DNA from: a virus
Lineage: Duplodnaviria > Caudoviricetes
Strand: one strand, 5' to 3'
DNA: 64,000 nucleotides
Virus record (IMG/VR): IMGVR_UViG_3300024331_000152
Coordinates: 1 to 64,000 of that record
In this document: in pieces, positions 1 through 64,000 of the stretch
Position numbering within the stretch: the first letter of the stretch is position 1
Layout of the letters: each line of letters opens with the position of its first letter
The notes under the pieces: model-generated
What the model saw: the letters and a program-made list of their open reading frames with translations, nothing else
The model's database searches: none
Told to the model about the DNA's origin: nothing
Position numbers and translations under genes: made by a program

Positions 1-1360
1 CGGATGGAGTGGGGGAAGCTGCACGGGGACGGGAAGCTGCTCGTTTACGCTGTCGAGCAACTCTGTGGTAACGGCAAATTTCTCTCTGAACACCTACACA
101 TTCGGAGTGTCCACTGCTGGTACTGGATCGGGAACGACATCGGGAACAAACTGCACAAACGGAACCAAAAGCTTCGGCACGGCAATTAGCTGCTCGGCGT
201 CGGCGTCAACCGGCTCTACGTTCTCGGGATGGTCTGGCACTGGTAGCGCATCGTCATGCTCCGGCACTGGGGGTTGTGCGTTCACGCTCGCGGCCAACAC
301 AACAGCAACGGCAACGTTTGCAATTAACACGTTCGCTTTGACGCTCAATACGACCGGCGCTGGCAGCGGATCTATTTCGGGTACGAATTGCAGTGCTGGT
401 TCAAAGAACTTTGGAACTGCTGTTAACTGCACAGCAAGTCCAAGTACAGGATCGGTATTCACTGGGTGGAGTGGAACTGGCAGCGCTTCAACATGCTCGG
501 GTACAGGTGCATGTGCGTTTACGATGACATCGACCACATCAGTATCGGCAAATTTCATTACGGCCCATTCTCTGACGGCGGGTACCAGCGGAACAGGATC
601 TGGATCGCTCTCTGGAACGAACTGCGTGACGGGGACTTATAACGATTCGACTACGATCTCTTGCACCGCGTCGCCTGCCGCAGGATCGGCGTTTACAGGA
701 TGGACTGGAACGGGAAGTGCCTCCACATGCACAGGAACGGGTTCTTGTACGTTCAGCCTCACGGCGGATAGCACAATCATAGCAGGATTTAATGCTGTGA
801 CCTTCACGTTCGCGGTAAGTACGACCGGTACGGGCACAGGTACGGTCTCGGGGAGCAATTGCTCAAATGGGACCTACGCAACAGGAACATCGATATCCTG
901 CTCAGCAACACCGACTGGAGGATCGACGTTCTCTGGATGGACCGGAACCGGTAGCGCTTCTGGCTGCACAGGAGGTACGAGCAGTTGTCCGATAACGCTC
1001 GCCTCTAATTCAACATTGTCGGCGGCATTCATTATCCCCGCCGCAGCTCCAACGTACTCGCCCGTGGGAGGTCTCTATTCTTCAACCCAAACCATAACAA
1101 TATCGACGACGACTGGCGGATCGACTATCTGCTACACCATCGATGGTTCCACTCCAACAGCAACGTCGGGAACGTGCACACATGGTACGACCTATTCAAG
1201 CGCGGTAACAGTAAGCACGACACAAACGATTAAGGCCATTGCATCCCAGAGTGGATACCTTAATTCCACGGTGTCCAGCGCGACGTACACAATAGTCGGG
1301 CCGAATCCGCCGAGCGAGTTGTTTGGCGATATCACTCTGGTAAATTTGTCCATTCAATAA
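1..1360 (+). CDS. Tail/surface protein, 5'-truncated: tandem InlB-B-like (Flg_new-type) repeats plus C-terminal chitobiase/Fn3-associated domain
   Basis: Four ~80-aa repeats (GTGSG..SGTNC..S.F.GW.GTGSAS.C.GTG.C.F.L.A..T..A.F), then PTYSP.GG.Y...QTITIST...ICYTIDGSTPT; frame open to window edge. Confidence 0.7.
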   Translation, partial: GWSGGSCTGTGSCSFTLSSNSVVTANFSLNTYTFGVSTAGTGSGTTSGTNCTNGTKSFGTAISCSASASTGSTFSGWSGTGSASSCSGTGGCAFTLAANTTATATFAINTFALTLNTTGAGSGSISGTNCSAGSKNFGTAVNCTASPSTGSVFTGWSGTGSASTCSGTGACAFTMTSTTSVSANFITAHSLTAGTSGTGSGSLSGTNCVTGTYNDSTTISCTASPAAGSAFTGWTGTGSASTCTGTGSCTFSLTADSTIIAGFNAVTFTFAVSTTGTGTGTVSGSNCSNGTYATGTSISCSATPTGGSTFSGWTGTGSASGCTGGTSSCPITLASNSTLSAAFIIPAAAPTYSPVGGLYSSTQTITISTTTGGSTICYTIDGSTPTATSGTCTHGTTYSSAVTVSTTQTIKAIASQSGYLNSTVSSATYTIVGPNPPSELFGDITLVNLSIQ

Positions 1361-1371
1361 GGAGAAAGATA

Positions 1372-1881
1372 GTGAAAAAGCTTATCGTTGCGTTGCTTGG
1401 AATTGTAGTCGCTGGTGTTGGATGTCACGGTCAGGTTCCACCAACAAATCACGTTGTGAATTTGTCATGGAAAGCCGCGCAGGCGTCGGGATCTTGGACA
1501 GGATGTGTGTCTAGCGCGCCGTGCTCTTATATCGTCAGCCGCGCTACGCTAGCTGTAGGCACCACGTTTTGCCCGACTCCAAGCGTGACGGCTCCGAACT
1601 ATACGCCTCTCAATGACAAGACTCCCACCTCGGCGTTGACGTATTCTGATCCGTCAGTTTCTGGACTTACAGTGTGCTACGTAGTGCAGACCCAACAAGG
1701 CACCGCAATAAGCTCTCCGTCAGATCCAACGTCGGTTCTGGTCGTACCGCCCAATCCTCTTGCGCCTGTTATTCAGACTCCTCAGGTTGCTGAACATAAG
1801 ACGGTCGGATTTCCTGCTCCGACACCACAGTTAGCAAGCGCATCACCAACCGGGCTCAATGCTCGTATCGGAACTAGGTAA
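1372..1881 (+). CDS. Secreted/lipoprotein with Fn3-like Cys-containing domain
   Basis: SD AGGAG, hydrophobic signal ending GVGC, V.LSW and CYVVQT beta-sandwich pattern; paralog at 48337-48690. Confidence 0.65.
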   Translation: MKKLIVALLGIVVAGVGCHGQVPPTNHVVNLSWKAAQASGSWTGCVSSAPCSYIVSRATLAVGTTFCPTPSVTAPNYTPLNDKTPTSALTYSDPSVSGLTVCYVVQTQQGTAISSPSDPTSVLVVPPNPLAPVIQTPQVAEHKTVGFPAPTPQLASASPTGLNARIGTR

Positions 1882-1948
1882 GGCGCGCGTTTTGTACGAA
1901 TCCGGTTCTCCCCAACCGGTAAAAATCCTGCTGAGGAGACGGCCTTAG

Positions 1949-2458
1949 ATGACATCACAGAAGCGTATTGATGAAACGACAGTTAGGAGGTGGATCGTGG
2001 AAGAAGTCAGCAAGCAGCTAACTCCCACGAATAGACTGCTCGAATCCATCGATAAATGGAAACTATCCCTCTGGAGTAACGGATCTGGAGGTCCTCCGGG
2101 ATATTTGGAAACCGCCCGGAAAGAGGATGACGAGCGGTATGCACGGCTCTTTAAAAACGTTGAGGAACTTGGAGGCCACAAAGAAAGCGTGAACGAATTT
2201 CTCACGATCTATAAAGAGCGTGAACTTCAAAAAGCCAACAACCAGAAGATGTTACTGAAGATTGGAGGCGTACTTGGTACCGCTCTGGTGAGTTTCGTGT
2301 TGTGGCTCGCCCACGTCTGCGCTCCAGCGGTCAAAATTCTTTGGGATGACTATGTGCACGCACATCCTTCAGTCGAGCAACAACTGCGTAAGCAATCATC
2401 CGAAGTAAACCGTCCGGCCTACGCCGGAGACACCGCGATCATTCCGAAAGTGAGGTAA
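1949..2458 (+). CDS. Single-TM membrane protein (holin/spanin-like)
   Basis: SD GAGGAG, coiled region followed by one TM helix, lysis-region context. Confidence 0.5.
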   Translation: MTSQKRIDETTVRRWIVEEVSKQLTPTNRLLESIDKWKLSLWSNGSGGPPGYLETARKEDDERYARLFKNVEELGGHKESVNEFLTIYKERELQKANNQKMLLKIGGVLGTALVSFVLWLAHVCAPAVKILWDDYVHAHPSVEQQLRKQSSEVNRPAYAGDTAIIPKVR

Positions 2459-2462
2459 CAGT

Positions 2463-2828
2463 ATGTCGGATACACCAGTTAATCCACCGACCCAACCTGA
2501 TCCAAACAATCCGAGTCCGTTTAAGCCACCACCACCGCCAACTCCTGCGTTTCCCCAGCCCAAAGGAGACGATGGTCCGCTCCTTCCGTCAGTATTGGAT
2601 GGGCTAAAGAGCTTCTGGCTGTCGGTGCGTGGGAACCCGTTCTTAGTGGCCTTCGAAGGCGGAGTTATCGGCGCTGCGTTCAATTTCATCGACGAGGCTA
2701 TAAACTCCGGGGCCTTTGATTTGACGCGCCACGGATTTCATAAGCTACTGGTGGCCGCGTTAATCGGAGGATTCAGCGCAGTAAGGCTTCTGTATAGACC
2801 GGCACCGGGAACCAATCCGAAGCCGTAG
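2463..2828 (+). CDS. Putative holin (2 TM)
   Basis: Pro-rich N-terminus, two hydrophobic segments, SD GAGGT. Confidence 0.5.
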   Translation: MSDTPVNPPTQPDPNNPSPFKPPPPPTPAFPQPKGDDGPLLPSVLDGLKSFWLSVRGNPFLVAFEGGVIGAAFNFIDEAINSGAFDLTRHGFHKLLVAALIGGFSAVRLLYRPAPGTNPKP

Positions 2829-2837
2829 GAGACGATT

Positions 2838-3689
2838 ATGTCTGATGTTCTTCCTGTCAGTCCGGGCGGGCGTCGTTATGGACGCTTCCCGGACAACCCT
2901 TTTCATCCTGCGCGCAAGCTCCTCGCTATGCGCGTCTCGAAAGTCGAGCTGCCGCCGCGCGCCACAACGTCTCAGTGGATGGGTAGAATCCGCGATCAAG
3001 GCATGGAGGGTAGCTGCACTGGACAGATGGGAGCCGCGATTCGCGACCTCTTGTACCGTAAGCTTTTCGAATACGAGAAAGACAAGACAATCAGTCCGGA
3101 AGGCTTCGAGGCATCAGCCTCATTTGTCTACAAATGCAATCTGATTGCCGATGGAGATCTCGGTGAGGATGCCGGATCAAGCATTCATCAAACGATGATC
3201 ACGCTCAACCAGAAAGGCGCGTGTATCGAAGGCGTCGAGCCGTATTCGGATCGTGATTTTAGCGTTTCTCCGAATCAAGGCCAGTACGACAACGGGTTGC
3301 TCTATAAAGCTGGGGCATACCACTACCTTCCCGACCTCCAGACCATGAAGCAGTGCATCGCTTCAGGGTACTCGTTTGGATTCGGGATTAGCGTTTACTC
3401 ATCATTCGAAGGTGATTGGCATGGAACCGGATTTATGCCGATGCCACAAGCTAACGTTGAGCCGCTACTCGGTGGCCACGCGCAGCATGTGCTCGATTAC
3501 GACGACACAATCCAGTTTCCGGACGGCAATGTTGGCGGTTTGTTTGTGCAAAATAGCTGGTCTGAAGAATGGGGAATCTCGGCTTCGGGAAGAAGCGACA
3601 GAGGCTGCTACTGGATGCCACAGGCTTTCGTAACGAAAGGCTACACGAGCGACGCGTGGATCATCCATCTCGGTAAGGCATGGGGATAA
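2838..3689 (+). CDS. Papain-family (C1) cysteine peptidase
   Basis: RDQGMEGSCTG (Gln, catalytic Cys), GGHAQ (His), VQNSW..WG..G..WM (Asn). Confidence 0.9.
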   Translation: MSDVLPVSPGGRRYGRFPDNPFHPARKLLAMRVSKVELPPRATTSQWMGRIRDQGMEGSCTGQMGAAIRDLLYRKLFEYEKDKTISPEGFEASASFVYKCNLIADGDLGEDAGSSIHQTMITLNQKGACIEGVEPYSDRDFSVSPNQGQYDNGLLYKAGAYHYLPDLQTMKQCIASGYSFGFGISVYSSFEGDWHGTGFMPMPQANVEPLLGGHAQHVLDYDDTIQFPDGNVGGLFVQNSWSEEWGISASGRSDRGCYWMPQAFVTKGYTSDAWIIHLGKAWG

Positions 3690-3690
3690 A

Positions 3691-5574
3691 ATGAAAAAGC
3701 TAATCGCAGTTGCTGTGTTCTGTGCAGCGCAATTGGTAATAGCGCAGGGCAATCCTCCTCCATTCGGAGCCTATCTTTTTAGCGGCGGCGTTTGGTCTCC
3801 TGCTGCAACTACAGCTTCTGGAAGTCCAGCACCATCGCAACCGCCACCGGCTGCGCTGTACTGCTTTAATTCAGGAACCGGGCAATGGATTCCAGCAGAT
3901 TCTCTCTGTTTTGGAGGCAGCAGCGGATCAGGTACAGTCAACCCTGGCACGACAGGACAAGTTGCCTACTATCCATCAAGTGGATCAGCAGTTAGTGGCA
4001 GCATCCCGACGATCGATGTGAGTGGAAATATGTCCACAAGCGGCGTCTTCCCCCAGCCATCCTATGGATCGATCAATTGTTGGGGAGACTCTCTGACTTC
4101 CGGCAATCAGGATGGCGGAGGAAATTACTGCTCTCAGCTTGGAGTACTTTCAGGACTGACGGTGGTGAATCAAGGTGTGAGCGGAAACACTAGCGCCCAG
4201 ATTCTGGCCCGAATGCAGGCAGCTCCTCCAGCGGCGAACACTCTCAATGTGATCTGGGCCTGTACGAACGATTTCAACGCTGCTGGATGTCTAGCAAACA
4301 TCGCTACGATGGTGGCTCTCGTTCAATCTCAAGGCGCGCAATACCTCATACTCTCTCCCCTAAATAATGACACCTCCGCGAATTGGCACGGTCCGTACGG
4401 AACTCTCTATCTAACGCAGTTCCCTAGTGTGGCTCAGAAGATGCAGGCGCTCTACCCCGGAAACTTCATCGATATCCACGAGATGCTCGTTAATCAGTGG
4501 GATAGTACCTATCCGGGCGATTTTGGTTCTTGGGGTTGGGATTTGGCCCCAGAGAGCTATCGAACACATTACGCCAACACTCTTTCTGCGGACATCACCA
4601 CAACGTCCACGTGCTCAATTACATTCACCAGCAATATCCTCTCCGCTGGCCTGTCTTTTGTAGTCGATTCCGAAGTGATTCAGGCCACTACGATCAGCGG
4701 AAGCACTGTCCTGACCTGCATTCGCGGGTACATGGGAACGACTGCGGCTACACATACAGCCAAGGCTGTGACGTTTGTTGACCCGACTCATTTAAGCAGT
4801 TCCATTGGTTATCCCTTCGTCGCTAATCAGGCGTATGAGTGGATGTTGGCCAATCCCTCTAACTCGACTTCTGGGGTGCCAAATCTAACGCTTTTATCAA
4901 AGAGACTGAATGCTCTTGAAGCATCACTGGGTGGCTACGTTACTTCCGCTCCTACGAAATGCACAGGGGCTTATGGGGTAGGCGGAGTTTGTCAGCTTAC
5001 AATTTTTCAGAACACCGGGACAACATCTCCCCTTGTCACCCTTCAAAACACCGACGCAACCAACCGTCTTACGACCATGCATTTCAAGAACGCCTCAAAC
5101 GAGTGGGATTTAGGAGAGCAAGGCGCAAGTGCAGTCGCGTTCCAGTTAACGGATTTCTCAAATAGCGGGGCGGTTATCTGGTCAGTCGCTCGCACAACAG
5201 ATGCGTTTAGTTTCCCTGCCGCCGCTGGAGTGACTATTACAGGTCCAGTAAGCTCCAAGACCTACAGCACAGCTACTAATTGCGCAAGTTCAGCCTCCCC
5301 TGCAGTGTGCGGAAGCGCCGCAGCCGGAGCCTTCGTGATCGCTGCGGGAGCGACGACGGTTACGGTCAACACCACCGCAGTGACCGCGAACAGCGAAATC
5401 CAAATAAACAACGATGCATCGTTGGGCACAAGATTATCTGTAACATGCAACACCACGCTTCTCACCGCCCCTTGGCAGGTCACTGCTCGCACGGCAGGGA
5501 CTAGTTTTACGGTAGCCATCGCGGCAGGACCGATCACCAACCCGGAATGCTTCAGTTATTCGATTGTGAATTAG
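3691..5574 (+). CDS. Tail-spike-like protein with SGNH/GDSL esterase domain
   Basis: CWGDSLTSG block I, NQGVSG block II, CTND block III, DPTH block V; beta-rich C-terminus. Confidence 0.75.
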   Translation: MKKLIAVAVFCAAQLVIAQGNPPPFGAYLFSGGVWSPAATTASGSPAPSQPPPAALYCFNSGTGQWIPADSLCFGGSSGSGTVNPGTTGQVAYYPSSGSAVSGSIPTIDVSGNMSTSGVFPQPSYGSINCWGDSLTSGNQDGGGNYCSQLGVLSGLTVVNQGVSGNTSAQILARMQAAPPAANTLNVIWACTNDFNAAGCLANIATMVALVQSQGAQYLILSPLNNDTSANWHGPYGTLYLTQFPSVAQKMQALYPGNFIDIHEMLVNQWDSTYPGDFGSWGWDLAPESYRTHYANTLSADITTTSTCSITFTSNILSAGLSFVVDSEVIQATTISGSTVLTCIRGYMGTTAATHTAKAVTFVDPTHLSSSIGYPFVANQAYEWMLANPSNSTSGVPNLTLLSKRLNALEASLGGYVTSAPTKCTGAYGVGGVCQLTIFQNTGTTSPLVTLQNTDATNRLTTMHFKNASNEWDLGEQGASAVAFQLTDFSNSGAVIWSVARTTDAFSFPAAAGVTITGPVSSKTYSTATNCASSASPAVCGSAAAGAFVIAAGATTVTVNTTAVTANSEIQINNDASLGTRLSVTCNTTLLTAPWQVTARTAGTSFTVAIAAGPITNPECFSYSIVN

Positions 5575-5718
5575 ATGAAAATAGCCCTCATCGTTCTCGG
5601 AGTTCTCTGGCTTTTCCTCTCTGCGCTGGCTGGGATTTATGCGCCAGATGAAGATGTCTGAGAATTTGCTTCGCGTGCAGATTAAAAATCGTACAATTTC
5701 AAACCAGAGGAGAAAGAC

Positions 5719-6258
5719 ATGCAAAGACGGGAATTCTTAAGGAAGTCAGCGACGGTCGGCGCGGTCGTAGTGGTAGCGCCATCCGCCCTGATGCTGGAGG
5801 GGTGCAGTGTGAACGTCAAGGCCCTTCTGAACACAGTGCTGGATTCAGCAAATGCGATTATCAAGGTGGCAGCTCCAGATGCACCATGGCTCCAGTCGCT
5901 GGAAAATGCTGTGGCAGCGCTACAACAAGCCGAGCAACAGTGGTCGGCGGGCGGTGCAGTCCAGATCATCATCAGCGCGCTGAACACGGTGCAGGGAGTC
6001 CTATCTGTGATTCCAATTACGGCAGCGTACTCGCCGCTGATTGCCGTGCTGGTGGCTGGAATCGAGGCAGTGCTGGTGGCTCTGGTTCCGCAGCAAGCTC
6101 CAACCCCGGCGACCGTCAATGCAGCGCGCAATCCGTATTTAACAACACACCGCGTGCACCTGAAGAAGCCCCATATGCTCCAGACACACCAAGGCGCGTA
6201 CCGGAGCCAATGGAATGCAACAGCATCAGAACTTGGCCTCGTAAAGGCGAAGATCTAA
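5719..6258 (+). CDS. Tat-signal lipoprotein
   Basis: MQRREFL twin-arginine motif, lipobox LEGC, SD GAGGAG. Confidence 0.7.
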   Translation: MQRREFLRKSATVGAVVVVAPSALMLEGCSVNVKALLNTVLDSANAIIKVAAPDAPWLQSLENAVAALQQAEQQWSAGGAVQIIISALNTVQGVLSVIPITAAYSPLIAVLVAGIEAVLVALVPQQAPTPATVNAARNPYLTTHRVHLKKPHMLQTHQGAYRSQWNATASELGLVKAKI

Positions 6259-6277
6259 GCGGTAGGGCGGGTGGCAA

Positions 6278-6850
6278 ATGGGTGTATGGAGCACGGCGTT
6301 CGAATGGATGATGGACAACGAGGACCCCAAGCGCAAGTACGCCACGAAGCCTGACCCGCCCGATCAATATGGGAAAGACGATCACGGTAACGTCATTCGC
6401 ATAGGAGCATATGCGATCTCCGGTATCAATTCGGCTAATTTTCCAGCACAGTTCGAACGAATCAGTGATATCCCGCAGGCTCAACGGGCTCAGCCGGTCG
6501 AAGATTTTTATCACCTAATGTTCTGGAATAAATGGTACGCTCAGATCGTCTCTGATGAAGTCGCGAAACGAGCTTTTGATTGTGCAGTTTTGGATGGGCA
6601 GCGTACGGCAGTCTACATCCTGCAACGCGCAGTGAACGATCTCGGCGGAGTACAGCTTGACGACGACGGAGATTGGGGTCCGGTTACGGTTGAGGCTGTA
6701 AACAACCAAAACCCAGCCTCGTTGGTGAATTCGCTAAAGGCACAATGGCTTGAACACGCTAAAGCTGTTGTCATCAAAAACCCGGCTCGTGCCAAGTATC
6801 TCGGTACAGCCCAAAAACCCGGTCCATGGTGGACACGGATCATGAAGTAG
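6278..6850 (+). CDS. Endolysin, glycoside hydrolase family 108 with PG-binding domain
   Basis: N-terminal E..DP.D..G...GI, FY...FW, VA...FDCAV..G, LQRAVN....DG.WGP.T. Confidence 0.8.
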   Translation: MGVWSTAFEWMMDNEDPKRKYATKPDPPDQYGKDDHGNVIRIGAYAISGINSANFPAQFERISDIPQAQRAQPVEDFYHLMFWNKWYAQIVSDEVAKRAFDCAVLDGQRTAVYILQRAVNDLGGVQLDDDGDWGPVTVEAVNNQNPASLVNSLKAQWLEHAKAVVIKNPARAKYLGTAQKPGPWWTRIMK

Positions 6851-6861
6851 GAGAAACCGAG

Positions 6862-7005
6862 ATGGCAAAGAATTCAGCAAAGGCATTTATGACCAAGAAC
6901 GCGCTGACGGTTAGCGCCAGCAAAGAAGCAAAGCCAGCGCGCCGCAAGAAGGCCGCAACCAGAAAGATGACGAACTCCTTCACCAAGGGCGCGGGCGGCA
7001 AGTAA
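6862..7005 (+). CDS. Small Lys/Arg-rich protein (47 aa)
   Basis: SD AGGAG; MAKNSAKAFMTKNALTVSASKEAKPARRKKAATRKMTNSFTKGAGGK; below ORF-track cutoff. Confidence 0.65.
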   Translation: MAKNSAKAFMTKNALTVSASKEAKPARRKKAATRKMTNSFTKGAGGK

Positions 7006-7014
7006 AGGAGGACC

Positions 7015-7122
7015 ATGAAAACAGCAACGCCGAAGAAGATCACCTCGGGAAAGATGGCAAAAATCACCAGTGTCCCGAAGAGCAAGGTGGCGAAGCTCAC
7101 TTCCAGCAAGTGTATTCGCTAG
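7015..7122 (+). CDS. Small Lys-rich protein (35 aa)
   Basis: Strong SD AAGGAGG; MKTATPKKITSGKMAKITSVPKSKVAKLTSSKCIR. Confidence 0.65.
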   Translation: MKTATPKKITSGKMAKITSVPKSKVAKLTSSKCIR

Positions 7123-7133
7123 AGGGGGTTTTT

Positions 7134-7316
7134 ATGCCAACGGAGACGTTTCGAAGTCCTGAGGCGTATCGAAAATGGACGGCATATCGCCACATCCATG
7201 GCATCGCGGCTCCGGGCCTCAAAAAGGCGTGCATCAAGGGCCAAGGATGTCATACTGTAGTACACAGCAAATCGCGCGCTAGGAAGTCTTCCGGGAAAAA
7301 GACGGTCAGCAAATAG
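7134..7316 (+). CDS. Small basic protein
   Basis: ATG after GAGGGGG; basic C-terminal tail. Confidence 0.6.
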   Translation: MPTETFRSPEAYRKWTAYRHIHGIAAPGLKKACIKGQGCHTVVHSKSRARKSSGKKTVSK

Positions 7317-7348
7317 TCCAGATTTTGGATTGAGGCACCGCTCTTTAG

Positions 7349-8008
7349 ATGACTCTGGTTCCACATCTCGACGGCAAGAAGTGGCATTCAAAGCCGCTGG
7401 TTTGCAGAATCGAAGGCTGCTCAAACCCTGCAAATACTGCGGGGGCCGCTCGCGGTCTTTGTCGCGCGCACTATCGGCGCTGGCAGAATCATGGATCGGA
7501 ACTTGCCCCTGTCAAAAAAGCCTATTCATATAAAGGATTGTTGTGCGAGAAGGAAGGCTGCGAAAAGCCAGCGAGAACCCTAAAACTTTGCCATCGTCAC
7601 TACGTGGAACTTCGTCGGAAAACAGATGATGGCAAGATCCAAGAGAAAGCTGAGAAGGCTAAACGGCGTGTTTCTCTCTGGAAGCAACACCAAAAAGAGT
7701 CCTTCGCGGGTCGCGTAATGCCTGAAAAATGCGAAGTATGTAAGGAGTCTTCTGAAAGCGGTCATCGGCTAAATTTTGACCATTGCCACTCTAGTCATCT
7801 TTTTCGTGGATGGATCTGCGGTAGATGTAATCGCGTTCTTGGCGTAGCAAAAGACAGCCCGCAGCTACTCAGAAAACTTGCTGATTATCTCGATGCTTTT
7901 GAGCTTAAGAGAAATGGAAAGATGGGAAATCGGGAAGAAATCTTAGCTCTTTTTGATGGTCGCGGAAAGAGCGGGTGGGAGAGAAAAAGTGGCAAAGCTT
8001 ACAAGTAA
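7349..8008 (+). CDS. Endonuclease VII-like HNH homing endonuclease
   Basis: Two C..EGC..LC..HY zinc modules, CEVC...FDHCH....RGWIC.RCN..LG. Confidence 0.85.
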   Translation: MTLVPHLDGKKWHSKPLVCRIEGCSNPANTAGAARGLCRAHYRRWQNHGSELAPVKKAYSYKGLLCEKEGCEKPARTLKLCHRHYVELRRKTDDGKIQEKAEKAKRRVSLWKQHQKESFAGRVMPEKCEVCKESSESGHRLNFDHCHSSHLFRGWICGRCNRVLGVAKDSPQLLRKLADYLDAFELKRNGKMGNREEILALFDGRGKSGWERKSGKAYK

Positions 8009-8228
8009 AGAACGAAACAAGCTGCCCGCTAAAGATTTCGCTTTAGGCGGAAGACGCTACCCAATTGAGGACGAAAACCACGGCAGAGCTGCCCTTTCTC
8101 GTGTCGCGCAGCATGGCAGCGAGGCTGAAAAGAAGAAGGTCTCAGCCGCCGTCCATCGCAAGTACCCATCCATCGGACAAAAATCCAAAAAGAAGGCTCG
8201 CAGCAAGACTGTTGCGGGAAAGGCGTAG
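7989..8228 (+). CDS. Small basic phage protein
   Basis: GTG start; LT...RNKLP..DFAL..RRYPI.D..H.RAALSRV motif, which I recall from phage structural regions. Confidence 0.7.
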   Translation: MAKLTSKERNKLPAKDFALGGRRYPIEDENHGRAALSRVAQHGSEAEKKKVSAAVHRKYPSIGQKSKKKARSKTVAGKA

Positions 8229-8230
8229 CC

Positions 8231-8575
8231 ATGGCAGATCAGGACTCTCTAGGCGATCAGGTGAAACAGCAGATCAGTGACGGAATGAGGGATGGAATGA
8301 CTTTTCCTAACCAGCGCAAGGCTGTCTCCGACTGGTGGAACGACAAAGTCGGTCAGGCGAAGGGTATGTGGGACAAGTACGCCGGTTCGAGCGACGTGAA
8401 GGCTTCAGAGTCGCCATCCTCGAAAGCTGGTGTCGTAGTCGGCGGAGCAGCCGCAGCCGCGATGCCAAAGACGGTGAGCGCGTCAACCACAACTCCCAGT
8501 ATCAAGAGATCCGCTGCAAAGCGTAAAACTGCTGGCGGCGGAGGTATGGGCAAGACCTTCAGCGGAGGTAAATAG
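8231..8575 (+). CDS. Hypothetical protein with basic tail
   Basis: Tightly packed ORF ending KTFSGGK. Confidence 0.6.
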   Translation: MADQDSLGDQVKQQISDGMRDGMTFPNQRKAVSDWWNDKVGQAKGMWDKYAGSSDVKASESPSSKAGVVVGGAAAAAMPKTVSASTTTPSIKRSAAKRKTAGGGGMGKTFSGGK

Positions 8576-8577
8576 CC

Positions 8578-8775
8578 ATGGCGTACGACGAAATCTCTGC
8601 CAGCGAACAAGAAGAAACTCCGAAGGATGAAGTCAAGGAACACTCGTCGAAGTTTCTCAAAAAGGCCGTTGAACTCAAGAAAAAAGGGAAAACTGCCAGC
8701 GCCAAAAAAGGCGTGAATCCATTCGCAAAAAAGGCAGAAAAGAAGTCCGGTAAGAAGTTCGCCGCGAAGAAGTAA
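8578..8775 (+). CDS. Small Lys-rich protein
   Basis: SD GGAGGT; acidic N-terminus, highly basic C-terminus. Confidence 0.65.
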   Translation: MAYDEISASEQEETPKDEVKEHSSKFLKKAVELKKKGKTASAKKGVNPFAKKAEKKSGKKFAAKK

Positions 8776-8784
8776 AGGGTATGC

Positions 8785-10110
8785 ATGGCAAGCTACGCGT
8801 GGCTCCAGTATGCTGCTGCACGTCAACAGTTGGCTGCGCGTTTAGCCGACCCCGGGAAAGTTTTTTGGTCTGATGCGGAACTCGGCATCTACATGTGCCA
8901 AGCATTGAGGATGTTCAACGCCCTCACCTTCACGTGGAAGACAGAGTACGTCTTCTTTTCGTCCAGTCTCTGGAATTCCTTCGCCACTCTTGCAGGATCG
9001 CCGCGTCTCCGCACATTGACGGATACATACGCCTATACCGAGCTTGAGTACATGTTGTTGGAGCCTCCGACCGGCAACACGTGGACGGGGACAAGTCAGT
9101 TTGGAATAGCAGATCTTTCCCAAGCGCTGCAACGGCGTCGCGACGAGATTTTGCAGGTTACGAACTGCAATCAGTCGCTGATGCCGAATATCCCCCTCAC
9201 GCCCGGAACGCGACGTACGATCCTTCCAGACACCGTTATCGATGTGGCTCGCGTGCGGTACATTCCAACAGTAGCTCCTCCGGGAGTTGCGCCAGAACCG
9301 ACGACTCTGAATCGCGATGATACTGTTGCTCAAGAGTTCTACGAACCGCCGCTCTGGCAGCTCCAGCAGGCGACGCCAAACACGTTCTCGATGACCTCTG
9401 AGCCGCCTTTGTCTTGGGATACAGACTATCCGCCAAATCTTCCGGGGACATTCGAGGCGGTTGTTTTGCAATCTGGCGCGCCGTTTGATCCGATCAGTGG
9501 ATCTACCCTCGTCAACATTCCTGATGATTATCTCTGGGTTGCTGAGTGGGGCGCGCTGGCAGACCTTCTGGGCCGCGAGAGCGAGGCAACAGATATCGAG
9601 CGCGCTCAGTATGCTATGAGCCGCTACCAAGACGGCCTCAAGCTTCTTCTGAATTCTCCATGGATCATGCTGGGCAAGGTGAATGGTCAAGCCGTTTCAG
9701 TAGATTCCATCGAGGATACCGACAACTACATGCCGGGATGGGACACAACTCCATCCTCTTTCGGACCGTCACTCATTATTGGAGGTATAGACTTTTTCGC
9801 CGCGCCACTTGGTGCCGGTATTGGCGCAACTGTTCTTGGAAATGCTCCTATTCCAACAACCGACACGTCATTTGTTCAGGTATCGCGGAGCAATTGGGAT
9901 ACGGTTCTTGATCTCGCGCAGTCGCGTGCGATGTTCAAGCAGGGCGGCATGGAATTTCAACAGAGTCTTGAACTCGAAGCCCGAGCGATACATGCATGCG
10001 CAGCAGAAAACTCGCGGCTCATTAGTCTTGGAAGTTTCGCAGACATCCTTGTACAGAGAGGGCAGGCGCAGGACAGAAGTCAGGAACGGTACATGTCGAA
10101 ACAGGAGTAG
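8785..10110 (+). CDS. Putative head-tail adaptor / tail tubular protein
   Basis: Size, position before the nozzle-like gene, L.D....FWSDAEL..Y..QA N-terminal pattern. Confidence 0.55.
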   Translation: MASYAWLQYAAARQQLAARLADPGKVFWSDAELGIYMCQALRMFNALTFTWKTEYVFFSSSLWNSFATLAGSPRLRTLTDTYAYTELEYMLLEPPTGNTWTGTSQFGIADLSQALQRRRDEILQVTNCNQSLMPNIPLTPGTRRTILPDTVIDVARVRYIPTVAPPGVAPEPTTLNRDDTVAQEFYEPPLWQLQQATPNTFSMTSEPPLSWDTDYPPNLPGTFEAVVLQSGAPFDPISGSTLVNIPDDYLWVAEWGALADLLGRESEATDIERAQYAMSRYQDGLKLLLNSPWIMLGKVNGQAVSVDSIEDTDNYMPGWDTTPSSFGPSLIIGGIDFFAAPLGAGIGATVLGNAPIPTTDTSFVQVSRSNWDTVLDLAQSRAMFKQGGMEFQQSLELEARAIHACAAENSRLISLGSFADILVQRGQAQDRSQERYMSKQE

Positions 10111-10115
10111 TAGCC

Positions 10116-10370
10116 ATGGACTATGTGATCGTTGCGGAGTGCGCAAATGGCCACGAACAACAACTATTCGTGGATGGGATGTTGGGCAAAGACTGGGTAG
10201 AAGAGCAGGCTCATATTCTCGACGGAACGTCGTCGCTTTATCTGCAAAAACCTTCTGAAGATCCAGAAAGTGTTGTTGGGAAGTGTGGAGTTTGCAGAGC
10301 AAGTTTTTCTTGTAAGGTCACATCTTCACATCAAGGCCAACTCGACGTACAGCCAGACAAGACGGACTAG
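10116..10370 (+). CDS. Small Zn-binding hypothetical protein
   Basis: C..GH and C..C motifs, SD AGGAG. Confidence 0.5.
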   Translation: MDYVIVAECANGHEQQLFVDGMLGKDWVEEQAHILDGTSSLYLQKPSEDPESVVGKCGVCRASFSCKVTSSHQGQLDVQPDKTD

Positions 10371-10373
10371 ATA

Positions 10374-13300
10374 ATGGCACAGGCTCAAAATTACGGTCGC
10401 GAAAATAACGGCCAGCGCTTTACTCCGGGCGGGATCGATACGGTGCATCCGTACGATGCGCTGCCTCCGGGAAAATATGCATACCTGCAAAATGTGCGCG
10501 CCTACAAGCAGGATCAGATCATTGGTCGCTCGACAGTAGGAGATCCTGTCATCTCGGGATTGCCGACCCCGATTCATTCGATGGCGATCATCAATGACTC
10601 AACACCAGTTGGACCGGTAGCAGGGTATGTGCGCGTCATCGGCGCTGCCGGGTCAATGTATGTGGACTCAACGCTGGTAGCTTCCGGGTATAGCACAAAC
10701 CCCGTTTCTTTCTGCCCGTTTCGTCCTAATACATCAGTGCAACCGTGGATGTATATCGGCGACAGTTCAGAGGCCGTCATGCTGATCACGCAGTACCTGA
10801 TCGACAACGTAAATGTTTTCTTCCCGTGCTTTGGAGCAACCAAGGTTCGCAGCGATGGTCTGATCTATAAGACTGGTATCAAGGAACCGCAAACAGCTCC
10901 GATCATCTCGACCGAGAACATCACCACGACGGGATCTGATCAGCTTAATGCGAACACGATACCGTGGACGAATGTTAGCGGGACCAATCCCTCCTACAAC
11001 TACGGAATGGTGGACTCCCCGCCATCGATCACGAATCCCGTGATTATTGCTGGCGGAGGTCCTGAGCTTGTCCCGGGATCAACCATCGTTCTTACGGTTG
11101 CCAATACAGGAGGAGCAAGCGTAAACGGCGTTATCGGTGCTCCACCGACGCAATCAGGACCAACTTCGGCGAATTATCCGGGTAGCGCGTCTGGAATTTC
11201 TGGAACAGCAAACATTATCATCGGAGCGTTTACCGATGACTCTGGAAATGTGATCGAGCCGGGTGGATCTCTCCCGCTCGTGTTTTTTATAGGCGCTGGA
11301 ATCACCGTCACTGTTCCTGCTACGGCAAAACAACTTCAGATCGGCATCGATTCATCGTCGAATCATGTCGACGCAAACTGGTTTGGAAACAACACCGGGT
11401 TCTTTACTGTCACGTGGACCGTGACAACCAACGCCGTCTCGTCAAACATGTCCATCCTGAGCGATCTCACCGCCTTCTATTGGGGAGATTCTCCGACTTC
11501 GGGACCGGTATCGGCTTATATTTGGAAAAATCCTAGCGATCCCGGTGGCAGTGGTCCGGCGCGCACAGTAGACAGCGCGGTCGGCAGTACAGCAAATAAT
11601 TCATTCATCTTCGACGCAACCATCATTGCGGGAGTTCCGCAGCTCCCGGGCACAGGCATCCCAGCGAATCCGATGGAATGGTCAGTTCTTAATACGGATA
11701 GCACGATTGCAGGGACGATCCCCGTGTTCACTCCGGCGATCAAAGGTGTCGATGGAAACACCGCGTACCAAAATTTTAATTTCTGCCTGACAGGTCAGCT
11801 TTGGATTCCAGAAGCTGGAGACTATACCTTCGTAATTACAAACCACGATGACATGATCTGGGGAATCGGCGGCGAAGGCGTTAGCGTAGTCAGCGCAAGT
11901 GCCACGCATAACGGCGGTGGCATCAGTACAGCAAAATCGACTCTCGGCCAGACAATCTCGGTAGCTGAAGGTTACCCGCTTCTGCCGCGAGGCAATTATC
12001 CGAGTGGCTCTGGCGGCGACGTCACGGTCTCAACTGTTGTGGTGCGCTTTGCTAATTCTGGCGTCTATCCAATTGAAGTGGACTACGACTACTGGTACCA
12101 CAGCGGGCGTATTCTTTTGATTCAGGCGTCTCCGCAGCCGGGACAGCCGGTGGCAATCATTCCGCCTCTGCCTGCTGACGTACGCAGCAACGTATCGTAC
12201 CGCTATGTGTTTCGCAGCTCGGCAACCGGTGCCGTATCGAATCCTTCTCCTGCGTCAACACCGCAAACAACGCCAGTTCTCGCCGATACTGTAACACCTG
12301 AATATTCACCAGATCCTCAAGTTGATAAGGTGGACTACTTCCGGATCGACGCAGAGTCTGAGAACTATATTTACGTTGCGACAGGACCGAACACAAATCC
12401 GCCAACGCCGATCACAGATGAGTTGACCGATCTCGAAGTGTCGAATAATCCGCTTCTTGAATTCGACAACTACGAGCCGTTTCCGGTCACAGACCTTCCG
12501 CATAAGGGAGTCGTCGATGTGACTGGCGGTGTGATCACGTGGGTGTCTGGAGATCAGTTCAATACACGTTGGCTTCCGGGAACCGAGATCTTGATTGGAT
12601 ACCCAACCGCTCTTGCGTACACGTTCATTGCGCGGCCAACATCGTCAACGACAGTGACGATCCCGGGCGTACCTGACGGAACAAATCTTGAGTACGAAAT
12701 CCCGGAGCCGATCCTCGCCGCTCAGCCTCTTCCTTATCTTTGGGGACCAACCGATAACGCCGCCTACATGTTCGCGTGCGGCGACACGATGAATCCCGGA
12801 ACGCTCTACTTTACAAAAGGCAACAATCCGGACTCAGCTCCAGAGACAAACCAGATCCCTGTAACGAGTCCGTCAGAGCCTCTGCAAAATGGAGTGATCA
12901 CTGCCGGTGTCGGTATGGTATTTTCAACGGAAAGACGCTGGCTCATCTATCCGACATTTACGACTGCACTTGCTGACGTGGAAGGCGTCAGCGGCACGCC
13001 GTTCAATCTTGTTCTCGCGTCATCTGAACGCGGTTTGTATATTCCAACCTGTGTGTGCACCGATGGCGGTAATACCACTTTCTTTCGTGCCAAGGATGGA
13101 ATTTATGCATGCGAATTTGGCGGTCCAGATCAATATATCTGCAATGACATCTTCAACCTCTTTCCTCGTGAAGGATTCTTTCCGCAGCCGGTTACTGTTG
13201 CCGGAAATACAATCCATCCTCCCGACGATACGCGCTGGTTCTTCCAAAAACTTCGCTGGGGCCAGACTGTTCTGTACTACGATTATCAGGATGTTACCGG

Positions 13301-14444
13301 AAACTGGAGAACACTCGTCTACGACATCCTCGCTAAAGGCTGGGGAGTTGATGTGGGACAGCCTAATTTCAGCGCGCACACGTGGGAGACAGGTCCGAAC
13401 ACGGACACTGTTATGGTTGGGTGCGTTGATGGCACTGTGCGTCTCCTCGGCAACGGTAATCCTGAAGCGGTAGAATCCATCGTTATTCCTGTTTCCGTCA
13501 ATGCTGGCGAAGCGCGAGCTTTTAAACAGCTCGGCGATATTTTCATCAAAGCTATCGCTGTAGCCTCGAATCCGATCTTGGTTTCGGTTTATCAAAATCG
13601 CTACGCGACTCCAGTACCGAACATTTCACCAGCTTCTCTAACGGGTACCGGCGATCTAGAGCCTTACATCCTCAATCCAAATGATGGCGAAGTTCGTGAG
13701 TTGATCGACGTCGGAGTTTCGCTGACGTGGCCGACTCCCTCGCTAGATCTTATCGATCTATGGCAACCGTCCTTCCTGCCTCTGCCGGAGGATACGGAAG
13801 ACAGGCCAACCGACTGGGATAATGCCGGGATACAAGGAAACAAATTCATCCAAGGCATGCTGATCGAGGCCAACACATTTGGCCAGCCGAAGGCGATCAC
13901 TGTCCAGAGATCGGACGACGGCGCGATCTTCACACCAAACGAATCTCCGATCACCTTGAATCGCCAGCAGATTATTCCGCTGACCTTCACGCCGCCGTTC
14001 CTTGCTCACTCAGTGAAGTTGATCACGACCGATGGCGTGCCGTGGCGCTTGTGGGGTAATCCGCAGTGGGTCGCGAAGCCTTTCCCAGAAGGAACTGTGG
14101 AGTGGCAGACAGAGTTAAATTCTCTTGGTCAAAAAGGCTGGTTCCATATCCGGGAGATGAACATTCCACTACTCTCAAATAGCGACGTCACCTTGACGCT
14201 CGTGTTCGATCAATGGCCAGTCATCACGGTCACTATCCCGTCAACCGGAGGGTTGCAGATCAAGAATAAGTACACGATGCCACCAAACAAAACAAAGCTC
14301 GTGAGCTTCCGGCTGTCCTCGACGGTCCCCTTCTACGTATTTCAGGATGACGTAGAAGTGAAAATAAAATGGTGGGGAAGTACCGGTCCATACGAGATCA
14401 TCAAGCCGTATGGTGGCCCATCGCAGACAGGAGCTGAGCTGTGA
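10374..14444 (+). CDS. Large tail nozzle/stabilisation-type protein with inserted PA14-like domain
   Basis: 1356 aa, beta-rich; G.LWIPEAGDYTF....DD..GVYPIEVDY PA14-like pattern; precedes ejection genes. Confidence 0.55.
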   Translation: MAQAQNYGRENNGQRFTPGGIDTVHPYDALPPGKYAYLQNVRAYKQDQIIGRSTVGDPVISGLPTPIHSMAIINDSTPVGPVAGYVRVIGAAGSMYVDSTLVASGYSTNPVSFCPFRPNTSVQPWMYIGDSSEAVMLITQYLIDNVNVFFPCFGATKVRSDGLIYKTGIKEPQTAPIISTENITTTGSDQLNANTIPWTNVSGTNPSYNYGMVDSPPSITNPVIIAGGGPELVPGSTIVLTVANTGGASVNGVIGAPPTQSGPTSANYPGSASGISGTANIIIGAFTDDSGNVIEPGGSLPLVFFIGAGITVTVPATAKQLQIGIDSSSNHVDANWFGNNTGFFTVTWTVTTNAVSSNMSILSDLTAFYWGDSPTSGPVSAYIWKNPSDPGGSGPARTVDSAVGSTANNSFIFDATIIAGVPQLPGTGIPANPMEWSVLNTDSTIAGTIPVFTPAIKGVDGNTAYQNFNFCLTGQLWIPEAGDYTFVITNHDDMIWGIGGEGVSVVSASATHNGGGISTAKSTLGQTISVAEGYPLLPRGNYPSGSGGDVTVSTVVVRFANSGVYPIEVDYDYWYHSGRILLIQASPQPGQPVAIIPPLPADVRSNVSYRYVFRSSATGAVSNPSPASTPQTTPVLADTVTPEYSPDPQVDKVDYFRIDAESENYIYVATGPNTNPPTPITDELTDLEVSNNPLLEFDNYEPFPVTDLPHKGVVDVTGGVITWVSGDQFNTRWLPGTEILIGYPTALAYTFIARPTSSTTVTIPGVPDGTNLEYEIPEPILAAQPLPYLWGPTDNAAYMFACGDTMNPGTLYFTKGNNPDSAPETNQIPVTSPSEPLQNGVITAGVGMVFSTERRWLIYPTFTTALADVEGVSGTPFNLVLASSERGLYIPTCVCTDGGNTTFFRAKDGIYACEFGGPDQYICNDIFNLFPREGFFPQPVTVAGNTIHPPDDTRWFFQKLRWGQTVLYYDYQDVTGNWRTLVYDILAKGWGVDVGQPNFSAHTWETGPNTDTVMVGCVDGTVRLLGNGNPEAVESIVIPVSVNAGEARAFKQLGDIFIKAIAVASNPILVSVYQNRYATPVPNISPASLTGTGDLEPYILNPNDGEVRELIDVGVSLTWPTPSLDLIDLWQPSFLPLPEDTEDRPTDWDNAGIQGNKFIQGMLIEANTFGQPKAITVQRSDDGAIFTPNESPITLNRQQIIPLTFTPPFLAHSVKLITTDGVPWRLWGNPQWVAKPFPEGTVEWQTELNSLGQKGWFHIREMNIPLLSNSDVTLTLVFDQWPVITVTIPSTGGLQIKNKYTMPPNKTKLVSFRLSSTVPFYVFQDDVEVKIKWWGSTGPYEIIKPYGGPSQTGAEL

Positions 14445-14569
14445 CAGATAAAATCCGTGTCACAATTCATGAACGCAGATGCATTCGCTGTGGTGAAGTG
14501 CAGCACGTTGTGCCGCCAGACGGGTTATGTCCGGCGTGCACGAAACGAAAGATCAAATTGGATAAATGA
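14441..14569 (+). CDS. Small zinc-finger protein (42 aa)
   Basis: GTG start overlapping the previous stop; CIRC...CPAC; stop overlaps next ATG. Confidence 0.5.
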   Translation: MTDKIRVTIHERRCIRCGEVQHVVPPDGLCPACTKRKIKLDK

Positions 14570-15462
14570 CTACTCCGCAAAATCCGTATTTTCCACAGAT
14601 TGACCATAGCGTTGACCCAAAAATCACCGTTCATTTGCAGCGTATGTATCCTGCGCTCAATGATCATGACAGGGCAATACGGACGCTAAACAGTAAAGTC
14701 AAGGCGATCCAAAGTACCGTCACAACTGTCACGAAAACAGTGAACTCGACGTCCAGTTCCAGCTCGTCTGGTGGTGGAACAAGCACGACGAACTTCCCGG
14801 GGCTCGGATACGTCAACCCGCAGCTCGGTCTTACGACATACCTGCTCGTCCAAAGTGACAGCGGGATCATGCTTCAGATAGGAGACGCAGCACCGGTCGC
14901 TGTCTCGCTCGACACGAACCTAAATTCCCCGTTTATTTGCTTCATCACGAATCTCGGGCCGAGTCTGGCGACATTGACGCCAACTGCTGGGGCCACGATC
15001 AATGGCGCGGCCTCTTTCGATGTGCCTAAAAACAGCATGGCCGTGATTGTTCTCGCAAATTTGCTGTGGTATGCAAGCGCGATCCAGATTGTGCCGCAAA
15101 ACACGCCTGCCGTTTTGCACGAATGGCTCGACAGTTACGACGATACGACCGGGCTGTTCACTTCTAGCCAGCCAGATTTCGCTGATATTTCTGGAGAATT
15201 GCAGAACGGCCAGCTTTTAGAAGGCACGTCAGCGAGCCTTGGCGGCAGCGCCATGACGGCGGGCCAGACGATCACTGTGGCAGTCACGGTAACCGGCGCG
15301 GCGACCGGGATGGTGGCCTGTTGCAGCCCAGAGACGTATCCGGGCGATAGTTTCGTCTGGGATTGTTACGTAAGCGCCGCAAATACCGTCACGGTCCGAC
15401 TGACGGCAGTCCTCGCGGGAACCCCAGTTGCGAGTCTTTATGATGTGCGGTTGCTGCCATAG
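14566..15462 (+). CDS. Tail-associated structural protein
   Basis: Thr/Ser/Gly-rich, beta-rich C-terminus, structural context. Confidence 0.55.
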   Translation: MTTPQNPYFPQIDHSVDPKITVHLQRMYPALNDHDRAIRTLNSKVKAIQSTVTTVTKTVNSTSSSSSSGGGTSTTNFPGLGYVNPQLGLTTYLLVQSDSGIMLQIGDAAPVAVSLDTNLNSPFICFITNLGPSLATLTPTAGATINGAASFDVPKNSMAVIVLANLLWYASAIQIVPQNTPAVLHEWLDSYDDTTGLFTSSQPDFADISGELQNGQLLEGTSASLGGSAMTAGQTITVAVTVTGAATGMVACCSPETYPGDSFVWDCYVSAANTVTVRLTAVLAGTPVASLYDVRLLP

Positions 15463-16220
15463 AGGAGGAGATACGCTTGAGCTTTTGCGGTCCAGACCTT
15501 GTTTTCAAGAATTCCGAGTCGCGTGTTACAGACTGAACATAGCAGCCCTCGTCGGCATTTATCGCATGCCGTGCAAGACTTAGAGCAGCAAGAATGATCA
15601 TGATCTATATGAAAAGTATTTCCATTGCTTTTCGGGTCTGTCGAACTACAAATAGCGCAAGCAAAATTTTGAGTTTTTAGTTTTTGGTCGTACCAATCCT
15701 GCGTTGCGCCGTAGTTCCTAAAACGTTTTTCAATTGTCTTTTGGCGCTCGTATCCGGGATTGTTTGCTTTCCATGTCTTCATATATCCCCTCAGATACTC
15801 TTTATTTTGTTGCTGCCATTTCTGAATGTGAATTTTGCGGTTCGGATTTCGTCTCTTCGTCTCTCTTTCCTGATCCCGATTATTCTCAGACCATTTATGT
15901 CGTTGTTTTTTACGACATACCTTGCATGTCGTGTGACGGCCATCCTTACAGTAAGAGTTAGGCTCAAAAAGAGTGACATTCTTCGTGTCGCCGCAAACGC
16001 GGCACGTTTTGGTTCCTATTTGGCTGGAAACTCGTCCGCTATTATGAGTTTTCCATCGTCGAGTTGTGAGATTTTTGCAGCTTTTACAATGAGACGAACG
16101 CCCGCCGTCCATCTCTAGACGTACGTCGAACTCGGCAACAGGCTTGGGCACGCCGCATCGAGTACAGTATTTTTCTTTGCCGCCTTCAATTTTTGGATAC
16201 AATGGCGCAGGTGGGGCCAT
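15438..16220 (-). CDS. Endonuclease VII-like homing endonuclease (antisense insertion)
   Basis: Two C..C....K....F....C..C modules, QN..CAIC...HIDHDH...RGLLC..CN..LG; AT-richer; own promoter. Confidence 0.9.
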   Translation of the reverse strand: MAPPAPLYPKIEGGKEKYCTRCGVPKPVAEFDVRLEMDGGRSSHCKSCKNLTTRRWKTHNSGRVSSQIGTKTCRVCGDTKNVTLFEPNSYCKDGRHTTCKVCRKKQRHKWSENNRDQERETKRRNPNRKIHIQKWQQQNKEYLRGYMKTWKANNPGYERQKTIEKRFRNYGATQDWYDQKLKTQNFACAICSSTDPKSNGNTFHIDHDHSCCSKSCTACDKCRRGLLCSVCNTRLGILENKVWTAKAQAYLLLYGSNRTS

Positions 16221-16289
16221 CAGAACCGCTCCTTTTTAGCGGGTAGGCTTTGGCCGGGTGTTTACAGCACCCGATGGCCTCATTATACC
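16221..16289 (-). promoter_or_regulatory. -10 box plus structured 5' leader with SD-sequestering hairpin
   Basis: Minus strand: TATAAT..CGGGTG-CTGTAAA-CACCCG..AAGCC..CCGCT-AAAAAGG-AGCGG..ATG. Confidence 0.6.
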
Positions 16290-16358
16290 TGTGACATCTT
16301 AAAGAAATGACAGTATTATTGATGCGACGGGCGTCCGGGAGCGCACTGATGATGAGGT

Positions 16359-16925
16359 GTGCTTATGAGCGGCTTTTGGTCTTCGCTCTTCGGCGGCTCA
16401 AACGACTCGCTAAATAAAGATCTCAGCAGTACCGGACAAACCGGCGACTTCGCGTCTGGACTTGGCCAGTCGAGTACCGGAAAAGGGCTGAAGTGGTTTT
16501 CCGATATCATGTCTGGCGATCAGTCAAAGATCACTAAAGCCCTCGCGCCCGAATTTGCAGCCATTCAAGGTCAGACTCAGCAGCAGAAAAACACCACAGC
16601 TCAATTCGGAAATCGTAGCGGTGGCAACAACGCGGCGATGCAGCGACTTGGCGATAGGGCAAGAGCAGCCCAGACTGATCTAGTTGGCAAGCTTCAGAGC
16701 GGTGCAGCGAACACGCTTACGAGCGCGGGTATGGGACTTATCAACACCGGCCTCAATGCAAACATGGAAAACGCCGAGCTGTCACAGCAGCAGATGTCGA
16801 ACTGGCAGAATTCTTTATTTGGCGGCGCGCTCAGAGGTGGTATGCAGATTGGGCTTGGATTCCTTGGCAAAAGGCTCGGCCTTCCGAGTAATACCACTGG
16901 TCCGAGCGGCCCGGGTAACGGATAA
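16359..16925 (+). CDS. Putative DNA-transfer/pilot (ejection) protein
   Basis: Gly/Gln/Ala-rich helical composition, GFWSSLFGG N-terminus. Confidence 0.55.
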   Translation: MLMSGFWSSLFGGSNDSLNKDLSSTGQTGDFASGLGQSSTGKGLKWFSDIMSGDQSKITKALAPEFAAIQGQTQQQKNTTAQFGNRSGGNNAAMQRLGDRARAAQTDLVGKLQSGAANTLTSAGMGLINTGLNANMENAELSQQQMSNWQNSLFGGALRGGMQIGLGFLGKRLGLPSNTTGPSGPGNG

Positions 16926-16939
16926 GCGGGAGGAATTTT

Positions 16940-18589
16940 ATGGGATCGTATGGCGGCGCAGTTGGCGACGCGTTTTATGGCGGTTTCCTGCATGGCCAAC
17001 AGCTTGGCGAGCAGCGCAATCAGCAGCAATTTCTCTCGACTGCCGATCAGCTCTTTAAAAATCGTGATGCACTCCAAGGCAAACTGTCCACACTGAAGGA
17101 TGCGGACGGGAATCCTCTGCCCGGATACGACGACACGATGAAGGCGTTGACGGATAACGAGACAGCGATCCGCCAGCACTGGCACCCTGATAAGAACCCC
17201 GGCATGCTTCAGAAGTTCGGTCACATGATCACCGACCGCATGGGGATCACTGATCCGAACATGCGTACGATACAGGCCGACAATAAAGCTGTCACTCAAA
17301 TGCAGGGAGATAAAAACAGCGCGCAGGCGCTCGCCAACGCTGCTCCATTATCGCCCGCGCAAGTCGCGATGCAGAATGTGGCTACGCAAGGGAAGGTACA
17401 GGCTGCGCAGATGCAGCAGGTGATGACCAACTTCGATCAAATGAATCCTGACGCGACGCCATCTCAACGAGCCCAGTTCAAAAAAGAGTACATGGAGTCC
17501 GCGTTCCTCGGTCGTCGCTGGAGCCCGTTGATGGATCGCGGCAAGACGCAGCTTATGGTTGGAGAGGATGCAAAAGGTAATCCAGTGCAGTTCATGCACG
17601 ATATCTATTGGAACCGAAACACGGACGTTGCTGGCAACGACATTGATGAGGATGTCATTACCGGCCTGAAAAACGTGCGGCCAGTTCCAACTACTTCATC
17701 TAAACAGCCAAGTCTCGGCTCTGCATTTCAGATTGCATTGCGCGCATACGCGAAATCGCATGGTGTTGCTGACGTTAGCGAACTTCCGTTTTCGGCTGTC
17801 CAGTACGTGAATGGTGTGATGGCACAGTCGCGTTTGTATCCAACTTCCACAACGTCGCACACGATGAAGCTTGGACCAGATAACCTCTGGTATCCAGTCC
17901 AAGAAACAAACGTCAAGACTCCCGGTGGAAAACTTAAAGATCCTCTAGGCGGGGCGTCCAGTAACTGGATGAACGAAGCATCCACTGCTGCTCCTACGCC
18001 ACCACAAGATGGGTCTACAGCATCGCCAACTGTTCCAGCATCAGGTGCTTCGCCAACTTCAAACCCGCAGGATCTTCGCAGGGAAGCCGAAAAGCGTAAA
18101 CCAATAGCGCCCACTTCTTATTCCGCGCCCGCAGCGACGGGTAATCTTGGGGTCGTAGTTGGGCAACCTCTTCTGCAAGGCAAAAGCCCCGCATCTGATG
18201 CCGCGAATAAGAAACTCAATGAAGCGCAAGCGGCGTACGAAGAAGTAGTGCGGGCCGCGCATAATACCAATCCCGTCGATAGCCAAGGCATTATTTTGTC
18301 GTGGCTGCGCGGCAAGGTTAATCGCGTGACGGCGACAGAGATTGCGGCAGTGAGGAATCTTGGTGGAGTGTTCGATAAATTTGACGGCTCATTAAGCTCT
18401 ATCGAGCATGGAACCATGACTCCGAAACAGATATCGTGGTTCGTGAAAAACGCCAAAGATAATCTCGATATTGCGCGTCATGTCGTTTCTCAATATCGCA
18501 ACCCGGTTCAGGGAGCGCAGGGCGCGCCCGCGCCGGGAGCATCTGACAGCGGCGGCGGCGACTGGAGAAGCAGGGCGATCCCGCACTAA
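16940..18589 (+). CDS. Putative ejection/internal virion protein
   Basis: SD GGAGG; Gln-rich helical N-terminus; position. Confidence 0.55.
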   Translation: MGSYGGAVGDAFYGGFLHGQQLGEQRNQQQFLSTADQLFKNRDALQGKLSTLKDADGNPLPGYDDTMKALTDNETAIRQHWHPDKNPGMLQKFGHMITDRMGITDPNMRTIQADNKAVTQMQGDKNSAQALANAAPLSPAQVAMQNVATQGKVQAAQMQQVMTNFDQMNPDATPSQRAQFKKEYMESAFLGRRWSPLMDRGKTQLMVGEDAKGNPVQFMHDIYWNRNTDVAGNDIDEDVITGLKNVRPVPTTSSKQPSLGSAFQIALRAYAKSHGVADVSELPFSAVQYVNGVMAQSRLYPTSTTSHTMKLGPDNLWYPVQETNVKTPGGKLKDPLGGASSNWMNEASTAAPTPPQDGSTASPTVPASGASPTSNPQDLRREAEKRKPIAPTSYSAPAATGNLGVVVGQPLLQGKSPASDAANKKLNEAQAAYEEVVRAAHNTNPVDSQGIILSWLRGKVNRVTATEIAAVRNLGGVFDKFDGSLSSIEHGTMTPKQISWFVKNAKDNLDIARHVVSQYRNPVQGAQGAPAPGASDSGGGDWRSRAIPH

Positions 18590-18598
18590 GGACATCCG

Positions 18599-21526
18599 AT
18601 GCCTACACCAAAAAGAGCCACCGTCTTCGACACCAACGGCAAGCTTCTCGACGTAGATCCGAATGATCTTGAGAGCGTGCTTAACGACGGTGCCGAGCGC
18701 GCGGTTGACATGTACGATCCTACGCATCCGACCACGAAGCATTGGACGGTTCGGCAGAGCGATGTTCCGGATGCGCTTAAAGATGGCGCGTACATCCTGA
18801 ACCCAGAAGATTTTACGCGTAACGACCTGATGCCGACGCCTCAAGGCACGTACAAGATGCTCGGCCCGGGCGGCAAGAATCCTGTACCAGTTCCTTACAG
18901 CATGATTGGCAGCGCGGCCAAAAATGGCTACGTCATGGACGCAGTTGATCGCGAGCGTTATTTGAGAGATGCCGCCGCTGATCCTGCACTGAAAGATATA
19001 AAGCTGCGCCCGGGTGTTAAGGCCGCAGGCCGCAATACGGCTGGGCAAGTCATGGTTGCTCCAGATATGCCGGAGAAGCCCGGAGCTTGGGCAAGTCTCG
19101 GTAATACGCTCGCACAAGGTGCGATGGGAGTCGCTCACCTTATTGATCCAGCTCCAAATCAGGAAGAGCTACAACAAGCGGAGAAGTCTGGACCTATCGG
19201 AAAGTTATACGATGCTGCAACATGGCTTCCTCAGCGTTTAGTCCGACCGAATTTCACCGAATCTCAGCGTGCAGACGAAGAGAAGCAGGCGGGCAATAAC
19301 TACGAAGCCACGATGCATGCAGCCGCATCCGGAGTTCCTTTCCTTGGGCCGATGGCTGAAGGCATGCGCGAGGGGTTTGCGCAGGATGAATCAACCGGTA
19401 CCCCTTGGGAAGTAACGAAATCTCTTGCAGGATCAGGCGTCGGCAATGCTCTCCTTATCGAGGCACCGCACCTCGCAGCACCTCTCGGAGATGTCCTAAC
19501 AAGCGCCGCCAAGTCGGCAGGCTTCCGTGACGCCGTACATAATCTTCCCGGTATTGATCTTGCAAAGAAAACGCAGGGCTATATTGAGAATTTCGGCAAA
19601 GAGTCGGAGGATGTCAGAAAAAACAATCAAGCCGCAGAAGAGCAGACCTTGAATGCGCGTGGAGAGGTAGAGGACGCAAACCAAAAAGCGCAGCAACAAT
19701 ACAGCGACGACCTGAATGCACACAACCAAAAGGTCGCAAACCTCAAAAAGAAGCACGAAAACACCATCGCGCAAAATCAGCAGAAGCACGCTGATGCACT
19801 TCAGGCTCATCAAGACCTGACTAAACAGACGCAGGCTGAAAATATCAAAGCTCAACAGAATCACATCTCTACTGTTGAGCAGATTGCGCGCGATAAAGAA
19901 GCGGCGCAAGGCATCGATAGTCAGCGTCAGATGCTGCAAAATCGAGCCGCGATCAATGCTAATGAGCTTCAAAAGAGAATCGACACGGCGGAGAGTGATG
20001 CGAAGACTGCTAACGATCAGGCGTGGAACGCGTGGCGTGACAAGCTAAATAAGAGTGCCGCTGAATCCGGCCAACAACAGGCCGTCGCAGACATGTCTCC
20101 AGTAGTAAAGGAGATTAACGATCAATCAGTAAACATGACTCCGTCGCAGGTAACACAGTTCCGCGACATTTTAAAACAAGCTGCTCCAGAAGCTGGAGGA
20201 GTCACTGAGCTTCAGAAGCTCCGGAATGACATTGCCAAAAACAATTTTGGCGGGACAAGCTACGACGAACTCAGTCCTAAGAAAAAAGAAGCGGCAGACA
20301 AGATGGTTGAGCAAGTCAACCTAGACCTTGCTGCGCAGGCTAAACAAGGTGGAGGCGGACAGGTAGCGGGATTAGAGGTTCCGGCGAGCCGCCTGCATGG
20401 ATGGAAGTCAGAGCTTGAGCGTGCAGTACGGAATACGGAAGGCAACGTTCAGCACGCCGTTGGTCAGGTGCTCGACAGGGTTCGTGAACTCGAAGTAGAC
20501 GTTTCGAAGAAATACGGTGCCGATGCAGAACTTGCGGCAGCGCGTAAGCTTCATGGACCGTACGTGGAGAACTTCGTTAATTCTCCTAATCAGCCGTCAA
20601 CGAACGCCAACACCCTTGTTAAAGATGTGCATCCGGACTATGCAAGCACAAACAAACTCCTAGAAAAAGGAAAGAACCTTGGCGGATACGATCCAAAAAT
20701 TCCGGAGCTTGTTCAGTCAATCCAGAACGACCTAAGTACCATAAAGCAACTTCCGAGCGAGAGTAAAGTTCGCGAAATGATGTCGCAACAACCTCCGGAG
20801 CCGCCGAAGCCGAAATCTCTGCCGAAGCCTCCTATGCCGCCGTTGCCGCCGAACGAGCCGGTATATCCGCAACCTCCTAAGCCTCCTGATCTAAAAGAGT
20901 ACAAGCAGCCGAAACCGACAGAGCCACTTCCAGACGCTGCTGATATCGGCAAGAAGATGTACAACGAGATCCACTGGGGTCTCCGTAAATACGGCGGAAT
21001 CGGTCCGTGGGTACTTCGCAGCATCATTGGCGGCGAAGCAATCAACATGCTGTTCCATGGGCACTTGAGCACGTTCGGAACAACGATGCTCATTGGCCAG
21101 ACGGCAGTATCCCTCATTACTCACGCTCTTCGCAGAGAGAGCGTTTTGAAGTTCTTGGCGCAGCCAACCGCCGAAGAACTCAAGATGCTTGATTCTCTGT
21201 CTGGGCCAGATCAGGCACGCGTTCGCCAAGTGTTCGGCGCGCTCGCAGCAAAGGATGCGGAGCGGCTGGGCGGCAAGCCTATGCCCTCATTTAATCCGCG
21301 TATGGCGCAATTCTTGCTGGGCTCTGCGGTCGGACAGAAGCAGCCGACACTTGCAGATCTCAAGAAAGAGGCAGAGGAACGCAAGCCAGATCTTCCGGAG
21401 CCAGAACAGCAAGCTGCACCGAACGAACCGGAACCAGAAGAAGAGCCCGGACCCCAAAGTAACGGTGCCAAGCCAGTTTGGACGCATGTTTTTGATGAAA
21501 ACACAGGTAGAATCGTTCCCGTATAG
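18599..21526 (+). CDS. Putative ejection/internal virion protein (coiled-coil, Pro-rich)
   Basis: 975 aa; long coiled coil, poly-Pro tract. Confidence 0.55.
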   Translation: MPTPKRATVFDTNGKLLDVDPNDLESVLNDGAERAVDMYDPTHPTTKHWTVRQSDVPDALKDGAYILNPEDFTRNDLMPTPQGTYKMLGPGGKNPVPVPYSMIGSAAKNGYVMDAVDRERYLRDAAADPALKDIKLRPGVKAAGRNTAGQVMVAPDMPEKPGAWASLGNTLAQGAMGVAHLIDPAPNQEELQQAEKSGPIGKLYDAATWLPQRLVRPNFTESQRADEEKQAGNNYEATMHAAASGVPFLGPMAEGMREGFAQDESTGTPWEVTKSLAGSGVGNALLIEAPHLAAPLGDVLTSAAKSAGFRDAVHNLPGIDLAKKTQGYIENFGKESEDVRKNNQAAEEQTLNARGEVEDANQKAQQQYSDDLNAHNQKVANLKKKHENTIAQNQQKHADALQAHQDLTKQTQAENIKAQQNHISTVEQIARDKEAAQGIDSQRQMLQNRAAINANELQKRIDTAESDAKTANDQAWNAWRDKLNKSAAESGQQQAVADMSPVVKEINDQSVNMTPSQVTQFRDILKQAAPEAGGVTELQKLRNDIAKNNFGGTSYDELSPKKKEAADKMVEQVNLDLAAQAKQGGGGQVAGLEVPASRLHGWKSELERAVRNTEGNVQHAVGQVLDRVRELEVDVSKKYGADAELAAARKLHGPYVENFVNSPNQPSTNANTLVKDVHPDYASTNKLLEKGKNLGGYDPKIPELVQSIQNDLSTIKQLPSESKVREMMSQQPPEPPKPKSLPKPPMPPLPPNEPVYPQPPKPPDLKEYKQPKPTEPLPDAADIGKKMYNEIHWGLRKYGGIGPWVLRSIIGGEAINMLFHGHLSTFGTTMLIGQTAVSLITHALRRESVLKFLAQPTAEELKMLDSLSGPDQARVRQVFGALAAKDAERLGGKPMPSFNPRMAQFLLGSAVGQKQPTLADLKKEAEERKPDLPEPEQQAAPNEPEPEEEPGPQSNGAKPVWTHVFDENTGRIVPV

Positions 21527-21536
21527 GTGAGGATCA

Positions 21537-24500
21537 ATGGCAGCAGACGACCAGAAGGGTTGGCAGTGGCAGTACGCCAAGCCGGGTCCGTACGCGACAT
21601 CCCTAAATCCTCAAGATGAGCAGGGATTCCAGCAGTGGGTGTCGCAGAATAAGATACCGTGGCAAGATTCACCGAGCGCCGACTACGATATGCGTGGCTA
21701 CTACAAAGCCATGAAGTCAGGCGATCCGCTTGCTGCGCGCGCCGCTTCTAATCAGCATTTTCCGGACAAATGGAAGACTCCATATCACCAGTCATTCTCC
21801 AATGAATCGATGTACTCGCAACCGGGAGCACCGGCATGGAAAGAGAATCAGCTCATCGATCCTTCCGGCAAGGTTCTATTCGACGAAAATGCGCCGCAGC
21901 CGCAGAAAAAAGTAGTCAAGGTCGGCGATCATGTGGTCGCTTTCCCGGGACACTTTGACGATTCGCGAATCAACAATGCGATCAAGGCATTTCGAGCCCA
22001 ACAGCAACCCATTCAACCGACCGCAGCTCAAATTCACACGCGCGATACTAATCCGCACTTCGCGCCGATGCAAACTGATTCTAGCGAGGCTGTAAGGCAG
22101 AGCGGCGGCGCGACACCGCAACTACCACCACCATCGCGGGACAACTTGCGGCAGTATGTTCAGGAGAAGACAGAGCCTGTCGATACCACAAAAGTTTCGC
22201 GTGGCGCTCTGGGTATTGGCCTTACTAACGATTACGCGCTAAACACGATCAAGCGTGCAGGCCGCATGCTATTCGGAATGGCAGATTTCCCTGTGCAAAT
22301 GGCACAGACAATTCCGAACCTATTCTCAGATGACCCAAATGTATCCTCGGAAGCTGAAGGTCAGTTGCTCTCTGCTCACCCGGGAGCGATGGTATCGGAT
22401 CGCATTAAGGAACTACAGTCAGACTGGCAAAAATCGAAAGCTCTCGCTGGAACCAACCTCGCCGGTGACGCGCTAGGCTTTTATCTTGGCGGAAAAATAA
22501 ATCACGGCATTGAGTCGGTGCCTTTTGAGGAAACTCCGCCGCGCGCCAACACACGACCGGTCATCTCCAACTCAATTGGCGATCTTCGCATCGGTACAGA
22601 TGGCGTACCGACTGTGTGGCTTAGCCCTAAGGGATGGGATGCATGGATGAAAGTTTCCCATCCTGAAGAGAATCCTGCTCAAATCCACGGCATGAGCGTG
22701 AGAGCGGATGACGCTCTTCGCAATATGTTTTCCTCGCAAGCAAATCCCACACCAGAATGGCTTCAGGTTCAACATCTGGTGAATACTGCGCACGACATGG
22801 CGCAGAATTCGAATGCTTATGCGTTCTTAAAGAGAACGCCAGATGCTCACGTAAACGTATTGCCAGAAGAAAAATACCATACATACCAGCGCAATCTGGC
22901 AACCAACGGTCTTATTCGGACACATCTTCCAGAGCAGTCTTTCAATACAGTCGCCGCCGCGATACCGGAGCCTACGCGCGTAGCTTTGGCTCAGCAGGGA
23001 TACAACGTCAACGACCCGGCGTCGATGGTAGTGGAGACGGCAGCAAAATATCTCTCCAATGATCTAAACGGAGCTACGCCGGAGCAGGCAAATCAATTTC
23101 TGAGCACATATTTCGATGAAGTCAAGAAGGCTCACGGGCCGAACGCTCTCGATAGGCTCGAAAAGACACGCGTGGCACTCGCGCAGATGCAGGAGCAAAT
23201 CAATGGCGAACACAAGCTTTGGAGTCAGCGTGCCAACAGCCCCAATGCTCAGCCAAGCGTACCAAGCGTGGGAGCAGGGCCGACTCCTCAAGTATCTCCA
23301 GCAACAGCAACAACAGCAAACCCAATCCCCGAGCCAGTCTTTCAACGCTCAGCAGGCGTAGAGACGCCAACCGCCACGCCAACGCCTGAGAGCGTTCAGC
23401 GTGAGGCCAACTTCCGCGATCCGAACAACTGGATTGCTGCCGGTGCGCGTGAGTTCCTTGCACGTGAAGGCCGCACAATGAGCCCACACACGTACTCGCC
23501 TCTCGATTTCCGGAGCAAGGAGATTGCAGACGCGTACAACAACATGCAGCACAATCCCAACGATCCGAAGGTTAAGGCCGCGTACGATTCAATGAAGGCG
23601 GATATCGACAAGCAGTGGGATTATGCAACCCAGAACATGGGAATTAAGTTTGATCCATCGAAGGAGAATCCATACGCGAACTCACAGGAGATGGTGAACG
23701 ACGTCAAAAACAACCATCACCTTTCGTTCTACCAAGGCGGCGACATGCCATCCGATCACCCGCTCGCTCAGGTCGATCCTAAAACTGGACTCACATACAA
23801 CGACAAGCTACGCGCAATTCACGATCTCTTTGGGCACGCAATGGAGGGTTATCAGTTTGGACCTCGCGGTGAAGAGAATGCATGGATCTCGCACGCGCAG
23901 ATGTTCTCTCCTGAATCATTGCCTGCGGTCACAACCGAGACGAAAGGGCAGAACTCGTGGGTTAATGCTGGACCGCATCTTCGCGACGCGAACGGCAACA
24001 TTATCCAGCCCGGACAGCCCGGATACATTCCCCCACCGCAGCGCCCGTTCGCCGAACAGAAAGCCGGTCTCCTGCCAGATCGTTTCCACTACAGAAACGA
24101 CGCGCCGGTCTCGTTTATCAGCCCTAATACGATGGATCTGTCGCTTCCTGAGGCACAGCAGAGGATGAATTCAGTCATCCAGAAACGCTTTGCCGGAGCA
24201 TCCCGCGATCTCGCAAACCAGCTTGGTCTGCAACCATCTGTTCGTCCAGCTTTGGGATCTTGGGAAGGTGGCGCTGAGAACTCCGTAATTCACCAATTCC
24301 CGGTCGGAACCGATCCGGATATGGTTCGTTACTATAATTCAATTCTCGGCAAACTTGGTTACCAATACTCAACAGGATCGTTCTTCCCGGGTGAAGGAGC
24401 TGACCATGTCTATCTATTCTGGACAGATAAAGGCGACACTGCCGGAGTAGCTAAGACGTTACTTGATCATGGCATCCAAAATAGTACAATAGAGCCAGCC

Positions 24501-27164
24501 GATGGTGGTCATGTTATCTACCTCGTCGGCAGTGGTGATGACTTCCGTGGCAACGTGGATCAAGCAGCCAAAGTGCTTGGACACACAGGAGAGATCGAAG
24601 ACCATGCCGGAACCGCAGAATTCCCCGGGAACTCAAGCAGCCGGGACGCAGCAGCAAGAGACTTTAGTGCAGCGGCTGAAGCGCTTGAGTCAAAACACCC
24701 AGAGTGGAAACAGATTCGTGAAGGGTTCGAGTCTCGGCCCGATATCAATTCACTCCGCCAGCTCATCCAATCCACCCACGAAGTAACCGATCCAACGACC
24801 GGTGTTGTCCACTACTCGAACACGCCGGGGATCGACCAACTCGATCCGTCCTACTACGGCCAGAATAAGACGCACGACGTCAGCGGCTCGGTAATTGATC
24901 GTCCAGATCTAAGACGGAAACAGAGTTTCCCGACCTACTGGAACCCAGAGACCTACGTCGGCGAAGAAGCAAGCCCTGCATTCCACGACAAAGCGAACGA
25001 GCGCTTCAGTGCTCGGAACTACACCTACAAGGGCAAGGTCCCGACACAGGGGATCTACGATCTCGCTTCCGATCCGGACGGTATTCTCGATCTCTCGCGT
25101 AAAGAGTTAGAGAACAAGAACATTCGGAAGCTCGGTGTACGCCTCCAACCTAGTGACAATGAAGTCAAAGCGTATGCGATCAAGAAACTGAAGGATCTCG
25201 GCTATTCTGGCCGTCGCGACGTAAATGGGCTCATTGCGTCTTGGGACAAGATACCGGTACAAGATGCAAACGTGCCGCCAGCGGCGGACATCAGTCAGCA
25301 TCTTGCAAACCTTCGCGAGCAGGCAGAGCAGCGCGATCCAGACACCTTCAAGCGCACGTGGAAGCAGATCTCGAATTACCTCACTGACGATGAGCTTGGC
25401 CGATACGACACAAACGAGAAGCAGAAGAAAATCGTCGATGCAGTGAACGCCATGCCATCGCCTGAGGAGTGGGACGCGGCAGTCAAGGCTGGAATCTCCG
25501 GCAAGCTCTGGTACGAGCGCTCGTCACGTGCTTTCGATGCGTTGGTTGAGTCGCAGCCGGACATGTTCCGCAAAACCGACAAGGAGAAGTTCCTGAACTT
25601 CGTTGCTGCGCTCTCGCCGGTACAGCCGGTGCGCGCGAATCTTCTCATGGCAGTAAATCTGTGGGATAAGTGGAACAAGGCCGGTCGTCCGGTGGATGTT
25701 GTCTGGAAAGATCCGAAGAACTTCAGCGGCATTGCCAGCAAGAACTCATCGCTCTATCGCATTCTGAAGGGCGGACGCAACACCTACGGCGTCGATTTGC
25801 CTGCGCGCATGAGCAACGGTATCCGCGCGCTACAGGATCAGCCTCTGAGCGGTCCTAAGGTGTCGGCATTCGCCCCGAATCTTGGTACGGATGTGGCGAG
25901 GTCCACATTCAAGCGTGACCGCCGCACTAATGACGCCCTCCGCAAGCGCATCGACGAGATGTCGCCAGATGAGATGCGCCATCTACTGCTCCACAGCCAC
26001 GTCGTCGATCTACCGAACACTCGGTCGTTTGATGAAGCTGAAATGAAGAGCCCCGCGCCCGCAGTGGCGATGTCTGACGCAGACGGGCTCAAGGCGTTCA
26101 ATGACAAATTTGGATATGAGGCAGGTAATGCACTATTGAAGGCAAAAGCTGACGCGTTGAAGCAGGCTGGTCTCGACGCGTACCACGATAAGGGTGATGA
26201 ATTCCTCTATCGCGGCAACTCGCCCGATGAGCTGAAAGGCAAACTGGAGAAGGCCCGGGAGATTCTTCGCAACAAGGTGTTCGATGTAACGATGGATGAC
26301 GGATCTACCGTCCAGTTGAAGGGAGTTGATTTCAGCTATGGAGTCGGCAAAGACCTCGACGAAGCAGAGTCAGGGCAACATTCTCACAAAGCAGTACGCG
26401 AAGCTCGGGGTGAACGTGGACCACGTGGTGAGCTTGGACCAATTACTCAAATCCCCAAAGAAGATCAAGTCGATCAAGGTGCGCAAAATTCCACCTCTGT
26501 ATCAAAAGGACCCGCCGACCTCGCAGCCCTAAGGCAGGAAGCGGAAGCACGCAACCCAGACACCGCGTTCAAGCGCGAACCTCAGAAGTATCATCAGCTT
26601 GCTTATGTAAATCCTCGGTCTAGTTTAGGTTTACCTAATTCTGCTGCACTGGTAAGTTCTGATGGAACAGTAGTTCATGGAAAATGGCACGAAACCTTGG
26701 CAGACGATCTCGGGTACGATACGCGCCATCCATGGGAAAAGAAGTTTTTCTCGGATGGAGGAATTCGTATCCGTGCCAATAAAGGAGAAGTAAACATTGA
26801 GTTCGGTAAAGACGACCCGGAAACCCTAGATAGGGTCCGCAATACTATCAACTCGCTTCGTGGTAGTAAGTTTTTGCTTAATTTTAGTGGCAAAGATCTT
26901 GCTTATTGGAACGGTAATAAGGAATTGGTGCTGCAAAAACTAGATGATTTCGAAAACGGTCGAAATAAATTGACTCCGCAATACGGCAGTGCAGCATACT
27001 TCCGCTCGATCCCGGATACGGCGTTTAAAAAAGGAAAAAGTGGTAACAATATCCAGAAACTAGACGATGTGAAAGCCGAAGCCGTAAAACGCTCTCCAAC
27101 CGGCGCGGTCGCGGCGGCAGCGCTGTCAGGCCGTAACCAGCAGAACAACCAACCGTCAAAGTAA
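21537..27164 (+). CDS. Large polyvalent (internal virion) protein with GGDEF-like domain
   Basis: 1875 aa mosaic; RAIHDLFGH..F.PRGEENAW domain; WYE..AALSP..V.AN..GPKVSAF..NL domain; LPN.R.F..D.DGLKAFNDKFGYEAGNALL..KGDEF..FSYG. Confidence 0.75.
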   Translation: MAADDQKGWQWQYAKPGPYATSLNPQDEQGFQQWVSQNKIPWQDSPSADYDMRGYYKAMKSGDPLAARAASNQHFPDKWKTPYHQSFSNESMYSQPGAPAWKENQLIDPSGKVLFDENAPQPQKKVVKVGDHVVAFPGHFDDSRINNAIKAFRAQQQPIQPTAAQIHTRDTNPHFAPMQTDSSEAVRQSGGATPQLPPPSRDNLRQYVQEKTEPVDTTKVSRGALGIGLTNDYALNTIKRAGRMLFGMADFPVQMAQTIPNLFSDDPNVSSEAEGQLLSAHPGAMVSDRIKELQSDWQKSKALAGTNLAGDALGFYLGGKINHGIESVPFEETPPRANTRPVISNSIGDLRIGTDGVPTVWLSPKGWDAWMKVSHPEENPAQIHGMSVRADDALRNMFSSQANPTPEWLQVQHLVNTAHDMAQNSNAYAFLKRTPDAHVNVLPEEKYHTYQRNLATNGLIRTHLPEQSFNTVAAAIPEPTRVALAQQGYNVNDPASMVVETAAKYLSNDLNGATPEQANQFLSTYFDEVKKAHGPNALDRLEKTRVALAQMQEQINGEHKLWSQRANSPNAQPSVPSVGAGPTPQVSPATATTANPIPEPVFQRSAGVETPTATPTPESVQREANFRDPNNWIAAGAREFLAREGRTMSPHTYSPLDFRSKEIADAYNNMQHNPNDPKVKAAYDSMKADIDKQWDYATQNMGIKFDPSKENPYANSQEMVNDVKNNHHLSFYQGGDMPSDHPLAQVDPKTGLTYNDKLRAIHDLFGHAMEGYQFGPRGEENAWISHAQMFSPESLPAVTTETKGQNSWVNAGPHLRDANGNIIQPGQPGYIPPPQRPFAEQKAGLLPDRFHYRNDAPVSFISPNTMDLSLPEAQQRMNSVIQKRFAGASRDLANQLGLQPSVRPALGSWEGGAENSVIHQFPVGTDPDMVRYYNSILGKLGYQYSTGSFFPGEGADHVYLFWTDKGDTAGVAKTLLDHGIQNSTIEPADGGHVIYLVGSGDDFRGNVDQAAKVLGHTGEIEDHAGTAEFPGNSSSRDAAARDFSAAAEALESKHPEWKQIREGFESRPDINSLRQLIQSTHEVTDPTTGVVHYSNTPGIDQLDPSYYGQNKTHDVSGSVIDRPDLRRKQSFPTYWNPETYVGEEASPAFHDKANERFSARNYTYKGKVPTQGIYDLASDPDGILDLSRKELENKNIRKLGVRLQPSDNEVKAYAIKKLKDLGYSGRRDVNGLIASWDKIPVQDANVPPAADISQHLANLREQAEQRDPDTFKRTWKQISNYLTDDELGRYDTNEKQKKIVDAVNAMPSPEEWDAAVKAGISGKLWYERSSRAFDALVESQPDMFRKTDKEKFLNFVAALSPVQPVRANLLMAVNLWDKWNKAGRPVDVVWKDPKNFSGIASKNSSLYRILKGGRNTYGVDLPARMSNGIRALQDQPLSGPKVSAFAPNLGTDVARSTFKRDRRTNDALRKRIDEMSPDEMRHLLLHSHVVDLPNTRSFDEAEMKSPAPAVAMSDADGLKAFNDKFGYEAGNALLKAKADALKQAGLDAYHDKGDEFLYRGNSPDELKGKLEKAREILRNKVFDVTMDDGSTVQLKGVDFSYGVGKDLDEAESGQHSHKAVREARGERGPRGELGPITQIPKEDQVDQGAQNSTSVSKGPADLAALRQEAEARNPDTAFKREPQKYHQLAYVNPRSSLGLPNSAALVSSDGTVVHGKWHETLADDLGYDTRHPWEKKFFSDGGIRIRANKGEVNIEFGKDDPETLDRVRNTINSLRGSKFLLNFSGKDLAYWNGNKELVLQKLDDFENGRNKLTPQYGSAAYFRSIPDTAFKKGKSGNNIQKLDDVKAEAVKRSPTGAVAAAALSGRNQQNNQPSK

Positions 27165-27201
27165 TCTTGCCAAACTCTGCGCTTCGGATGACACTATATG
27201 C

Positions 27202-27462
27202 ATGATCCGGAGACGCTGTATCCTCGACCACTCGAAGAAATATTGCGAGCATGTCGGTTGTGATCTGCTCGCCGAATGGAAGCTCGATCTCCCCGAAGGC
27301 CGTACAGCCTACGCCTCCTATGAGCACATGATGACCGCTCTTGCGCGGAACCGCGAACTCAAAGAAGATCTCGCCCGCCGATCCCATAAACTGTCTCCTG
27401 AACGCTGGCAATACCTCGAACGACTATCCAAATGCCGATGGACCCCACTGCCAAGGTACTAG
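27202..27462 (+). CDS. Hypothetical protein
   Basis: ORF directly after a candidate promoter. Confidence 0.4.
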   Translation: MIRRRCILDHSKKYCEHVGCDLLAEWKLDLPEGRTAYASYEHMMTALARNRELKEDLARRSHKLSPERWQYLERLSKCRWTPLPRY

Positions 27463-28373
27463 AGATCTTCGAACGCTGCGCCCGGGCCGAGTTCTGGAAC
27501 CGGGATTACGAGAAGGCGTCTTGGGAAGACACCAAGCTCCTTCAGGAGGCCGTCCGCCGCGCGTTGCTTTCCACGCGTGCCGATTTTGGCGAGCAGGCTG
27601 GTGAAGAGCTGATGGGCCTCGTCCGCGACATCGAGATCGATACCAAATACCCCCAAACGATGTACGACCAAGCCATGAGTCTGGCCTGTTTGGCGGATAT
27701 CCTTTCCTGCGCACTCAGGAAGCCCACAGAAAACCCGTGGCGCGTCCCGGAGCCAGTGGAGGTAGGCAAGTACCTCTGGCGGTCCGGCGCGCTCCTCGCG
27801 CCCTCTAGGCAGGAATTACGCCGAATTGTTTTGGTCTCGAACTGGTCGGACGACCGGCACTACTCCGAATGCCGCTCTTGGCTGTCTTTTGGGGAGGTTT
27901 GTGCCTATAACCTGCCCATGAAGATCGCAGTCTGCGTGATCGGCCAGAAGCGTGACGGGTACCGGCACTCACACTGGACAAAAGCTCATGCCCATCCGTT
28001 CAACAAGAACGTCCGCTTTCGGAAGAAACACAAGGTCGCCGAAGGGTTCAAGGAGACATGGAGTGAGGTTTGGCGTGTAGACGACGACAAGTTTTCCACA
28101 ATGGAATGGCTGCAAGCTATGCATACGGATGGAGTTCTGGAGGATGTGTGTTTCTCTGTGGATCTCCCGGTGCCTGAGCCCGCGATCCGGGAGCGCATTC
28201 TCGATCTGGCCGTCCGGAAACTGGACTTGATCGAACGAACCAAAGAGCTTCCAGAAGAACAGCTAACGGGATGCTTTTGGCCGGTGAGGTGCCCGTTTAT
28301 TGGAGCTTGTATGAAGGGCGAAAAGCCAAACCGTAGACACGGAATTGTCACGCGGATACGCGACGCCGTCTAG
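27432..28373 (+). CDS. Cas4/PD-(D/E)XK-like hypothetical protein
   Basis: N-terminal FERCAR and C-terminal C....CPF...C resemble split Fe-S ligands of Cas4/AddB-like nucleases; catalytic motif unclear. Confidence 0.4.
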   Translation: MPMDPTAKVLEIFERCARAEFWNRDYEKASWEDTKLLQEAVRRALLSTRADFGEQAGEELMGLVRDIEIDTKYPQTMYDQAMSLACLADILSCALRKPTENPWRVPEPVEVGKYLWRSGALLAPSRQELRRIVLVSNWSDDRHYSECRSWLSFGEVCAYNLPMKIAVCVIGQKRDGYRHSHWTKAHAHPFNKNVRFRKKHKVAEGFKETWSEVWRVDDDKFSTMEWLQAMHTDGVLEDVCFSVDLPVPEPAIRERILDLAVRKLDLIERTKELPEEQLTGCFWPVRCPFIGACMKGEKPNRRHGIVTRIRDAV

Positions 28374-28857
28374 GGCGGCGGTTATTAGCTTGTTCTTTCG
28401 CCGTAGCCCATTTACAGTTTCCCGGTTCGTAATTGCCGTCGTTGTTCATCCGTTCGAGCGATAATCCAACCGGACGAGGACCCATGTCGGCAAGAAAATT
28501 CTCAAAATCCATCCACCGCTGGCACACCTTAATGCCGCGTCCGCCGTAATTTTGCCATTCCCTTCTGTTTGGATTCGTACACCGCGTAAACATAGCAAGC
28601 CAGCTATAGTATTCCGGAGTTTGCTGGTAGCCGCGAGTGTGCCCGTGTCGGAGGTTTATCGTATAGCGATTTTCGATTTCGCCGCATCCACAACTCGCGA
28701 CCTCTCCAGAAGTAAGGTTGCAGGATGTTGCGATTGTGGTCTTTCCACAGATGCAGCTACATTGCCAGCGCGAGTGTCTATGATTGTCGCTACCAGCGTA
28801 CGCAACCACAGTTAACCTGCCAAATTTCAAGCCGACTTTATTTCTGAAGATCCCCAT
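28348..28857 (-). CDS. HNH-type homing endonuclease-like protein
   Basis: G.KFGRLTV..W.C.C.CG..SCGC, W.AM..RC.NP....YGGRGIKVC.RW..FENFLADMG.RP...SLER.NNDGNYEPGNC.WAT..EQANN. Confidence 0.9.
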   Translation of the reverse strand: MGIFRNKVGLKFGRLTVVAYAGSDNHRHSRWQCSCICGKTTIATSCNLTSGEVASCGCGEIENRYTINLRHGHTRGYQQTPEYYSWLAMFTRCTNPNRREWQNYGGRGIKVCQRWMDFENFLADMGPRPVGLSLERMNNDGNYEPGNCKWATAKEQANNRRPRRRRVSA

Positions 28858-29110
28858 TATGTTCCTTTATGAAGACTTCGGGAAGAGTGGCGCGTAGCTT
28901 CCGCTCCAGCTTGGGACACCGCACGATGTAGATCGCAAGCTTTATCCGAGTTTCAACTCCCAGAACTTCACGTGCTATGAAGATTTGCTTGCTGACAGTT
29001 GTTGGATGAGATTTAGTGATCTTGGCGATCTCGTCGTTCTCCATGCCGACTGCAACCAGTGCACACACTTGTCGCTCACGCGGCGTGAGCCGCGTATAGA
29101 ACTCTTCAGG
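28838..29110 (-). CDS. LuxR-type HTH protein (start uncertain)
   Basis: In-frame LTPRERQV..LVAVGMEN.EIA......TV.......LGVETR; no ATG upstream of LTPRE in this frame. Confidence 0.7.
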   Translation of the reverse strand, partial: PEEFYTRLTPRERQVCALVAVGMENDEIAKITKSHPTTVSKQIFIAREVLGVETRIKLAIYIVRCPKLERKLRATLPEVFIKEHNGDLQK

Positions 29111-29117
29111 ACATAAT

Positions 29118-29804
29118 CTATTTCCATCCGCCGCCAGCAGCGTTCTTTAGATCTCGTTCGGCTTCGTCCAGAAACTGGTTTTCGTTCTCATCTTCAAGAG
29201 GTTTTCCGATTGCGCCACCTCCGCCTCGCGGCGGCAGCGGGGGACGTGGCATCTCGACCATAGACGGTGTCGGCGCGTGTGCTGGAATCGCTGGGGGAGG
29301 AGGCGGCATCACAAAGGTCATCGATGGCGGATTTGGGTATCCCGCATTTGTCGGCTGATCGGTCGGCAAAGGCTGATCCGACAGGATCGTATCGAGACTG
29401 TAGTCAGGAGGCAGCGGAGCCGGTCCTTGCGACGGTGCGTATCCTTGTGGATAGTAGTTGATCTGCGGGCCGCGATACTGTTCCTGTGTTTGTCCCTGAT
29501 GAGCTTGCAATGCATTCACCATGCGTTGCAGATTCGGAATCTCAGTTCTGAGCCGGTTGTATTCTTGCTGGTGGTATGCAAGCTGATTCACGGCTTCCGC
29601 GAGCTGATGTTGCGCTTCATAAAGTGCTTCGCCAAATGTGTTGCGTTGTGCACGTGGTGCTGATTTCCGAGCAGTTTTTGATTTCTGACGCACGTCTGTA
29701 TTCTCCCAGCGCGCTTTCGCGGCCTTTCGCGCGATAGCAGACCTCTTCTTTGGAGTAAGCGCATCGGCACGCGCCAACCCACCTTTGGATTGTATGGAAG
29801 TCAT
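29118..29804 (-). CDS. Protein with KGG-like basic motif, coiled coil and Pro-rich tail
   Basis: SKGGLARADALTPKKRSAIARKAAKARW; probable leaderless start. Confidence 0.6.
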   Translation of the reverse strand: MTSIQSKGGLARADALTPKKRSAIARKAAKARWENTDVRQKSKTARKSAPRAQRNTFGEALYEAQHQLAEAVNQLAYHQQEYNRLRTEIPNLQRMVNALQAHQGQTQEQYRGPQINYYPQGYAPSQGPAPLPPDYSLDTILSDQPLPTDQPTNAGYPNPPSMTFVMPPPPPAIPAHAPTPSMVEMPRPPLPPRGGGGAIGKPLEDENENQFLDEAERDLKNAAGGGWK

Positions 29805-29836
29805 GCAAGCAATATTCGTCTGATTGCTTGCTGAAG

Positions 29837-30046
29837 TCAAGCGCGGTCCCAGAACAAGCCCGCACGTCGTTCGCATGCCTGCCTGATATCTGGTGCAATG
29901 ATGTGGTACCAGTCATCGTGAATTGCATTAAGCAGTAGCATCACGCGCTCATGCGGAGCATACACAGCATACCGGGCATAGTTGCAGGCCAAAACCTTAC
30001 TCTCAGCCCATTCGGCGAGCTGTTCTGGTGTGTGGAAAGCAGGCAT
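29837..30046 (-). CDS. Hypothetical protein
   Basis: Abuts the GT2 gene. Confidence 0.45.
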   Translation of the reverse strand: MPAFHTPEQLAEWAESKVLACNYARYAVYAPHERVMLLLNAIHDDWYHIIAPDIRQACERRAGLFWDRA

Positions 30047-30739
30047 CTACGTGAATAATTCTCGGTATTTATCTTCCCATGGAAGACAGCCATATTTCGA
30101 GCGAAAAACTTCACGGTCGGCATCGGCCTGTAGACAGAGTTCACGCTGCAACCGTTTGTCGGCATTACGGATTGTCGAGCTGCGAAAGTGAAGGAAGGGA
30201 AGCTGAGCATTCATCAGCTTAATTCTCTTTCGATGAGCCTCGACGTGAAACGCGTTATCACTGGCATAATTTTTCATCTCGGCGTCAAACGGTCCTACAG
30301 CTCTCCAGCACTCTCTGGAAATACAGAACAGAGAAAAGTCCGGACCTTCAACAAGTGGATTATCGGGAGGCTCAGGCGGCACCTCTTCGGGGGTGCCTAC
30401 GCTCACGCCCGTGACGAACGGGAGATTAAAACTCGCGAGTTTGCGATACATCCACGGCGGCAGGATCACATCGGAATTAGCCACGAGAACACGATCAACG
30501 TCTTCGTTTTCAAACAGGTCATCGAGTCCGCAATTCCAGCCATAACTGACGCCCTTATTTTCCGGGTGCATCATTCCCATATCCACTACGCCTTTTTCAG
30601 ATAGCCAGTCAGCGGTTCCATCAGTAGAGCCGTTATCCCACACATACAAGTACGTTGGGATATTCTGCGCACGTACGCTTTCGATGCACCGCTTATTCAG
30701 CTCCAGATTATTGTAGGTAAGAACTAAAACTGGATTCAC
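30047..30739 (-). CDS. Glycosyltransferase family 2
   Basis: VLTYN...WDNGSTDGT...N.GVSYGWN.G...ANSDV. Confidence 0.9.
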   Translation of the reverse strand: MNPVLVLTYNNLELNKRCIESVRAQNIPTYLYVWDNGSTDGTADWLSEKGVVDMGMMHPENKGVSYGWNCGLDDLFENEDVDRVLVANSDVILPPWMYRKLASFNLPFVTGVSVGTPEEVPPEPPDNPLVEGPDFSLFCISRECWRAVGPFDAEMKNYASDNAFHVEAHRKRIKLMNAQLPFLHFRSSTIRNADKRLQRELCLQADADREVFRSKYGCLPWEDKYRELFT

Positions 30740-31425
30740 TAAAACCTCGCAAACTCGCCGTGCAGCTCGACTGCTTTTGCATTATAAGCAGCGCTAGCTT
30801 CCAATCGATTCGTAAACTCCCCGAGACGATATTTAACATTACGCCAGAAGATTACAGCGATCCACATCTTTCTGCGTTCACTCCAATAGACTCCACGACA
30901 ACCGCTCTTGCCGCGACGCTTCTCCCAGCTCTGATTAGCAGCATTTTGAAATCGATCTGCGACGCGAAGATTCTTACGACGGTTATCGAGCGTATTCCAG
31001 CAGTCTTTATGATCTCCTAATATTCCGTCGCCATAAGTCAGACCTAAAATCTGACGATGCATCGCAATGATTCTCGTATTCATCGTGTGAGTCTTCCTGC
31101 TTTCACCGCGTCGCGCATACCAGTTTCCATCTTTCGCTTTCCATGCATGCCATTTCCATTGCATAAGCCAAGCATAATCGTTTGCGTCAACAATCGTGAA
31201 TTGGCCTTGGCTGAGCGGAATCAAACGACAATAGACGCCTTCGATCTTAAATGGCATCGCCTCTTCTGGTGTCGGATGTTGCTGTCGCTGGTGTCCAGCT
31301 ATAAATCTGCGTGGTTTACCGCGAACTAATCCTCGGTTCGCGTCGCTTGCAATTGCAAGTGTAGTGGGCCTCCCACAGCCGCACTGACAAAGGCCATCTG
31401 GTATTGTTTGTTTTGGGGATGTCAT
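30739..31425 (-). CDS. HNH-AP2 homing endonuclease
   Basis: CQCGCG..RFIAGH, IPLSQG..IVD..D..WL..WKW, MHRQI...DH...NTLDNRR.NLR, AP2 GVYW..W.A.I...LG.F...EA..AYN..A.ELHGEFA. Confidence 0.9.
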   Translation of the reverse strand: MTSPKQTIPDGLCQCGCGRPTTLAIASDANRGLVRGKPRRFIAGHQRQQHPTPEEAMPFKIEGVYCRLIPLSQGQFTIVDANDYAWLMQWKWHAWKAKDGNWYARRGESRKTHTMNTRIIAMHRQILGLTYGDGILGDHKDCWNTLDNRRKNLRVADRFQNAANQSWEKRRGKSGCRGVYWSERRKMWIAVIFWRNVKYRLGEFTNRLEASAAYNAKAVELHGEFARF

Positions 31426-31486
31426 AGTCGCTCCAAACAGCGATGAGGCTTGCCCGGTGCTGATAACACCTGATATCCCCATTTTA
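31426..31486 (-). promoter_or_regulatory. -10 box plus structured leader with SD-sequestering hairpin
   Basis: Minus strand: TAAAAT..GGTG-TTATCAG-CACC..AAGCC..TCGCT-GTTTGG-AGCGA..ATG; same layout as 16221-16289. Confidence 0.6.
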
Positions 31487-32158
31487 CAGCGGTTTGCCGG
31501 TCTCCAAAAGCTCTCTAAATCCAGAATCTGGACACTTTCCCGAGAAATGAAAAAACTGCGGGAGAGTGTCGTACCGGCTATTGTAGGCGCGCGTCCCGAG
31601 GCGCTTCAATGAGCCATCTTCGAGCCACGCTGAGACCACATAGAAGATCGACGTCGTCTCGTCCAGCCAGACCAGATTTGAATCAATGGCGCGCCGGTTA
31701 AACCATGCTTGATCGAGGATCTCTTGATCAGGAGTAGCTTCGGCGAGCCCACACCAGCGGAGGAGCTGTTTCGGGTTACCGGCCAGCATGCCGTTATTGG
31801 CATAGCGCCACGGGCTCTCGCTGGTGAACTCTCTTGCCAGATAGGCTTCTGGGTAACAGTTGCGCTCTGCCGACACGATCATGTTCTCCGGCAGCTTCGA
31901 GAGAAGCTCATCCTTTGTGCCGTAGAACAACACGTCCCAAGCGTCTGTCATGACAATCTTGTCGTAGTCTTCGAAGCGCTCGCACATCTCGCGGATGTAG
32001 GCGATCCTGCGCGCCGCCGTGATGCTGTTTGCGCCGCAAGGTAACGATGGGATCTGGTGCCAGTAGAACGGAATTCCGGCCTCGGTTAGCTGCTTCTCGT
32101 ACTCATCGATCATTCCCTCGCGATGAGTGATCTGGGCGACGACGATAATGTCTTTCAC
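31484..32158 (-). CDS. PLOD-type glycosyltransferase domain protein
   Basis: MTDAWDV, SAERNCYP, RYANNG..AG, DQ.WF, HFSG. Confidence 0.8.
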   Translation of the reverse strand: MKDIIVVAQITHREGMIDEYEKQLTEAGIPFYWHQIPSLPCGANSITAARRIAYIREMCERFEDYDKIVMTDAWDVLFYGTKDELLSKLPENMIVSAERNCYPEAYLAREFTSESPWRYANNGMLAGNPKQLLRWCGLAEATPDQEILDQAWFNRRAIDSNLVWLDETTSIFYVVSAWLEDGSLKRLGTRAYNSRYDTLPQFFHFSGKCPDSGFRELLETGKPL

Positions 32159-32736
32159 TGGCAGAACCCCGAGCTTGGCATATTGATGATAGGGGGAACA
32201 GTCGGGAAGGACATCCACTGGTACTCCTCAACGAGTCTCTCAATGAAGATCCCGTCAGAGGTGTAGTCGAGAATGTCTGGCCACTGTCCGATTTCTCTTT
32301 TTACAACAAGATTCGCGGTGTCCACATGACACATTCGTGGTGTGCCCACAGGAAAAAAGAGACCGCCATGACGGAGAATTGGGAAGAAGGCAACTTGAGG
32401 TAAATCATTGTCAACCAGCGCAGAATGAATTGTGGAGAGCGATTCATTATGAGCGAGAAAATTGTCGTCGTCAACTCCGATTAAGTAATCGGCATCAGTT
32501 TCATACCATGCGTTGTGGCGACAGGTATTTCCGCCGTTGTGATGCTCAATAGGGCATTCAATAATCTTTCGCAGAGGGTGTTGGATTTTGTCGAGCAGTT
32601 CTGCGCGCAGCGGCTTACTGTCTACCATAACGACGTGTTGCCAATTGCTGTGAGTTTGAAGATCGACAGACTCGCAACATCTCAAAAGAGAGTCGCGCTG
32701 TATTGTAGGGGTCACAATTCCGAACTTAATTGACAC
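32155..32736 (-). CDS. Glycosyltransferase family 2
   Basis: IVTPT..R..L.RC.ESV..QT..NWQH...D, GVDDDN. Confidence 0.85.
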   Translation of the reverse strand: MSIKFGIVTPTIQRDSLLRCCESVDLQTHSNWQHVVMVDSKPLRAELLDKIQHPLRKIIECPIEHHNGGNTCRHNAWYETDADYLIGVDDDNFLAHNESLSTIHSALVDNDLPQVAFFPILRHGGLFFPVGTPRMCHVDTANLVVKREIGQWPDILDYTSDGIFIERLVEEYQWMSFPTVPPIINMPSSGFCQ

Positions 32737-33338
32737 GACTCCCTCCGTTTCGCCCAGTATGCAACTCTCTTTTCTCTCATTTTGCGCTTAGTTTCATCAG
32801 AGACCGAGTGGCCCATCTTTCCCGCGCTCAGACGTGCCCGCCATTGTTCGTCAAACACACGCTTTTTGCCAAACATAGGATTGCCCGAGCCGGTCATCTT
32901 TTTTGAGTGTTCCGTAGGGTCGTACCCTTGTATCGGATTAGCCTTGCGATATTGGCTCAAAATATCTTTGAAGGACTGACCTCTATTTTTTCCAAGCCAG
33001 TATCCCTGCTTTCCTTTGTTGGCTATACTGATTTTCCTTTTATGATCTTCACTCCTGATAGATCCGCATGCTCCCTCACCGCCGTCTGTAAAATTACGGA
33101 GACAACCAGTGCCAAGATCTTCACGCCCATAAAATGAGATCAGAAAACATTCAGCAAATAGCGCTTGATCTTCAGATTCGTGATCTTGAACAATCACATA
33201 TTCTTCTGGTGGAGATCCCTTACGGTACGCGCGGCCCCTTCTTCTGCTCGTGCGGAAGCCCTTGCCAGCGTAAAAGGGAGTACCGTCAGGCCGAAGCCAA
33301 AGGTATGTGTAGTATGTTCGTATTGTTGCTTCTTTCAT
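32712..33338 (-). CDS. GIY-YIG-like homing endonuclease with NUMOD3 repeats
   Basis: YYTY...DGTPFYAGKG, E..LI..YGR.D..G.L.NFTDGGEG, SEDHKRKIS / GNPMFGK / SDETKRKM. Confidence 0.85.
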   Translation of the reverse strand: MKEATIRTYYTYLWLRPDGTPFYAGKGFRTSRRRGRAYRKGSPPEEYVIVQDHESEDQALFAECFLISFYGREDLGTGCLRNFTDGGEGACGSIRSEDHKRKISIANKGKQGYWLGKNRGQSFKDILSQYRKANPIQGYDPTEHSKKMTGSGNPMFGKKRVFDEQWRARLSAGKMGHSVSDETKRKMREKRVAYWAKRRESCQLSSEL

Positions 33339-34762
33339 GACGCTCGCAGAATAGACGGCGGAAGATTCATGCCCATGCTGTGTTCAAAGTGTACTGCGGC
33401 GGCGGCGGCAGGAAACGGGATTTCAAGTTTCGACCGGACCTCGTTCTCTACTTCGTCTCTCAGCCTGACAATTTCTTGTGGGGACAGGTAGTCTGTCCAG
33501 ACATAGGACGTATACTCTCCGGGTTTGCCTTTATAGAACTGCATCTCGCGAGAAAAGTCTACATTTTTTGAATAAAGAACATCGCCATTAGTTTCGAACT
33601 TGTACGTGTCTCCTGCGACGTGGATCGCGGCGTCGTAATACTGCGTGCCCGGGTAGACTGTGATCACGGTACAGTCGAAGTCATCAGGCTTTTCCTGCAA
33701 CAACCAGTCGCGTGTTGCGAGGACTGTCTCTTCACTCTCTCCCGGGTGGCCAAAGCTCATTAGCGCCTTCACTTTTAGACCGTACTTGTGCGCTATCCGT
33801 AGCATGCGCGTGTTGTCGTCCACGGTCGCATTTTTGGCGATGTTTTTGAGGATCTTAGGATGAGCTGACTCGAATCCGCAGAGCAGCCAGCGGAATCCGG
33901 CTGCGTACATTACCTCAGCCTGTTCTTCCGTGAACAATTCGGCCTTAACAAATCCGCGTAGCCTCCAGTCGATCCCCATGCTGGCGATCTCGCGCATGAG
34001 CGGGACGATGTTACGGTTAACGTTAAGCTCATCATCGTACGCCATTATCGAGCTTAGTCCATATGTGTCATGGATGAAGCGCATCTCGGCAATGACATTT
34101 TCCGTATCTCGCGAGCGAATTCTACGGAGCATTGCAGAGTTTCTTCCGCCGCAAAAATTACAATGGAAAGGGCAACCGAGTTGAAAGATTGCTGATGTAG
34201 CGCGTTTTCCATCGACGTAATAATGATATGAATCCATGTCTATCAGGTGACGAGCGGGCCACGGCGCTTCCGTAAAATCCTTCGACGTATTCCAGAGTAC
34301 AGATTTTGGATCATCCGCATCCACGAGGCCCTTGGTAAATGGCGAGATCGCAGAGAAAATCGCTTTTTCTCCATCACCGGCAACTACCACATCGAAGTCT
34401 TTCAGGATCTCCACCAGAGCCGATTTAGCTCGTTCACTTGCTCGCTTCGCGGCGGCATGTACGAGTGTCGGATGCGGACCGCCAAGGACAGTTTTCGCAC
34501 TCGGATTGCTTGTCTGTAGTGCCTTGAGCACACGAAGGCAGGCGGGGTATTGAGGCGAGGTCGATGTGAAAGCGAATATGTTCGGGTTGCCGACATAATC
34601 AGTTGCTGCATCCTCATAGTTCTCAACTCCTGTGAGATCCAGATGCTCTACCTTATGTCCGGCCTGTTCAAGCACAGCCCCAACCTTCAGGATTCCGAGA
34701 CTGGCAAATACCCTCTCGTCAAGAAGAAATGGACTTGGCGGCGTCACGAGGCAAATATGCAT
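33335..34762 (-). CDS. Cobalamin-binding radical SAM enzyme (class B methylase-like)
   Basis: SLGI..V.AVL, GGPHPT, GDGE, GCPFHCNFC (CX3CX2C), DDELN, GFESA, PGT.YY. Confidence 0.9.
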   Translation of the reverse strand: MHICLVTPPSPFLLDERVFASLGILKVGAVLEQAGHKVEHLDLTGVENYEDAATDYVGNPNIFAFTSTSPQYPACLRVLKALQTSNPSAKTVLGGPHPTLVHAAAKRASERAKSALVEILKDFDVVVAGDGEKAIFSAISPFTKGLVDADDPKSVLWNTSKDFTEAPWPARHLIDMDSYHYYVDGKRATSAIFQLGCPFHCNFCGGRNSAMLRRIRSRDTENVIAEMRFIHDTYGLSSIMAYDDELNVNRNIVPLMREIASMGIDWRLRGFVKAELFTEEQAEVMYAAGFRWLLCGFESAHPKILKNIAKNATVDDNTRMLRIAHKYGLKVKALMSFGHPGESEETVLATRDWLLQEKPDDFDCTVITVYPGTQYYDAAIHVAGDTYKFETNGDVLYSKNVDFSREMQFYKGKPGEYTSYVWTDYLSPQEIVRLRDEVENEVRSKLEIPFPAAAAAVHFEHSMGMNLPPSILRAS

Positions 34763-34791
34763 GCCTCATACGGTAGCAGAAAATCGAGGAA

Positions 34792-35262
34792 TTATAATTC
34801 CTTCAGGCTGATCCTGCCACCATTTTTGTTGATAATTCCAGCCTTATTTAAGCGAGATATGACGTTGTAGACATGGGTTCTTGCACAGCGCAGGTGGATG
34901 CGGAGCTGTTCGGCATTCATCTCGCCGTGCAGCATGAGGACGTCGATAGCCTCTGCTGTTTGCCCACCGAGCTTCTGTTTCCACGAATCCCAGACGACCT
35001 TATTGCGTGGCTGTTCGCCGGTCTTTGCGCCCGCTCCGGTAACCGAATCCATCTGCTCGAAGAGATGAGTGAGACCACTATACAGTGGCTGCAAAAAAGT
35101 GCGGATCTGCGAGAGGGCCTGTTCTTCCTTGTCAATAAGGAGCTGGTTTTGTCGCAATTTTTCGCGAAGCTCGGCAACTTCAGCCCGAAGCTGGTCGTTT
35201 TCTTTTTTTATCTCGTAATCCCAGTTTCTAGGAGGAGGGATTGGACTATGCACTATGCTCAT
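34792..35262 (-). CDS. Coiled-coil plus winged-HTH protein
   Basis: N-terminal coiled coil, C-terminal VYNVISRLNKAGII HTH. Confidence 0.6.
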   Translation of the reverse strand: MSIVHSPIPPPRNWDYEIKKENDQLRAEVAELREKLRQNQLLIDKEEQALSQIRTFLQPLYSGLTHLFEQMDSVTGAGAKTGEQPRNKVVWDSWKQKLGGQTAEAIDVLMLHGEMNAEQLRIHLRCARTHVYNVISRLNKAGIINKNGGRISLKEL

Positions 35263-35863
35263 CAGAAGAGCCTCCTGTCAGCTTGGCGCGGAATGCGCCA
35301 AGAGTTTGTGTGAGGATGGCTGGCGCGCCGACGCGTTCAAGGCCGCGAATATACGAAAACGCTAGACGAAGCGCACACATATTCAGCCGGGGCTCGTTGT
35401 ATTGGTCGATGGCCATGACATATTCGTGGCGGTTGCTGTGCGTGCCGGTGATCCATGCCTTAGCCTGAATCCGGGCCTCGTTGAGCTTCTTGAAAAGCGC
35501 CGGATCGCCACCGCCAGCGGAGTCTGGATGGCATTTCCTTGCGCGGTCGCGAAAGACTTCATCGATCTCGGCCATCGTGGGTGCCGGATTGTCGAGGCCC
35601 AGCGTCTGTTGCCACGAGAAATCTTCTTTCTTGAGCGAGAACCACACGGCGACGCCGGGATCGAGACGTTCGTCAGGGCTTCGCGAAATCAGGATAGAGG
35701 TGGCATCCATTCGGGTCAGTTCATCGACGAGCGCTTTGAAATATTCAACCCGCGACTTCTTCCACGATGACTGAAGTTTACGTTCCTTGATGCGTGTTCG
35801 CTCTATACCGTCAGGCCATTTAAGCTTGTTCGCATCCTCCACTACGTCGAGTTTCTTCTTCAT
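35246..35863 (-). CDS. Phage J-domain protein
   Basis: WPDG.ERT, DPGVAVWF, RKCHPD..GG....F..LNEA, YVMAIDQY. Confidence 0.85.
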   Translation of the reverse strand: MKKKLDVVEDANKLKWPDGIERTRIKERKLQSSWKKSRVEYFKALVDELTRMDATSILISRSPDERLDPGVAVWFSLKKEDFSWQQTLGLDNPAPTMAEIDEVFRDRARKCHPDSAGGGDPALFKKLNEARIQAKAWITGTHSNRHEYVMAIDQYNEPRLNMCALRLAFSYIRGLERVGAPAILTQTLGAFRAKLTGGSSDEHSA

Positions 35864-35876
35864 TGTCTTCTCCCGG

Positions 35877-36602
35877 CTAGATCTTCTTGAAAGTCAGAGC
35901 CCATACCCACGGGTTTTCTTTGTGTGCGTGCACACCGTTGATGTCATCCCAAAGGTAAAAGTATGCCTGACGTCGCGGCGGCGCGAGATGGTTTTTTACG
36001 AGGTACGCATCGTCTATACCTTCGGCAAGAGCATCCTCTTCGCTGATGTCCTGCAAGCGCTCGACACGTACGTCTGTGATCTCCAGCAGTGTTCGCGAGC
36101 ACCAGCGGAACATGAAGCGCGCGTGCCGCCACTTGTCACCGTGCCGTCCATTGTCATGTGCGACGATCCACTTGTCGGCAGCTTCACGCGTGGGCTCGAT
36201 AGGCCGGAAAGAGTTGTCCGCTTTATATCGGACGCCGTCGATACCAGTCTTCGGATCTTCCCATGTGCGCCACGCCTCGCGGACCCAAAAACGGTCTCCG
36301 ACGATGCCGTGTGCTTTGGGACCATGTTTTTCGATGAATTGTTGGACACCCATACTATGGTAAGTCCCAACACTTTCACACTCTGTGATGACGTGCTTTA
36401 GAGGTCCCGGAGGAAGTTCGGTTGGAAACATGTCTGGGCAAATAAACAGGTCACCAATTTCTATTTTTGTAAATGACTGTGCGGGGCTAATAGTCCTGCA
36501 TGACCGAGGCTGAGGAGTAAGCACGCGCCGCGTTTGCCACTTCAGGCCGTCGCGAGACTTCTGAGCGTTCGCAGGTGTGAATAAGATACCGCGTTCTTTC
36601 AT
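35877..36602 (-). CDS. ASCH/PUA-like phage protein
   Basis: ILF.......GLKWQTRR, GDRFWVRE.W, MFRW.SR.LLEITDVRVERLQDISEEDA.AEG, NPWVW...F. Confidence 0.85.
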   Translation of the reverse strand: MKERGILFTPANAQKSRDGLKWQTRRVLTPQPRSCRTISPAQSFTKIEIGDLFICPDMFPTELPPGPLKHVITECESVGTYHSMGVQQFIEKHGPKAHGIVGDRFWVREAWRTWEDPKTGIDGVRYKADNSFRPIEPTREAADKWIVAHDNGRHGDKWRHARFMFRWCSRTLLEITDVRVERLQDISEEDALAEGIDDAYLVKNHLAPPRRQAYFYLWDDINGVHAHKENPWVWALTFKKI

Positions 36603-36940
36603 GGATTCACCTTCAGAAACTCCCGAAAGCTCCCGCCTGTTGCATCCGACCAGTCAAGGAATCGTTGATACCGCTGTTGGCTCTTCGTCAGCACAGGAGC
36701 CTTCGGCGACGCGCTGCGCATAGCCACAATACCGTTGCCTGTCACGCGATAACAGACGTCACCACCGGTCGCTGTATTTCCCGGAAACTTTTCCATAAAG
36801 CCCAACGTCACCAACTCATCAGCAACCGCACATTCACCGATGTAGTAGTCGCGGTAGTACCAGTCATGACCTTTCGGCCAGCGACCGTATTGATCCGACC
36901 CGAGAGCGTGTTGTAGGACTTCAAGCTGGCGCGGCGTCAT
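36599..36940 (-). CDS. Hypothetical phage protein
   Basis: Overlapping stop/start; LQHALG...YRDYY. Confidence 0.6.
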   Translation of the reverse strand: MTPRQLEVLQHALGSDQYGRWPKGHDWYYRDYYIGECAVADELVTLGFMEKFPGNTATGGDVCYRVTGNGIVAMRSASPKAPVLTKSQQRYQRFLDWSDATGGSFREFLKVNP

Positions 36941-37692
36941 TTGACCACCGGAAACTGATTTGCGATCAGATGTGCAGGGATCAGGTGTTTGCCTTCATCT
37001 GGGATGCGCGCCGACATCTGCTTCATAAAGAAGGCGACGCCATACTTTTCACACTCTTGTTTTATATCTTCTGCCCACTTCTGCTCCATTGGGCGAAAGC
37101 CAGCGCCGCTCTCACCACCGCAAATGATCCAGTCAGGAAGTCCTAACCCGCTATGACTGGCATCCATAGTTAATGGGCCGATAGCAGGCTCATAGCTTAT
37201 CCACGCAGGGAAGCCACGATCCTGACGGAGGACCGCGATTAAAGGCCAGCGGACGTCGTAGAATTCCTGATTCTCGCAAGTCGTTCCGATCCACACGTTG
37301 TCATGCACGAAATCATGCGGAAGGTAACGTTCGTACCGATGCGGTCTCTTCGTCAGGAGCTGCCAGATCAAGTACGGCGTGTGATCGATCAAAGACCAGA
37401 GCCGCTCGCGCGCACCTTCCGGCGCTTCGTCATCCATCACATCGCAGAGCGAGCCACAGAAGACTTTATGCTTCACGCCTGCCTTCTCAGCCTCACGGTT
37501 CCACTGAAGCGGCTTCTTCCAGTTTGAATCAGACGTCAGGCGGCGCGGCTTTCCTTTACCCCAGCTATCGTGTCCCCAGCGGTGGTCTTGTGATTCCGCA
37601 TAACAATGGTCACACCCGGGCGAGACCTTCGTGCAGCCAATCCAAGGATTCCAGCTACTGTCCGCCCATGCGATCTTAGTAACCTTTCCCAC
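36937..37692 (-). CDS. DUF5131 (phage Gp37/Gp68) radical-SAM-like protein
   Basis: IAWAD.SWNPW.GCTKVSPGCDHCYA, LLTKRP, WIS.EP, WII.GGESG, FFMKQ. Confidence 0.9.
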   Translation of the reverse strand: MGKVTKIAWADSSWNPWIGCTKVSPGCDHCYAESQDHRWGHDSWGKGKPRRLTSDSNWKKPLQWNREAEKAGVKHKVFCGSLCDVMDDEAPEGARERLWSLIDHTPYLIWQLLTKRPHRYERYLPHDFVHDNVWIGTTCENQEFYDVRWPLIAVLRQDRGFPAWISYEPAIGPLTMDASHSGLGLPDWIICGGESGAGFRPMEQKWAEDIKQECEKYGVAFFMKQMSARIPDEGKHLIPAHLIANQFPVVK

Positions 37693-38311
37693 GATGTACC
37701 TCCTTATGACACACATCGCAAAGCGTGATTCCATTAGCGAGCAAAAAGCGAACTAAAACGAAGGTCGCGAATGGAAGAATATGATGGGCGTGCAAGTTCC
37801 CTCCCGTTGCATCGCCACAGCGTTGGCAGGTAAATCGGTCCCGTGAGTAGACTTCGTACCGCCAGCGCTTATACTCGGCGCTGTAGCGTATACCCAGACG
37901 CTCAACGCCACGTCCATCAACATATCCATGGCATTGATTTCCACGCTTCGCTACAGCTCGAACAGACGCGCTTATTTTAGCTCGCTCTTGAAGGGTACGC
38001 GGCACACCGCGTTTTTCACTTACAAACCCCGGTTTCCGACCGCCATTAAAATTGGGTCCAAAATGTTTACCCTTCATCGGTGACGGTCGTCCTTTTGTAC
38101 ACTTGCGAACCTCGACACGTCGAACAGCTAGGCAGCGAGATGCCAGCCCGTCCGCGCGCCACGCATCGCGGCCAAAGTTTTCTACAGGTTCCATCTTTTT
38201 ACAATCAGAACACCAACGCAATCCAGACGCACAAAGACGCCGGTATTCGTCAATCGGAATACCGATTCGCTTCATGAACGTCTTCAACGCGCCGTCTCTC
38301 GTCTGTGCCAT
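37676..38311 (-). CDS. HNH endonuclease
   Basis: YKRWR..V..RDRFTCQRCG....LHAHHI.......NGITLC.VCH. Confidence 0.85.
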   Translation of the reverse strand: MAQTRDGALKTFMKRIGIPIDEYRRLCASGLRWCSDCKKMEPVENFGRDAWRADGLASRCLAVRRVEVRKCTKGRPSPMKGKHFGPNFNGGRKPGFVSEKRGVPRTLQERAKISASVRAVAKRGNQCHGYVDGRGVERLGIRYSAEYKRWRYEVYSRDRFTCQRCGDATGGNLHAHHILPFATFVLVRFLLANGITLCDVCHKEVHRGKGY

Positions 38312-38318
38312 TATTGCG

Positions 38319-38627
38319 TTATTTCTTCCTCGCTTCCAGCATCGCGTCGGCCATTTGATAATATCGTTCAGCCGCCTTATCGAAATATTTGATTTGGAGA
38401 GCACTGTCCCCGTAATCTTGAGCAGCCCAATCACCTGTCAGCGCCGCCATCGCGAACTGATCGCGGATAGATAGTTTGTCAGGAAACAGAGCTTCGATGA
38501 GCTGCCCGTCTGCAAGCTTTTCGGTCTGCTTGAGCTTCGCCTCAAGCTCTTGCCACTGTTCCTTGTCGTACCCGGGTGTGCCGACAGCCTTTGTCCAGAG
38601 CGTGTGGAGTAGTTGATGATTATTCAT
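38319..38627 (-). CDS. Hypothetical phage protein
   Basis: SIRDQFAMAAL...YQMADAMLEAR motif common in phage ORFs. Confidence 0.7.
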   Translation of the reverse strand: MNNHQLLHTLWTKAVGTPGYDKEQWQELEAKLKQTEKLADGQLIEALFPDKLSIRDQFAMAALTGDWAAQDYGDSALQIKYFDKAAERYYQMADAMLEARKK

Positions 38628-38643
38628 AGTCCCCCCCAGTGTT

Positions 38644-38850
38644 TCAGTATTTGTCATTCAGATCTCGAAGATAAAAAAGTTGCTTTGGACTCACGGAGCG
38701 CGCGTCGTCCATCTTGCCGATAAACTCCGCTTCTCTTTCGGTCATTTGGCTCACTGTGATGCGTTCCAGAAGTTGGCGCAGGATGCGATCCTTCTCTGCA
38801 ACGCGTTCATCTTCGGTCAGTGTTGATTGGCTTAGATCGTGGTATCCCAT
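38644..38850 (-). CDS. Hypothetical protein
   Basis: SD AGGAGG upstream. Confidence 0.6.
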   Translation of the reverse strand: MGYHDLSQSTLTEDERVAEKDRILRQLLERITVSQMTEREAEFIGKMDDARSVSPKQLFYLRDLNDKY

Positions 38851-38871
38851 ATGCCTCCTATTTCACCTGTT

Positions 38872-39060
38872 TCAGACTGGCTTTTCTGGCCAAGCATTTG
38901 CTTCATTCTTCGTGAGCGCAGTGGTTGCAACGACGACGACGTTCTTTAGTCCAAACTTGCCTATCCTGTCATCGAGAAGCTTATGAATAGCCTCGACTGG
39001 ACAGCCGGTCAGGTGCGCGTACTTGCGCTCGCATACAGGGCATTGTCTATCGAGCGGCAT
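38872..39060 (-). CDS. Small hypothetical protein (CxxC..H..C)
   Basis: ATG overlapping the end of the GT4 gene. Confidence 0.4.
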   Translation of the reverse strand: MPLDRQCPVCERKYAHLTGCPVEAIHKLLDDRIGKFGLKNVVVVATTALTKNEANAWPEKPV

Positions 39061-40276
39061 GGATACCGTCCTTAATCCACTTCTGCCAGCGCGGCCAGAG
39101 CTGTTTCCAATCGAGGTGATCAGGCAGCACAGTACGCGTCTTTGTCTTGATGATGTCATCTGCTGCTGCTGCCCAAATATGAGGATCGTAAACGGGCCGC
39201 TTGCACCCATACAGCCCTTCGTAACGATAGGTCTGCGTGCCGACAAAATGCCCACCACCGTTCTCTGGCGCGCCGCCATAGTTCGCGGCAACACAAGGCG
39301 TGCCGCAAGCGACCGATTCGAAGATCGGGAATCCGAAACCTTCACCTAACCCGATTCCAAACGTGAGGTCGCATGCGCTGTAGGCGATTGCCAAATTTAC
39401 TTCACTTAGCTCGCCGGAAAGCAGCGTGTCTTTGTCGAGACCGTAATCGATCAGTAGTGAAGGGATCGACCAATAGCGTTCCAACGCGTCGGTGTGTATC
39501 CAGAGTCTGATTTTGTGGCCGTTGCGCTTTAAGATCGATGCTGTCTCCAACGCTAATGCGTAGTCTTTCCGATGCTGGTTCGTTGCGACGATGCCGATCA
39601 GCACCTCATCCTGCGCGATACTCTTCTGCACGCCGTAGATCGAGGTTGAGCCCGTCTTAGCAAGGAACTGCTTGCGACAGAGAGATTGATTCGTCGGGAA
39701 GAAGACGCTCGTATCGATGCCATGCGGCAGGTAATCGAGATCCCTGACGTTGTTCTCCAGTGAATTAGCACAGATATTTTGTGCCCACGACGAGTAGGCG
39801 AGTAGGCGATCAAAACCTGCAAGAGACTTCCGCAGAGGGAACGTCAGTTTGTCGTTCGGACCTGTTGCATCGATTGGAAGGTAGGCCCAGCGTTTGAAGG
39901 GCTTTTGAAGAAGAAATTTCTGGAGCTGTGGAAACACAGCGAGCTGCGGGGCTCTGTCTGGGATCGCGAGCCACATCAGGCGCGACAGATCCCAGACAGA
40001 CATCAAGATTCCGTGTTCACCTTGCGCGAAATCGTCCCATACTACCGGCAATGATGGCAGTATAAATTCGGTTGAAACAGGCTCCTTCTCCATCGTGTAT
40101 TGCTCGAAGCCGAGATGACGAGAGTGTGGTGCGCCCCATCCATACGTGCCGACGCGGATAATGTCGGACATGTGCTCGTGAATCCCTTTGGCGATTTGTA
40201 GTGTGATTCGTGCAAGCCCGGTCGGCGCAGTGATTGCATCGGACACGAGCAACATGGGTACTGTTTTGACGGCCAT
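39047..40276 (-). CDS. Glycosyltransferase family 4 (GT-B)
   Basis: SDA...TGLAR, PHGIDT..F, NQHRK, GEGFGFPIFES.ACG.P. Confidence 0.9.
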   Translation of the reverse strand: MAVKTVPMLLVSDAITAPTGLARITLQIAKGIHEHMSDIIRVGTYGWGAPHSRHLGFEQYTMEKEPVSTEFILPSLPVVWDDFAQGEHGILMSVWDLSRLMWLAIPDRAPQLAVFPQLQKFLLQKPFKRWAYLPIDATGPNDKLTFPLRKSLAGFDRLLAYSSWAQNICANSLENNVRDLDYLPHGIDTSVFFPTNQSLCRKQFLAKTGSTSIYGVQKSIAQDEVLIGIVATNQHRKDYALALETASILKRNGHKIRLWIHTDALERYWSIPSLLIDYGLDKDTLLSGELSEVNLAIAYSACDLTFGIGLGEGFGFPIFESVACGTPCVAANYGGAPENGGGHFVGTQTYRYEGLYGCKRPVYDPHIWAAAADDIIKTKTRTVLPDHLDWKQLWPRWQKWIKDGIHAAR

Positions 40277-40315
40277 GTCGCCGAGAATATCAGGAAGCGC
40301 AGAGTTTGGCGAGTG

Positions 40316-40747
40316 TTATTCTTGGCACTCTTCCACAGTGATCAGAGCATGTGGCGTCTCGTGATAATCCTTCGAAACCTGTGCGCGTACCACCTGACAA
40401 TCATCTGTCCAGAGAATACCTTTCAATGCATCGAGACATGATCGCATCAGCTTGTCTTCATCGGGCTTGACAACGGGGTATAGCCGGTCCTTCGGAGCGA
40501 ACTTCGGTCGTGCAAAATAGAAGCGCAGAGTTATCGATACCGGAGCTTCTTTAGGAAAAGGAATCGTATTAAATCCAGCATCAACGCGCGCACGAAGCGC
40601 AGCCCATCCGACCTCTTGGCGGAATGGCATTGTGTTAGTGTTGTCGGATTTGACGAAGGCTTTGCCCGTACGATTCGAGATAATTGCGCGCATGCTCCCT
40701 TGCGGAGCTGGTGTGCCGAGCACGGTAAATGATATCCGTGGTCCCAT
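40316..40747 (-). CDS. rusA: Holliday junction resolvase RusA family
   Basis: F.V.G.PAPQGS, KPDEDKL.R..LDAL.GI.W.DDCQVV. Confidence 0.9.
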   Translation of the reverse strand: MGPRISFTVLGTPAPQGSMRAIISNRTGKAFVKSDNTNTMPFRQEVGWAALRARVDAGFNTIPFPKEAPVSITLRFYFARPKFAPKDRLYPVVKPDEDKLMRSCLDALKGILWTDDCQVVRAQVSKDYHETPHALITVEECQE

Positions 40748-40883
40748 TGTCCAGAATCTGGATTATTTCACAAGAGAGGCTCCGACATCCCTGCGCTCCG
40801 GCTTCCCCAACCCAAGCGGGAGCCCCTCTTGCATGAGCGACAATATCAAATTGCATTCGTGAAATCTATATCAAAAAACATGC

Positions 40884-40912
40884 TTGACACTCTGCCGGAA
40901 TCATGGAATGAT
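40884..40912 (+). promoter_or_regulatory. Sigma70-type promoter of tRNA array A
   Basis: TTGACA-17 nt-(TG)nAATGAT; predicted start site at the GTG/ATG (40920/40923) of the leader ORF. Confidence 0.7.
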
Positions 40913-40922
40913 TCATTCCGTG

Positions 40923-40994
40923 ATGAAGTTCTTAGCTCTCAGTTCGCTCTCTCTGTATTGCCTGTCATCGGCAGGCATGGGGGCGTCTATGTAA
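40923..40994 (+). CDS. Attenuator leader peptide A (MKFLALSSLSLYCLSSAGMGASM)
   Basis: 12 of codons 4-16 are Leu/Ser/Tyr/Cys, the amino acids of the downstream tRNAs. Confidence 0.85.
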   Translation: MKFLALSSLSLYCLSSAGMGASM

Positions 40995-41022
40995 GCGCGA
41001 GCTTCAGTAGACTTGGCAACTG

Positions 41023-41048
41023 CCCCCGGCTAACCGCTGGGGGTTTTT
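41023..41048 (+). terminator. Intrinsic terminator (attenuator A)
   Basis: CCCCCGGC-TAACC-GCTGGGGG-TTTTT; 5' arm can instead pair with GGGGGC at 40979-40984. Confidence 0.85.
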
Positions 41049-41052
41049 ATTT

Positions 41053-41129
41053 GCGCGCGTACGCCAACGGAAGAGCGAATCGCCTTAAAAGCGATTGGTT
41101 GATGGGTTCGAATCCCTCGGCGCGCACCA
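41053..41129 (+). tRNA. tRNA-Leu(TAA), short variable arm
   Basis: AATCGC-CTTAAAA-GCGATT, TTCGAAT, ACCA. Confidence 0.8.
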
Positions 41130-41131
41130 AT

Positions 41132-41207
41132 GTACCGGAAGGTAAAGGCTGGAACCAGCGGTCCGCAAAACCGCTTTTAGCGAGTTGAACTCTCGCCCGG
41201 TACTCCA
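41132..41207 (+). tRNA. tRNA-Cys(GCA)
   Basis: GCGGT-CCGCAAA-ACCGC, acceptor GTACCGG/CCGGTAC, U73-CCA. Confidence 0.75.
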
Positions 41208-41217
41208 ATTTTGAAGT

Positions 41218-41294
41218 GCTCCGGTAGCCCAAAGGCAGGAGGCGCACGGTTCAGGTTCGTGACAGTGTGGGTTCGAATCCCACCCGGAGTACCA
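41218..41294 (+). tRNA. tRNA-Leu(CAG)
   Basis: Cloverleaf, loop TTCAGGT, CCA. Confidence 0.85.
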
Positions 41295-41297
41295 AGT

Positions 41298-41376
41298 GCA
41301 CGAGTAGCCCAACTAGGTAGGAGGCACACGCTTGAGGGGCGTGGCAGTATGGGTTCGAATCCCATCTCGTGTACCA
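41298..41376 (+). tRNA. tRNA-Leu(GAG)
   Basis: CACGC-TTGAGGG-GCGTG, CCA. Confidence 0.9.
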
Positions 41377-41387
41377 AATTTAAATGT

Positions 41388-41466
41388 GCCTGCGTAGCCC
41401 AATTAGGTAGGAGGCGTCTGGCTTAGAACCAGAACAGTATGGGTTCGAATCCCTTCGCAGGTACCA
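41388..41466 (+). tRNA. tRNA-Leu(TAG)
   Basis: TCTGG-CTTAGAA-CCAGA, CCA. Confidence 0.9.
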
Positions 41467-41467
41467 T

Positions 41468-41546
41468 GCCCTCGTAGCCCAACTAGGCAGGAGGCACTTC
41501 ATTCAAAACGAAGTCAGTGTCGGTTCGAATCCGACCGAGGGCACCA
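41468..41546 (+). tRNA. tRNA-Leu(CAA)
   Basis: Loop TTCAAAA, acceptor GCCCTCG/CGAGGGC, CCA. Confidence 0.9.
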
Positions 41547-41555
41547 AGTTTTAAC

Positions 41556-41648
41556 GGAGCGTTGGCTGAGTCTGGTTTAAGGCACCTCACTGCTAACGAG
41601 GCGTGACTGTAAAAGGCACCGTGCGTTCGAATCGCACACGCTCCGCCA
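41556..41648 (+). tRNA. tRNA-Ser(GCT)
   Basis: Loop CTGCTAA, long variable arm, G73-CCA. Confidence 0.9.
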
Positions 41649-41655
41649 TTTGAAC

Positions 41656-41743
41656 GGATGAGTGAGCGGAATGGTATCGCCCTGCGTTGGAAGCGCAGCT
41701 CACGTGAAAGCGTGTGCAGGTTCGAGTCCTGTCTCATCCGCCA
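41656..41743 (+). tRNA. tRNA-Ser(GGA)
   Basis: CTGCG-TTGGAAG-CGCAG, long variable arm, GCCA. Confidence 0.9.
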
Positions 41744-41744
41744 T

Positions 41745-41832
41745 GGAAGCACTGGGCATGTGGAGAGCCCACCCGCCTCGAAAGCGGACGTACCGCAAGG
41801 TACTGAGTGTTCGACTCACTCTGCTTCCGCCA
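41745..41832 (+). tRNA. tRNA-Ser(CGA)
   Basis: Loop CTCGAAA, long variable arm, GCCA. Confidence 0.85.
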
Positions 41833-41836
41833 GTTT

Positions 41837-41924
41837 GGGTGTGTGGGCGAGCGCTTTAAGCCTCTGGCCTTGAAAGCCAGCGTACCGAAAGGTACCGTGG
41901 GTTGGAATCCCACCGCACCCGCCA
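41837..41924 (+). tRNA. tRNA-Ser(TGA)
   Basis: CTGGC-CTTGAAA-GCCAG, long variable arm, GCCA. Confidence 0.9.
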
Positions 41925-41930
41925 TGTTGT

Positions 41931-42019
41931 GCAGGCGTCGTGTCTACTGGAAGACCAAGCGGGCTGTAAACTCGCTGCTCCTTCGAGCTATGGGGGTTCG
42001 ATTCCCTCCGCCTGCACCA
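41931..42019 (+). tRNA. tRNA-Tyr(GTA)
   Basis: Loop CTGTAAA, variable arm, ACCA. Confidence 0.85.
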
Positions 42020-42020
42020 T

Positions 42021-42440
42021 TTACTTCACGTCTGAGTTGTACCAGCGGATCAGTTTCTTGAACAGGCTAAGCCTGAGAACGAGCAGGCAGTCGGCGCGTT
42101 GTTTCCATGGTCTCAGAACCACGGTGTAAGGCATCTTTCTGTAGACTGTTTTTCCGCCTTTTATTGAGCCGCAATGCCCAACAACTTCGACTGTCCACGT
42201 GCCTAGCCTAGCGCCCGAAGACTGTTTTGGATCTAGCGTGGATACGTCAAACGAATCGACGAACGTCACCGCTTTCCGAAAATCTTTGATCGGTATTGTG
42301 ATGTCGGCACGAGAGAGACCGGTAGACACCATAAATCCGATATTAGTTCCGCTGAACCATATTCTCGCCTCAAGCTCTGGCACTTCGAAGACGGCCACGT
42401 TTACATCCCAATTACCTTCATTTAAATCGCGAGGTTTCAT
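42021..42440 (-). CDS. Hypothetical protein (leaderless start)
   Basis: TATACT-6 nt-ATG on the minus strand. Confidence 0.55.
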   Translation of the reverse strand: MKPRDLNEGNWDVNVAVFEVPELEARIWFSGTNIGFMVSTGLSRADITIPIKDFRKAVTFVDSFDVSTLDPKQSSGARLGTWTVEVVGHCGSIKGGKTVYRKMPYTVVLRPWKQRADCLLVLRLSLFKKLIRWYNSDVK

Positions 42441-42467
42441 GACGAGAGTATATGCTAAACTGCGCGC

Positions 42468-42731
42468 ATGCCGATCCAGCGCAAGCATGCTGTGTTCTAC
42501 ATCCCTCACACCGGGCTCTACTATACCGGAGCTGGGGAGTTCCTCGACGGCAAAGGCGAAAAAATCAAGTGGGATCGTTCGATCACGGTCTACAATACTC
42601 ATGCCAGAGCCGAGCGAGCCAGAAATAGAATCCTGCAACATAATCCGTTACAGTACGCTCGCGGCGAACTGGTGGTGATCAACGTCGAGATCATCGAAAA
42701 AGAGGATGAGGTAGGAGATGGCTTTCGATAA
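42468..42731 (+). CDS. Hypothetical protein (leaderless start)
   Basis: TGcTAAACT-GCGCGC-ATG. Confidence 0.6.
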   Translation: MPIQRKHAVFYIPHTGLYYTGAGEFLDGKGEKIKWDRSITVYNTHARAERARNRILQHNPLQYARGELVVINVEIIEKEDEVGDGFR

Positions 42732-42933
42732 CGGCTGGCCGAAGCATGTAGTGAATGGCGTCAGATATTCTGTCCATAACGAAGGTGAGTTCAACGGCAC
42801 GACGACGTGGATGGTAAAGCGCTACAACAACCCGAACGATGACGGCAATTACGTTGAGTGTCTGTTCTCTAGCGTCACGAAGGATGAGCTGATAGCGATC
42901 CAGCAGGCGATCAATACCGGATCGTGGGGATGA
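42718..42933 (+). CDS. Hypothetical protein
   Basis: SD GAGGTAGGAG. Confidence 0.55.
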   Translation: MAFDNGWPKHVVNGVRYSVHNEGEFNGTTTWMVKRYNNPNDDGNYVECLFSSVTKDELIAIQQAINTGSWG

Positions 42934-43139
42934 CCGCAGAAGAACTGCGGGACTTTAGAACCCGCGCACTTGTGATGCAGGAGCAGCAATATCTCGCGCT
43001 GGCATTTGAGGCGGCAAAGGCGGGGCATTTGCGGCTTTGCGATGAACTCTATCGCTGGGCTGCTGACCGTCATCAGAATCTACAACTTTATCTCGGATTG
43101 GTTCCCGACCAAACAGAAGCGCCTGCGCATCGGCAATAG
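42930..43139 (+). CDS. Hypothetical protein
   Basis: ATGA overlap with previous gene; also overlaps the AAA 3' end on the opposite strand. Confidence 0.4.
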   Translation: MTAEELRDFRTRALVMQEQQYLALAFEAAKAGHLRLCDELYRWAADRHQNLQLYLGLVPDQTEAPAHRQ

Positions 43140-44310
43140 TCGCCTTTTCGGGAAGCTGGCTGCGAAAATCGTCGTAATTCGAAATAGAGAAAACTTCTTT
43201 TGCTCGCTGGTGAAACCGGCGCAACTCTTCCTCGCGCGCCCAAGTAATATGAAACTCGCGGTCGATTCTTCCCTTGCGCACAAGAGCTGAATCGAGTCTC
43301 TCGCGATGATTCGTAGTGATAATCAGCAATCGTCCCTCGGTTGCAACTACGCCGTCGATCACATTCAGCAGATCCGAAGCGACGATTCCTTTGGTTACCT
43401 CGTCGCCGTCTTTGTCGAATTTGCGCTCCCGGGCGGCAGGCACGCAGTCCACATCCTCGATGAGCAGGATCGACCGATTACAAACGGTATTGATGAGCCT
43501 CTGTAGATCTTCAGAACGTTCAACGCCAGCGACGTTGAGGTAATAAAGTGGAAGCTCTAAATGCGTGGCAAGCGCTTGCACTAAGGATGATTTTCCTGTT
43601 CCCGGAGGACCATAGAAGCAGAAGCCGCGCCGCCATGGGATACCGAGCATTCGGTACTTGTCTTTGATCGACAAAAATTGCTCAATGTCGGTGACAATGG
43701 ATTCTATTTCACCGGCAGGCAGATAGATCGTATCGAGAGAGCGCGGCGACAACTCGCGGCTATCCCACCAGCTCCCTTCGTTGCGGTAGATGAAGAGTTT
43801 CTTTTCGAGTTGGGCATAGAACTCGGCCCGGGCCTCGTCAAGTAAATCAGTGATGATTTGGCGATCCAGCGTTCCCCAGATCGACACTTGGATCGTGCGG
43901 CGCGGACGGAATAGAGACGTCGCACCTTCAGCTATCGCCCCCGGCGTTCCCGGGGCAGAGGCTTCCTTATCGGATGTAAAAATTAGGAGATACCGCTGCT
44001 TGAAGCGCAGATAATAGGTTCCGTAGCGCGGGATCGTTTGATAGTCCATGCCGTCGATGGTGCGCTTGCGCCGGAGCATGAGATCTGTGATGCGCTTCTC
44101 GCGAATACGCTTTTCGGCCCATAGAGCAATCCACATGTAGGCTTCTTCGGTCTCATGCTCTTCGACCGCAACGGCGACATGCAGCTTTCGGAGGAAGTAG
44201 CCAATCGAATAGTTGTAGACGAGAGACCAGAAGTTTCGGAGCCAGCCCAGAGCTACTCCGCCCACCACGAGCAGCCATGGCGAGTCTTTCATCAGTTTTT
44301 GCCAATCCAT
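42955..44310 (-). CDS. BCS1-like membrane AAA+ ATPase
   Basis: N-terminal TM, R.LDTIYL, Y..LGIPWRRG..FYGPPGTGKSS, LLIEDVD, LLNVIDG, TTNH.E.LD.ALVR.GRID. Confidence 0.9.
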   Translation of the reverse strand: MDWQKLMKDSPWLLVVGGVALGWLRNFWSLVYNYSIGYFLRKLHVAVAVEEHETEEAYMWIALWAEKRIREKRITDLMLRRKRTIDGMDYQTIPRYGTYYLRFKQRYLLIFTSDKEASAPGTPGAIAEGATSLFRPRRTIQVSIWGTLDRQIITDLLDEARAEFYAQLEKKLFIYRNEGSWWDSRELSPRSLDTIYLPAGEIESIVTDIEQFLSIKDKYRMLGIPWRRGFCFYGPPGTGKSSLVQALATHLELPLYYLNVAGVERSEDLQRLINTVCNRSILLIEDVDCVPAARERKFDKDGDEVTKGIVASDLLNVIDGVVATEGRLLIITTNHRERLDSALVRKGRIDREFHITWAREEELRRFHQRAKEVFSISNYDDFRSQLPEKATIADAQALLFGREPIRDKVVDSDDGQQPSDRVHRKAANAPPLPPQMPARDIAAPASQVRGF

Positions 44311-44420
44311 TCCGAAATAATAGCGCAGATTTTCCAGAATCTGGAAACGATGCTAAAGTGGTGAGCATTCCGTGGTTCCGGCAACACGTTAAGCAACCGG
44401 AAAATCTGAAAGGTAATCTG

Positions 44421-44858
44421 ATGAATACAAAAGCTACGGCTGGTGTAGATATTTCCGCGTCATCTCCCTCTACAACATTCAGCACGAATGGCCCGGTATC
44501 GAGTTCGGCATCGTCTTTCGATGTTGCTGAAGACTTTCCAATGATCCCACTGCTTGCAAGACCAGAATATGTGCCAGTAGTAACGCACATCGTGAATGCA
44601 AATGTGATACCTAATCTGCGCGTCCTTCTCGCATCAGCGCTGGGTGCTATCGATGCAGCAATCCCAAACAAGGACCAAAATCGTGCGGTGCGGCATATTG
44701 TTCGTACTCAATTCGACGCCGCCTATGCTGATATCTTGCAACGCGCATACCCGACGTGCCAGTTCGGATGGGAAAGCTGTTATGCGGTCGAGCCGGAATT
44801 ATCTCGGTCGAAAGCTTTCAGCGGTCTGACAGTGAGTGCCGGGTCTCCTTCAAAATAA
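44421..44858 (+). CDS. Hypothetical protein
   Basis: ATG after AAGGT; upstream TGcTAAAGT -10 box. Confidence 0.55.
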   Translation: MNTKATAGVDISASSPSTTFSTNGPVSSSASSFDVAEDFPMIPLLARPEYVPVVTHIVNANVIPNLRVLLASALGAIDAAIPNKDQNRAVRHIVRTQFDAAYADILQRAYPTCQFGWESCYAVEPELSRSKAFSGLTVSAGSPSK

Positions 44859-44895
44859 TTTGCGAGCTTAGTGAAACCTGTGGTATTTTAGAGTT

Positions 44896-44970
44896 CGCGG
44901 TCGAGTGGATGGGTCCCACGATGCCCTCATAAGGCATAGATTGCAGGTTCGAACCCTGTGACCGCAACCA
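44896..44970 (+). tRNA. tRNA-fMet-like (CAT)
   Basis: C1:A72 mismatch, ATGCC-CTCATAA-GGCAT, ACCA. Confidence 0.75.
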
Positions 44971-44980
44971 ATTGACTGGA

Positions 44981-45208
44981 ATCCTCGGGGCAGCGTTGAA
45001 GCGTTACTAGTACGTGGAGCTTGGTAGAGATTCGCCTTGCAGTATCGTCCCCGATAGGGCAAGGATGTGAGGCCGTCACAACTGGAGAGAGAACCGCCGA
45101 TCTCTGACAACGGCTCAGCGGTGACGCTCAGGAGAGACTGAGGATCTTCAAGGAGGACCCGGCATGACGCTTGATTACCGAGATTGCGAATCGCGAGAGT
45201 CGGTCCTC
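44981..45208 (+). ncRNA. Candidate structured ncRNA between tRNAs
   Basis: ATCCTCGG/CTGAGGAT closing helix, CCTTGC/GCAAGG, TGTGA/TCACA, AGCG-GTGA-CGCT, GAGGACC/GGTCCTC; no ORF. Confidence 0.5.
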
Positions 45209-45216
45209 GAATCTTT

Positions 45217-45291
45217 GGCTGTGTAGCTCAACCAGAGCACCCGTCTTCAAAACGGTAGGTTGCAGGTATACAACCCCTGTCACAGCCACCA
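45217..45291 (+). tRNA. tRNA-like with UCA (opal) anticodon, atypical D/T loops
   Basis: CCGT-CTTCAAA-ACGG, acceptor GGCTGTG/CACAGCC, ACCA; T-loop TATACAACC non-canonical. Confidence 0.6.
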
Positions 45292-45314
45292 ATTCTCTCG
45301 ACAAAATTTCAAAC

Positions 45315-45390
45315 GGGGTAGTAGCATAGCGGCTAATGCACTTGATTGTCGATCAAGCCATCGCGGGTTCGAGTCCCGTCTGCCCCGCCA
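45315..45390 (+). tRNA. tRNA-Asp(GTC)
   Basis: CTTGA-TTGTCGA-TCAAG, GCCA. Confidence 0.9.
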
Positions 45391-45408
45391 TAATTTTCAG
45401 GAGATTCT

Positions 45409-45621
45409 GTGAGCAAGTGGAGCCCAGTAGGTGAAAACGAAACCGGCTTCACTGAAGGTGGAGACCACGGAGAATTCAACTGTGGAAACTGTGTTCACAT
45501 GAAGGATGGCTGCACGCATCCGATCATGAAGGCGATCTCGCAGCGGCCTCGCAAAAAGAACGGAAACGTTGAGGTAGACGAAGATGACTGCTGCACGTTC
45601 GTACGCAGACCGGGAGACTAG
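45409..45621 (+). CDS. Small Cys-rich (Fe-S/HiPIP-like) protein
   Basis: SD AGGAG, C..C.H....C...CC. Confidence 0.5.
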   Translation: MSKWSPVGENETGFTEGGDHGEFNCGNCVHMKDGCTHPIMKAISQRPRKKNGNVEVDEDDCCTFVRRPGD

Positions 45622-46140
45622 ATGATCTGTCCTGATTGCGACAAAGCGGAGATGGTCGAGACTGAAGTGACGCGCGACTTTAAAGTCGGTCGCAAGGAAC
45701 CTGTCACGTTGTCGGCTACGGCGGTAGTTGAGATCTGCCCAGCGTGTAAGTGTGAACTGCACGGCTGGCAGATGGAGAGAGCGAAGTCGCTCGCGATGTC
45801 TAAATGGATGAAGGAAAACCACAGGGTTGACATTAACCCGCCAGAAGATTTGCGGATCGCTCACGCGGCGTCATCGTTTCACCTCAAACAGCTTGAGCAT
45901 GAAGGTAAGGCAGCATGTTTCTATTGCCTACGTTTCTTCAACATCGAGGAGATTGAGGACTGGATCGACAATGAGCAGACGGCGCTCTGTCCGAAGTGTG
46001 GTATTGACTCCGTGATTCCAGAGACGGACAATGTAACACCAGAGTTCCTAAAGCGCATGCAGCAATATTGGTTTGATGCAGGCGCAGACCTTGCAAAGAA
46101 AGATTGTCAGGAGCCTGCTCCTGCAATGCCGGGAACGTAA
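45622..46140 (+). CDS. Double zinc-ribbon protein
   Basis: MqsA-like CPDC..CPAC N-terminus fused to CFYCL..F...EI..WID...TALCPKCGIDSVI domain. Confidence 0.7.
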   Translation: MICPDCDKAEMVETEVTRDFKVGRKEPVTLSATAVVEICPACKCELHGWQMERAKSLAMSKWMKENHRVDINPPEDLRIAHAASSFHLKQLEHEGKAACFYCLRFFNIEEIEDWIDNEQTALCPKCGIDSVIPETDNVTPEFLKRMQQYWFDAGADLAKKDCQEPAPAMPGT

Positions 46141-46199
46141 TGATGGATAGCGTTCAGGACTGACCTTGCCATCCAACTAACCTTTGGAGATAAAACCCA

Positions 46200-46365
46200 A
46201 TGGAAGTCAAACGGAAAGAAATTGAAACGCTGATCGAAAAGTCAGCTAAAAGCACACGATTCTGGAGACGCTATGCGTTTTTCTCAGGCGGCATGTAATT
46301 GTGCAAATGCCATACGCTGCTTGCTCGACGCAGAACTCGAACAAGCTTGTTCCGGCCCGAAGTAG
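46200..46365 (+). pseudogene. Small phage gene with apparent frameshift at GCTAAAAGC
   Basis: MEVKRKEIETLIEKSAK continues as AHDSGDAMRFSQAACNCANA.. only if one A is skipped. Confidence 0.5.
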
Positions 46366-46368
46366 ACC

Positions 46369-46708
46369 GGTGGTTGCACCCCGCCTCGCCGCGAGGCTAA
46401 GTCGCGGCAGAGATTTAAGCATGTAGAAGGCAACTAATCAGATTTCGGACGTGGGTTCGAATCCCACCGAGTCCACCAATCAGCTAACGCGCCGGGGCGA
46501 AACGCCTTGGTTCAACGAAAGTTCAGCTAAGAGTTAAAGCTGGTCCGTTGGCTGATTTGTGGGCTCGCCAAGGTTTCGACGGGATCAGAAGACGTTGTGC
46601 AGTTCATGCCGAGTGCTGTGGCCTGCGTTAAGGGACACGGAAAAAACAAATGCAGATGCTTCGGCACTGCCGATGGCAGCCTAAAAACTGACGTCTGAGG
46701 GTGGCCGC
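46369..46708 (+). ncRNA. ssrA: Circularly permuted (two-piece) tmRNA
   Basis: T-arm plus CGAGTCC-ACCA ends 46478; hairpin-closed spacer; GGGCTCG..TTCGAC starts 46561 (G3:U70); tag ORF 46652-46684 ADASALPMAA-stop. Confidence 0.9.
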
Positions 46709-46745
46709 AATACTCATCAAAGAACCATGCGGCACAAATACGCTA

Positions 46746-47150
46746 ATGCCTTACAAAGACAAAATTAAGCGTGCAGAGTATTGGAGGAATTATGTAATTG
46801 CCAACCCTCACGTCAAAACCAGAACTAAGACCGACAGGAAGCGCGAGAACGGCGAGGGCTGGGAGATTAAGAACCGCATCCCCTTCAAGATCTCGTGCTG
46901 CGATTGTGGTCTCGTCCATAATCTGGTTATCGTAGCTCCGAATACGAGAAAGGGCGCAGTCCTTGGCATCGCTGCGGAACGAAACGAGCGCGCAACCGGA
47001 CAGAAGCGCAGACATTTAGTGACGAACAAGCCAGAGACGCCTGAGGAGGCGGCGCGCAGACTAGGCGTGTCGAAGAAACGTCTCGAATCAATTCGCGAAA
47101 TTATGTCGCGCCCTGTGTTACGCTCAAAGCGAAAACACTTGAATCCCTAA
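46746..47150 (+). CDS. Hypothetical protein (CCDCGLVH motif)
   Basis: MPYKD start, ISCCDCGLVH. Confidence 0.6.
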   Translation: MPYKDKIKRAEYWRNYVIANPHVKTRTKTDRKRENGEGWEIKNRIPFKISCCDCGLVHNLVIVAPNTRKGAVLGIAAERNERATGQKRRHLVTNKPETPEEAARRLGVSKKRLESIREIMSRPVLRSKRKHLNP

Positions 47151-47187
47151 GGCGTTCAGACCGCGAATCTGAGCGTCTCTTTTTTTC

Positions 47188-47216
47188 TTGACAACAGGCG
47201 CAGAGTTTCGTACCTT
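47188..47216 (+). promoter_or_regulatory. Sigma70 promoter, leaderless transcript
   Basis: TTGACA-17 nt-TACCTT, 6 nt before ATG at 47223. Confidence 0.75.
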
Positions 47217-47222
47217 CTGTTC

Positions 47223-47711
47223 ATGCATTGAATCGCCAACACGCATTCATACGTTTTCGTCCGGTACGATCTCTCCCTCGCACAATCTGTAATCCAGTCG
47301 AGCCATGCTACCCATTCGATGGCTAATGGGCTCTCCCAGAGCCCTGAAGTTCCGCATATCGTTCTGATCGGCGTTCCAGACGTCAAGGCCCTTGAACGGG
47401 TCATTCAAAAACTCCGCGACAATCACATTGAATTTGCTGCCTTCGATGAGCCTGACGATAATCTCGGCTTGACGGCGGTCGCTACTGTTCCTCTCAACGA
47501 AGAGCAGAGACTTGTGTTCCAGAACTACAAGATCTGGACTGAAGAAGAATACTTTTACACGCGCGTAGCTCAGTGGTCAGAGCACTCCGGGAGGTTGACG
47601 GAGAGGTCGGCTGTTCGAATCGGTCCGCGCGTACCATGGGCGGTTCATTCGGTGATGTATCCGGTTCGAATCCGGTATCGCCCACCATGCGCGGTTAGCT
47701 CGACTATGTAG
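47223..47711 (+). CDS. Pth2-like peptidyl-tRNA hydrolase with in-frame UGA at codon 3
   Basis: ATG CAT TGA, then in frame YVFVRYDLSLAQSVIQSSHA...IVLIGV....L.......F.EPD...GLTAVA. Confidence 0.75.
47559..47636 (+). tRNA. tRNA-like element with 9-nt anticodon loop (GGAGGTTGA)
   Basis: Canonical D and T arms, ACGCGCG/CGCGCGT-ACCA; no readable anticodon. Confidence 0.7.
47638..47687 (+). ncRNA. Mini tRNA-like element (acceptor plus T arm only)
   Basis: GGGCGGT/ATCGCCC-ACCA, CCGG-TTCGAAT-CCGG. Confidence 0.65.
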
Positions 47712-47737
47712 AGGGGAAGATCCTCGCCCGCGCTCCA
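47689..47737 (+). ncRNA. Mini tRNA-like element
   Basis: GCGCGG/CCGCGC-TCCA, GAGG-GGAAGAT-CCTC. Confidence 0.5.
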
Positions 47738-47743
47738 ATTCGA

Positions 47744-47819
47744 GCGCTCGTGGCTCAGCGGCAGAGCGCCGGTCTTCAAAACCGGGTCAGCGTGGGTTCG
47801 AACCTCACCGAGCGCTCCA
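47744..47819 (+). tRNA. Opal suppressor tRNA (UCA), Gly-like acceptor identity
   Basis: CCGGT-CTTCAAA-ACCGG, canonical cloverleaf, G1:C72 C2:G71 G3:C70 U73. Confidence 0.85.
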
Positions 47820-47926
47820 CTGAAATTTGAGGTAATATATTTCTGCGCGCCGAGCGCGAGACCTGATCAGATCCGTCTCAACGGGCTGGCACGATGTCCA
47901 GCGCATCTAGCAAAAGGAGAATCAAG

Positions 47927-48277
47927 ATGCGTACTCGTTGCAAGTTCCGTGTTGTTGGAATTGAAGATGTTGATCACCAGATCCAGAAAAGGATCTACAA
48001 AGATCAGGTAAGCGCTGAGGAATATGCGGCAATCGAGAGTTCGGAATGGCCAGACCGTAATGGATTTGGGGATATCAGAATGTACAAACTCGTTGGCCTC
48101 GGCCATGCCCAGAACATCCGGCTCGCCGCTCAGTATGATCCATCAATCCCCGAAGATCAGCGCTTTATGGAAGCAACGCCGACTGGAGAGTTGAAGTTTT
48201 ACGTCAGCAACCCAGCAGTGATCGGCGGCTTTCAGATCGGCAAAAATTACTACATTGATCTGATACCATGTGGCTAG
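47927..48277 (+). CDS. Hypothetical phage protein
   Basis: SD AAGGAG; RCKF.V ... E...F..ATP.G.L...V.NP.....F..GK.YYID. Confidence 0.75.
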   Translation: MRTRCKFRVVGIEDVDHQIQKRIYKDQVSAEEYAAIESSEWPDRNGFGDIRMYKLVGLGHAQNIRLAAQYDPSIPEDQRFMEATPTGELKFYVSNPAVIGGFQIGKNYYIDLIPCG

Positions 48278-48305
48278 CAGACCAGTGCCCGACCCTACAC
48301 AGGTC

Positions 48306-48338
48306 AAAAGGCCCATCCAGTTTCTGGACGGGCCTTTT
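48306..48338. terminator. Bidirectional terminator
   Basis: AAAAGGCCC-ATCCAG-TTT-CTGGAC-GGGCCTTTT between convergent genes. Confidence 0.7.
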
Positions 48339-48690
48339 ACTTTACTCGTATCTTCGCTAGCGGTCCGGACGCAATACTCGTGTTCATTTGTCCAGCGATC
48401 ATCTGCTTGGTCTGCACGATGTAGCAGGCCGAGGAATTCTTCGGAATCGCATCAACGTATGCCAGTAGCGTGGTAGGAGATTGCGCGTTGAGCGGGGCGT
48501 AGTTTTTTGCGCTCGTAGCCGGACAGGTTGTTCCTGAGATCATCACACGGCTTACGATGTAGCTGCAAGCTGGCCACCCCGTACCGCAAGTGACAGGCAG
48601 TTGCCATGAGATCGTAACCTTGACGTTGGGCGGCGCGGCTGACGCGTACGTAAAGACGAAAACACCGATGAGAATGATCTTTCGCAGCAT
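48337..48690 (-). CDS. Secreted Fn3-like protein, paralog of 1372-1881
   Basis: Signal peptide; CSYIVSR, GTT.CP, NY.PLN...PT..L.Y.D, CY.VQT.Q shared. Confidence 0.75.
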   Translation of the reverse strand: MLRKIILIGVFVFTYASAAPPNVKVTISWQLPVTCGTGWPACSYIVSRVMISGTTCPATSAKNYAPLNAQSPTTLLAYVDAIPKNSSACYIVQTKQMIAGQMNTSIASGPLAKIRVK

Positions 48691-48843
48691 CGGGAACCCT
48701 CAGAAAATCGTCCAGATTCTGGACCGTGAGCGCAGTATAATACGAAAAGCCAACGGGGCGTCTCTCTAAAGTGGAGACGAATAGTATCAGGTCTTGCCGT
48801 CCGTGACCTGTTTCAAGGCAAATCAAATTGAGACAGGTGAAAA

Positions 48844-49320
48844 ATGGCAGGATACGTGTACCTTATCGGTACGCCAACGTTTCGTTGGTATAAAATCGGC
48901 AAATCCCGCGTTCCTGAGATCAGGATTCAAGATCTCGGAATTCTTCTCCCTTTTAAAATTGAAATTGTTGGTATCTGGAAAGCGCACGACCATACCGCTC
49001 TTGAGTCTCTACTACACGAGCGATACGCCGAAAGAAGAATAAACGGTGAGTGGTTTCACTTCTATCGCGCTGAGGTTATGGGGATATTCGCGTCCCTTCC
49101 TGAAGAAGCGAGGATATTTCCGTCTGGAAATTCCGATTCGTTTTTCGCTAAATTTTCGAACATCGAGCGAGATTGCCCGGAAGGCAAGAGACTTCATTTG
49201 TCTACTAGGAGGGTGCGTGGAAACTTTACAGATGAGCAGAGAGCCTACTTGCGACAAAAAGCGATAGAGGAGCATAAAAAGAAAAAAGCGCTACGGGATG
49301 CAAATAAGAGTATGCTTTAA
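48844..49320 (+). CDS. T5orf172/GIY-YIG domain protein
   Basis: GYVYLI.....YKIG.S..PE.R...L, LE..LH..Y...R.NGEWF. Confidence 0.85.
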   Translation: MAGYVYLIGTPTFRWYKIGKSRVPEIRIQDLGILLPFKIEIVGIWKAHDHTALESLLHERYAERRINGEWFHFYRAEVMGIFASLPEEARIFPSGNSDSFFAKFSNIERDCPEGKRLHLSTRRVRGNFTDEQRAYLRQKAIEEHKKKKALRDANKSML

Positions 49321-49402
49321 GCGTCGGGAAACCGACTATCCAGCAGGCTTGCAACGCGATTGTATGGGGCTTTAGTCTGCGGCCCGTTTCAAGGAGAACC
49401 AA

Positions 49403-50266
49403 ATGATGTATATCAAGCATTTCGTCCTCGCCGTGCGCGTCAACGGTAAAATCCTCAAAGAACATGACCAAGTTGTCCACCTCCCTTTCGGAGCTGAGTA
49501 TGAGCTGTTGCTCAAGAACCTCAACTCGCGCCGCGCGATGGTCGGTGTCTCCATTGACGGCAAGCGTACCAGTGATTGTCGTTTCGTAATTCCAGCTAAC
49601 TCGGAGAGCGTTCTTGAGCGCTACGTCAAAAACGGCAACATGGACTCCGGGAACCGCTTCAAGTTCATCGAACGCACCTCGGCAGTTGAAGAACATCGCG
49701 GAGTGGGATCGGACGACGGTATCGTGCGCGCCGAGTTTTGGGCAGAGCGAGAAGTTGTCACGCTTCCTCGCACAATCATCAATGATTCATGGCTTCCTTC
49801 ATCTCCGTATGATCGCAGGCGTCGCACGCTTGGAAATTCTGGAGGCTTTAGAAGTTTCAGCGGCATCACAGGACAAAGTGTTCCATCTGATGATGTGTCG
49901 TGCATGTACGGTAGTGTTCAAGGTGGAGCTGAGGCCCCGGGATCGAGCTTTAACGTAGGCTCGCTCAATGCGCAGGTGACATACACGTCATCGTTGGGCG
50001 CGGACATGTCGAAGATCGCAGATAACGACGCGGGCATCACCGTCCCGGGCAGCGAGTCGTCGCAGCGCTTCCACTGGACAAACGGCTTCGAGCTGGAGAG
50101 CACAAGCACCGTAATCATACTTCAGCTTCGTGGCGAGATCGGCGGACAGGCTGTTGCTGCGCCGGTCACGGTGGAGTATAAGCCTGTCTGCATCACCTGT
50201 GGCAAGACCAACAAGGGTACCAGCCGTTTCTGTGACCAGTGCGGAACGGCATTGCAAATTCTTTAA
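49403..50266 (+). CDS. Conserved phage protein with C-terminal double zinc ribbon
   Basis: SD AAGGAG; LPFG.EY.LLLKNL..RRA...SIDG; C..CG.......FC.QCG. Confidence 0.75.
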   Translation: MMYIKHFVLAVRVNGKILKEHDQVVHLPFGAEYELLLKNLNSRRAMVGVSIDGKRTSDCRFVIPANSESVLERYVKNGNMDSGNRFKFIERTSAVEEHRGVGSDDGIVRAEFWAEREVVTLPRTIINDSWLPSSPYDRRRRTLGNSGGFRSFSGITGQSVPSDDVSCMYGSVQGGAEAPGSSFNVGSLNAQVTYTSSLGADMSKIADNDAGITVPGSESSQRFHWTNGFELESTSTVIILQLRGEIGGQAVAAPVTVEYKPVCITCGKTNKGTSRFCDQCGTALQIL

Positions 50267-50274
50267 ATAACCTC

Positions 50275-50304
50275 TTGCAATTTGCGCGCATCATAGGTTA
50301 AGGT
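50275..50304 (+). promoter_or_regulatory. Promoter of tRNA array B
   Basis: TTGCAA-18 nt-TAAGGT; shares CTTGCAATTTGCGCGCATC with the array C promoter. Confidence 0.7.
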
Positions 50305-50314
50305 AGGAAGCGTT

Positions 50315-50401
50315 ATGAAACTCAACCGAGCCAATTCGAACCATTCGTTTAATCCAGCGGCACAACCGCAGGGTACAACGCGTGTGCGTGGCTCGGCCTG
50401 A
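50315..50401 (+). CDS. Attenuator leader peptide B (MKLNRANSNHSFNPAAQPQGTTRVRGSA)
   Basis: Codons 13-23 (AAT CCA GCG GCA CAA CCG CAG GGT ACA ACG CGT) are all read by downstream tRNAs. Confidence 0.85.
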   Translation: MKLNRANSNHSFNPAAQPQGTTRVRGSA

Positions 50402-50433
50402 ACAGCATCCTTTAGCAATGCGATGCAGTACAG

Positions 50434-50467
50434 ACCCCCGAGCCTAGATAATAGACTCGGGGGTTTT
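50434..50467 (+). terminator. Intrinsic terminator (attenuator B)
   Basis: ACCCCCGAG...CTCGGGGGT-TTT; CCGAGCC can instead pair with GGCTCGG at 50390-50396. Confidence 0.85.
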
Positions 50468-50999
50468 GATTGGCATGGGAAAGTGGCTGCATCGTGTTTC
50501 GAATATCGATTTTGATTCTCTCACTGGTGATTGCTCTACTTGTGGGCGCGTGAGATTGAAAGTAAAGAAAGGCGGCAGGAGATTTGCATGCGCTGTATCT
50601 GAGCAACGCTGGTGCGATGGACAAAGCGTATCAAAGAGAAGGGCTGCTCGCCGTAGACAAACTAGAAAGTTGCTCGCAAAGCTTCTATCTAGTGGATGTC
50701 GGATATGTCGAGTAGCCAAGAAAGGAATTCATTGTCATCATCTCGATAGTTCCACAAAGAGTTTCAATATTTCGCAAGGGTATACAGACTGTTCCAGAGA
50801 GCTGTTAATTGCCGAGCTGAAAAAATGTATTGCCGTGTGTCAGCAATGCCATACAAAGATTCACTTCAGGCAGTTTGTAGTATCTGAGGATTTGATTTCT
50901 GAGTGGAATAGAGATGTAGATGTTTTATTCACGCGTAGCTCAATGGTAGAGCCCTGCACTGTTAATGCAGTCATTGGGGGTTCGATTCCCTCCGCGTGA
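50466..50999 (+). CDS. HNH endonuclease (reads into tRNA-Asn)
   Basis: C..C...HCHH.D...K.F.IS...ELKKC...CQQCH. Confidence 0.75.
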   Translation: MIGMGKWLHRVSNIDFDSLTGDCSTCGRVRLKVKKGGRRFACAVSEQRWCDGQSVSKRRAARRRQTRKLLAKLLSSGCRICRVAKKGIHCHHLDSSTKSFNISQGYTDCSRELLIAELKKCIAVCQQCHTKIHFRQFVVSEDLISEWNRDVDVLFTRSSMVEPCTVNAVIGGSIPSA

Positions 51000-51003
51000 G
51001 CCA
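50929..51003 (+). tRNA. tRNA-Asn(GTT)
   Basis: CTGCA-CTGTTAA-TGCAG, GCCA. Confidence 0.9.
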
Positions 51004-51010
51004 AATTAGT

Positions 51011-51084
51011 TGCGTCTTCGTTCAGTGGCAGGACGGTTGACTCTGAATCAACACACGGGAGTTCGATTCTCTCAGACGCAGCCA
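51011..51084 (+). tRNA. tRNA-Gln(CTG)
   Basis: GTTGA-CTCTGAA-TCAAC, GCCA. Confidence 0.9.
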
Positions 51085-51092
51085 AATTTTGT

Positions 51093-51168
51093 TGGGAGAT
51101 GGCCGAGCGGCGTAGGCACGAGCCTTTGGATCTCGTACAGGCTGGTTCAACTCCAGCTCTCCCAGCCA
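51093..51168 (+). tRNA. tRNA-Gln(TTG)
   Basis: Loop CTTTGGA, TGGGAGA/TCTCCCA-GCCA. Confidence 0.85.
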
Positions 51169-51169
51169 T

Positions 51170-51245
51170 GCGGATGTAGTTCAATTGGCAGAACGTTGGA
51201 GTGCCACTCCAAAGGTTGCCGGATCGTTGCCGGTCATCCGCTCCA
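51170..51245 (+). tRNA. tRNA-Gly(GCC)
   Basis: TTGGA-GTGCCAC-TCCAA, TCCA. Confidence 0.85.
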
Positions 51246-51282
51246 GTTTGAGGTGAGAGGAATGCATTGAATTGATGATGAC

Positions 51283-51358
51283 GCTGCCGTAGCTCAAGTG
51301 GTAGAGCACCTGTCTCGTAAACAGGAGGTTGGGACTTCGAGTGTCCCCGGTAGCTCCA
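51283..51358 (+). tRNA. tRNA-Thr(CGT)
   Basis: CCTGT-CTCGTAA-ACAGG. Confidence 0.9.
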
Positions 51359-51378
51359 GTTTTCCCTGAGGTGATCTT

Positions 51379-51915
51379 ATGATCCGTAGAACAGTTTTGA
51401 TGCTGAACGCGAGCTACGAACCGCTGCGGATCATCAGCGCAAAGAAGTCCCTGACACTCTTAACCAAGGGTGTTGCCGTGGTGGAGGTACCAACCAAGAT
51501 CCAAGTCCACGCGGGGATCTACTTGCCGAGTGTTATTCGGTTGCGTCATTTCCGCAACGTGCCGCACAAGAGGCCAGTGCCGTCGAGAAAGAACATCTTC
51601 ACCAGAGACGGTTTTCGCTGCTTGTATTGCGGTGCCAAGGCTCCGAAAGTAGTGCTCGAACTTGAGCACATCGTTCCGAGATCGAGAGGCGGAGCAAACG
51701 CTTGGGACAACCTTTGTGCATCTTGTCACGATTGCAACCAGAAGAAGCGTGACAGGACTCCGGAGGAAGCAGGCATGAAGTTGATTCACAGACCTCTGCC
51801 CGCGACCGTACACACCGGCAGGTTCGTCTTGAAGACGATGGGTAACGAAATTGCAGAGTGGGGTCCGTTTCTATGGAAGGACTCTAAGGGCGAACAGAAG
51901 TTGCAGTTCGCATAA
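51379..51915 (+). CDS. HNH endonuclease (McrA-like)
   Basis: [24 protein letters not shown]...[11 protein letters not shown]...[19 protein letters not shown]. Confidence 0.9.
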
Positions 51916-51975
51916 CAAGAAATAGCGCCGGGTTATGGATTGACAATTAAGCTCCGTGTGAAATAAAACGGTCTA

Positions 51976-52368
51976 ATGCCATACAGTGACCCGGCGAAAC
52001 AAAAAGAAGCTCTTCGGCGATGGTATCGCAGAGTTGTTCGTAAAAGACGCACAGATTGGTTTAAAGGAAAGCAATGTGCGACTTGTGGAAGTACGCGAAG
52101 ACTTGAATTGGATCATGTTGATCCAGCGCTGAAGGTGGATCATAAAATTTGGTCATGGAGCGAGAAAAGACGCACTGAAGAGCTTAATAAATGTGTTCCA
52201 CGGTGTAGAACTTGTCACATCGAGAGATCGGCAGAGCAACAACGAAAGCCATTGGTTCACGGAACGCGCGATGGATATATGTGGCATCGTTGTCGCTGTA
52301 GGGAATGCGTTAAAGCTGCGTCGCTCTACCGTAATGAGCAGCGACGTTTGAAGGGACGAAAGAATTAA
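51976..52368 (+). CDS. HNH endonuclease
   Basis: C..CGS...LELDHVDP..K...ELNKC..RC..CH, HGT..GY...CRC..C. Confidence 0.85.
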   Translation: MPYSDPAKQKEALRRWYRRVVRKRRTDWFKGKQCATCGSTRRLELDHVDPALKVDHKIWSWSEKRRTEELNKCVPRCRTCHIERSAEQQRKPLVHGTRDGYMWHRCRCRECVKAASLYRNEQRRLKGRKN

Positions 52369-52369
52369 A

Positions 52370-52444
52370 GCACTCGAAGCATAGTCGGAGATGCCCTCGG
52401 CTTGTATCCGAGAGAACAGAGTTCGAATCTCTGCGAGTGCTCCA
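52370..52444 (+). tRNA. tRNA-Thr(TGT)
   Basis: CTCGG-CTTGTAT-CCGAG. Confidence 0.85.
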
Positions 52445-52510
52445 AAGATGTCGGATGTGGCCCCGAGTTCGAGGAGGAATAGGCGAGAGCTTATCGGGGC
52501 TCAGGTTTAT

Positions 52511-52586
52511 GGAGCTATTGGCCGAGCGGTTTAGGCGCGGGACTGTGACCCCCGACACGAGTGTTCAACTCACTCATAGCTCCCCA
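52511..52586 (+). tRNA. tRNA-His(GTG)
   Basis: Loop CTGTGAC, G-1:C73. Confidence 0.85.
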
Positions 52587-52590
52587 ATTT

Positions 52591-52665
52591 GGGGCTGTAG
52601 TGCTAATGGGAACACACTGGTTTTGCACTCCAGAGTTGAGAGTTCGATTCTCTCCAGCTCCACCA
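52591..52665 (+). tRNA. tRNA-Ala(TGC)
   Basis: G3:U70, loop TTTGCAC. Confidence 0.9.
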
Positions 52666-52714
52666 AATTTACGCAGGCGCTGAGCCCTCTCTGTTCTATA
52701 CGTGACACGCTCAG

Positions 52715-52863
52715 GGAAGAAGATCAAAGGTGTCGCGTATATGCTCGCTTTTGGTTACAACCTTGAAAGAATTAAGGCAGAAATCGCAAAATGCGTCGTA
52801 CGCTGCGCGAACTGTCACCGCCGCCGAACGGCGAAGGTTTTAGGAAATTGGAAGTTGCACCAT
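52715..52863 (+). pseudogene. C-terminal remnant of an HNH endonuclease
   Basis: GKKIKGVAYM...IKAEIAKCVVRCANCHRRRT with no N-terminus or start. Confidence 0.65.
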
Positions 52864-52940
52864 CAGGGCGTAGCCTAGCGGCTTCAGGCACTCGCTTCGG
52901 GAGCGAGATGACGTGAGTTCGAATCTCACCGCCCCGACCA
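52864..52940 (+). tRNA. tRNA-Pro(CGG)
   Basis: CTCGC-TTCGGGA-GCGAG. Confidence 0.9.
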
Positions 52941-52986
52941 TTTTAACGAGCCGGTTTTCATTAAAGAAATCGGCTGAAAATTTTAA

Positions 52987-53064
52987 CCGGGTTTAGCCTA
53001 GTCTGGCTCAGGCACCTGCTTTGGGAGCAGGACGACGGGGGTTCAAATCCCTCAGCCCGGACCA
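52987..53064 (+). tRNA. tRNA-Pro(TGG)
   Basis: CCTGC-TTTGGGA-GCAGG. Confidence 0.9.
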
Positions 53065-53065
53065 T

Positions 53066-53154
53066 GCACCCGTAGCCTAGCGGATTCAGGTAACGGTCTA
53101 CGAAACCGTCGAGGGAAACCTCTTACGCAGGTTCGATTCCTGCCGGGTGCTCCA
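53066..53154 (+). tRNA. tRNA-Arg(ACG) with long variable arm
   Basis: ACGGT-CTACGAA-ACCGT, extra GAGG-GAAA-CCTC arm. Confidence 0.85.
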
Positions 53155-53168
53155 TAATTGTAAGTGTT

Positions 53169-53223
53169 CGGCGCGGTGAGGCTGGGCGTGGCACGGTGAG
53201 GTTTGGTTCGGTATGGTTTGGCA
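53169..53223 (+). repeat. 5-nt periodic (NGGNN)x11 tract
   Basis: cggcg cggtg aggct gggcg tggca cggtg aggtt tggtt cggta tggtt tggca. Confidence 0.8.
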
Positions 53224-53250
53224 TTCTTGCCATGAGGAGGGTTATGCGAA

Positions 53251-53655
53251 TTGAAAAGGACATTTGGTCAGCGAGCTGCTGACTGGGTTACTGAAGCAAG
53301 TGGTAGCTGGCCGTTCATTCTGTGGTCAGTTGTTCTTGGCGTACTCTGGGTCTTGTCGAATGTGAGCAAGGTCCTTGTCTTCGATCCGTATCCTTTCCTG
53401 TTTTTGAACTGGGTGCTGACTGTGATCAGCACGTTGCAATCCCCGCTCATCATGCTGTCGCAGAATCGGCAGAATGAAACTGATCGCGAGCGCGTAGATA
53501 TGATCGTCCAGAAGCTGGACGATCATATCCGGGAAATTAAATTGCGCGCATGGCGAAGTTGTGGTAGGGTAGTCAAGTTGGGCTCAGGCCCGAGATTGAT
53601 CTTTGAAATCAAGTTTCCGTGGGTTGTAAACATGGATGGCCTTAAAAGATCCTGA
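53251..53655 (+). CDS. DUF1003 membrane protein
   Basis: FGQRAAD.....GSWPFI, FDPYPFLFLN..L......Q.P.IMLSQNRQ...DR. Confidence 0.9.
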   Translation: MKRTFGQRAADWVTEASGSWPFILWSVVLGVLWVLSNVSKVLVFDPYPFLFLNWVLTVISTLQSPLIMLSQNRQNETDRERVDMIVQKLDDHIREIKLRAWRSCGRVVKLGSGPRLIFEIKFPWVVNMDGLKRS

Positions 53656-53696
53656 CGTTAGGTTAGGCTCCGAAGCGTCCGGTCCACGGGATCAAG

Positions 53697-53808
53697 TTTC
53701 CGCTGACAGTGTTGCTTACATGGCAGGGTAACCTGCATTTCACTACGAATGAAAAACCGGGGCAACCCGGGTGTACCCGAAAGGGTTGCAGCACGACACC
53801 AGCGGAGA
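53697..53808 (+). ncRNA. Candidate structured RNA (multi-way junction, three GNRA loops)
   Basis: TTTCCGCTG/CAGCGGAGA, GTGTTGC/GCAGCAC, GCAGG-GTAA-CCTGC, CCGGG-GCAA-CCCGG, ACCC-GAAA-GGGT. Confidence 0.65.
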
Positions 53809-53831
53809 AAGTTTGGGTTGACTTGTTTGCA

Positions 53832-53903
53832 TACATGGTAGCTCATTTGGTAGAGCATTCGCCTCTTAAGCGAAGGGTAGTCGGTTCAATTCCGAGTCGC
53901 AGA
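53832..53903 (+). pseudogene. tRNA-Lys(CTT)-like element without paired acceptor stem
   Basis: Intact D arm, TTCGC-CTCTTAA-GCGAA, TCGG-TTCAATT-CCGA; flanks do not pair, no CCA. Confidence 0.6.
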
Positions 53904-54118
53904 ACGTCTCTGTACCTGAGTACGTTGATGACAATCTTCGCGCCATCAAGCGTGAGATCGAGAGCCGTCAGGCTGACCGTCGTGCGGCTCGTGTACGCGA
54001 GTTGAAGTCGCAGCGCGCCGGTCTTGCAACCGCTCAGGAGAAGCGGGAGGCCATCGAGAAGGAGCTTGCCTCACTCGGCGAGCCTGTCTAGCCATCGTCC
54101 AGAAACTGGAAAGGCCCG

Positions 54119-54340
54119 CTATGTGCGGGCCTTCTTTTTGTTTGCCTGCTCCAGCTTCTTGCGGGCACGTTCCTTGCTGATAGCGAGGTTCAGTGCGCTG
54201 GTGTACGAGAGGCAGTAGATAGCACGCGTGCCCTTGGCGCGCAGTTCCATCCAGTCAGCCTTGAACTCGACTACGATGGAGCGGGTCTTACCCCGCTCCC
54301 ATACGCAGTTCTCAGTCTCGACGACATCTTGAGGGGGCAC
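54119..54340 (-). CDS. Hypothetical protein
   Basis: R.IVVE......LR.KGTR..Y.L pattern. Confidence 0.55.
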   Translation of the reverse strand: MPPQDVVETENCVWERGKTRSIVVEFKADWMELRAKGTRAIYCLSYTSALNLAISKERARKKLEQANKKKART

Positions 54341-54468
54341 ACGCGGTACTCAACCGAACCCATCACAAACGTACAGCAAGCGCTTGAGAGATACGGCATC
54401 AAGAACGTGCACGCGGGTCATCTGGAGAAGCTTGCCGAGGTATTTGGGATTGCGGCGAAAAAAGAAGC

Positions 54469-54498
54469 TTGCAATTTGCGCGCATCCTGAGTTAAGCT
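54469..54498 (+). promoter_or_regulatory. Promoter of tRNA array C
   Basis: TTGCAA-18 nt-TAAGCT; 19-bp identity with the array B promoter. Confidence 0.7.
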
Positions 54499-54508
54499 CT
54501 ATTTCGTT

Positions 54509-54577
54509 ATGCAGAGAACTATAGCCATGTCGATCACCAAAGGGACCAAGAGGGTCATTTGGGGAGGCGTGTCTTAG
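54509..54577 (+). CDS. Attenuator leader peptide C (MQRTIAMSITKGTKRVIWGGVS)
   Basis: Contains AGA, AGG, ATA, ATC/ATT, ATG, AAA, AAG, ACC/ACT, GGA/GGG, TGG, GTG, matching downstream anticodons. Confidence 0.85.
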   Translation: MQRTIAMSITKGTKRVIWGGVS

Positions 54578-54603
54578 GGGTCTGCACGAGTAGGTTTCAT
54601 CAG

Positions 54604-54628
54604 ACCCCGACTCAGGTCGGGGTTTTTT
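54604..54628 (+). terminator. Intrinsic terminator (attenuator C)
   Basis: ACCCCGAC-TCAG-GTCGGGGT-TTTTT; CAGACCCC can instead pair with GGGGTCTG at 54577-54584. Confidence 0.9.
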
Positions 54629-54646
54629 GTTGTTTGACAAGTTTAT

Positions 54647-54716
54647 AGGGGATGATCTGGGATCGACGAGGTCTCCAAAACCTCACAGCGGAGTTCAATT
54701 CTCCGATCCCCTGCCA
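54647..54716 (+). tRNA. tRNA-Trp(CCA), minimal D arm
   Basis: GAGGT-CTCCAAA-ACCTC, GCCA. Confidence 0.8.
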
Positions 54717-54719
54717 TTT

Positions 54720-54796
54720 GCCAGCGAAGCAGAAGTGGATATTGCGCGCGTCTCATAAGCGCGTTGTAGTGGGTTCGAGTCCCACCGTTGGCACCA
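54720..54796 (+). tRNA. tRNA-Met/Ile2(CAT)
   Basis: CGCGT-CTCATAA-GCGCG, ACCA. Confidence 0.85.
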
Positions 54797-54798
54797 AG

Positions 54799-54854
54799 TT
54801 CACAGCGGTGTTCGCCTTACTCTGACGGCGCAATACCGTCCCGCTGTGAATCCA
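54799..54854 (+). ncRNA. Mini tRNA-like element
   Basis: TTCACAGCGG/CCGCTGTGAA-TCCA with 5-bp/7-nt arm GACGG-CGCAATA-CCGTC. Confidence 0.5.
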
Positions 54855-54864
54855 GTTTCTGGAC

Positions 54865-54944
54865 GCACGTGTAGCTGCTAGTCGGTATGTAGCAGTCCCC
54901 TTATAAGGGACCGGTTGTGGGTTCGACACCCGCCACGTGCACCA
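54865..54944 (+). tRNA. tRNA-Ile(TAT)
   Basis: GTCCC-CTTATAA-GGGAC, ACCA. Confidence 0.85.
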
Positions 54945-54995
54945 AAATTAGCATCAAACCTGTTACGTCACCGGGAGACTGACAGGAGGAGAGCT

Positions 54996-55202
54996 ATGCT
55001 CATTACCCTGTTTTGGATCATTGCAGTTCTCGTTGTGGCTGGTCTTCTGTTGTACCTGATCAACACGATCCCGGGAATCGATCCAACGATCCACGCACTG
55101 ATCAGGGCTGTTGTGATCATCGTCTGCGTGGTCTTTGTGCTGTACTTTGTGTTCTCGTTGTTTAGCGGAGTGGCAATTCCAAGTCCGCACTTTACGAGGT
55201 AG
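54996..55202 (+). CDS. Small 2-TM membrane protein
   Basis: SD AGGAGG; L.YLIN.IP.ID......IR.VVII. Confidence 0.75.
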   Translation: MLITLFWIIAVLVVAGLLLYLINTIPGIDPTIHALIRAVVIIVCVVFVLYFVFSLFSGVAIPSPHFTR

Positions 55203-55207
55203 TTTTT

Positions 55208-55282
55208 GGGCTGTAAGCTTTGTCGGCGAAGCAATCGACTCTTAATCGATAGAGCAGGGTTCGATTCCCTGACGGCCCACCA
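55208..55282 (+). tRNA. tRNA-Lys(CTT)
   Basis: ATCGA-CTCTTAA-TCGAT. Confidence 0.9.
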
Positions 55283-55340
55283 AATTTTGCGAAGGAGAAG
55301 TGAGATGCGAAAACAGAAAGATGACCCAGATAAACGAATT

Positions 55341-55416
55341 GGGGTCGTCGCATAGAGGCAACTGCAACGGACTTTTAATCCGAATGACGTGAGTTCGAAT
55401 CTCACCGGCCCCACCA
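55341..55416 (+). tRNA. tRNA-Lys(TTT)
   Basis: CGGA-CTTTTAA-TCCG. Confidence 0.9.
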
Positions 55417-55425
55417 TAGTTTTTT

Positions 55426-55502
55426 GCTGGCGTAACTCAGACGGACAGAGTGCCTGTCTTCTAAACAGGAAGCCGCTGGTTCGACTCCAGCCGTCAGCAC
55501 CA
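55426..55502 (+). tRNA. tRNA-Arg(TCT)
   Basis: CCTGT-CTTCTAA-ACAGG. Confidence 0.9.
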
Positions 55503-55503
55503 T

Positions 55504-55579
55504 GGCCCCTTAGCTCAGTCGGAAGAGCGGATCGGTCCTAACGATAAGGTCGGGAGTTCGAATCTCTCAGGGGTCACCA
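55504..55579 (+). tRNA. tRNA-Arg(CCT)
   Basis: ATCG-GTCCTAA-CGAT. Confidence 0.85.
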
Positions 55580-55585
55580 AGTTTT

Positions 55586-55662
55586 GCTGCCGTATCGGCC
55601 TCGCCTCCGAAGCGAGATCCCGTAGGTGGATAAGGCTGGTTCGAATCCAGTCGGCAGCTCCA
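55586..55662 (+). tRNA. D-armless tRNA-Arg(CCG)-like element
   Basis: GCTGCCG/CGGCAGC-TCCA, CTCGC-CTCCGAA-GCGAG, canonical T arm, no D stem. Confidence 0.7.
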
Positions 55663-55667
55663 GTTTT

Positions 55668-55742
55668 GCGGATGTAGATCAACGGTAGATCGGGTGTCTT
55701 ACAAGCACTTCGTCGTGGGTTCAACTCCTACCATCCGCACCA
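55668..55742 (+). tRNA. tRNA-Val(TAC)
   Basis: GGTGT-CTTACAA-GCACT, ACCA. Confidence 0.85.
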
Positions 55743-56220
55743 ACTTGTCGTGATCGAGTTCCCAATGGTGATTACGGCACAAGCCGACAAGATTATTAGG
55801 GCGATTAACGATTCCTAATGTCGTAGATTCGGCGAACTCACAAACGGGAGTGAGATGACAACAATCAACGTAGAGGTTGTAGCCGCAGATGGCGCATTTC
55901 TTCAAGAGTCCCGCTCTTAAAGCAACGCTCCTTGCATGAGATCGCACTACAGTATCGTAGGCGTTTCGAGATCCGGACTTTTTAAGATCTGCTAGGGTGA
56001 CAGATTCAAAATCTCGGCGACGGCAATCGCGACAACTTTTAACCCGATAGCGGTCTAGTATTTTGCCGCATTTTGGGCATGAATATATCTTTCGCGCATA
56101 CCCTTTCCAAGGGGTTCTAATTCTTTCTTTATTGTTGTAGATGGCCGCACATGACGAATTACAAAAACGTGGATTATTTGTTGGAACGTCGCAGTTGGCG
56201 CAGGTACGACGAAAGTTCAT
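55699..56220 (-). CDS. HNH endonuclease (antisense insertion in array C)
   Basis: FCNSSCAA..NN, CAICGY...VDCCH......N...NLV.LC.NHHWE.D; leaderless TACCAT-6 nt-ATG. Confidence 0.85.
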   Translation of the reverse strand: MNFRRTCANCDVPTNNPRFCNSSCAAIYNNKERIRTPWKGYARKIYSCPKCGKILDRYRVKSCRDCRRRDFESVTLADLKKSGSRNAYDTVVRSHARSVALRAGLLKKCAICGYNLYVDCCHLTPVCEFAESTTLGIVNRPNNLVGLCRNHHWELDHDKLVRMVGVEPTTKCL

Positions 56221-56347
56221 AGAAAGATGGTACCGGAGCTGTAGACAACGGCACCACCTTTTTAAAGAAGTAGCACAGGTTATCGTGCGAAAGAGTCATT
56301 CCTTATTCTGGACAAGACAAGGACTGGCTGTATGTTCAAAATTGAAC

Positions 56348-56424
56348 GCTGCCGTAGCTCAGTTGGCCAGAGCACACCCTTGGTAAGGGTGAGGTCGTCA
56401 GTTCGAAACTGACCGGTAGCTCCA
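56348..56424 (+). tRNA. tRNA-Thr(GGT)
   Basis: CACCC-TTGGTAA-GGGTG. Confidence 0.95.
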
Positions 56425-56430
56425 TATTGT

Positions 56431-56506
56431 TGGCGGATAGCTCAGGTGGTCAGAGCACGCGACCGATAATCGCGAGGCCGGAGTTCAACTCTCCGTCCGC
56501 CAACCA
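56431..56506 (+). tRNA. tRNA-Ile(GAT)
   Basis: CGCGA-CCGATAA-TCGCG. Confidence 0.85.
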
Positions 56507-56512
56507 AAGTTA

Positions 56513-56596
56513 GCGGGGGTCGCTCAGTGGTAGAGCCGCTGCCTTCCAAGCAGCCGACCTTGTGTCATGCGGGTTCGAATCCCGTCCCCCGCTCCA
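56513..56596 (+). tRNA. tRNA-Gly(TCC) with extended variable arm
   Basis: GCTGC-CTTCCAA-GCAGC, TCCA. Confidence 0.9.
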
Positions 56597-57335
56597 AAGC
56601 TTTCAAGATCGCTTGGGCGTCACTATTATAGAAGCCACTCGAATTGAGACAGTTGAATTCGAGGACGTAAATATCCTCTCCAACTAAACAGAGATCCATC
56701 ACTACGGTCGGGTGCGGAAGCCAATCTTTCGCGCAGTCTGCGGCGGCTTCGAATACCCACTCGTACACAGTCTCCCGGATGCGACGGACTCCGTTGTGCC
56801 GGTATTGCGATCCAGCTACTACAACACCATCGACAACAAAGAAACGCCACTCCTGAGTAATCTCCCTTACTGGGCTAATCAGCATCTCGTCTTCGCCGTT
56901 CGGCTCTGTCTGTTCAATAAGCCACCAGTTGCGGTCTGCGGGTTCAAGAACCATTCCCGTATGGAGCTTATCTTTTACCGACTTCACGAAGACTGGTTCG
57001 GCTATCCACTCACTGCGCAGCTCAGCAGCCGTAATGGTCTTGATTTCCTTGTTTAGCATGCGCGGGTGCTTCCATGTGCGGGGATCGAACATACCGGGCC
57101 TGTAGAAGGCTCCCGGGCTCATCAGAGACGGCGCAAGGGAAGCCAACAGCGTAGAACCATAGACAAGCGTCGGCTGCAAGAGATCGAAGCCAGCAGGGAT
57201 TATCAGCTCATGCGAAAAGGGTACTACCTTCACTGTCTCGTAAGACATGCCGAGCGCTTGTAGCGCATCGGTCATCTGTTGAGTATTCGTATCGAGGATG
57301 CCGAATCCTTCTGAGTGCTCGACTAGCCATTGCAT
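56565..57335 (-). CDS. ATP-grasp domain protein (DUF4343/R2K-like)
   Basis: VVPFS, YGS, VFVK....K..TG.V, EWRFFVVDG.VV.GS.Y, VMD......LEFN.LNSSGFY. Confidence 0.85.
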   Translation of the reverse strand: MQWLVEHSEGFGILDTNTQQMTDALQALGMSYETVKVVPFSHELIIPAGFDLLQPTLVYGSTLLASLAPSLMSPGAFYRPGMFDPRTWKHPRMLNKEIKTITAAELRSEWIAEPVFVKSVKDKLHTGMVLEPADRNWWLIEQTEPNGEDEMLISPVREITQEWRFFVVDGVVVAGSQYRHNGVRRIRETVYEWVFEAAADCAKDWLPHPTVVMDLCLVGEDIYVLEFNCLNSSGFYNSDAQAILKALERGTGFEPA

Positions 57336-57358
57336 ACAACTAATGGTAAACTGCGCGC

Positions 57359-57613
57359 ATGGCCCTCCGTATAAACAATGAAAGCAAAGAAGAGCGCGAC
57401 GCCGAGCGTGCGCTATGGCGCAAACAGCAAATCGAAGATCGTGAGTTCGAGAAGACGCAGACGATGGAATATCAGCGTCGGGAAGACCTCATATCCGAAC
57501 GAGATCTCTGGGCCGGGACAGTACAAGGGTTGATGGATAACGGACGGACTCTCGATCAGGCAATCGGACTTGCAGATAAGCTACTCGTAGAGTACAAGGT
57601 TCGATTTTCATGA
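57359..57613 (+). CDS. Hypothetical protein (leaderless)
   Basis: TGgTAAACT-GCGCGC-ATG. Confidence 0.65.
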   Translation: MALRINNESKEERDAERALWRKQQIEDREFEKTQTMEYQRREDLISERDLWAGTVQGLMDNGRTLDQAIGLADKLLVEYKVRFS

Positions 57614-57804
57614 TCTTCATCGCTTATTTGACTATTGGAATTCTCTACGCTATCGCCCGGTATGGCAAAATACGCCGTGTTGCGAAAGTGGTGGTTGCTG
57701 AGCGCTGCTGGCGTTTCCTGAGCCCCGCTATGATCGAGATGGTTGGAGCCTCAAGCGTGTGTCTTCTCTGGCCAATTTTTGTCTACATCGACATCACCTC
57801 GTGA
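57610..57804 (+). CDS. Small membrane protein
   Basis: Two hydrophobic segments, LLWP motif. Confidence 0.55.
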   Translation: MIFIAYLTIGILYAIARYGKIRRVAKVVVAERCWRFLSPAMIEMVGASSVCLLWPIFVYIDITS

Positions 57805-57816
57805 TAAACTGCGCGC

Positions 57817-58149
57817 ATGCCGCTATATGCGAAACCCGGCGAACGTCAGTACGATGGAACACTTCCCTTTCCCGGAATCGTCTATTGCTCTGACTGCGGT
57901 GCGCCGATCATTGACACGCCAACACATCACTATACTCACCGCATTCGAGTTCATTCTGTAAAGATCCAACTTGAGCGTTTGCCGACAACAAAACCAGCGA
58001 TTCTTCCACATGAATATAAGCCTCGGATCAGTGAAGAGGATAGCTGTCTGTGTGGCGCGTGCTTAGAGGGCAATTGTCTAGCCTGTGACGGCGGAGAGTG
58101 TAGATGTGTGTGTGCGCTCGAAATGGACGAAATCAGAGTTCGCCGGTAG
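57817..58149 (+). CDS. Cys-rich hypothetical protein (leaderless)
   Basis: TGaTAAACT-GCGCGC-ATG; many Cys. Confidence 0.6.
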   Translation: MPLYAKPGERQYDGTLPFPGIVYCSDCGAPIIDTPTHHYTHRIRVHSVKIQLERLPTTKPAILPHEYKPRISEEDSCLCGACLEGNCLACDGGECRCVCALEMDEIRVRR

Positions 58150-58165
58150 ATGAGCAGGTGTGGTG

Positions 58166-58519
58166 ATGCCGATCCTCTGCTTCGATAAACCGAAGAAGCT
58201 CCGCTCAACTGAGGAACATAATGAGACCTACCAGTCCGATACGAATATCGCCGGTACCTACGTGCCGAACATGTCAGAAGAAGACAAGCTGAAGTGGAAG
58301 GCGAAGCTGATCAAGGGAGACGATCCGCGCGTCGAGATTCGCAAGACAGTAAGTGGCCACGAGCCTTACATCCGCTGGCCACACTCCGCGCAGATCCTGA
58401 TCATCGTTAGGCCTTCTTTGGTCGTGATGTCGGCAAACAGCCGGATGATCTTTGACAGCCAAACATGGATAGAGCTGGCGCAGGCGGTGGCCGAGGCACA
58501 GGAAAAATTGCGCGCTTGA
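58166..58519 (+). CDS. Hypothetical phage protein
   Basis: AGTYVPNMS.ED..KWKAK.......RVEIRK. Confidence 0.7.
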   Translation: MPILCFDKPKKLRSTEEHNETYQSDTNIAGTYVPNMSEEDKLKWKAKLIKGDDPRVEIRKTVSGHEPYIRWPHSAQILIIVRPSLVVMSANSRMIFDSQTWIELAQAVAEAQEKLRA

Positions 58520-58686
58520 CAAGATAAGCAGGTAAGGTCCAGAATTAGGACAATTTGCCAGCCCACCTTTGGATATGTTCGCAGTAAAAACCTCGCCGTA
58601 AGACCACTTCCTGATCTACTCAAAAAATCTTCCAATTTCTGGCAAAACAAAGTCGGAGGAATCCGACTTTTTGCTATAGTCTCCCC

Positions 58687-59301
58687 ATGGCCGCAAATTT
58701 AATTCCAATCCAGACGGTTATTACGCCTTCTCGGCGCGAGAAACTGTGGATAAAGGAAGGTAAGAAATGTCACTGGTGCGGCCAGCCGACTCGCCTTGGC
58801 AGTTACAAGCCGGACGGCACACTCGCGTGGAACAGCGCAACGACAGATCATGTTCTTCCGCGCTGGAGGGGCGGCAGCGACGACGAATCAAATCTTGTGT
58901 CCGCCTGTCATCTCTGCAACAACCGTCGTTCTCATGAAGATGCGTGCGGCATTCCTGATGGATCAATGCTTGGCAAATACGACCCAGATAAGGGGATGGT
59001 TTACAAAGGAAAGAAGGGTCCTATGGTTCGCGTAGCACTGACTGGCGACGAAAAGAAAGCCATCATGAACGGCAAGTCTGTAGCACCGATGGTATCGGTC
59101 GTGACGTTACAAGATCTTGAGGAAGTAAAGAAACAGCGCGACCATGCGTTTAAGGAGGTGGCGCAGGCTAAATTCACCTGCGAGAGCCACCGGCTCGCTC
59201 TTGAGGAAGTAAAGGCTGAGCTACAGGTATGGAAGTCGATGACGGTATGGATGCTGATCCGGCTCCGGATCGCGGAATGGATTGTGCCGAAAATTAAGTG
59301 A
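58687..59301 (+). CDS. HNH domain plus coiled-coil protein
   Basis: CHWCG...ATTDHVLPR.RGG.....NLV.AC..CN..R; leaderless TGcTATAGT-6 nt-ATG. Confidence 0.85.
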   Translation: MAANLIPIQTVITPSRREKLWIKEGKKCHWCGQPTRLGSYKPDGTLAWNSATTDHVLPRWRGGSDDESNLVSACHLCNNRRSHEDACGIPDGSMLGKYDPDKGMVYKGKKGPMVRVALTGDEKKAIMNGKSVAPMVSVVTLQDLEEVKKQRDHAFKEVAQAKFTCESHRLALEEVKAELQVWKSMTVWMLIRLRIAEWIVPKIK

Positions 59302-59334
59302 TCATGATCTGCGCTGTGTGCAATAATTGCGAGC

Positions 59335-59607
59335 ATGAGTCCGGGAGGACATATGCCAGAAGTTGTTGTGAAAGAAAGCAACGGACACGAGTCCACGTTT
59401 AAGGGGATCGACAAAATCCTTGTTGAGTCCGACCACAGCCTGATCTTGAAGCGCTGCGGAGCAGAACAAAAGCGCGTTGTTCCTGTGAAGATCTTCTGGG
59501 GATTGCTGGAATTCGAACGCGTCGTAGACGAGACCGTTGATGTTCCAGTCGCGCGCTTTATGTCATGGCACGCCTACTGGGTCGATGGCGTCAAACACAC
59601 TGCATGA
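59335..59607 (+). CDS. Hypothetical protein
   Basis: Promoter-proximal ORF, SD GGAGG before internal ATG. Confidence 0.55.
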   Translation: MSPGGHMPEVVVKESNGHESTFKGIDKILVESDHSLILKRCGAEQKRVVPVKIFWGLLEFERVVDETVDVPVARFMSWHAYWVDGVKHTA

Positions 59608-59915
59608 TCTGGTCGTTTCATACGTCGATGGATCTCGTACCGAAGCGCGGAGATATTGTTCAGACTTTTGTAGGCGACCGGCGTGAGCGCACGTGGATGG
59701 TCATCAAGGCGCGTCGGATAAACCGGTCGCAATCTCCATTTCCTCGCTATGAGCTTTGGACGGTGCGCTGGTGGGAAATAGAGCCAGAGCTAAGAGTCAG
59801 ACTATGGCGTAGCGCTGAGCGTAACGGCGGTCAGAACGTTCTCCGCTACAAAGTGGAACCTCTCAAACAGAAACCACAAAAGAAGCGATCCTTTGAGGAG
59901 TACATGCAACGATGA
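59604..59915 (+). CDS. Hypothetical protein
   Basis: ATGA overlaps on both sides. Confidence 0.55.
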   Translation: MIWSFHTSMDLVPKRGDIVQTFVGDRRERTWMVIKARRINRSQSPFPRYELWTVRWWEIEPELRVRLWRSAERNGGQNVLRYKVEPLKQKPQKKRSFEEYMQR

Positions 59916-60664
59916 TCGAACACGAGATTGCCACGAAGACAGTAAGTCCGAACGCATTCTTTTGGATGGTGATAGATGCGTTGTCTAACAGCAGGAGGTT
60001 GTCCTGTGTTCGTATGGCCGATGGCGAGAAGGCAATTTGGAATCAGGCGATCAGGCAGAAGCGATCCGATCCACTACAGACGCCGTTCAAAGATATTCCA
60101 GACTGGGCCAAGACCTACGGCGTAGACAGCATCACGGCTGAAGAGATCATGCACCGGCTGAGCTATGCGGCCACCTTCTGCACGCACTTTGCACCATCTG
60201 TCAGCGGCCTGCGACATGAAGCGTACAACCTGTACGACATTTGGAAGTCTCGGACCTTCTATATCGACAACTTCTTTGTGGATCAATGGAGCGACGATCA
60301 GAAAACCGAGCTATTCAAGACTGCCGGTCATGTTCTCTTCATCCATCGCAACGCGAACACCGCCGACTCGATGCAGATCCGCGTGCAGGCCAACCTTGGC
60401 GTCAAAGTTCATTTTATTAAGCTCGACAACTGGCGGGAGTGCTCTGAGGTAGCAGAGAAAGCGCTCGTCAACACAGCACCGCTGGTTCTTTTTAGTGGCG
60501 GTCCGGCAGGCAAGTACCTTGCACCGGACATTATGCGACGATCAGCGCTGCCTAAAGTTGTGATCGATCTCGGGCATGGTGCCGACAAATTCACTTTCTC
60601 GCACCTGCCGATGGACCGGAAGGCTGCGGAAGCATTTCATGCGGAATGGAGCAAGAGACAATGA
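59912..60664 (+). CDS. GT-D fold-like glycosyltransferase domain protein
   Basis: LSCVRMADGE, LVLFSGG..GK.....I.......VIDLGH..D. Confidence 0.7.
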   Translation: MIEHEIATKTVSPNAFFWMVIDALSNSRRLSCVRMADGEKAIWNQAIRQKRSDPLQTPFKDIPDWAKTYGVDSITAEEIMHRLSYAATFCTHFAPSVSGLRHEAYNLYDIWKSRTFYIDNFFVDQWSDDQKTELFKTAGHVLFIHRNANTADSMQIRVQANLGVKVHFIKLDNWRECSEVAEKALVNTAPLVLFSGGPAGKYLAPDIMRRSALPKVVIDLGHGADKFTFSHLPMDRKAAEAFHAEWSKRQ

Positions 60665-60987
60665 CTGGTATTCAGATGATCGAAGCCGAGCGCGTTCGGC
60701 AGATACAGGTTGAAGGCTGGTCGCCAGAACACGATGACCTTCATGACAGCGGCGAGCTGGCGGCAGCGGCTGAGTGCTACGTGGGGCTGGCAGCAGATCA
60801 GGAAGCTGGCCTACCTCAGGTGACAGTGGTGCCGTTGCAATGGCCCTTTGAAGAGAAGTGGTGGAAGCCACGGGACCAGCTCAGGAATCTTGCCCGGGCG
60901 GGGGCCTTGATCGCGGCAGAGATTGACCGCATCATACGAGTGGAGGAGAAAACCCATGGAGATCGCTCGCAGCCAAGTGAACGATGA
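60661..60987 (+). CDS. Conserved phage protein
   Basis: AER.RQI..EGWSPEHDD.H..GELA.AA.CY...WP....WWKP....RNL.RAGALIAAEIDR. Confidence 0.85.
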   Translation: MTGIQMIEAERVRQIQVEGWSPEHDDLHDSGELAAAAECYVGLAADQEAGLPQVTVVPLQWPFEEKWWKPRDQLRNLARAGALIAAEIDRIIRVEEKTHGDRSQPSER

Positions 60988-61138
60988 GATCTGTCGGTTA
61001 ACCTGTGCGGCCTATGACAACCTTCATAGCTCTGACTGTCCCTACACACAAGAGAGGTGGAAGCAGCAGGGATGGGCTCGTAATGACCAATTTAGGGTAG
61101 CAACGCCAAAGGAAATTCGGGAGTCGAAGGCGGCATAA
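60956..61138 (+). CDS. Hypothetical protein
   Basis: SD GGAGG. Confidence 0.45.
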   Translation: MEIARSQVNDEICRLTCAAYDNLHSSDCPYTQERWKQQGWARNDQFRVATPKEIRESKAA

Positions 61139-61401
61139 TGGTTGGCGGCAAAGTCATCAACATCGTGAAAGTCGAAGACGGCGTCTGGGTCCAGTGTCTG
61201 GACAGAACCTACTCAGAGCAGACGTGCGCGATCCGCGTGAAGGATGCTAAAGAGATGAAGGTCGGCGACTCGCTCTGGTGGCAAGGTCGGCATGCCTACT
61301 GGACGCCGAAGCCGGATGATGGTCGTGAGGATGTCAGGTTGGAGAGGATCGGCTACAGCCATTCATCGATCCCGGAAGATGCGATTAAGGCTTCTTTTTA
61401 G
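61138..61401 (+). CDS. Hypothetical phage protein
   Basis: MVGG.V..., GDSLWWQG..AYWTP, L.RIGYS. Confidence 0.7.
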   Translation: MVGGKVINIVKVEDGVWVQCLDRTYSEQTCAIRVKDAKEMKVGDSLWWQGRHAYWTPKPDDGREDVRLERIGYSHSSIPEDAIKASF

Positions 61402-61606
61402 AGGCGTCTTTCTTCGGCCTGCCACCGTTGTAATGTTCACGAGGGTGTGATTTTTTGGCCAGCTCGGAGAAGTATTTCTTCCCTCTCTTCTTCTTGAGCT
61501 TTTGCGCTGCTTTCCGGGCAATGATCGAATAGAAATCTGGATTATCCTTTGTTAGTTTTTCTTCTGGTTCTTTCTTCTTTTTAGATGTGGAATTTGCGCG
61601 CGTCAT
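61385..61606 (-). CDS. Small basic protein with KGG/stress-repeat-like motif
   Basis: PDFYSIIARK......RGKKYFSELAKKS; leaderless TATACT-6 nt-ATG. Confidence 0.6.
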   Translation of the reverse strand: MTRANSTSKKKKEPEEKLTKDNPDFYSIIARKAAQKLKKKRGKKYFSELAKKSHPREHYNGGRPKKDASKKKP

Positions 61607-61661
61607 GGGCGTAGTATAGGCGAAGATCGATTGCGAGTCTATCGGTTTCCGGGAGAGAGAA

Positions 61662-62690
61662 GTGAATAACCCCATCGTCCCATCTCTGGACAAGATCCTG
61701 CCGAAACGTCGTAAGCAACTTCACCAATCTGGCATCGAGATGTTGTCGAAATGCGGCATCCAGTTTGAGTTTCGCTACCTCCAAGGGTTGAAGCGTAAAC
61801 CAAACGCCTTCCTGATCTGCGGCACCGCGACCGACAAAGCTGTTGGTACGGATCTCGATCACAAGATCGACACTGGGGAGCTGGAAAACGAGAATGTCCT
61901 CCTCGATGTGGCTCGCGACACCGTCGAAAACTACCCCGACAAAGATATCGAGCTTGACGAAGACGAAAAAGGCAAGTCGGTAAACGACGTTCTCGGAGAG
62001 ACAAAAGATAAAGCTGTCCGTCTTGTAAGAGCCCATCATGCCGAACTTGCCCCGACGATACGGCCTGTGGCCACCGCAAAACGATTCGCAATTGATCTCG
62101 ATCCTTTTCTTAGGATGAGGGCCAAAAAGCTGCGAGAAAGAGCTGAACAAGTTTCAAAGCCACTTGCGCGCGTGCTGAACCAGCAGGCGCGGTACCTCAA
62201 TATCGCCGCGCGCAACGGGCTCGATTTTGTTGGCGAGTTCGATATTGTCGAGAAGTGGAATGAGGGGCCTGATGGGACCGAAACCGTAGTCAGTGTTATT
62301 AGAGATACTAAGACTTCAAGGAAATCCCCTAATCAGGATACGGCGGATTCCAGTCATCAGTTGTCGGCCTATGCCGCTGCTCACAATGTTCTATATGGAA
62401 ATAATCCTGATGCGGTGAAGCTGGACTACCTTGTCGATCTTAAAACAGGAACAAAAACAATGACGTTGGTTAGTCAGCGCGACGATACTGATGTACAGAG
62501 ATATTTAAACCGCATCGTTGCCGGAGTGATCCAGATGGAAAGCGGAAATTTTGTTCCTGCTCCAGACGTTGCTTGGTACTGCGATTCCAAGTGGTGTTCG
62601 TATTATCACATGTGTGAGTTTGTAAAACATAAGGACATTTCAACTCCTCAGCTCGTGACAATCAAGGGGACGACCGGCGATGCAGCCTAA
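61662..62690 (+). CDS. PD-(D/E)XK exonuclease (RecB/Cas4-like)
   Basis: S.I.M..KCG.QF..RY, G.FD......IRDTKT, HQL..Y, C..KWC.YY..C. Confidence 0.85.
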   Translation: MNNPIVPSLDKILPKRRKQLHQSGIEMLSKCGIQFEFRYLQGLKRKPNAFLICGTATDKAVGTDLDHKIDTGELENENVLLDVARDTVENYPDKDIELDEDEKGKSVNDVLGETKDKAVRLVRAHHAELAPTIRPVATAKRFAIDLDPFLRMRAKKLRERAEQVSKPLARVLNQQARYLNIAARNGLDFVGEFDIVEKWNEGPDGTETVVSVIRDTKTSRKSPNQDTADSSHQLSAYAAAHNVLYGNNPDAVKLDYLVDLKTGTKTMTLVSQRDDTDVQRYLNRIVAGVIQMESGNFVPAPDVAWYCDSKWCSYYHMCEFVKHKDISTPQLVTIKGTTGDAA

Positions 62691-63417
62691 GTGCGATAAT
62701 CCGTCAGACTACGAGATGGAAGAATATAAAGCATGGCGTCGGCGCGTGTTTTGGACGCGTGTCAGTAAGGAACCCGGACTTGGTCCGCAAGGTGATTGCT
62801 GGGAATGGATTGCTGGAGGCACGCGGGCTGGCTACGGAACGATGTATTTTGCAGGCAGGAACCACTACGTTCATAGAATTTCGTGGTTTATATTTCATGG
62901 TTTATGGCCGACTTTGCACGTGTGTCACCGTTGTGATAATCCACCTTGCGTGAATCCAGATCATCTCTTTGAAGGCGACGATTCCGTCAATATAGCCGAT
63001 GCTATAGCGAAAGGACGAGCACGCCAAATGATAGATGGTCCCGGGCTTCGTGGTGAGACTCACGGAATGGTCAAGCTGACCAGCCAAGAAGTAATGGAGA
63101 TTCGTCGCCGGTACGCGATGCGTGAAAAAGTGCAGGTCCTCATGCAGAAGTATCATGTTACAGAGAGCTGTATTCGTATGATAGTGTGTGGCGAATCTTG
63201 GGCTCATCTTCCACTGATAAAGCGACCAAATAGCATAATGAAACTTCTGCCAGAACAAGTGCTCGCAATTCGTGCAAGTTCTCTATCTGCTCCTGAGCTT
63301 GCAAAACAATACGGCGTCCACCGCCAGACGATCTATAAAGTTAAATCCGGTCGGCCTTACGGAGACGAAGCCACTCAAATCTTGGAGGGAAAATGCCTGA
63401 ATCAAATCTCGCAGTAA
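62680..63417 (+). CDS. HNH homing endonuclease
   Basis: CWEW......GYG......VHR.SW, VCHRCDNPPCVNPDHLF.G....N..D...KGR, GE.H...KLT. Confidence 0.9.
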   Translation: MQPKCDNPSDYEMEEYKAWRRRVFWTRVSKEPGLGPQGDCWEWIAGGTRAGYGTMYFAGRNHYVHRISWFIFHGLWPTLHVCHRCDNPPCVNPDHLFEGDDSVNIADAIAKGRARQMIDGPGLRGETHGMVKLTSQEVMEIRRRYAMREKVQVLMQKYHVTESCIRMIVCGESWAHLPLIKRPNSIMKLLPEQVLAIRASSLSAPELAKQYGVHRQTIYKVKSGRPYGDEATQILEGKCLNQISQ

Positions 63418-64000
63418 TGTCGGCTGGCTCATCTGCAATGCAGGTAAGCCGTGAGTGGGAAAACCAAAAAGAGCTGATTATGCGGACGGTCGCCATAGGA
63501 CTCGACGAGGATCAGTTCCGCCTCTTCCTGTACGTTGCCCATGTACGTGGTCTCGATCCGCTCCAACGTCAGATCCACGCTGTCGTACGTAATACAAAGG
63601 AAGGCGACAAGTGGGTTCCAAAGATGACGATCCAGACCGGCATCGATGGCTATCGCGCCATCGCGAACCGGACCGGAACGTACATGCCGTCCGACAAGGA
63701 GCCGCGCGTCGAAGGTGCTGGAGGGGCAGACCTTCGTATCACGGTCTATGTGAAGAAGTTTCACGAAAAGTCTGGACAGTGGATGGAGTTCAACGCGACC
63801 GCTTACTACCGCGAGTACGTGCAGACCTATAAAGATCAGAGCGGCAAACAGGTACCCAACTCGATGTGGGCCAAAATGCCCATAAACCAACTCACGAAAT
63901 GCGCCGAGGCTCTAGCGCTCCGCAAGGGCTGGCCTGAAGAGCTTGGTCAGATCTACACCGACGAGGAAATGGGACAGGCAGACAGCTTTGCGCCGCCAGC
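63393..64000 (+). CDS. bet: Phage recombinase Bet/RecT family, 3'-truncated
   Basis: SD GGAGG; F..FL......GLDPLQRQIH.V...MTIQTGIDGYRAIANRTG.Y...W.KMP..QL.KCAEALALRK.WP. Confidence 0.9.
   Translation, partial: MPESNLAVMSAGSSAMQVSREWENQKELIMRTVAIGLDEDQFRLFLYVAHVRGLDPLQRQIHAVVRNTKEGDKWVPKMTIQTGIDGYRAIANRTGTYMPSDKEPRVEGAGGADLRITVYVKKFHEKSGQWMEFNATAYYREYVQTYKDQSGKQVPNSMWAKMPINQLTKCAEALALRKGWPEELGQIYTDEEMGQADSFAPP

What the first reader, a model, noticed from the sequence alone, without database searches (positions are those of the whole stretch)
47188..47819. Pth2-like gene gated by an in-frame UGA at codon 3, co-transcribed with a UGA-reading tRNA
A consensus promoter (TTGACA-17-TACCTT) puts the start site at ATG CAT TGA. 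In the same frame, after the stop, comes the conserved Pth2-like N-terminus (YVFVRYDLS..Q...QSSHA), with no ATG/GTG/TTG until after it. Full-length enzyme therefore needs UGA read-through or an ATC start. The same transcript ends in a canonical UCA-anticodon tRNA, extending the theme that the first codons match the downstream tRNA. Inference: a sensor of RF2/termination failure or a suppressor-dependent switch. Without read-through, AUG-CAU-UGA resembles lambda bar minigenes, which generate the peptidyl-tRNA substrate of Pth.
Basis: partly seen in the sequence, partly recalled or inferred. Interest (0 to 1): 0.85.

Follow-up and report, generated by a model that had tools for sequence, protein, structure and literature searches.

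The report
Stop-codon-gated phage tRNA-hydrolase gene
A phage gene for a small Pth2-type tRNA-ester hydrolase has a UGA stop as its third codon and sits beside the phage's own UGA-reading tRNA, and dozens of related phages, several of them lab-grown, share the design with UAG and a UAG-reading tRNA. The enzyme is therefore probably made only when that tRNA overrides the stop.

Summary
ATG CAT TGA (47223-47231) is in frame with a 109-codon Pth2-fold domain (47232-47558). No ATG, GTG or TTG occurs before residue 30, although the first 30 residues hold invariant R11, D13 and H25.

About 30 distinct related loci, plus cultured phages GAP32, fHe-Yen9-03, ME3, Arash and RsoM2USA, share the layout. 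A ribosome-binding site or a TTGACA-N17-hexamer-N6/7 promoter precedes the ATG. Then come 1-12 sense codons, an in-frame stop, and 6-14 codons before the conserved first strand.

The stop is TAG in every relative, and a tRNA(CUA) was found wherever enough DNA was available, with one exception. This window has TGA and two tRNA(UCA) genes. One of them (47744-47819) is most similar to the relatives' CUA suppressors.

The codon after the stop (GGG, GTT, GCT, ACA and others) is usually not a start codon. Both this genome and a TAG-type relative use the standard code, and the gating codon ends about a third of their long ORFs.

Best reading: a read-through gate that depends on the suppressor tRNA (0.72). 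Nothing is experimental. I found no published description. This scan has noted the same module before on other DNA with UAG and UAA; this is a UGA version.

The parts
47150..47187 (+). Terminator-like hairpin plus T-run that closes the upstream unit
   Evidence: 11-pair stem at 47150-47178 followed by CTTTTTTTCT
47188..47216 (+). Promoter-like element: -35 TTGACA (47188-93), 17-nt spacer, -10-like TACCTT (47211-16). It places the transcript start at or next to the A of ATG 47223, which implies a leaderless mRNA.
   Evidence: Sequence. CTTGACAA, the last T of the hexamer and CATG are invariant at fixed spacing in window, L001, L012, L016, L019 and L070. Not called by the consensus scan, because the -10 matches only 3 of 6.
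47223..47231 (+). Two-codon leader and gate: ATG CAT TGA. The UGA at 47229-47231 is the gate.
   Evidence: The same layout with TAG occurs in about 30 relatives and 5 cultured phages.
47232..47558 (+). Pth2-fold domain, 109 codons, in frame with the leader. The conserved end (W102) is at 47535-47537.
   Evidence: AlphaFold2 pLDDT 90.8. Foldseek best matches are Pth2 structures, TM 0.70-0.78, probability 1.00. Pfam PTH2 matches 24 of 41 family members. The family profile hits a PDB peptidyl-tRNA hydrolase at E 2.5e-4.
47559..47711 (+). Stop-less tail of the same frame, running through tRNA-like genes to TAG at 47709-47711
   Evidence: Close relatives also run into the next tRNA.
47559..47636 (+). 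Aberrant tRNA-like gene with a 9-nt anticodon loop, overlapped by the ORF tail
   Evidence: ARAGORN calls it 'Thr(ggt)'. Rfam tRNA scores 51 bits, with 9 nt where the model has a 7-nt loop.
47637..47740 (+). Two elements of about 50 nt that look like tRNA minihelices (acceptor stem plus one arm, ending in CCA)
   Evidence: Read by eye. No tool called them. L001 has a similar element after its first tRNA.
47744..47819 (+). tRNA with anticodon UCA, the proposed reader of the gate. It has a 7-bp acceptor stem, U73 and an encoded CCA.
   Evidence: Its closest relatives among all tRNAs compared are the CUA suppressors of related phages (L021, L023, L034).
45217..45291 (+). Second tRNA with anticodon loop CUUCAAA (UCA) and an unusual enlarged T loop
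   Evidence: Rfam tRNA 49.1 bits. Not called by ARAGORN.
46386..46775 (+). Context: phage-encoded permuted tmRNA, tag ADASALPMAA, upstream in the same orientation
   Evidence: A tmRNA also lies upstream of the gene in L001, L004, L013 and L015.

Best explanation
This is a read-through gate that depends on the phage's own suppressor tRNA.

Proposed steps:
1. Ribosomes start at AUG 47223, probably the 5' end of a leaderless mRNA.
2. They read CAU and then meet UGA.
3. If release factor 2 wins, only fMet-His is made.
4. If the phage's tRNA(UCA) wins, translation continues in frame into a Pth2-fold protein.

The protein is therefore made only while, and in proportion as, the phage's stop-reading tRNA is active.

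Shown:
- the layout, and its conservation over about 30 lineages
- initiation signals in front of the leader ATG
- the absence of a start codon after the stop in most lineages
- the match between stop type and anticodon
- the Pth2 fold
- use of the standard code by the genome as a whole

Inferred:
- that the tRNA is made, charged and decodes UGA
- that the early position favours the tRNA over the release factor, because very short peptidyl-tRNAs are poor release substrates (recalled from the minigene literature)
- the purpose, which is a guess from context: to tie a tRNA-ester hydrolase acting in ribosome or tRNA rescue, alongside the phage tmRNA, to the level of stop-codon suppression
For: 1. 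Conserved layout. An ATG is followed by 1-12 sense codons, an in-frame stop, and 6-14 codons before the conserved YxFVRxDL strand. This occurs in about 30 distinct viral and metagenomic loci. It also occurs in Cronobacter phage GAP32, Yersinia phage fHe-Yen9-03, Acinetobacter phage ME3, Salmonella phage Arash, Ralstonia phage RsoM2USA and the 595-kb uncultured phage LR756511.1. No in-frame stop occurs anywhere else in the domain in any of them.

2. The leader ATG carries initiation signals. These are AGGAG-type sites 6-10 nt upstream, or TTGACA-N17-hexamer-N6/7-ATG.

3. The codon after the stop is GGG, GTT, GTA, GTC, GCT, ACA, TCA, CCA, AAT, AAC, ATT, ATC or CTG in most lineages. Most of these are not start codons.

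4. The N-terminal 30 residues are under protein-level constraint (R11, D13 and H25 invariant, Q22 nearly so) and form strand 1 and helix 1 of the fold.

5. Stop type matches anticodon.
- Every TAG-gated locus with a suppressor tRNA in reach has CUA, often as the only tRNA on the contig.
- The window has TGA, two UCA tRNAs and no CUA.
- tRNA 47744-47819 is most similar to the relatives' CUA suppressors.
- The window sits inside a clade of TAG-gated genes, so stop and anticodon changed together.

6. Two ungated relatives with long contigs (G004, and G005, which is complete) have no suppressor tRNA.

7. This is not genome-wide recoding.
- G000 is 90% coding under table 11, and TGA ends 49 of 147 long ORFs.
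- The TAG-type relative G003 is 97.8% coding over 60 kb, and TAG ends 13 of 38 long ORFs.
- No other clear gate exists in G000.

8. There is no significant RNA structure after the UGA (z = 0.88), so no structure-driven read-through signal is evident.
Against: - Nothing is experimental. Expression, charging and decoding by the tRNA are all inferred.
- TGA ends about a third of this phage's ORFs with no protective tandem stops. An efficient suppressor should therefore be costly, so suppression must be weak or dependent on context.
- L001 (contig 105 kb, 89% complete) keeps ATG CAT TAG, but none of its 30 tRNAs has CUA.
- In L016 and L070 the codon after the stop is ATG. There the protein could arise by restart without read-through.
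- Ungated genes also sit next to suppressor tRNAs (L037-39, L040 with UCA, L043). The link between gene and tRNA therefore does not depend on the gate.
- My own sample holds only one TAG-to-TGA switch.
- The Lys of the Pth2 G-K-x-K motif aligns with Gln in this family, so the enzyme activity is uncertain.
- The TGA could not be confirmed in reads.
Confidence: 0.72

Rival explanations
1. Leader peptide plus restart. ATG CAT TGA is a real two-codon upstream ORF. The terminating ribosome restarts at the next codon (ATC here), so the suppressor tRNA is not needed.
For: ATC is a rare bacterial start codon. In L016 and L070 the codon after the stop is ATG. In some others it is ATT, ATC or CTG.
Against: In most lineages the next codon is GGG, GTT, GTA, GTC, GCT, ACA, TCA, CCA, AAT or AAC, and no canonical start follows before the conserved strand. 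This reading does not explain why the stop is TAG wherever the phage has tRNA(CUA) and TGA where it has tRNA(UCA), and was not TAA in my sample.
Confidence: 0.1
2. Release-factor sensor without a dedicated tRNA. The early UGA is read through by near-cognate host tRNAs when RF2 is scarce or blocked, as in prfB autoregulation. The nearby UCA tRNA serves other purposes.
For: Only RF-specific stops were seen in my sample: UGA (RF2) here and UAG (RF1) in relatives, with no UAA. L001 keeps the gate with no CUA tRNA found. UGA followed by A is recalled to be a leaky context.
Against: Stop type and anticodon match in every locus where a suppressor tRNA was seen. Earlier notes of this scan report UAA gates with UAA-reading tRNAs (not tested here), which an RF-specific sensor would not predict. 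The two readings are not exclusive, because read-through reflects the ratio of tRNA to release factor.
Confidence: 0.08
3. General stop-codon reassignment. The phage reads TGA as an amino acid throughout (code 4 or 25), so the TGA at codon 3 is an ordinary sense codon.
For: The phage has two UCA tRNAs, and no tRNA-Trp(CCA) among the 36 tRNAs called in the window. Recoded phages with suppressor tRNAs are known (bioRxiv 10.1101/2021.08.26.457843).
Against: Coding density is 90% under table 11, and TGA ends 75 of 207 ORFs. Adjacent same-frame ORF pairs split by a single stop are not enriched for TGA (4, against 11 for TAG and 8 for TAA). The stop occurs only at the 5' end of this gene and never inside the domain, in any lineage. 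The TAG-type relative G003 is 97.8% coding in the standard code.
Confidence: 0.04
4. Broken gene or assembly error. The TGA is a nonsense mutation or a miscalled base, and the gene is dead or starts at Met30.
For: The base could not be checked in reads. Gene callers start the protein at Met30 (P0001).
Against: The same early stop occurs in about 30 lineages and in finished genomes of cultured phages. The sequence after the stop is conserved at protein level, with synonymous differences. Met30 is not conserved in the wider family. A protein starting there would lack strand 1 and helix 1.
Confidence: 0.03

Closest known systems
Stop-codon-recoded phages with phage-encoded suppressor tRNAs (TAG read as Gln, TGA as Trp; Borges et al., bioRxiv 10.1101/2021.08.26.457843)
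   Same: A phage-borne tRNA reads a stop codon, so genes with in-frame stops are translated only once the tRNA is present. The authors propose this as a timing device.
   Different: In those phages 26-71% of genes carry in-frame stops and the codon is depleted as a terminator. Here the genome uses the standard code, the codon ends a third of the ORFs, and a single gene carries a single stop at a fixed place just after the start. That paper does not mention a hydrolase.
prfB (RF2) autoregulation through an early in-frame UGA
   Same: An early in-frame stop in a translation-factor gene makes its own synthesis depend on how well that stop is recognised (from my own knowledge).
   Different: prfB passes the stop by a +1 frameshift with a Shine-Dalgarno stimulator. 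Here the frame continues unchanged, no stimulator structure is seen, and a matching tRNA is encoded nearby.
Lambda bar minigenes (AUG AUA UAA) and Pth
   Same: The window, L001, L012, L013, L015 and others have a two-codon ORF, AUG-NNN-stop. Such minigenes release peptidyl-tRNA, the substrate of peptidyl-tRNA hydrolase (from my own knowledge).
   Different: Here the stop is followed in frame by a conserved protein. In relatives the leader is 2-13 codons long, so minimal length is not a defining trait. Toxicity or drop-off was not testable.
PTH2 genes of jumbo phages (Iyer et al. 2021, PMC7824862)
   Same: The same kind of gene, an archaeo-eukaryotic type peptidyl-tRNA hydrolase in large phages, proposed to act in ribosome rescue.
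   Different: That survey says nothing of an in-frame stop or of suppressor tRNAs ('suppressor' and 'stop codon' each occur 0 times).
Orphan suppressor tRNAs of standard-code phages (XacN1, PMC5852040; Summit, PMC9022506)
   Same: These are standard-code phages that carry tRNA(CUA).
   Different: Those papers state that no target gene could be identified. The gate described here is a candidate target. XacN1's own homolog is fused to an upstream ORF and is ungated.

Membership tests
PTH2 peptidyl-tRNA hydrolase (Pfam PF01981) | Pth2 alpha/beta fold | tested here: met
   AlphaFold2 model, pLDDT 90.8 and pTM 0.85. The top Foldseek matches are 2zv3, 3erj, 1q7s (Bit1), 1wn2, 1xty and 1rlk, with TM 0.70-0.78 and probability 1.00.
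PTH2 peptidyl-tRNA hydrolase (Pfam PF01981) | Sequence match to the Pfam model above its curated cut-off | tested here: inconclusive
   The window's protein has no PF01981 match at E <= 0.1. 24 of 41 family members match at E <= 1, the best at 3.6e-7. The family profile hits PDB peptidyl-tRNA hydrolases 24bt_A (E 2.5e-4) and 2zv3_A (E 0.06).
PTH2 peptidyl-tRNA hydrolase (Pfam PF01981) | Active-site residues. I recall Lys18, Asp86 and Thr90 of the Sulfolobus enzyme from memory; I did not verify them in a paper here. | tested here: inconclusive
   The R-x-D, Q..HA and D...G-x-T motifs are conserved (R11, D13, Q22, H25, D75, G79, T81). The Lys of the G-K-x-K stretch aligns with Gln in this family (alignment).
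PTH2 peptidyl-tRNA hydrolase (Pfam PF01981) | Hydrolysis of peptidyl-tRNA or N-acyl-aminoacyl-tRNA | not testable with these tools
   Needs an enzyme assay or complementation of an E. coli pth(ts) strain.
Alternatively coded (stop-recoded) phages | Phage-encoded suppressor tRNA that matches the in-frame stop | tested here: met
   tRNA(UCA) at 47744-47819 and 45217-45291. The gate is TGA.
Alternatively coded (stop-recoded) phages | Many genes with in-frame copies of the reassigned stop, and that codon avoided as a terminator | tested here: not met
   90% coding under table 11. TGA ends 75 of 207 ORFs and 49 of 147 long ones. Only one clear gated gene.
Selenocysteine tRNA / Sec decoding | tRNA-Sec architecture: long variable arm and an extended acceptor/T helix (recalled) | tested here: not met
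   ARAGORN's 'SeC' label follows from the anticodon alone. The gene is 76 nt with a 7-bp acceptor stem and a short variable region (alignment to the Rfam tRNA model). No other Sec feature was looked for.
Lambda bar-type minigene | A free-standing two-codon ORF whose effect is release of peptidyl-tRNA | tested here: inconclusive
   The shape is met here (ATG CAT TGA). However, the ORF is continued in frame by a conserved protein, and leaders in relatives are 2-13 codons long. Drop-off is not testable.

The most novel reading that the evidence does not exclude
The suppressor tRNA and the gated Pth2-like gene form a self-contained sensor and effector pair in standard-code phages. The stop is placed within the first few codons because release factors act poorly on very short peptidyl-tRNAs. 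A weak suppressor can therefore open this gate without much read-through of ordinary gene ends. The hydrolase, together with the phage tmRNA, then clears the stalled or dropped-off products that suppression causes. The stop-less 3' end, which runs into a tRNA gene, would add a second tmRNA-dependent layer of control.
Probability: 0.2. Interest if true: 0.9.

Novelty: new variant of a known kind. Interest (0 to 1): 0.8.

Why it matters
Standard-code phages often carry suppressor tRNAs, and published genome papers say they could not find what these tRNAs are for (XacN1, Summit). This gate offers a concrete, conserved target gene.

It would also be a natural translational switch of one codon and one tRNA. 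It occurs in phages that can be grown in the laboratory on Cronobacter, Yersinia, Acinetobacter, Salmonella and Ralstonia, so it can be tested directly.

It bears on how stop-codon reassignment begins in phages, namely with a suppressor tRNA plus a single dependent gene in an otherwise standard genome.

It also exposes a recurrent annotation error. The gene is truncated in the GAP32 and Arash records and missing from the fHe-Yen9-03 and RsoM2USA records. The tRNA that ARAGORN reads as CUA is labelled Phe in the Arash record.

Tried and rejected
- Nucleotide search of the phage collection with 46300-48300 found nothing.
- Pfam on the single window protein gave no PTH2 hit. Only the family as a whole and the fold showed the relation.
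- DNA for the closest homolog, P0002 (71% identity), could not be fetched, so its start region is unknown.
- I looked in L001 for a hidden CUA tRNA. Only a weak, odd tRNA-like match turned up at L001:3714-3778 (27 bits), and it gave no clear CUA anticodon.
- I looked for other gated genes in G000 in two ways and for same-frame ORF pairs split by TGA. Nothing convincing appeared.
- I looked for protective tandem stops after TGA-ended genes and found none.
- Folding the RNA after the UGA to look for a read-through stimulator gave z = 0.88, so there is none.
- A paper search meant to verify the Pth2 catalytic residues returned a Pth1 paper that did not help.
- (profile against its own member) was uninformative.
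- The amino acid carried by tRNA(UCA) stays open. G1-C72, C2-G71, G3-C70, U73 and C35 fit the Gly identity set that I recall. However, the phage's Thr tRNAs have similar acceptor ends, and the CUA orthologues have A73.

Full report
**What is in the window.**

The window is the first 64 kb of a 142.8-kb single-contig virus record. It has 52.5% G+C, long structural-type ORFs, 36 ARAGORN tRNA genes and a permuted tmRNA.

At the reported place the sequence reads as follows:
- TTGACA at 47188-93
- a 17-nt spacer
- TACCTT at 47211-16
- 6 nt
- ATG CAT TGA at 47223-31
- ATC GCC AAC ACG CAT TCA TAC GTT TTC GTC CGG TAC GAT ...

The translation after the stop is IANTHSYVFVRYDLSLAQSVIQSSHA.... The first canonical start in that frame is the ATG at 47319. 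A hairpin with a T-run at 47150-47187 closes the upstream unit, and no terminator is predicted further on. The tRNA at 47744-47819 has anticodon UCA and ordinary tRNA architecture.

**The protein.**

The single sequence gives no Pfam PTH2 hit, but it has homologs. I built a 41-member alignment from translated loci.
- R11, D13, H25, P74, D75 and G79 are invariant. Q22, E73, T81, T85 and P87 are nearly so.
- 24 of the 41 members match Pfam PTH2, the best at 3.6e-7.
- The family profile hits PDB peptidyl-tRNA hydrolases (24bt_A at E 2.5e-4).
- The AlphaFold2 model has pLDDT 90.8. Its best structural matches are archaeal Pth2 enzymes and human Bit1, with TM 0.70-0.78 and probability 1.00.

'Pth2-like' is therefore right as to fold and distant family. 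The Lys of the Pth2 G-K-x-K stretch aligns with Gln, so I do not claim the activity. The family is large: 1,414 clusters at E <= 1e-10 in the 50%-identity library.

**The early stop is conserved.**

I fetched 15 viral and 48 metagenomic loci that encode relatives and read the codons in front of the conserved first strand. About 30 distinct genes share one layout: an ATG, then 1-12 sense codons, then an in-frame stop, then 6-14 codons, then YxFVRxDL.

Examples:
- L001: ATG CAT TAG GGG
- L004: ATG CTC TAG GTT
- L012: ATG TCA TAG ATT
- L013: ATG ACC TAG CTG
- L015: ATG CAC TAG GTA
- L041: ATG CCT GAA ACG TAG GCT
- L002: ATG CGT AAA GCA ATC GGC GAT CTG TAG GTT

About ten genes have a plain ATG and no stop. 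No member has a stop elsewhere in the domain.

The leader ATG is preceded by one of two signals:
- an AGGAG-type site 6-10 nt upstream, or
- in the window's own clade, TTGACA-N17-hexamer-N6/7. In an alignment of six lineages, CTTGACAA, the last T of the hexamer and CATG are invariant while the rest varies. That geometry puts the transcript start at the ATG, which is an inferred leaderless mRNA.

Cultured phages show the same layout:

| Phage | Gate |
|---|---|
| GAP32 | ATG GCA CAA TAG |
| fHe-Yen9-03 | ATG TCT CAC TAG |
| ME3 | ATG ACT TAG |
| Arash | ATG CTG TAG |
| RsoM2USA | ATG TTG TAG |
| LR756511.1 (595 kb, uncultured) | AGGAGA-N6-ATG ACT CAC TAG |

In their GenBank records the gene is truncated (GAP32_397, Arash gp84c) or absent.

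**Stop codon and suppressor tRNA go together.**

- ARAGORN finds tRNA(CUA) in the flanks of most TAG-gated loci that have enough DNA, often as the only tRNA present.
- For L013 and L015 it lies further off in the same contig.
- All five gated cultured phages have one.
- Two ungated relatives on long contigs, one of them complete, have none.
- The window has TGA and two UCA tRNAs, at 47744-47819 and 45217-45291, and no CUA.
- Among all tRNAs compared, the nearest relatives of the first UCA tRNA are the CUA suppressors of L021, L023 and L034.
- On the protein tree the window sits inside a clade of TAG-gated genes. The gate is found on both halves of the tree, and the plain forms are nested among gated ones.

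The simplest account is that in this lineage the anticodon and the gate codon changed together.

There are exceptions and limits:
- L001 keeps TAG, but none of its 30 tRNAs has CUA (contig 89% complete).
- Some ungated genes also lie next to suppressor tRNAs (L037-39, L040, L043).
- My sample holds only this one switch to TGA.

**Not a recoded genome.**

- Under table 11 the genome is 90% coding. TGA ends 75 of 207 ORFs, and 49 of the 147 ORFs of 100 aa or more.
- Same-frame neighbouring ORFs split by one stop are not enriched for TGA.
- Two scans found no other convincing gated gene.
- The TAG-type relative G003 is 97.8% coding over 60 kb, and TAG ends 13 of 38 long ORFs.

These are therefore standard-code phages with a suppressor tRNA and one dependent gene. 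That differs from the recoded phages of Borges et al., where 26-71% of genes carry in-frame stops.

**Mechanism.**

The best-supported reading is read-through of the early stop by the phage's suppressor tRNA, in competition with the release factor.

Restart at the next codon is unlikely as a general rule, because that codon is mostly not a start codon. It may contribute where the codon is ATG (L016, L070). No RNA structure follows the UGA.

Two points are inference only:
- why the stop sits so early
- what the coupling is for

The neighbourhood (tmRNA upstream, tRNA arrays around) and the published proposal that phage PTH2 acts in ribosome rescue (PMC7824862) suggest a purpose: the hydrolase is tied to the level of suppression.

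The cost argument stands against a strong suppressor. TGA-ended genes have no protective second stop.

**Literature and earlier notes.**

I found no paper that links PTH2, phages and suppressor tRNAs. The XacN1 and Summit papers state that targets of their suppressor tRNAs were not identified.

Earlier notes of this scan describe the same module on other genomes with UAG, and in two cases with UAA and a UAA-reading tRNA. I did not test the UAA cases. A later check recorded there raised the same cost objection that I raise. The present window is a UGA version.

**Verdict.**

This is a new variant of a known kind: suppressor-tRNA-dependent translation in phages, here reduced to one gene and one codon in a standard-code genome. 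It is untested experimentally but directly testable in cultured phages.

Noticed in passing
window 47535-47711: The Pth2-like frame has no stop codon before the next tRNA-like gene. It runs 51 codons through 47559-47711. Close relatives do the same (L001, L016, L018, L019, L028, L045, L070, and many database proteins whose tails read like translated tRNA, such as ..GFES..). If the tRNA is cut out, the mRNA would lack a stop, and a phage tmRNA lies just upstream.
   Followed up: partly
window 47559-47636 and 47637-47740: The first is a tRNA-like gene with a 9-nt anticodon loop (GGAGGTTGA). It is followed by two elements of about 50 nt that look like an acceptor stem plus one arm and end in CCA. 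L001 has a similar mini-element after its first tRNA (L001:3405-3455).
   Followed up: partly
window 45217-45291: A second UCA-anticodon tRNA with a short D loop and an enlarged T loop. Rfam finds it (49 bits) but ARAGORN does not. No tRNA-Trp(CCA) was called in the window.
   Followed up: partly
G000 whole genome, e.g. 10374-14444, 81578-82402, 92907-93377, 99562-100152: TGA-ended ORFs more often have a long (30 codons or more) open extension lying in otherwise uncovered DNA: 11 of 75, against 5 of 62 for TAG and 5 of 70 for TAA. These may be read-through extensions, or the difference may be chance.
   Followed up: no
L010:5299-5378, L023:7146-7225, L002:3519-3594, L019 near 544: Relatives carry tRNAs with 8-nt anticodon loops next to their CUA suppressors. 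ARAGORN gives four-base anticodons 'ctag' and 'gcaa'. They may be quadruplet decoders or processing elements.
   Followed up: no
L001:3690-4080: A motif of the form G-CTGACTG-N5-GCTTACATG is repeated four times between tRNA-like pieces. It looks like a repeated phage promoter or processing signal.
   Followed up: no
L075 (GAP32), L076 (fHe-Yen9-03), L078 (Arash), L079 (RsoM2USA): Public annotations miss or truncate the gated gene. In the Arash record, the tRNA that ARAGORN reads as CUA is labelled tRNA-Phe.
   Followed up: yes
L080 (XacN1), L089 (Stenotrophomonas phage CM1): In these phages the Pth2-like domain is the C-terminal part of a longer ORF (XacN1 ORF364, 279 aa), with no early stop. 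This is a fused, ungated form.
   Followed up: partly

Follow-up and report, generated by a model that had tools for sequence, protein, structure and literature searches.

Conserved mini-tRNA genes without an anticodon arm in a phage cassette with a stop-locked Pth2-like gene and a matching suppressor tRNA

We found that the tRNA cluster of a soil phage with a 143-kb genome carries two adjacent units, E2 (50 nt) and E3 (49 nt), which are three-helix mini-tRNAs and which, judged by comparison with their relatives, are selected RNA genes, not decaying tRNAs. The window analysed is a stretch of 64,000 nt of this genome. Together with the cloverleaf that precedes them (tRNA1), E2 and E3 belong to a conserved cassette made up of a stop-locked gene with a Pth2 fold, non-decoding tRNA look-alikes and a suppressor tRNA that matches the stop (Table 1). 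tRNA1, E2 and E3 lie in tandem at 47559-47737, each ending in CCA and separated by 1-nt gaps; the coordinates and the letters agree with the tRNA-like spacing reported by the first-pass annotation. The spacer before E2 and before E3 is a single T, as is every 1-nt spacer in the tRNA arrays of the phage (7 of 7, two at E2/E3 and five others).

Table 1. Positions in the window of the cassette components and of a separate hairpin RNA.
Feature	Position	Strand	Remarks
ATG-CAT-TGA	47223..47231	+	two-codon opening and in-frame opal stop before the Pth2-like frame; read directly
Pth2-fold hydrolase-like gene	47232..47558	+	open frame, fold search
tRNA1	47559..47636	+	full cloverleaf, 9-nt anticodon loop; member of non-decoding tRNA-like family
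E2	47638..47687	+	50-nt mini-tRNA; conserved copies, covariation
E2 acceptor stem	47638-44 with 47677-83	+	7 bp
E2 3-bp hairpin	47645-47 with 47653-55	+	
E2 T-like arm	47660-64 with 47672-76	+	loop TTCGAAT 47665-71
E2 3′ end	A73 47684; CCA 47685-87	+	
E3	47689..47737	+	49-nt mini-tRNA, paralogue of E2
E3 acceptor stem	47689-95 with 47727-33	+	pair 7 is U.C, so 6 bp and a mismatch
E3 3-bp hairpin	47696-98 with 47704-06	+	
E3 T-like stem	47711-14 with 47722-25	+	
E3 3′ end	U73 47734; CCA 47735-37	+	
tRNA(UCA) opal suppressor	47744..47819	+	ARAGORN; Rfam 59.4 bits; clean cloverleaf
Permuted two-piece tmRNA, tag ADASALPMAA	46386..46775	+	ARAGORN; Rfam RF04321 78.4 bits; upstream of the cassette
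Conserved hairpin RNA	54799..54854	+	10-bp stem, 15-nt linker, 5-bp/7-nt inner hairpin

ARAGORN calls neither E2 nor E3, and no match of either to the Rfam tRNA model was found even at E up to 10. A bare 7-bp stem followed by NCCA, with an interior of 20-50 nt, occurs 75 times on the two strands of the 143-kb genome, so that a chance argument alone cannot settle whether E2 and E3 are real. Folding energy compared with shuffled sequences is uninformative for them and likewise for the real tRNAs beside them, the z-scores (-0.43 and -0.26) being as ordinary as those of these tRNAs. We consider E2 and E3 real because two other phage lineages have copies of equal length and because their fold is backed by covariation. 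Orthologues of E2, equal in length, are present in two other uncultured phages (L030 and L031), which also carry E3 (L030:2897-2945 and L031:957-1005); the Pth2-like proteins beside them in the three lineages are ~62-63% identical. The units keep a length of 49 or 50 nt, while their order differs between genomes and the flanks cannot be aligned, suggesting that each mini-tRNA behaves as a discrete gene.

The consensus fold of six sequences comprises a 7-bp acceptor stem, a 3-bp D-like hairpin and a 5-bp T-like arm, and RNAalifold recovered the same three helices independently. In this set 96.6% of cells are paired and 10 of the 15 pairs show compensatory (double) changes, a count that comes from the T-loop subtype in three independent lineages only and that, since E2 and E3 are paralogous, reflects in part a single old divergence. 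None of 500 shuffles reached the observed score, and slid controls were paired to 36-52%. The first-pass annotation had described E2 and E3 as an acceptor stem and a T-like arm only; both are present and the anticodon arm is absent, but a conserved 3-bp hairpin occupies the 15-nt linker, and the two are thus not bare acceptor/T minihelices. Its proposal of selection instead of decay is upheld by the fixed lengths in three lineages and by the covariation among related phages, and the relatives do not show E2 and E3 to be recent deletions of normal tRNAs. It is therefore very unlikely that they lack a function and are deleted tRNA pseudogenes which the cluster has simply retained. Their tRNA descent is clear (a 5′ TAGCTC-like segment, the T arm and CCA), their thermodynamic z-scores are unremarkable, and a close relative (G001) does without both of them and without the Pth2-like gene; against this, exact lengths, compensated pairs and an invariant acceptor end persist despite unalignable flanks and changed unit order. 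E2 and E3 would have arisen from tRNAs through loss of the anticodon arm, E2 probably from a tRNA-Val type ancestor and E3 from a tRNA-like gene of the phage lineage whose acceptor end was of the Gly type.

At least eight further loci carry a GNRA-capped subtype of E2 (98.8% paired), in which the body has been rebuilt: two GNRA hairpins take the place of the T-loop arm, leaving no T-loop, and R1, the covariance model of E2/E3, gives this subtype only ~17 bits. Searches with R1 of 287 kb of related loci and five whole phage records brought up no other strong members. In IMG/VR, exact patterns for E2 and E3 matched a single relative, in its two contigs, and nothing else. Relaxing the stem pattern of E2 gave 103 stretches, nearly all of them chance matches within coding sequence, with true members on ~8 contigs. 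No match to 46300-48000 was found by blastn among 50,697 phage records. One Pth2-like locus (L006) has kept the odd tRNA without E2, which counts against the main explanation offered below. The element at 54799-54854, regarded by the first-pass annotation as similar to E2 and E3, is indeed a conserved structured RNA (fold z = -4.05, with homologues in G001 and G002 that show compensatory changes), but it is not of the E2/E3 class: its stem has 10 bp, it has no T-loop, R1 gives no match there, and CCA is not kept by the relatives, the 3′ tail being TCCA, ACGA or TTAAG in the three phages.

Even though the body is rebuilt, G1-C72, G2-C71, G3-C70, C4-G69, A73 and CCA stay the same at every one of the 11 E2 loci, which argues that the acceptor end of E2 is under sequence constraint; the acceptor stems of the neighbouring tRNA-like genes, in contrast, vary among relatives. 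The E2 acceptor stem is GGGCGGU/ACCGCCC with A73, of the tRNA-Val type (this phage's copy has G6.U67). This stem followed by ACCA had 121 cellular matches, of which ARAGORN called 113, every one (113/113) as tRNA-Val. Of 61 Alphaproteobacteria sampled, 21 have the pattern, which occurs 0 times in the reversed control; the phage's own decoding tRNA-Val(UAC) has an acceptor stem different from that of E2. E3 has G1:C72, C2:G71, G3:C70 and U73, as in tRNA-Gly and in the phage tRNA(UCA); these make up the glycine acceptor identity set of E. coli. The E3 discriminator is not strictly kept (U, U and C across three lineages), no cellular tRNA with the E3 acceptor was found in the 151 + 5 genomes searched, and E3 may imitate no host tRNA.

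Such ends could make E2 and E3 amino-acid carriers or charging competitors, with host synthetases valylating E2 and glycylating E3 without an anticodon, either to supply aminoacyl groups to a non-ribosomal reaction or to compete with the Gly-type suppressor, and with the Pth2-like enzyme recycling the products. The glycine-type set common to E3 and tRNA(UCA) and the tRNA-Val acceptor stem and A73 of E2 speak for charging, and minihelices can be charged in vitro with Gly and, weakly, with Val. We nevertheless hold it to be quite improbable. A35 and C36, the valine anticodon bases, are major determinants for ValRS, which in bacteria depends strongly on the anticodon, and E2, having no anticodon arm, lacks both; the E3 discriminator is C in one lineage, and in L030 and L031 the E3 acceptor does not match the local suppressor tRNA. 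Furthermore, plant mitochondrial t-elements, the nearest natural analogue, are not aminoacylated.

E2 and E3 might instead be processing helpers only, that is, defined cut sites for RNase P and 3′ trimming enzymes. Cutting there would give the tRNA-like RNA in front its 3′ end and separate the message for Pth2 from the RNA genes, and what is excised would be a by-product, as with plant mitochondrial t-elements. In the classical RNase P minihelix substrate, ~12 bp are stacked (7 from the acceptor and 5 from the T stem), a T-loop caps them, and the flanks are a single-stranded leader on the 5′ side and NCCA at the 3′ end. E2 shows this top-half geometry (7 + 5 bp, the first T-stem pair being U.U in this phage's copy, loop TTCGAAT, ACCA and U at -1), and E3 has 7 + 4-5 bp with a 1-nt bulge, four conserved T-arm pairs and UCCA, so that geometry, encoded RCCA/UCCA and U at -1 all fit such a substrate. 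In several relatives, moreover, the series of units ends in the GNRA-capped E2, which directly follows the odd tRNA and precedes a hairpin that carries a T run. A role in punctuation only is weakened, however, by the neighbours of E2 and E3, which are already tRNA-shaped here, making further cut sites seem superfluous; a cut site does not require that tRNA-Val-type pairs 1-4 and A73 stay invariant across rebuilt bodies, and two different paralogues stand side by side in three lineages. We regard it as rather unlikely. E2 and E3 as tRNA-shaped introns nested in a split tRNA were rejected, since both flanks are complete tRNA-shaped genes. No terminator-like site was found between the Pth2-like gene and tRNA(UCA), and no phage CCA-adding enzyme was found in the genome.

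tRNA1 is called as a tRNA by ARAGORN, scores 51.1 bits with the Rfam tRNA model (RF00005; gathering score 29), and has as its minimum-energy fold a cloverleaf with a 5-bp anticodon stem and a 9-nt loop, GGAGGTTGA, all in agreement with the full cloverleaf described by the first-pass annotation. It departs from a canonical tRNA, which has a 7-nt loop with U33 and a conserved anticodon, in that its loop is 9 nt long and hypervariable in homologues. Seven homologues retain the D arm, T arm and acceptor stem and have at this place 4-nt tetraloops (GTTA, GCAA), other 7-9-nt loops or 20-45-nt inserts. Since the loop is not conserved across the family, its Shine-Dalgarno-like sequence, to which the first-pass annotation had given weight, is probably incidental. 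The acceptor and D arm of the family are tRNA-Val-like, and the cellular tRNAs that fit its acceptor pattern are mostly tRNA-Val.

The RNA units lie directly 3′ of a stop-less frame, and it is tRNA1, not E2 or E3, that abuts the Pth2-like coding region: the frame (47232-47711) reaches tRNA1 without a stop and closes only at a TAG at 47709-47711, inside E3. The possibility that the region encodes a C-terminal tail of the Pth2-like protein was rejected, because the tails are unrelated between genomes owing to the different unit order. A Pfam search with the frame gave nothing useful and a PDB sequence search found nothing, while PHROG 3668 ‘hydrolase’ was matched at E 1.1e-6. With an AlphaFold model of moderate confidence (pLDDT 68.8), the 11 best distinct Foldseek matches in the PDB (to rank 12) were archaeal Pth2, Bit1 or Atu0240 (TM ~0.65, probability 1.0), and the Pth2 assignment is made from this fold search only. 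Two cultured phages, GAP32 and Arash, have a Pth2-like homologue but no adjacent tRNA-like units.

tRNA(UCA) is likely to be the ‘key’ to the TGA at 47229 (codon 3 of the Pth2-like frame), as the pattern among relatives suggests: an in-frame TAG occupies this position, with tRNA(CUA) genes close by, in L018/L030, L003 and some 20 further loci, and stop codon and suppressor anticodon agree across genomes, TGA with tRNA(UCA) here and TAG with tRNA(CUA) in others. Genome-wide recoding of TGA was rejected, as 73 of 193 long ORFs end in TGA. The Pth2 fold, the stop lock with its matching suppressor and the non-decoding tRNA-likes recur together across loci. A tmRNA likewise lies upstream of the Pth2-like gene in six relatives (L040, L041, L043, L048, L053 and L054), and the suggested link to Pth and tmRNA is in this sense borne out as a gene neighbourhood.

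Another conceivable role is in ribosome rescue, with E2 resembling the tRNA-like domain of tmRNA. It would either titrate SmpB, blocking trans-translation in the host, or, when charged, take over stalled peptides for release by the Pth2-like enzyme. E2 is built like that domain without the body (acceptor stem, D-like loop with GG, T arm and no anticodon arm), and it begins with GGGC and ends with ACCA, like the phage tmRNA 1 kb upstream. All 11 E2 loci, and E3, have G3:C70, however, and not the alanylation pair G3:U70 found in the phage tmRNA; no Rfam tmRNA model matched 47638-47737 even at E up to 10; titration of SmpB would harm the phage's own tmRNA, and a search of four genomes, this one included, yielded no phage SmpB; and the GNRA subtype is without a T-loop. 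We therefore judge this role very doubtful.

The explanation we favour, tentatively and short of calling it probable, is that E2 and E3 are non-decoding mini-tRNAs that are cut out like tRNAs and act through their acceptor end as bait or competitor. A single + strand transcript would carry them together with the Pth2-like gene, tRNA1 and the suppressor tRNA. Since the top half of a tRNA is kept (acceptor and T-like arm, encoded NCCA and U before +1), tRNA-like excision is most likely, with RNase P presumably cutting the 5′ side and exonucleases trimming back to CCA, as for the neighbouring tRNAs. The products, probably stable, cannot read codons; speculatively, they would be bait, or competitors, for proteins that recognize particular tRNAs by acceptor stem and CCA tail, with E2 imitating cellular tRNA-Val and E3 offering a Gly-type end. 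Candidate targets are immune or toxin enzymes of the host that act on tRNA 3′ ends by modification or cleavage; the Pth2-like hydrolase of the cassette itself is another. Published enzymes that read the acceptor stem accept minihelices: the toxSAS FaRel2, which picks its tRNAs by base pairs of that stem, modifies a synthetic tRNA-Gly minihelix efficiently (PMC11559606), and Cas12a3 accepts minihelices as well (PMC12851939). These published activities and the tRNA-Val-type acceptor of E2 lend the decoy idea indirect support. Against bait, E. coli tRNA-Val is a poor substrate of both FaRel2 (PMC11559606) and Cas12a3 (PMC12851939). A substrate-type decoy could not easily be used against a catalytic toxin unless it was very abundant or tight-binding. 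We know of no acceptor-end effector specific for tRNA-Val.

A wider version of the bait explanation, a bait-and-repair module, is in our view unlikely. E2, tRNA1 and E3 would all serve as baits (tRNA1 as a Val-like body without an anticodon, E2 with its Val-type and E3 with its Gly-type acceptor), and the stop-locked Pth2-like hydrolase would clean damaged or blocked tRNA ends. The host immune enzymes sequestered or inhibited by the baits, attackers of the acceptor end or CCA tail of particular tRNAs, might be toxSAS pyrophosphokinases, MenT-type nucleotidyltransferases, GNAT acetyltransferases and Cas12a3-like nucleases, which the phage's own decoding tRNA-Val would escape through its different acceptor stem.

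Phage tRNA genes are usually viewed as supplying codons or as replacing tRNAs destroyed by host anticodon nucleases. E2 and E3 are selected RNAs that keep only the tRNA end which enzymes charge, modify or cut, and E2 copies a valine tRNA end of host type. If they are baits or regulators, they would represent a natural RNA countermeasure to the recently found immunity that attacks tRNA acceptor ends, and a ready-made tool in the form of stable 50-nt CCA-ended scaffolds. They also help to define a wider, undescribed phage cassette in which a Pth2-type hydrolase would depend on its own suppressor tRNA and is accompanied by non-decoding look-alikes. Our literature searches found no published description of phage minihelix, decoy or anticodon-less tRNA genes and no paper describing Pth2-linked tRNA cassettes.

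Several known systems share features with E2 and E3. The small stable RNAs ‘species 1 and 2’ of phage T4 (rnaC, rnaD) are co-transcribed and co-processed with phage tRNAs, but they exceed 100 nt, are unrelated in sequence and have no link to a Pth2 cassette. mascRNA and MEN-beta RNA (RF01684), like E2 and E3, are non-decoding tRNA-likes with a CCA end, excised from a longer transcript by RNase P and RNase Z; they differ in being eukaryotic, nuclear and full cloverleaf-like, with a degenerate anticodon loop and CCA added post-transcriptionally, and show no homology. The acceptor/T-arm minihelix substrates of RNase P, the CCA-adding enzyme, several synthetases, FaRel2 and Cas12a3 have the same top-half geometry, but they are synthetic laboratory RNAs, whereas E2 and E3 are natural conserved genes with an additional 3-bp D-like hairpin. 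The TLD-only tmRNA of mycobacteriophage DS6A is likewise a phage tRNA-like RNA without anticodon arm or message, proposed to titrate a protein that binds the tRNA domain (Hudson, Lau and Williams 2014, PMC4131195); unlike it, E2 and E3 have no G3:U70 and no similarity to tmRNA models, and an intact phage tmRNA lies nearby. Plant mitochondrial t-elements (Forner et al. 2007, PMC1920247; PMC11658184) are also tRNA-derived, non-decoding and located at mRNA ends, are recognized by tRNA end-processing enzymes, and carry CCA without being used in translation. They are, however, mostly full-size tRNA-like, do not encode CCA and serve mRNA end formation, their excised RNA being unstable, whereas E2 and E3 have no anticodon arm, encode CCA, are flanked by tRNA-shaped genes and retain an acceptor end of specific sequence.

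The three CCA-ended units of the tRNA cluster (tRNA1, E2 and E3) lie, on reading the sequence, exactly where the first-pass annotation had placed them. The minimum-energy fold of tRNA1 has an anticodon stem of 5 bp and a loop of 9 nt, GGAGGTTGA. By themselves the features of the units are little proof, because the genome has 75 instances of a 7-bp stem with NCCA directly after it and the folding energies of E2 and E3 are not better than those of shuffled sequences, which is also the case for genuine tRNAs.

Coordinates of the cassette features and of the hairpin RNA downstream
Feature	Position	Strand	Remark
ATG-CAT-TGA opening	47223-47231	+	precedes the Pth2-like frame; read directly
tRNA1	47559-47636	+	cloverleaf, Rfam tRNA 51.1 bits
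E2	47638-47687	+	separated from tRNA1 by a single T
E3	47689-47737	+	separated from E2 by a single T
tRNA(UCA), clean	47744-47819	+	begins six bases 3' of E3; ARAGORN and fold
Conserved hairpin RNA	54799-54854	+	homologues with compensated changes in two related phages (G001, G002)

Relatives were retrieved via the upstream ORF and via the downstream ORF. The upstream ORF had no match in Pfam; for a structure model built with eight homologues (pLDDT 68.8), the best PDB hits (11 distinct ones, to rank 12; TM ~0.65) were archaeal Pth2, human Bit1 and Atu0240, pointing to a hydrolase-like protein of Pth2 fold. In one relative's lineage (L018/L030) this Pth2-like protein is 63% identical to that of the window, and the block runs Pth2-like gene, odd tRNA, 49-nt E3 copy, 50-nt E2 copy and suppressor tRNA, the order of E2 and E3 being reversed relative to the window. 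A third lineage (L031) has both E2 and E3, with long tRNA-like RNAs between them. A variant of E2, likewise 50 nt long (the GNRA subtype), occurs in at least eight other loci; its acceptor stem and ACCA tail are unchanged, and two GNRA-capped hairpins replace the linker and T arm. Neither the Pth2-like gene nor E2/E3 is present in G001, a relative with a complete genome of 136 kb and a syntenic order of tRNAs, and the block is thus an accessory cassette. Relatives also encode RNAs of 120-140 nt (L031:632-773, L031:829-955, L047:906-1030 and L032:2335-2452); these have the acceptor stem and T arm of a tRNA, mostly ACCA, and a body of ~100 nt, and are interspersed with the minis and suppressor tRNAs.

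Alignment of three E2 and three E3 copies revealed paralogues on a common plan, for which RNAalifold, unguided, returned three helices: an acceptor stem of 7 bp, a hairpin of 3 bp in what had been taken for a linker, and a T-like stem. Under this structure 96.6% of cells are paired (36-52% in a slid-partner control), both sides have changed in 10 of 15 pairs, and the covariation score was reached by none of 500 shuffles. The GNRA subtype is 98.8% paired, each inner hairpin having one fully compensated pair, and in its second copy at locus L142 the first hairpin has had each of its four pairs replaced. The pairing, the compensated changes and the shuffle control argue that E2 and E3 are mini-tRNAs without an anticodon arm, maintained by selection. 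This bears out the earlier view of selection rather than decay; recent deletions of normal tRNAs, named there as the contrary case, are absent from the relatives. In E2 the T-loop is still the canonical TTCGAAT and the loop of the small hairpin has kept a GG, which makes a tRNA-like elbow plausible.

Homologues of tRNA1, immediately 5' of E2 in most loci, retain the acceptor stem, D arm and T arm. Because their anticodon loop is replaced by GTTA or GCAA tetraloops, other loops of 7-9 nt, or insertions of 20-45 nt, the family is, to judge from its sequences, non-decoding. The Shine-Dalgarno-like GGAGG in the loop of tRNA1, to which significance had been attached, is not conserved among them. 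When cellular tRNAs fit the degenerate pattern of the family's acceptor and D arm, they are mostly tRNA-Val, a statement that stands without G050, one matching genome flagged as unpublished. ARAGORN "tRNAs" with a four-base anticodon GCAA in two related loci (L003:3519-3594 and L031:547-625) are better read as anticodon-less look-alikes, in which a GCAA tetraloop closes a stem of 7-8 bp.

Across every E2, regardless of body, pairs 1-4 (G-C, G-C, G-C, C-G), A73 and CCA are invariant. In a scan of 185,579 species genomes for tRNAs of full length with the E2 stem and tail, we read 121 matches, 113 of which obtained an ARAGORN call; all 113 were tRNA-Val (anticodons UAC 56, CAC 33, GAC 24). The pattern was present in 21 of 61 sampled Alphaproteobacteria, with 0 for the reversed control. 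The acceptor stem of the phage's decoding tRNA-Val(UAC) (55668-55742) differs from that of E2. No tRNA with the E3 stem was found in 151 + 5 genomes, and the first 13 bases of E3 are those of a phage-lineage tRNA-like gene in L003. Both E3 and the suppressor tRNA(UCA) have G1:C72, C2:G71, G3:C70 and U73, the glycine acceptor set of E. coli.

The early stop ahead of the Pth2-like frame, TGA in the window and matched there by the UCA anticodon of the suppressor tRNA, has counterparts elsewhere. The L018 copy opens ATG-CAT-TAG (13256-13264, - strand) with tRNA(CUA) downstream, L003 has an in-frame TAG (locus 2942-2968) and two tRNA(CUA) genes, and the pairing of TAG with CUA is repeated in ~20 metagenomic loci. 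The openings read M-H-stop, M-T-stop or MRKAIGDL-stop; in two loci (L038, L051) the gene opens straight from ATG, with no such stop in the way. This recurrent match of early stop with suppressor anticodon suggests that the suppressor tRNA is likely the key to the hydrolase gene, and tRNA1, E2 and E3 its non-decoding companions. Genome-wide recoding of TGA was ruled out, TGA still serving as a stop across the genome. Just 5' of ATG-CAT-TGA, positions 47150-47200 hold a terminator-like hairpin and T run, then a TTGACA box; the cassette may be transcribed on its own, with almost no leader.

Upstream of the cassette there is a tmRNA gene, both here and in six other loci. In one subclade, represented by the window (at 47547-47711), L030, L031 and L034, no stop codon closes the Pth2-like frame ahead of the tRNA-like gene that abuts it, and the frame continues into the RNA genes; an RNase P cut would make the Pth2 message non-stop and thereby a target of the phage tmRNA, whose gene is 1 kb upstream. 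The tag of this tmRNA ends in AA, and in five other loci the Pth2-like protein ends in ...AA (VCYAAA twice, SDVAA, EVEYAA, LLQEAA), like the ssrA degron. The open frame with its predicted non-stop message and the ssrA-like ends suggest a hydrolase built for short life. That E2 is itself a tmRNA-like RNA is improbable: a TLD-only RNA is able to block trans-translation, perhaps via SmpB titration (PMC4131195), but pair 3:70 of E2 is G3:C70, not G3:U70, and no tmRNA model matched E2.

The source record (142,794 bp, IMG/VR, rated complete), of which the window is the first 64 kb, had no close relative among 50,697 deposited phages by blastn with 46300-48000. Between 41 and 57 kb, ARAGORN called 35 tRNA genes and a permuted tmRNA, all on the + strand, and Rfam added two tRNA hits. 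Besides the spacers before E2 and E3, the arrays have five more gaps of 1 nt, each of them a T. An 81-nt CCA-ended tRNA-like unit (41132-41212) between tRNA-Leu(UAA) and tRNA-Leu(CAG), missed by ARAGORN and by Rfam at gathering threshold, has an odd D region and an enlarged anticodon loop containing GCA; tRNA-Cys(GCA) occupies its position in relatives. A second UCA-anticodon tRNA (45217-45291; Rfam 49.1 bits, no ARAGORN call) has an aberrant T-loop. No tool called another CCA-ended tRNA-like unit (55584-55663): its acceptor stem is 7 bp, its T arm is canonical and its anticodon loop has CCG, the extra region is long and the D arm is all but missing. Positions 53838-53898 give a partial Rfam tRNA match (37.9 bits, model positions 7-64) without acceptor stem, and 54646-54713, a weak tRNA-Sec-model match (23.9 bits) directly 5' of tRNA-Met, probably corresponds to the phage tRNA-Trp that relatives have. 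The hairpin RNA at 54799-54854 had been likened to the minis, and it does share their layout of a 15-nt linker and 5/7/5 inner hairpin. It should nevertheless be treated separately, because the stem measures 10 bp, the tail in relatives is other than CCA, and a search with the covariance model of the E2/E3 family (R1) did not find it.

As their architecture is read, tRNA-type excision would be the likeliest first step for E2 and E3, because they have a top-half stack, an encoded CCA, U at -1 and no terminator inside the unit. Published immune or toxin enzymes that read acceptor stems and accept minihelices or truncated tRNAs favour, tentatively, acceptor-end mimics, candidate bait or competitor: acceptor-stem pairs determine the tRNA choice of FaRel2, which accepts a minihelix (PMC11559606), and Cas12a3 selects tRNAs via the acceptor stem and accepts minihelices or truncated tRNAs (PMC12851939). 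It is rather unlikely that E2 and E3 are mere cut sites, a role which agrees with relatives where E2 is the final unit 5' of a terminator but leaves unexplained both the two paralogues kept between tRNA-shaped genes and the frozen tRNA-Val-type acceptor sequence in rebuilt bodies. We found no paper on phage genes for CCA-ended mini-tRNAs, nor on this cassette; among published kinds, plant t-elements, laboratory minihelix substrates, the TLD-only tmRNA of DS6A, and mascRNA come nearest to E2 and E3.

Follow-up and report, generated by a model that had tools for sequence, protein, structure and literature searches.

A putative leader-peptide attenuator whose codons match the tRNA array downstream of it in a phage genome

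Leader-peptide attenuators of enterobacterial amino-acid operons include trpL, hisL and leuL, and some are multivalent, the leader of ilvGMEDA (ilvL) containing Ile, Val and Leu codons and that of thr (thrL) Thr and Ile codons. The pheST operon of Escherichia coli, with its pheM leader, is reportedly also controlled in this way, attenuation of phenylalanyl-tRNA synthetase being governed by the decoding of cognate codons. T-box riboswitches bind uncharged tRNA directly and have no ORF. With regard to phages, the usual debate concerns why they carry tRNAs, with explanations that invoke codon usage, the decay of host tRNAs or evasion of anticodon nucleases; little, to our knowledge, has been described of how phages control their own tRNA genes. 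The pheL leader is a further leader-peptide attenuator of an amino-acid operon (PMC3082878). A stress-inducible long tRNA array, the trn operon, has been described in Anabaena sp. PCC 7120; its control is exerted at the promoter, where the RHH repressor TrcR binds to act through direct repeats (PMC8421152, PMC10272220). No published description of leader-peptide attenuation of tRNA genes was found in the open full-text literature, the phiCbK genome paper or the Anabaena trn papers.

The stretch of viral DNA analysed here, which comes from an uncultured large phage (IMGVR_UViG_3300024331_000152:1-64000; 64,000 nt, referred to as the window), contains, from position 50,275 to 53,154, a unit that an earlier note had proposed to be an attenuator (unit B; Table 1). 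Each prediction of that proposal that we examined at the level of sequence, namely promoter, codon match, terminator, alternative pairings and conservation, came out as expected, and we consider unit B likely to be a ribosome-mediated (leader-peptide) transcription attenuator, which would read decoding capacity and gate the tRNA array. The phage probably makes the tRNAs of array B only when ribosomes read the leader codons slowly. The anatomy, the codon–anticodon match, the alternative pairings and the conservation are the sequence-based parts of this reading.

Table 1. Features of unit B and of its sister units A and C, in positions of the window
Feature	Position	Strand	Details
Promoter-like site	50275..50304	+	TTGCAA (-35, 50275-50280), 18-nt spacer, TAAGGT (-10, 50299-50304)
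Leader ORF B	50315..50401	+	ATG 50315 to TGA 50399-50401; 28 codons + stop; peptide (translation) MKLNRANSNHSFNPAAQPQGTTRVRGSA
Segment 1	50326..50332	+	CCGAGCC, codons 4-6 (minimum-free-energy folds)
Regulatory codons of leader B	50342..50383	+	CAT (codon 10), TTT (codon 12), codons 13-23
Segment 2	50390..50396	+	GGCTCGG, codons 26-28; complementary to segments 1 and 3
Spacer hairpin between segments 2 and 3	50405..50426	+	GCATC...GATGC
Intrinsic terminator B	50434..50467	+	5' arm ACCCCCGAGCCTA, loop GATAA, 3' arm TAGACTCGGGGGT, then TTTTGATT
HNH endonuclease gene 1	50475..50999 (or from 50466)	+	phrog_2255, E 2.7e-11; between terminator and tRNA-Asn
tRNAs Asn-gtt, Gln-ctg, Gln-ttg, Gly-gcc, Thr-cgt	50929..51358	+	ARAGORN
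HNH_5 endonuclease gene	51379..51915	+	After Thr-cgt
Second HNH endonuclease gene in array	51976..52368	+	phrog_4234, E 2.7e-32
tRNAs Thr-tgt, His-gtg, Ala-tgc	52370..52665	+	ARAGORN
HNH C-terminal fragment	52702..52878	+	58 aa
tRNAs Pro-cgg, Pro-tgg, Arg-acg	52864..53154	+	ARAGORN
Sister unit A	40884..42019	+	Promoter; leader 40923-40994 (MKFLALSSLSLYCLSSAGMGASM); terminator 41022-41044; array Leu x5, Cys, Ser x4, Tyr
Sister unit C	54469..56596	+	B-type promoter box; leader 54509-54577 (MQRTIAMSITKGTKRVIWGGVS); terminator 54602-54625; array C (Trp, Met, Ile, Lys x2, Arg x2, Val, Thr, Ile, Gly)

The earlier note had claimed that codons 13–23 of the leader (AAT CCA GCG GCA CAA CCG CAG GGT ACA ACG CGT), together with CAT at codon 10, cover all the tRNAs of the array. 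Translation of the ORF and the tRNA genes called with ARAGORN bear this out: all 11 tRNAs of array B (50929-53154) have a cognate codon in leader B, and 18 of 27 leader codons are cognate. The codon count likewise agrees with the claim that both codons of the split Gln, Pro and Thr pairs occur exactly once (CAA/CAG, CCA/CCG and ACA/ACG). Codons are used once or twice in the leader and runs of a codon are absent, whilst, of the genome's 505 small ATG ORFs, leader B alone has a run of 11 consecutive cognate codons. The match is to the unit's own array, since the other two arrays yield only 4 and 2 cognate codons; in the same way leader A has 12 of 22 codons cognate to its own array versus 3 and 4 for the others, and leader C 14 of 21 versus 2 and 2 (13/22 and 15/21, respectively, if the weak tRNA-Cys and tRNA-Trp are counted). 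Random codon draws attained the observed counts for leaders A, B and C 18, 29 and 4 times per 200,000 (for leader B, at least 18 cognate codons), and the codon–anticodon match of leader B and array B is far beyond chance. That short ORFs are common is all that speaks for a chance resemblance, but the three leaders occupy ranks 1–3 among 67 small ORFs upstream of tRNAs in an unbiased scan of the 143-kb genome and the pattern recurs in independent lineages; to our satisfaction the statistics refute this explanation, to which we attach next to no probability.

The same leader-peptide attenuator might respond not to tRNA supply but, through the charging of tRNA, to amino-acid starvation, in the manner of the trp, his and ilv operons. 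It has the anatomy of the classical amino-acid attenuators, and low charging and low tRNA abundance are indistinguishable to such a mechanism because what it reads is the decoding rate, which depends on charged tRNA. However, an extra tRNA brings no relief from amino-acid starvation, and each leader mixes approximately 9–11 amino acids, with one or two codons for each. Arg, Thr and Gly isoacceptors are moreover split over arrays B and C, and the choice among synonymous codons goes with the isoacceptors that the leader's own array supplies and not with the amino acid (14/0 vs 1/16; Fisher p 5.7e-8; pooled p-values are inflated because relatives are not independent). We regard starvation as an unlikely signal.

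Relatives of the unit were found through profile-based searches; a search for relatives of the locus with a single protein and an exact search of viral contigs for the promoter box gave no match, and blastn against cultured phages returned tRNA matches only. Leader B is conserved as an ORF of 25–31 codons in ten relatives, all metagenomic phages, and the 11 B-type leaders all contain CAA and CAG, CCA and CCG, ACA and ACG, and GCA and GCG, as well as His, Gly, Asn, Phe and CGN codons. Their order is shuffled, that of CAA and CAG being swapped in L002 and L084. A core, PAAQPQG, is well conserved in the closer relatives, as would be expected if the peptide were itself the functional product, for instance by arresting its own nascent chain or as a small regulatory protein, with a match to the array that is incidental. 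Outside this core, however, residues are shuffled yet codon content is kept, and the conserved core doubles as an RNA hairpin (GCGG-CACAA-CCGC). Furthermore, leaders A and C, like the leaders found in L072, L050, L032 and phiCbK, have unrelated sequences, yet each matches its own array, and a functional peptide appears to us very unlikely.

Leaders also follow their arrays in more distant phages, where the tRNAs are partitioned differently. In L072, 32 tRNAs are split into groups of 5, 21 and 6, with leaders that follow the split (MDARAAARPWPP..., MRFIKQHEHIQTRGRNTVGMDTFVPEVTG and ...LASSSRLRLSSLRLSYCSSL). Other groupings with matching leaders occur in L032, L050/L029, L105 and the cultured Caulobacter phage phiCbK, and in a within-genome permutation the true assignment of leaders to arrays was the single best of 1728. 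In L003, array C includes Arg-ccg and the leader has CGG; the window has neither. Stop codons of the B-type leaders vary between TGA, TAG and TAA; the idea that a tRNA with anticodon UCA (47744-47819) reads through the TGA of leader B was dropped because of this variation.

Correspondence between leader and array is imperfect over short time-scales. Codon 12 of leader B, TTT, has no matching tRNA in array B, whereas tRNA-Phe-gaa is present in the homologous arrays of L001, L003, L164, L165 and L166; the slot that holds tRNA-Phe-gaa in relatives, in some together with Pro-ggg, is occupied in unit B by the HNH fragment. The TTT codon is a relic, an orphan that flags a recently lost tRNA-Phe. At the homologous place in L086 the Gln, Gln and Gly tRNAs are missing, yet the leader keeps CAA, CAG and GGT, and Pro-ggg is unsampled by the leaders of L001, L003 and L164.

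Unit B contains a set of alternative pairings (1:2, 2:3 and 3:4). The claim that GGCTCGG just before the stop codon pairs with CCGAGCC in the terminator arm proved correct, segment 2 (50390-50396) being complementary to segment 3 (50438-50444) within the 5' arm. Pairing 1:2, of CCGAGCC with GGCTCGG, is present in the minimum-free-energy fold, in which it forms the base of a long hairpin enclosing the regulatory codons in untranslated RNA. The terminator hairpin (50434-50464) is GC-rich and strong, with 12 pairs, but its U-tract is short, which counts against the attenuator. Equilibrium folding invariably favours the terminator over the antiterminated fold, by approximately 10 kcal/mol, so the switch must be kinetic, as in classical attenuators. 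Segment 2 lies 5–11 nt upstream of the end of the stop codon and is predicted to be masked by a ribosome at the stop. When nascent RNA downstream of the ribosome was folded for successive ribosome positions, the 5' arm of the terminator was sequestered with the A site at codons 2–22, whereas from codon 24 up to the stop it was free. Two other calculations were set aside: equilibrium folding with a masked ribosome footprint, cross-ribosome pairs being allowed, gave the terminator in almost every state and was uninformative, and a count of terminator-arm nucleotides paired upstream did not discriminate from shuffles because GC-rich arms pair with anything.

Nearly all units have a stop-proximal stretch complementary to the terminator 5' arm, through differing sequences (GGCTCGG/CCGAGCC, GGGGCTC/GAGCCCC, GGGGTCTC/GAGGCCCC and AGGTGGC/GCCACCT), and in most of them this stretch exceeds shuffles in complementarity to the arm; the informative measures were its duplex energy and where the arm's partner lies. 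Judged by the predicted pairs, the antiterminator pairing is covarying among relatives; a column-wise count of pairs in the 2:3 helix is meaningless because the register of the spacer shifts in the MAFFT alignment of the 11 B-type units. The spacer hairpin is kept at the equivalent place in relatives (TCGCATAGCGA in L084, L085, L086 and L166).

Upstream of the leader, a 19-mer of the B promoter (CTTGCAATTTGCGCGCATC) recurs without mismatch in front of leader C, at 54468-54486, and the homologous units of relatives have TTGACA-N17-TAnnnT, which ends 6–10 nt upstream of the start codon. In unit B the ATG lies 10 nt past the -10-like TAAGGT, and the 6–10 nt geometry is found in approximately 20 homologous or analogous units. 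The leader B mRNA appears to be leaderless or nearly so, with a start site predicted from promoter geometry.

It might be argued that the leader and hairpin are simply a micro-gene carrying a terminator of its own, or else an insulator that ends upstream transcription, and that the tRNAs are expressed constitutively, from other promoters or by a fixed leak-through. The terminators are indeed strong and thermodynamically favoured, and a TTGACA-like motif (GACAAGTTTAT) occurs downstream of several of them. The HNH gene puts 460 nt between terminator and tRNA-Asn in the window, an insertion that could hide a promoter missed by a consensus scan. That scan found no consensus promoter between terminator B and the tRNAs, or inside array B, and in the other units listed the terminator ends 7–37 nt before the first tRNA, leaving no room for a separate promoter, except in L086 (458 nt, compared with 465 nt in window unit B), L029 and L050. 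Such an arrangement would also leave unexplained the match of codons to the leader's own array, here and in phages with other tRNA partitions, the covarying complementarity between ORF end and terminator 5' arm, and the retention of codon content with shuffled order; we judge it quite improbable.

Our working model of unit B as an attenuator goes beyond the sequence features in four inferred respects, namely that the leader is translated, where the transcript starts, that the structures compete kinetically and what triggers the switch physiologically. RNA polymerase would start at the ATG or a few nucleotides before it, and a ribosome would begin the 28-codon leader. Were decoding fast throughout, the ribosome at the end of the ORF would cover GGCTCGG, 3:4 would form and transcription would stop before the HNH gene and the tRNAs. 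Were charged tRNA scarce for any codon of the checklist (codon 10 to 22/23), the ribosome would stall there and keep segments 1 and 2 apart; segment 2 could then pair with CCGAGCC of the 5' arm once this had been made, no terminator would form, and the HNH genes and 11 tRNAs would be transcribed. In an untranslated leader 1:2 and 3:4 would both form, again giving termination. A shortage of any single tRNA would thus turn the unit on, and sufficiency of all would turn it off; since the array encodes the very tRNAs whose supply the leader would probe, this would constitute a negative-feedback loop on decoding capacity. Sensitivity to a partial shortage may be low, because each tRNA is tested by one or two codons and not by a run. 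Units A and C would exert equivalent control over their own tRNA sets. Candidates for the trigger are depletion or cleavage of host tRNAs and the codon demand of the phage itself.

Unit B includes three HNH genes as well as an HNH fragment. The presence of an HNH gene between terminator and first tRNA (50466-50999), as had been claimed, is upheld by its position and its PHROG match; Pfam did not detect this gene. Its location downstream of the terminator, with no consensus promoter between, is consistent with the further suggestion that it would be induced by the same signal. The final 71 nt of the gene overlap tRNA-Asn. It is absent from L001, the nearest relative, and we take it to be a recent insertion for this reason. 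The HNH_5 gene occupies an equivalent slot, behind Thr-cgt, in L001, L003, L086, L164 and L165.

If the attenuator is real, viral tRNA arrays would have their first described cis-regulatory logic, and trp-type attenuation would be seen for the first time at tRNA genes; arrays would be supplied on demand, and the leader would be a direct read-out of the tRNAs that the phage expects to be short. The proposal is readily testable because phiCbK, which is in culture, has the same architecture. Leaders may also aid annotation, by predicting the tRNAs of one transcription unit and by flagging recent losses, and the element, as a natural multi-input sensor of decoding capacity, could serve as a compact reporter of tRNA availability. 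It is tempting to speculate that the tRNA genes of large phages operate as demand-driven homeostats, in which a leaderless test ORF for each array checks, for one isoacceptor after another, that the array's codons can still be decoded and opens the array on failure of any of them, sensing and repairing host tRNA depletion by anticodon nucleases or infection-induced decay as a built-in counter-defence sensor, with HNH homing endonucleases having settled repeatedly behind the terminator, where they would be expressed only on read-through. We offer this wider view tentatively, being slightly more inclined to doubt than to accept it.

Among known systems, the Anabaena trn operon resembles the proposed unit B in that its tRNA array is supplementary, stays silent by default and becomes induced under impaired translation, but no leader ORF or attenuator is described for it, and the terms 'attenuat', 'leader' and 'terminator' are absent from PMC8421152. 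Scans of the region with gathering and E-value thresholds gave no match to the T-box (RF00230) or any other cis-regulatory Rfam family; with specifier loop and T-box motif unmatched, identity as a T-box riboswitch is not supported. T-boxes share with unit B the attenuation of transcription by reading tRNA status through codon–anticodon-like recognition, and the control of genes of the translation apparatus. Like unit B, pheST has a leader-peptide attenuator over a component of the translation apparatus, but there it is a cellular synthetase and one amino acid, and here the tRNA genes themselves and many codons. The closest likeness in anatomy is to the amino-acid operon attenuators, with which unit B has in common a short, presumably translated leader containing regulatory codons, an intrinsic terminator, pairings (1:2, 2:3 and 3:4) that exclude one another, a segment 2 that a ribosome at the stop would mask and the combination of several amino acids in one leader. 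It does not fall within the classical definition of that group, since 11 tRNAs and HNH endonucleases lie downstream, where a synthetase or biosynthetic enzymes would be expected, and since its leader goes through approximately 11 isoacceptors with single codons, as in a checklist, whereas amino-acid operon leaders contain runs of one or two codons. Unit B differs from them also in that it is viral, its mRNA is apparently leaderless or nearly so, its synonymous codons are chosen by anticodon and its product would feed back directly on the sensor.

Each element of unit B, one of three sets in the window (units A, B and C) in which a leader ORF and a terminator precede a tRNA array, was checked in the sequence, and the promoter boxes, leader, terminator, HNH ORF and 11 tRNAs were found as the earlier note had read them (see table; L numbers denote loci from related phages, most of them metagenomic contigs). 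One weak point is the shortness of the terminator U-tract. At the sequence level, this anatomy corresponds in every respect to that expected of a ribosome-mediated attenuator; the observation is confirmed, and its interpretation as a putative attenuator gating the tRNA array is supported in silico.

Features of the three units, their surroundings and related loci
Feature	Coordinates	Remarks
Leader A	40923-40994	followed by Leu x5, Cys, Ser x4, Tyr
tRNA-Cys-gca	41132-41207	unusual T-loop
tRNA (Rfam)	45217-45288	overlooked by ARAGORN
tmRNA, permuted (two-piece)	46419-46684	between tRNA arrays; tag ADASALPMAA
tRNA, anticodon UCA	47744-47819	ARAGORN label 'SeC'; Rfam tRNA, 59 bits
287-aa zinc-ribbon protein	49403-50266	directly upstream of unit B
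Promoter-like element TTGCAA	50275	unit B
Promoter-like element TAAGGT	50299	unit B
Leader B	50315 (ATG) to 50399-50401 (TGA)	28 codons; peptide MKLNRANSNHSFNPAAQPQGTTRVRGSA
Small hairpin		between leader B and terminator hairpin
Terminator, unit B	50434-50464	GC-rich hairpin, 12 pairs, then TTTTGATT
HNH endonuclease	50475-50999	PHROGs; between terminator and tRNA-Asn, 71-nt overlap with tRNA-Asn
Array B	50929-53154	11 tRNA genes; two more HNH genes and one HNH fragment interspersed
HNH_5 endonuclease	51379-51915	PHROGs; after tRNA-Thr-cgt
HNH endonuclease	51976-52365	PHROGs
HNH C-terminal fragment, 58 aa	52702-52878	PHROGs
G-rich tract	53160-53250	5-nt GGYNN-like period; between tRNA-Arg and DUF1003 gene
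DUF1003 gene	53251-53655	also 3' of array B in L001
Partial tRNA (Rfam)	53838-53898	overlooked by ARAGORN
Leader C	54509-54577	followed by Trp, Met, Ile, Lys x2, Arg x2, Val, Thr, Ile, Gly
GACAAGTTTAT-like motif	54636-54646	one occurrence in window
tRNA-Trp-cca	54647-54712	
tRNA, anticodon UCA	L001 3588-3664; L164 6480-6556	
Gene in post-Thr-cgt slot	L166 11695-13344	549 aa; Hint/intein and LAGLIDADG matches
Homologue of 287-aa protein	L167 (Xanthomonas phage XacN1) 20001-20819	immediately 3' of tail sheath gene
phiCbK gp083	L169 2541-2678	45 aa; annotated hypothetical
phiCbK unannotated ORF	L169 4342-4440	32 codons; MSKTYRQFVRQIQVVRNI...

With wobble treated conservatively (G34 pairing with C/U, C34 with G, U34 with A/G, and A34 taken as inosine), leader B does sample all 11 tRNAs of its array, as had been claimed; 18 of its 27 codons are cognate, and codons 13-23 form the uninterrupted run of 11 cognate codons. 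A weakness is that any given tRNA has just one or two codons testing it. Among the 505 small ATG ORFs tested across the genome, no other has a run of this length, and 18 cognate codons were reached in 29 of 200,000 random draws from genome codon usage. When the three leaders were compared with the three arrays, the diagonal values were 12/22 (A), 18/27 (B) and 14/21 (C), and those off the diagonal 2-4. Leaders A, B and C also took ranks 1-3 when all 67 small ORFs upstream of at least three tRNAs were scored for match to those tRNAs, terminators being ignored in the scoring. Units B and C share an identical 19-nt promoter box and divide the Arg, Thr and Gly isoacceptors between their arrays. 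The codons CGA, CGT, CGT, ACA, ACG, GGT and GGC of leader B are all read by array B tRNAs only, and AGA, AGG, ACT, ACC, ACC, GGG and GGA of leader C by array C tRNAs only, leader C having in addition one GGC. The resulting own-array table is 7/0 vs 1/7 for the window alone (p ~0.001, calculated by hand) and 14/0 vs 1/16 for the window and L003 together (Fisher p 5.7e-8); array C of L003 has an extra Arg-ccg, matched by CGG in its leader, and the window has neither. This synonymous choice among Arg, Thr and Gly codons shows that the match holds at the codon rather than the amino-acid level.

The 287-aa protein encoded directly upstream of unit B has a C-terminal zinc ribbon and belongs to a large jumbo-phage protein family, its homologues on large phage-like contigs numbering in the thousands. 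It may be structural, since its XacN1 homologue directly follows the tail sheath gene. Fetching the loci of such homologues yielded ten more B-type leaders (L001, L002, L003, L084, L085, L086, L123, L164, L165 and L166), each with a TTGACA-N17-TAnnnT promoter on its 5' side and a terminator and tRNA-Asn on its 3' side. Residue order varies among the peptides (e.g. MKFRATHTGFTTPAAQPQGNTPDVWGSA, MRTFTHTFAATQPTQPAGNRGSS and MTTATTTRFGFTPAAQPQGNHASTGGGSSLD), yet each of the 11 B-type leaders includes every one of the codons CAA, CAG, CCA, CCG, ACA, ACG, GCA and GCG, as well as codons for His, Gly (GGT), Asn (AAT) and Phe and a CGN codon; L002 and L084 have CAA and CAG in reversed order, one of each being retained. 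A-type and C-type leaders likewise recur (L003, L119, L164, L165, L166 and L001), two of them with a GTG start. The match is imperfect in places. For example, codon 12 of leader B (TTT) is an orphan because the HNH fragment has taken the slot of the relatives' tRNA-Phe-gaa (in some relatives also of Pro-ggg), a tRNA that appears to have been lost recently from array B; L086 lacks the Gln, Gln and Gly tRNAs but its leader still has their codons; and Pro-ggg is not sampled by three leaders. The codon match trails recent changes in the arrays.

Computed folding of the untranslated unit B RNA gives a long hairpin closed at its base by CCGAGCC (codons 4-6) and GGCTCGG (codons 26-28), with codons 10 and 13-23, which sample the array, in its upper part and the terminator 3' of it. 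As previously noted, GGCTCGG can alternatively pair with the CCGAGCC of the terminator 5' arm. We folded, for each ribosome position, only the RNA downstream of the ribosome, up to synthesis of the terminator 3' arm: GGCTCGG sequesters the 5' arm for A-site positions from codon 2 to codon 22, and leaves it fully free from codon 24 to the stop. In this model the pattern fits what an attenuator would require and brackets codons 10-23. The equilibrium folds favour the terminator in every state, by ~10 kcal/mol; kinetics must therefore decide between the structures, as they do in classical attenuators. Complementarity between the 32-nt stop-codon region and the terminator 5' arm exceeds that of shuffles in most of 26 units (pooled p = 2e-14, a value inflated by the relatedness of the units). 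Since the partner sequences differ between lineages (GGGGCTC/GAGCCCC in L002, GGGGTCTC/GAGGCCCC in L084, AGGTGGC/GCCACCT in L123), the antiterminator pairing covaries.

Apart from unit B and L086, with their HNH insertions, and L029 and L050, the units compared have 7-37 nt from terminator end to first tRNA, too little to fit a separate promoter. Array B was also scanned for consensus promoters, and none turned up inside it. The start codon follows the end of the -10 element by 6-10 nt in about 20 units, a geometry suggesting that the leader mRNAs are probably leaderless or nearly so. A GACAAGTTTAT-like motif is conserved in B-type and C-type arrays (also in L001, L002, L003, L164, L165 and L166), placed directly after the terminator U-tract and ahead of the first tRNA; it may act as a processing signal or belong to the 5' leader of the tRNA.

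PHROGs matches at 50475-50996, 51379-51912, 51976-52365 and, for the fragment, 52702-52875 place the HNH genes inside unit B, as the earlier note had supposed; their co-regulation with the tRNAs follows only if the attenuator works. L001, the closest relative, does not have the first HNH gene, and its terminator lies 8 nt from tRNA-Asn; the same slot in L086 holds an HNH gene of visibly different sequence, so this slot has been colonized more than once. Unlike such sporadic insertions, the HNH_5 gene keeps its position after Thr-cgt in L001, L003, L086, L164 and L165. In L166 that slot is occupied by a gene with Hint/intein and LAGLIDADG matches.

The window covers the initial 64 kb of a single 142.8-kb contig (52.9% G+C), which resembles an uncultured large phage and has IMG/VR viral contigs for relatives; RusA, many HNH proteins and a tail-fibre-like protein are encoded on this contig. 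Its tRNA genes are all confined to the + strand and to the interval 41-56.6 kb, 35 of them called at the ARAGORN default threshold. A lowered threshold added tRNA-Cys and tRNA-Trp, each backed by alignment to the same-slot tRNA of related contigs and sampled by TGC in leader A and TGG in leader C, respectively; a few further weak calls were left out. Relatives also have a tmRNA (tags ADANLPLAA and AEPMALPMAA). The tRNA with anticodon UCA, a possible opal (UGA) reader, lies outside all three leader-controlled arrays.

In more distant phages the tRNAs are grouped differently and leader content tracks the grouping. In L072, a leader containing DARAAARPWPP lies ahead of Pro, Ala, Trp, Pro and Arg; another, MRFIKQHEHIQTRGRNTVGMDTFVPEVTG, precedes 21 tRNAs, of which it samples 19; and a third, rich in Leu/Ser/Tyr/Cys, precedes Leu, Tyr, Ser, Leu, Cys and Ser. 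The L032 leader ...TATPTNHPAATA... stands before Thr, His, Ala and Pro, and that of L050/L029, ...FQLDPRSYEHTQPF..., before Pro, Pro, Gln, Tyr, Glu, Glu, Asp, His, Phe, Trp and Leu. On permuting leaders and arrays within genomes, the true assignment was the single best of 1728. The cultured Caulobacter phage phiCbK (JX100813) offers two further candidates: gp083, which is Leu/Ser/Lys/Pro-rich and followed by an annotated terminator and then Pro x2, Lys x2, Leu x3 and Ser x2, and an unannotated ORF followed by a terminator and Phe, Val, Ile x2, Val, Gln x2 and Gly. The two have the look of leader peptides from attenuators of tRNA arrays, and the phiCbK genome paper is silent on such a role for either.

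Neither that paper nor full-text searches of the literature outside subscription journals yielded any account of tRNA genes controlled by leader-peptide attenuation. Identity of unit B with a T-box was rejected, Rfam scans giving no T-box match. The only inducible tRNA array that we found in the literature is the Anabaena trn operon, which is controlled by a promoter-bound repressor (PMC8421152, PMC10272220), as opposed to the putative attenuator of unit B. Nor does unit B belong to the amino-acid-operon attenuators, for the genes it would regulate are tRNAs and its leader is without codon runs; the nearest known system is that of the multivalent ilv and thr leaders.
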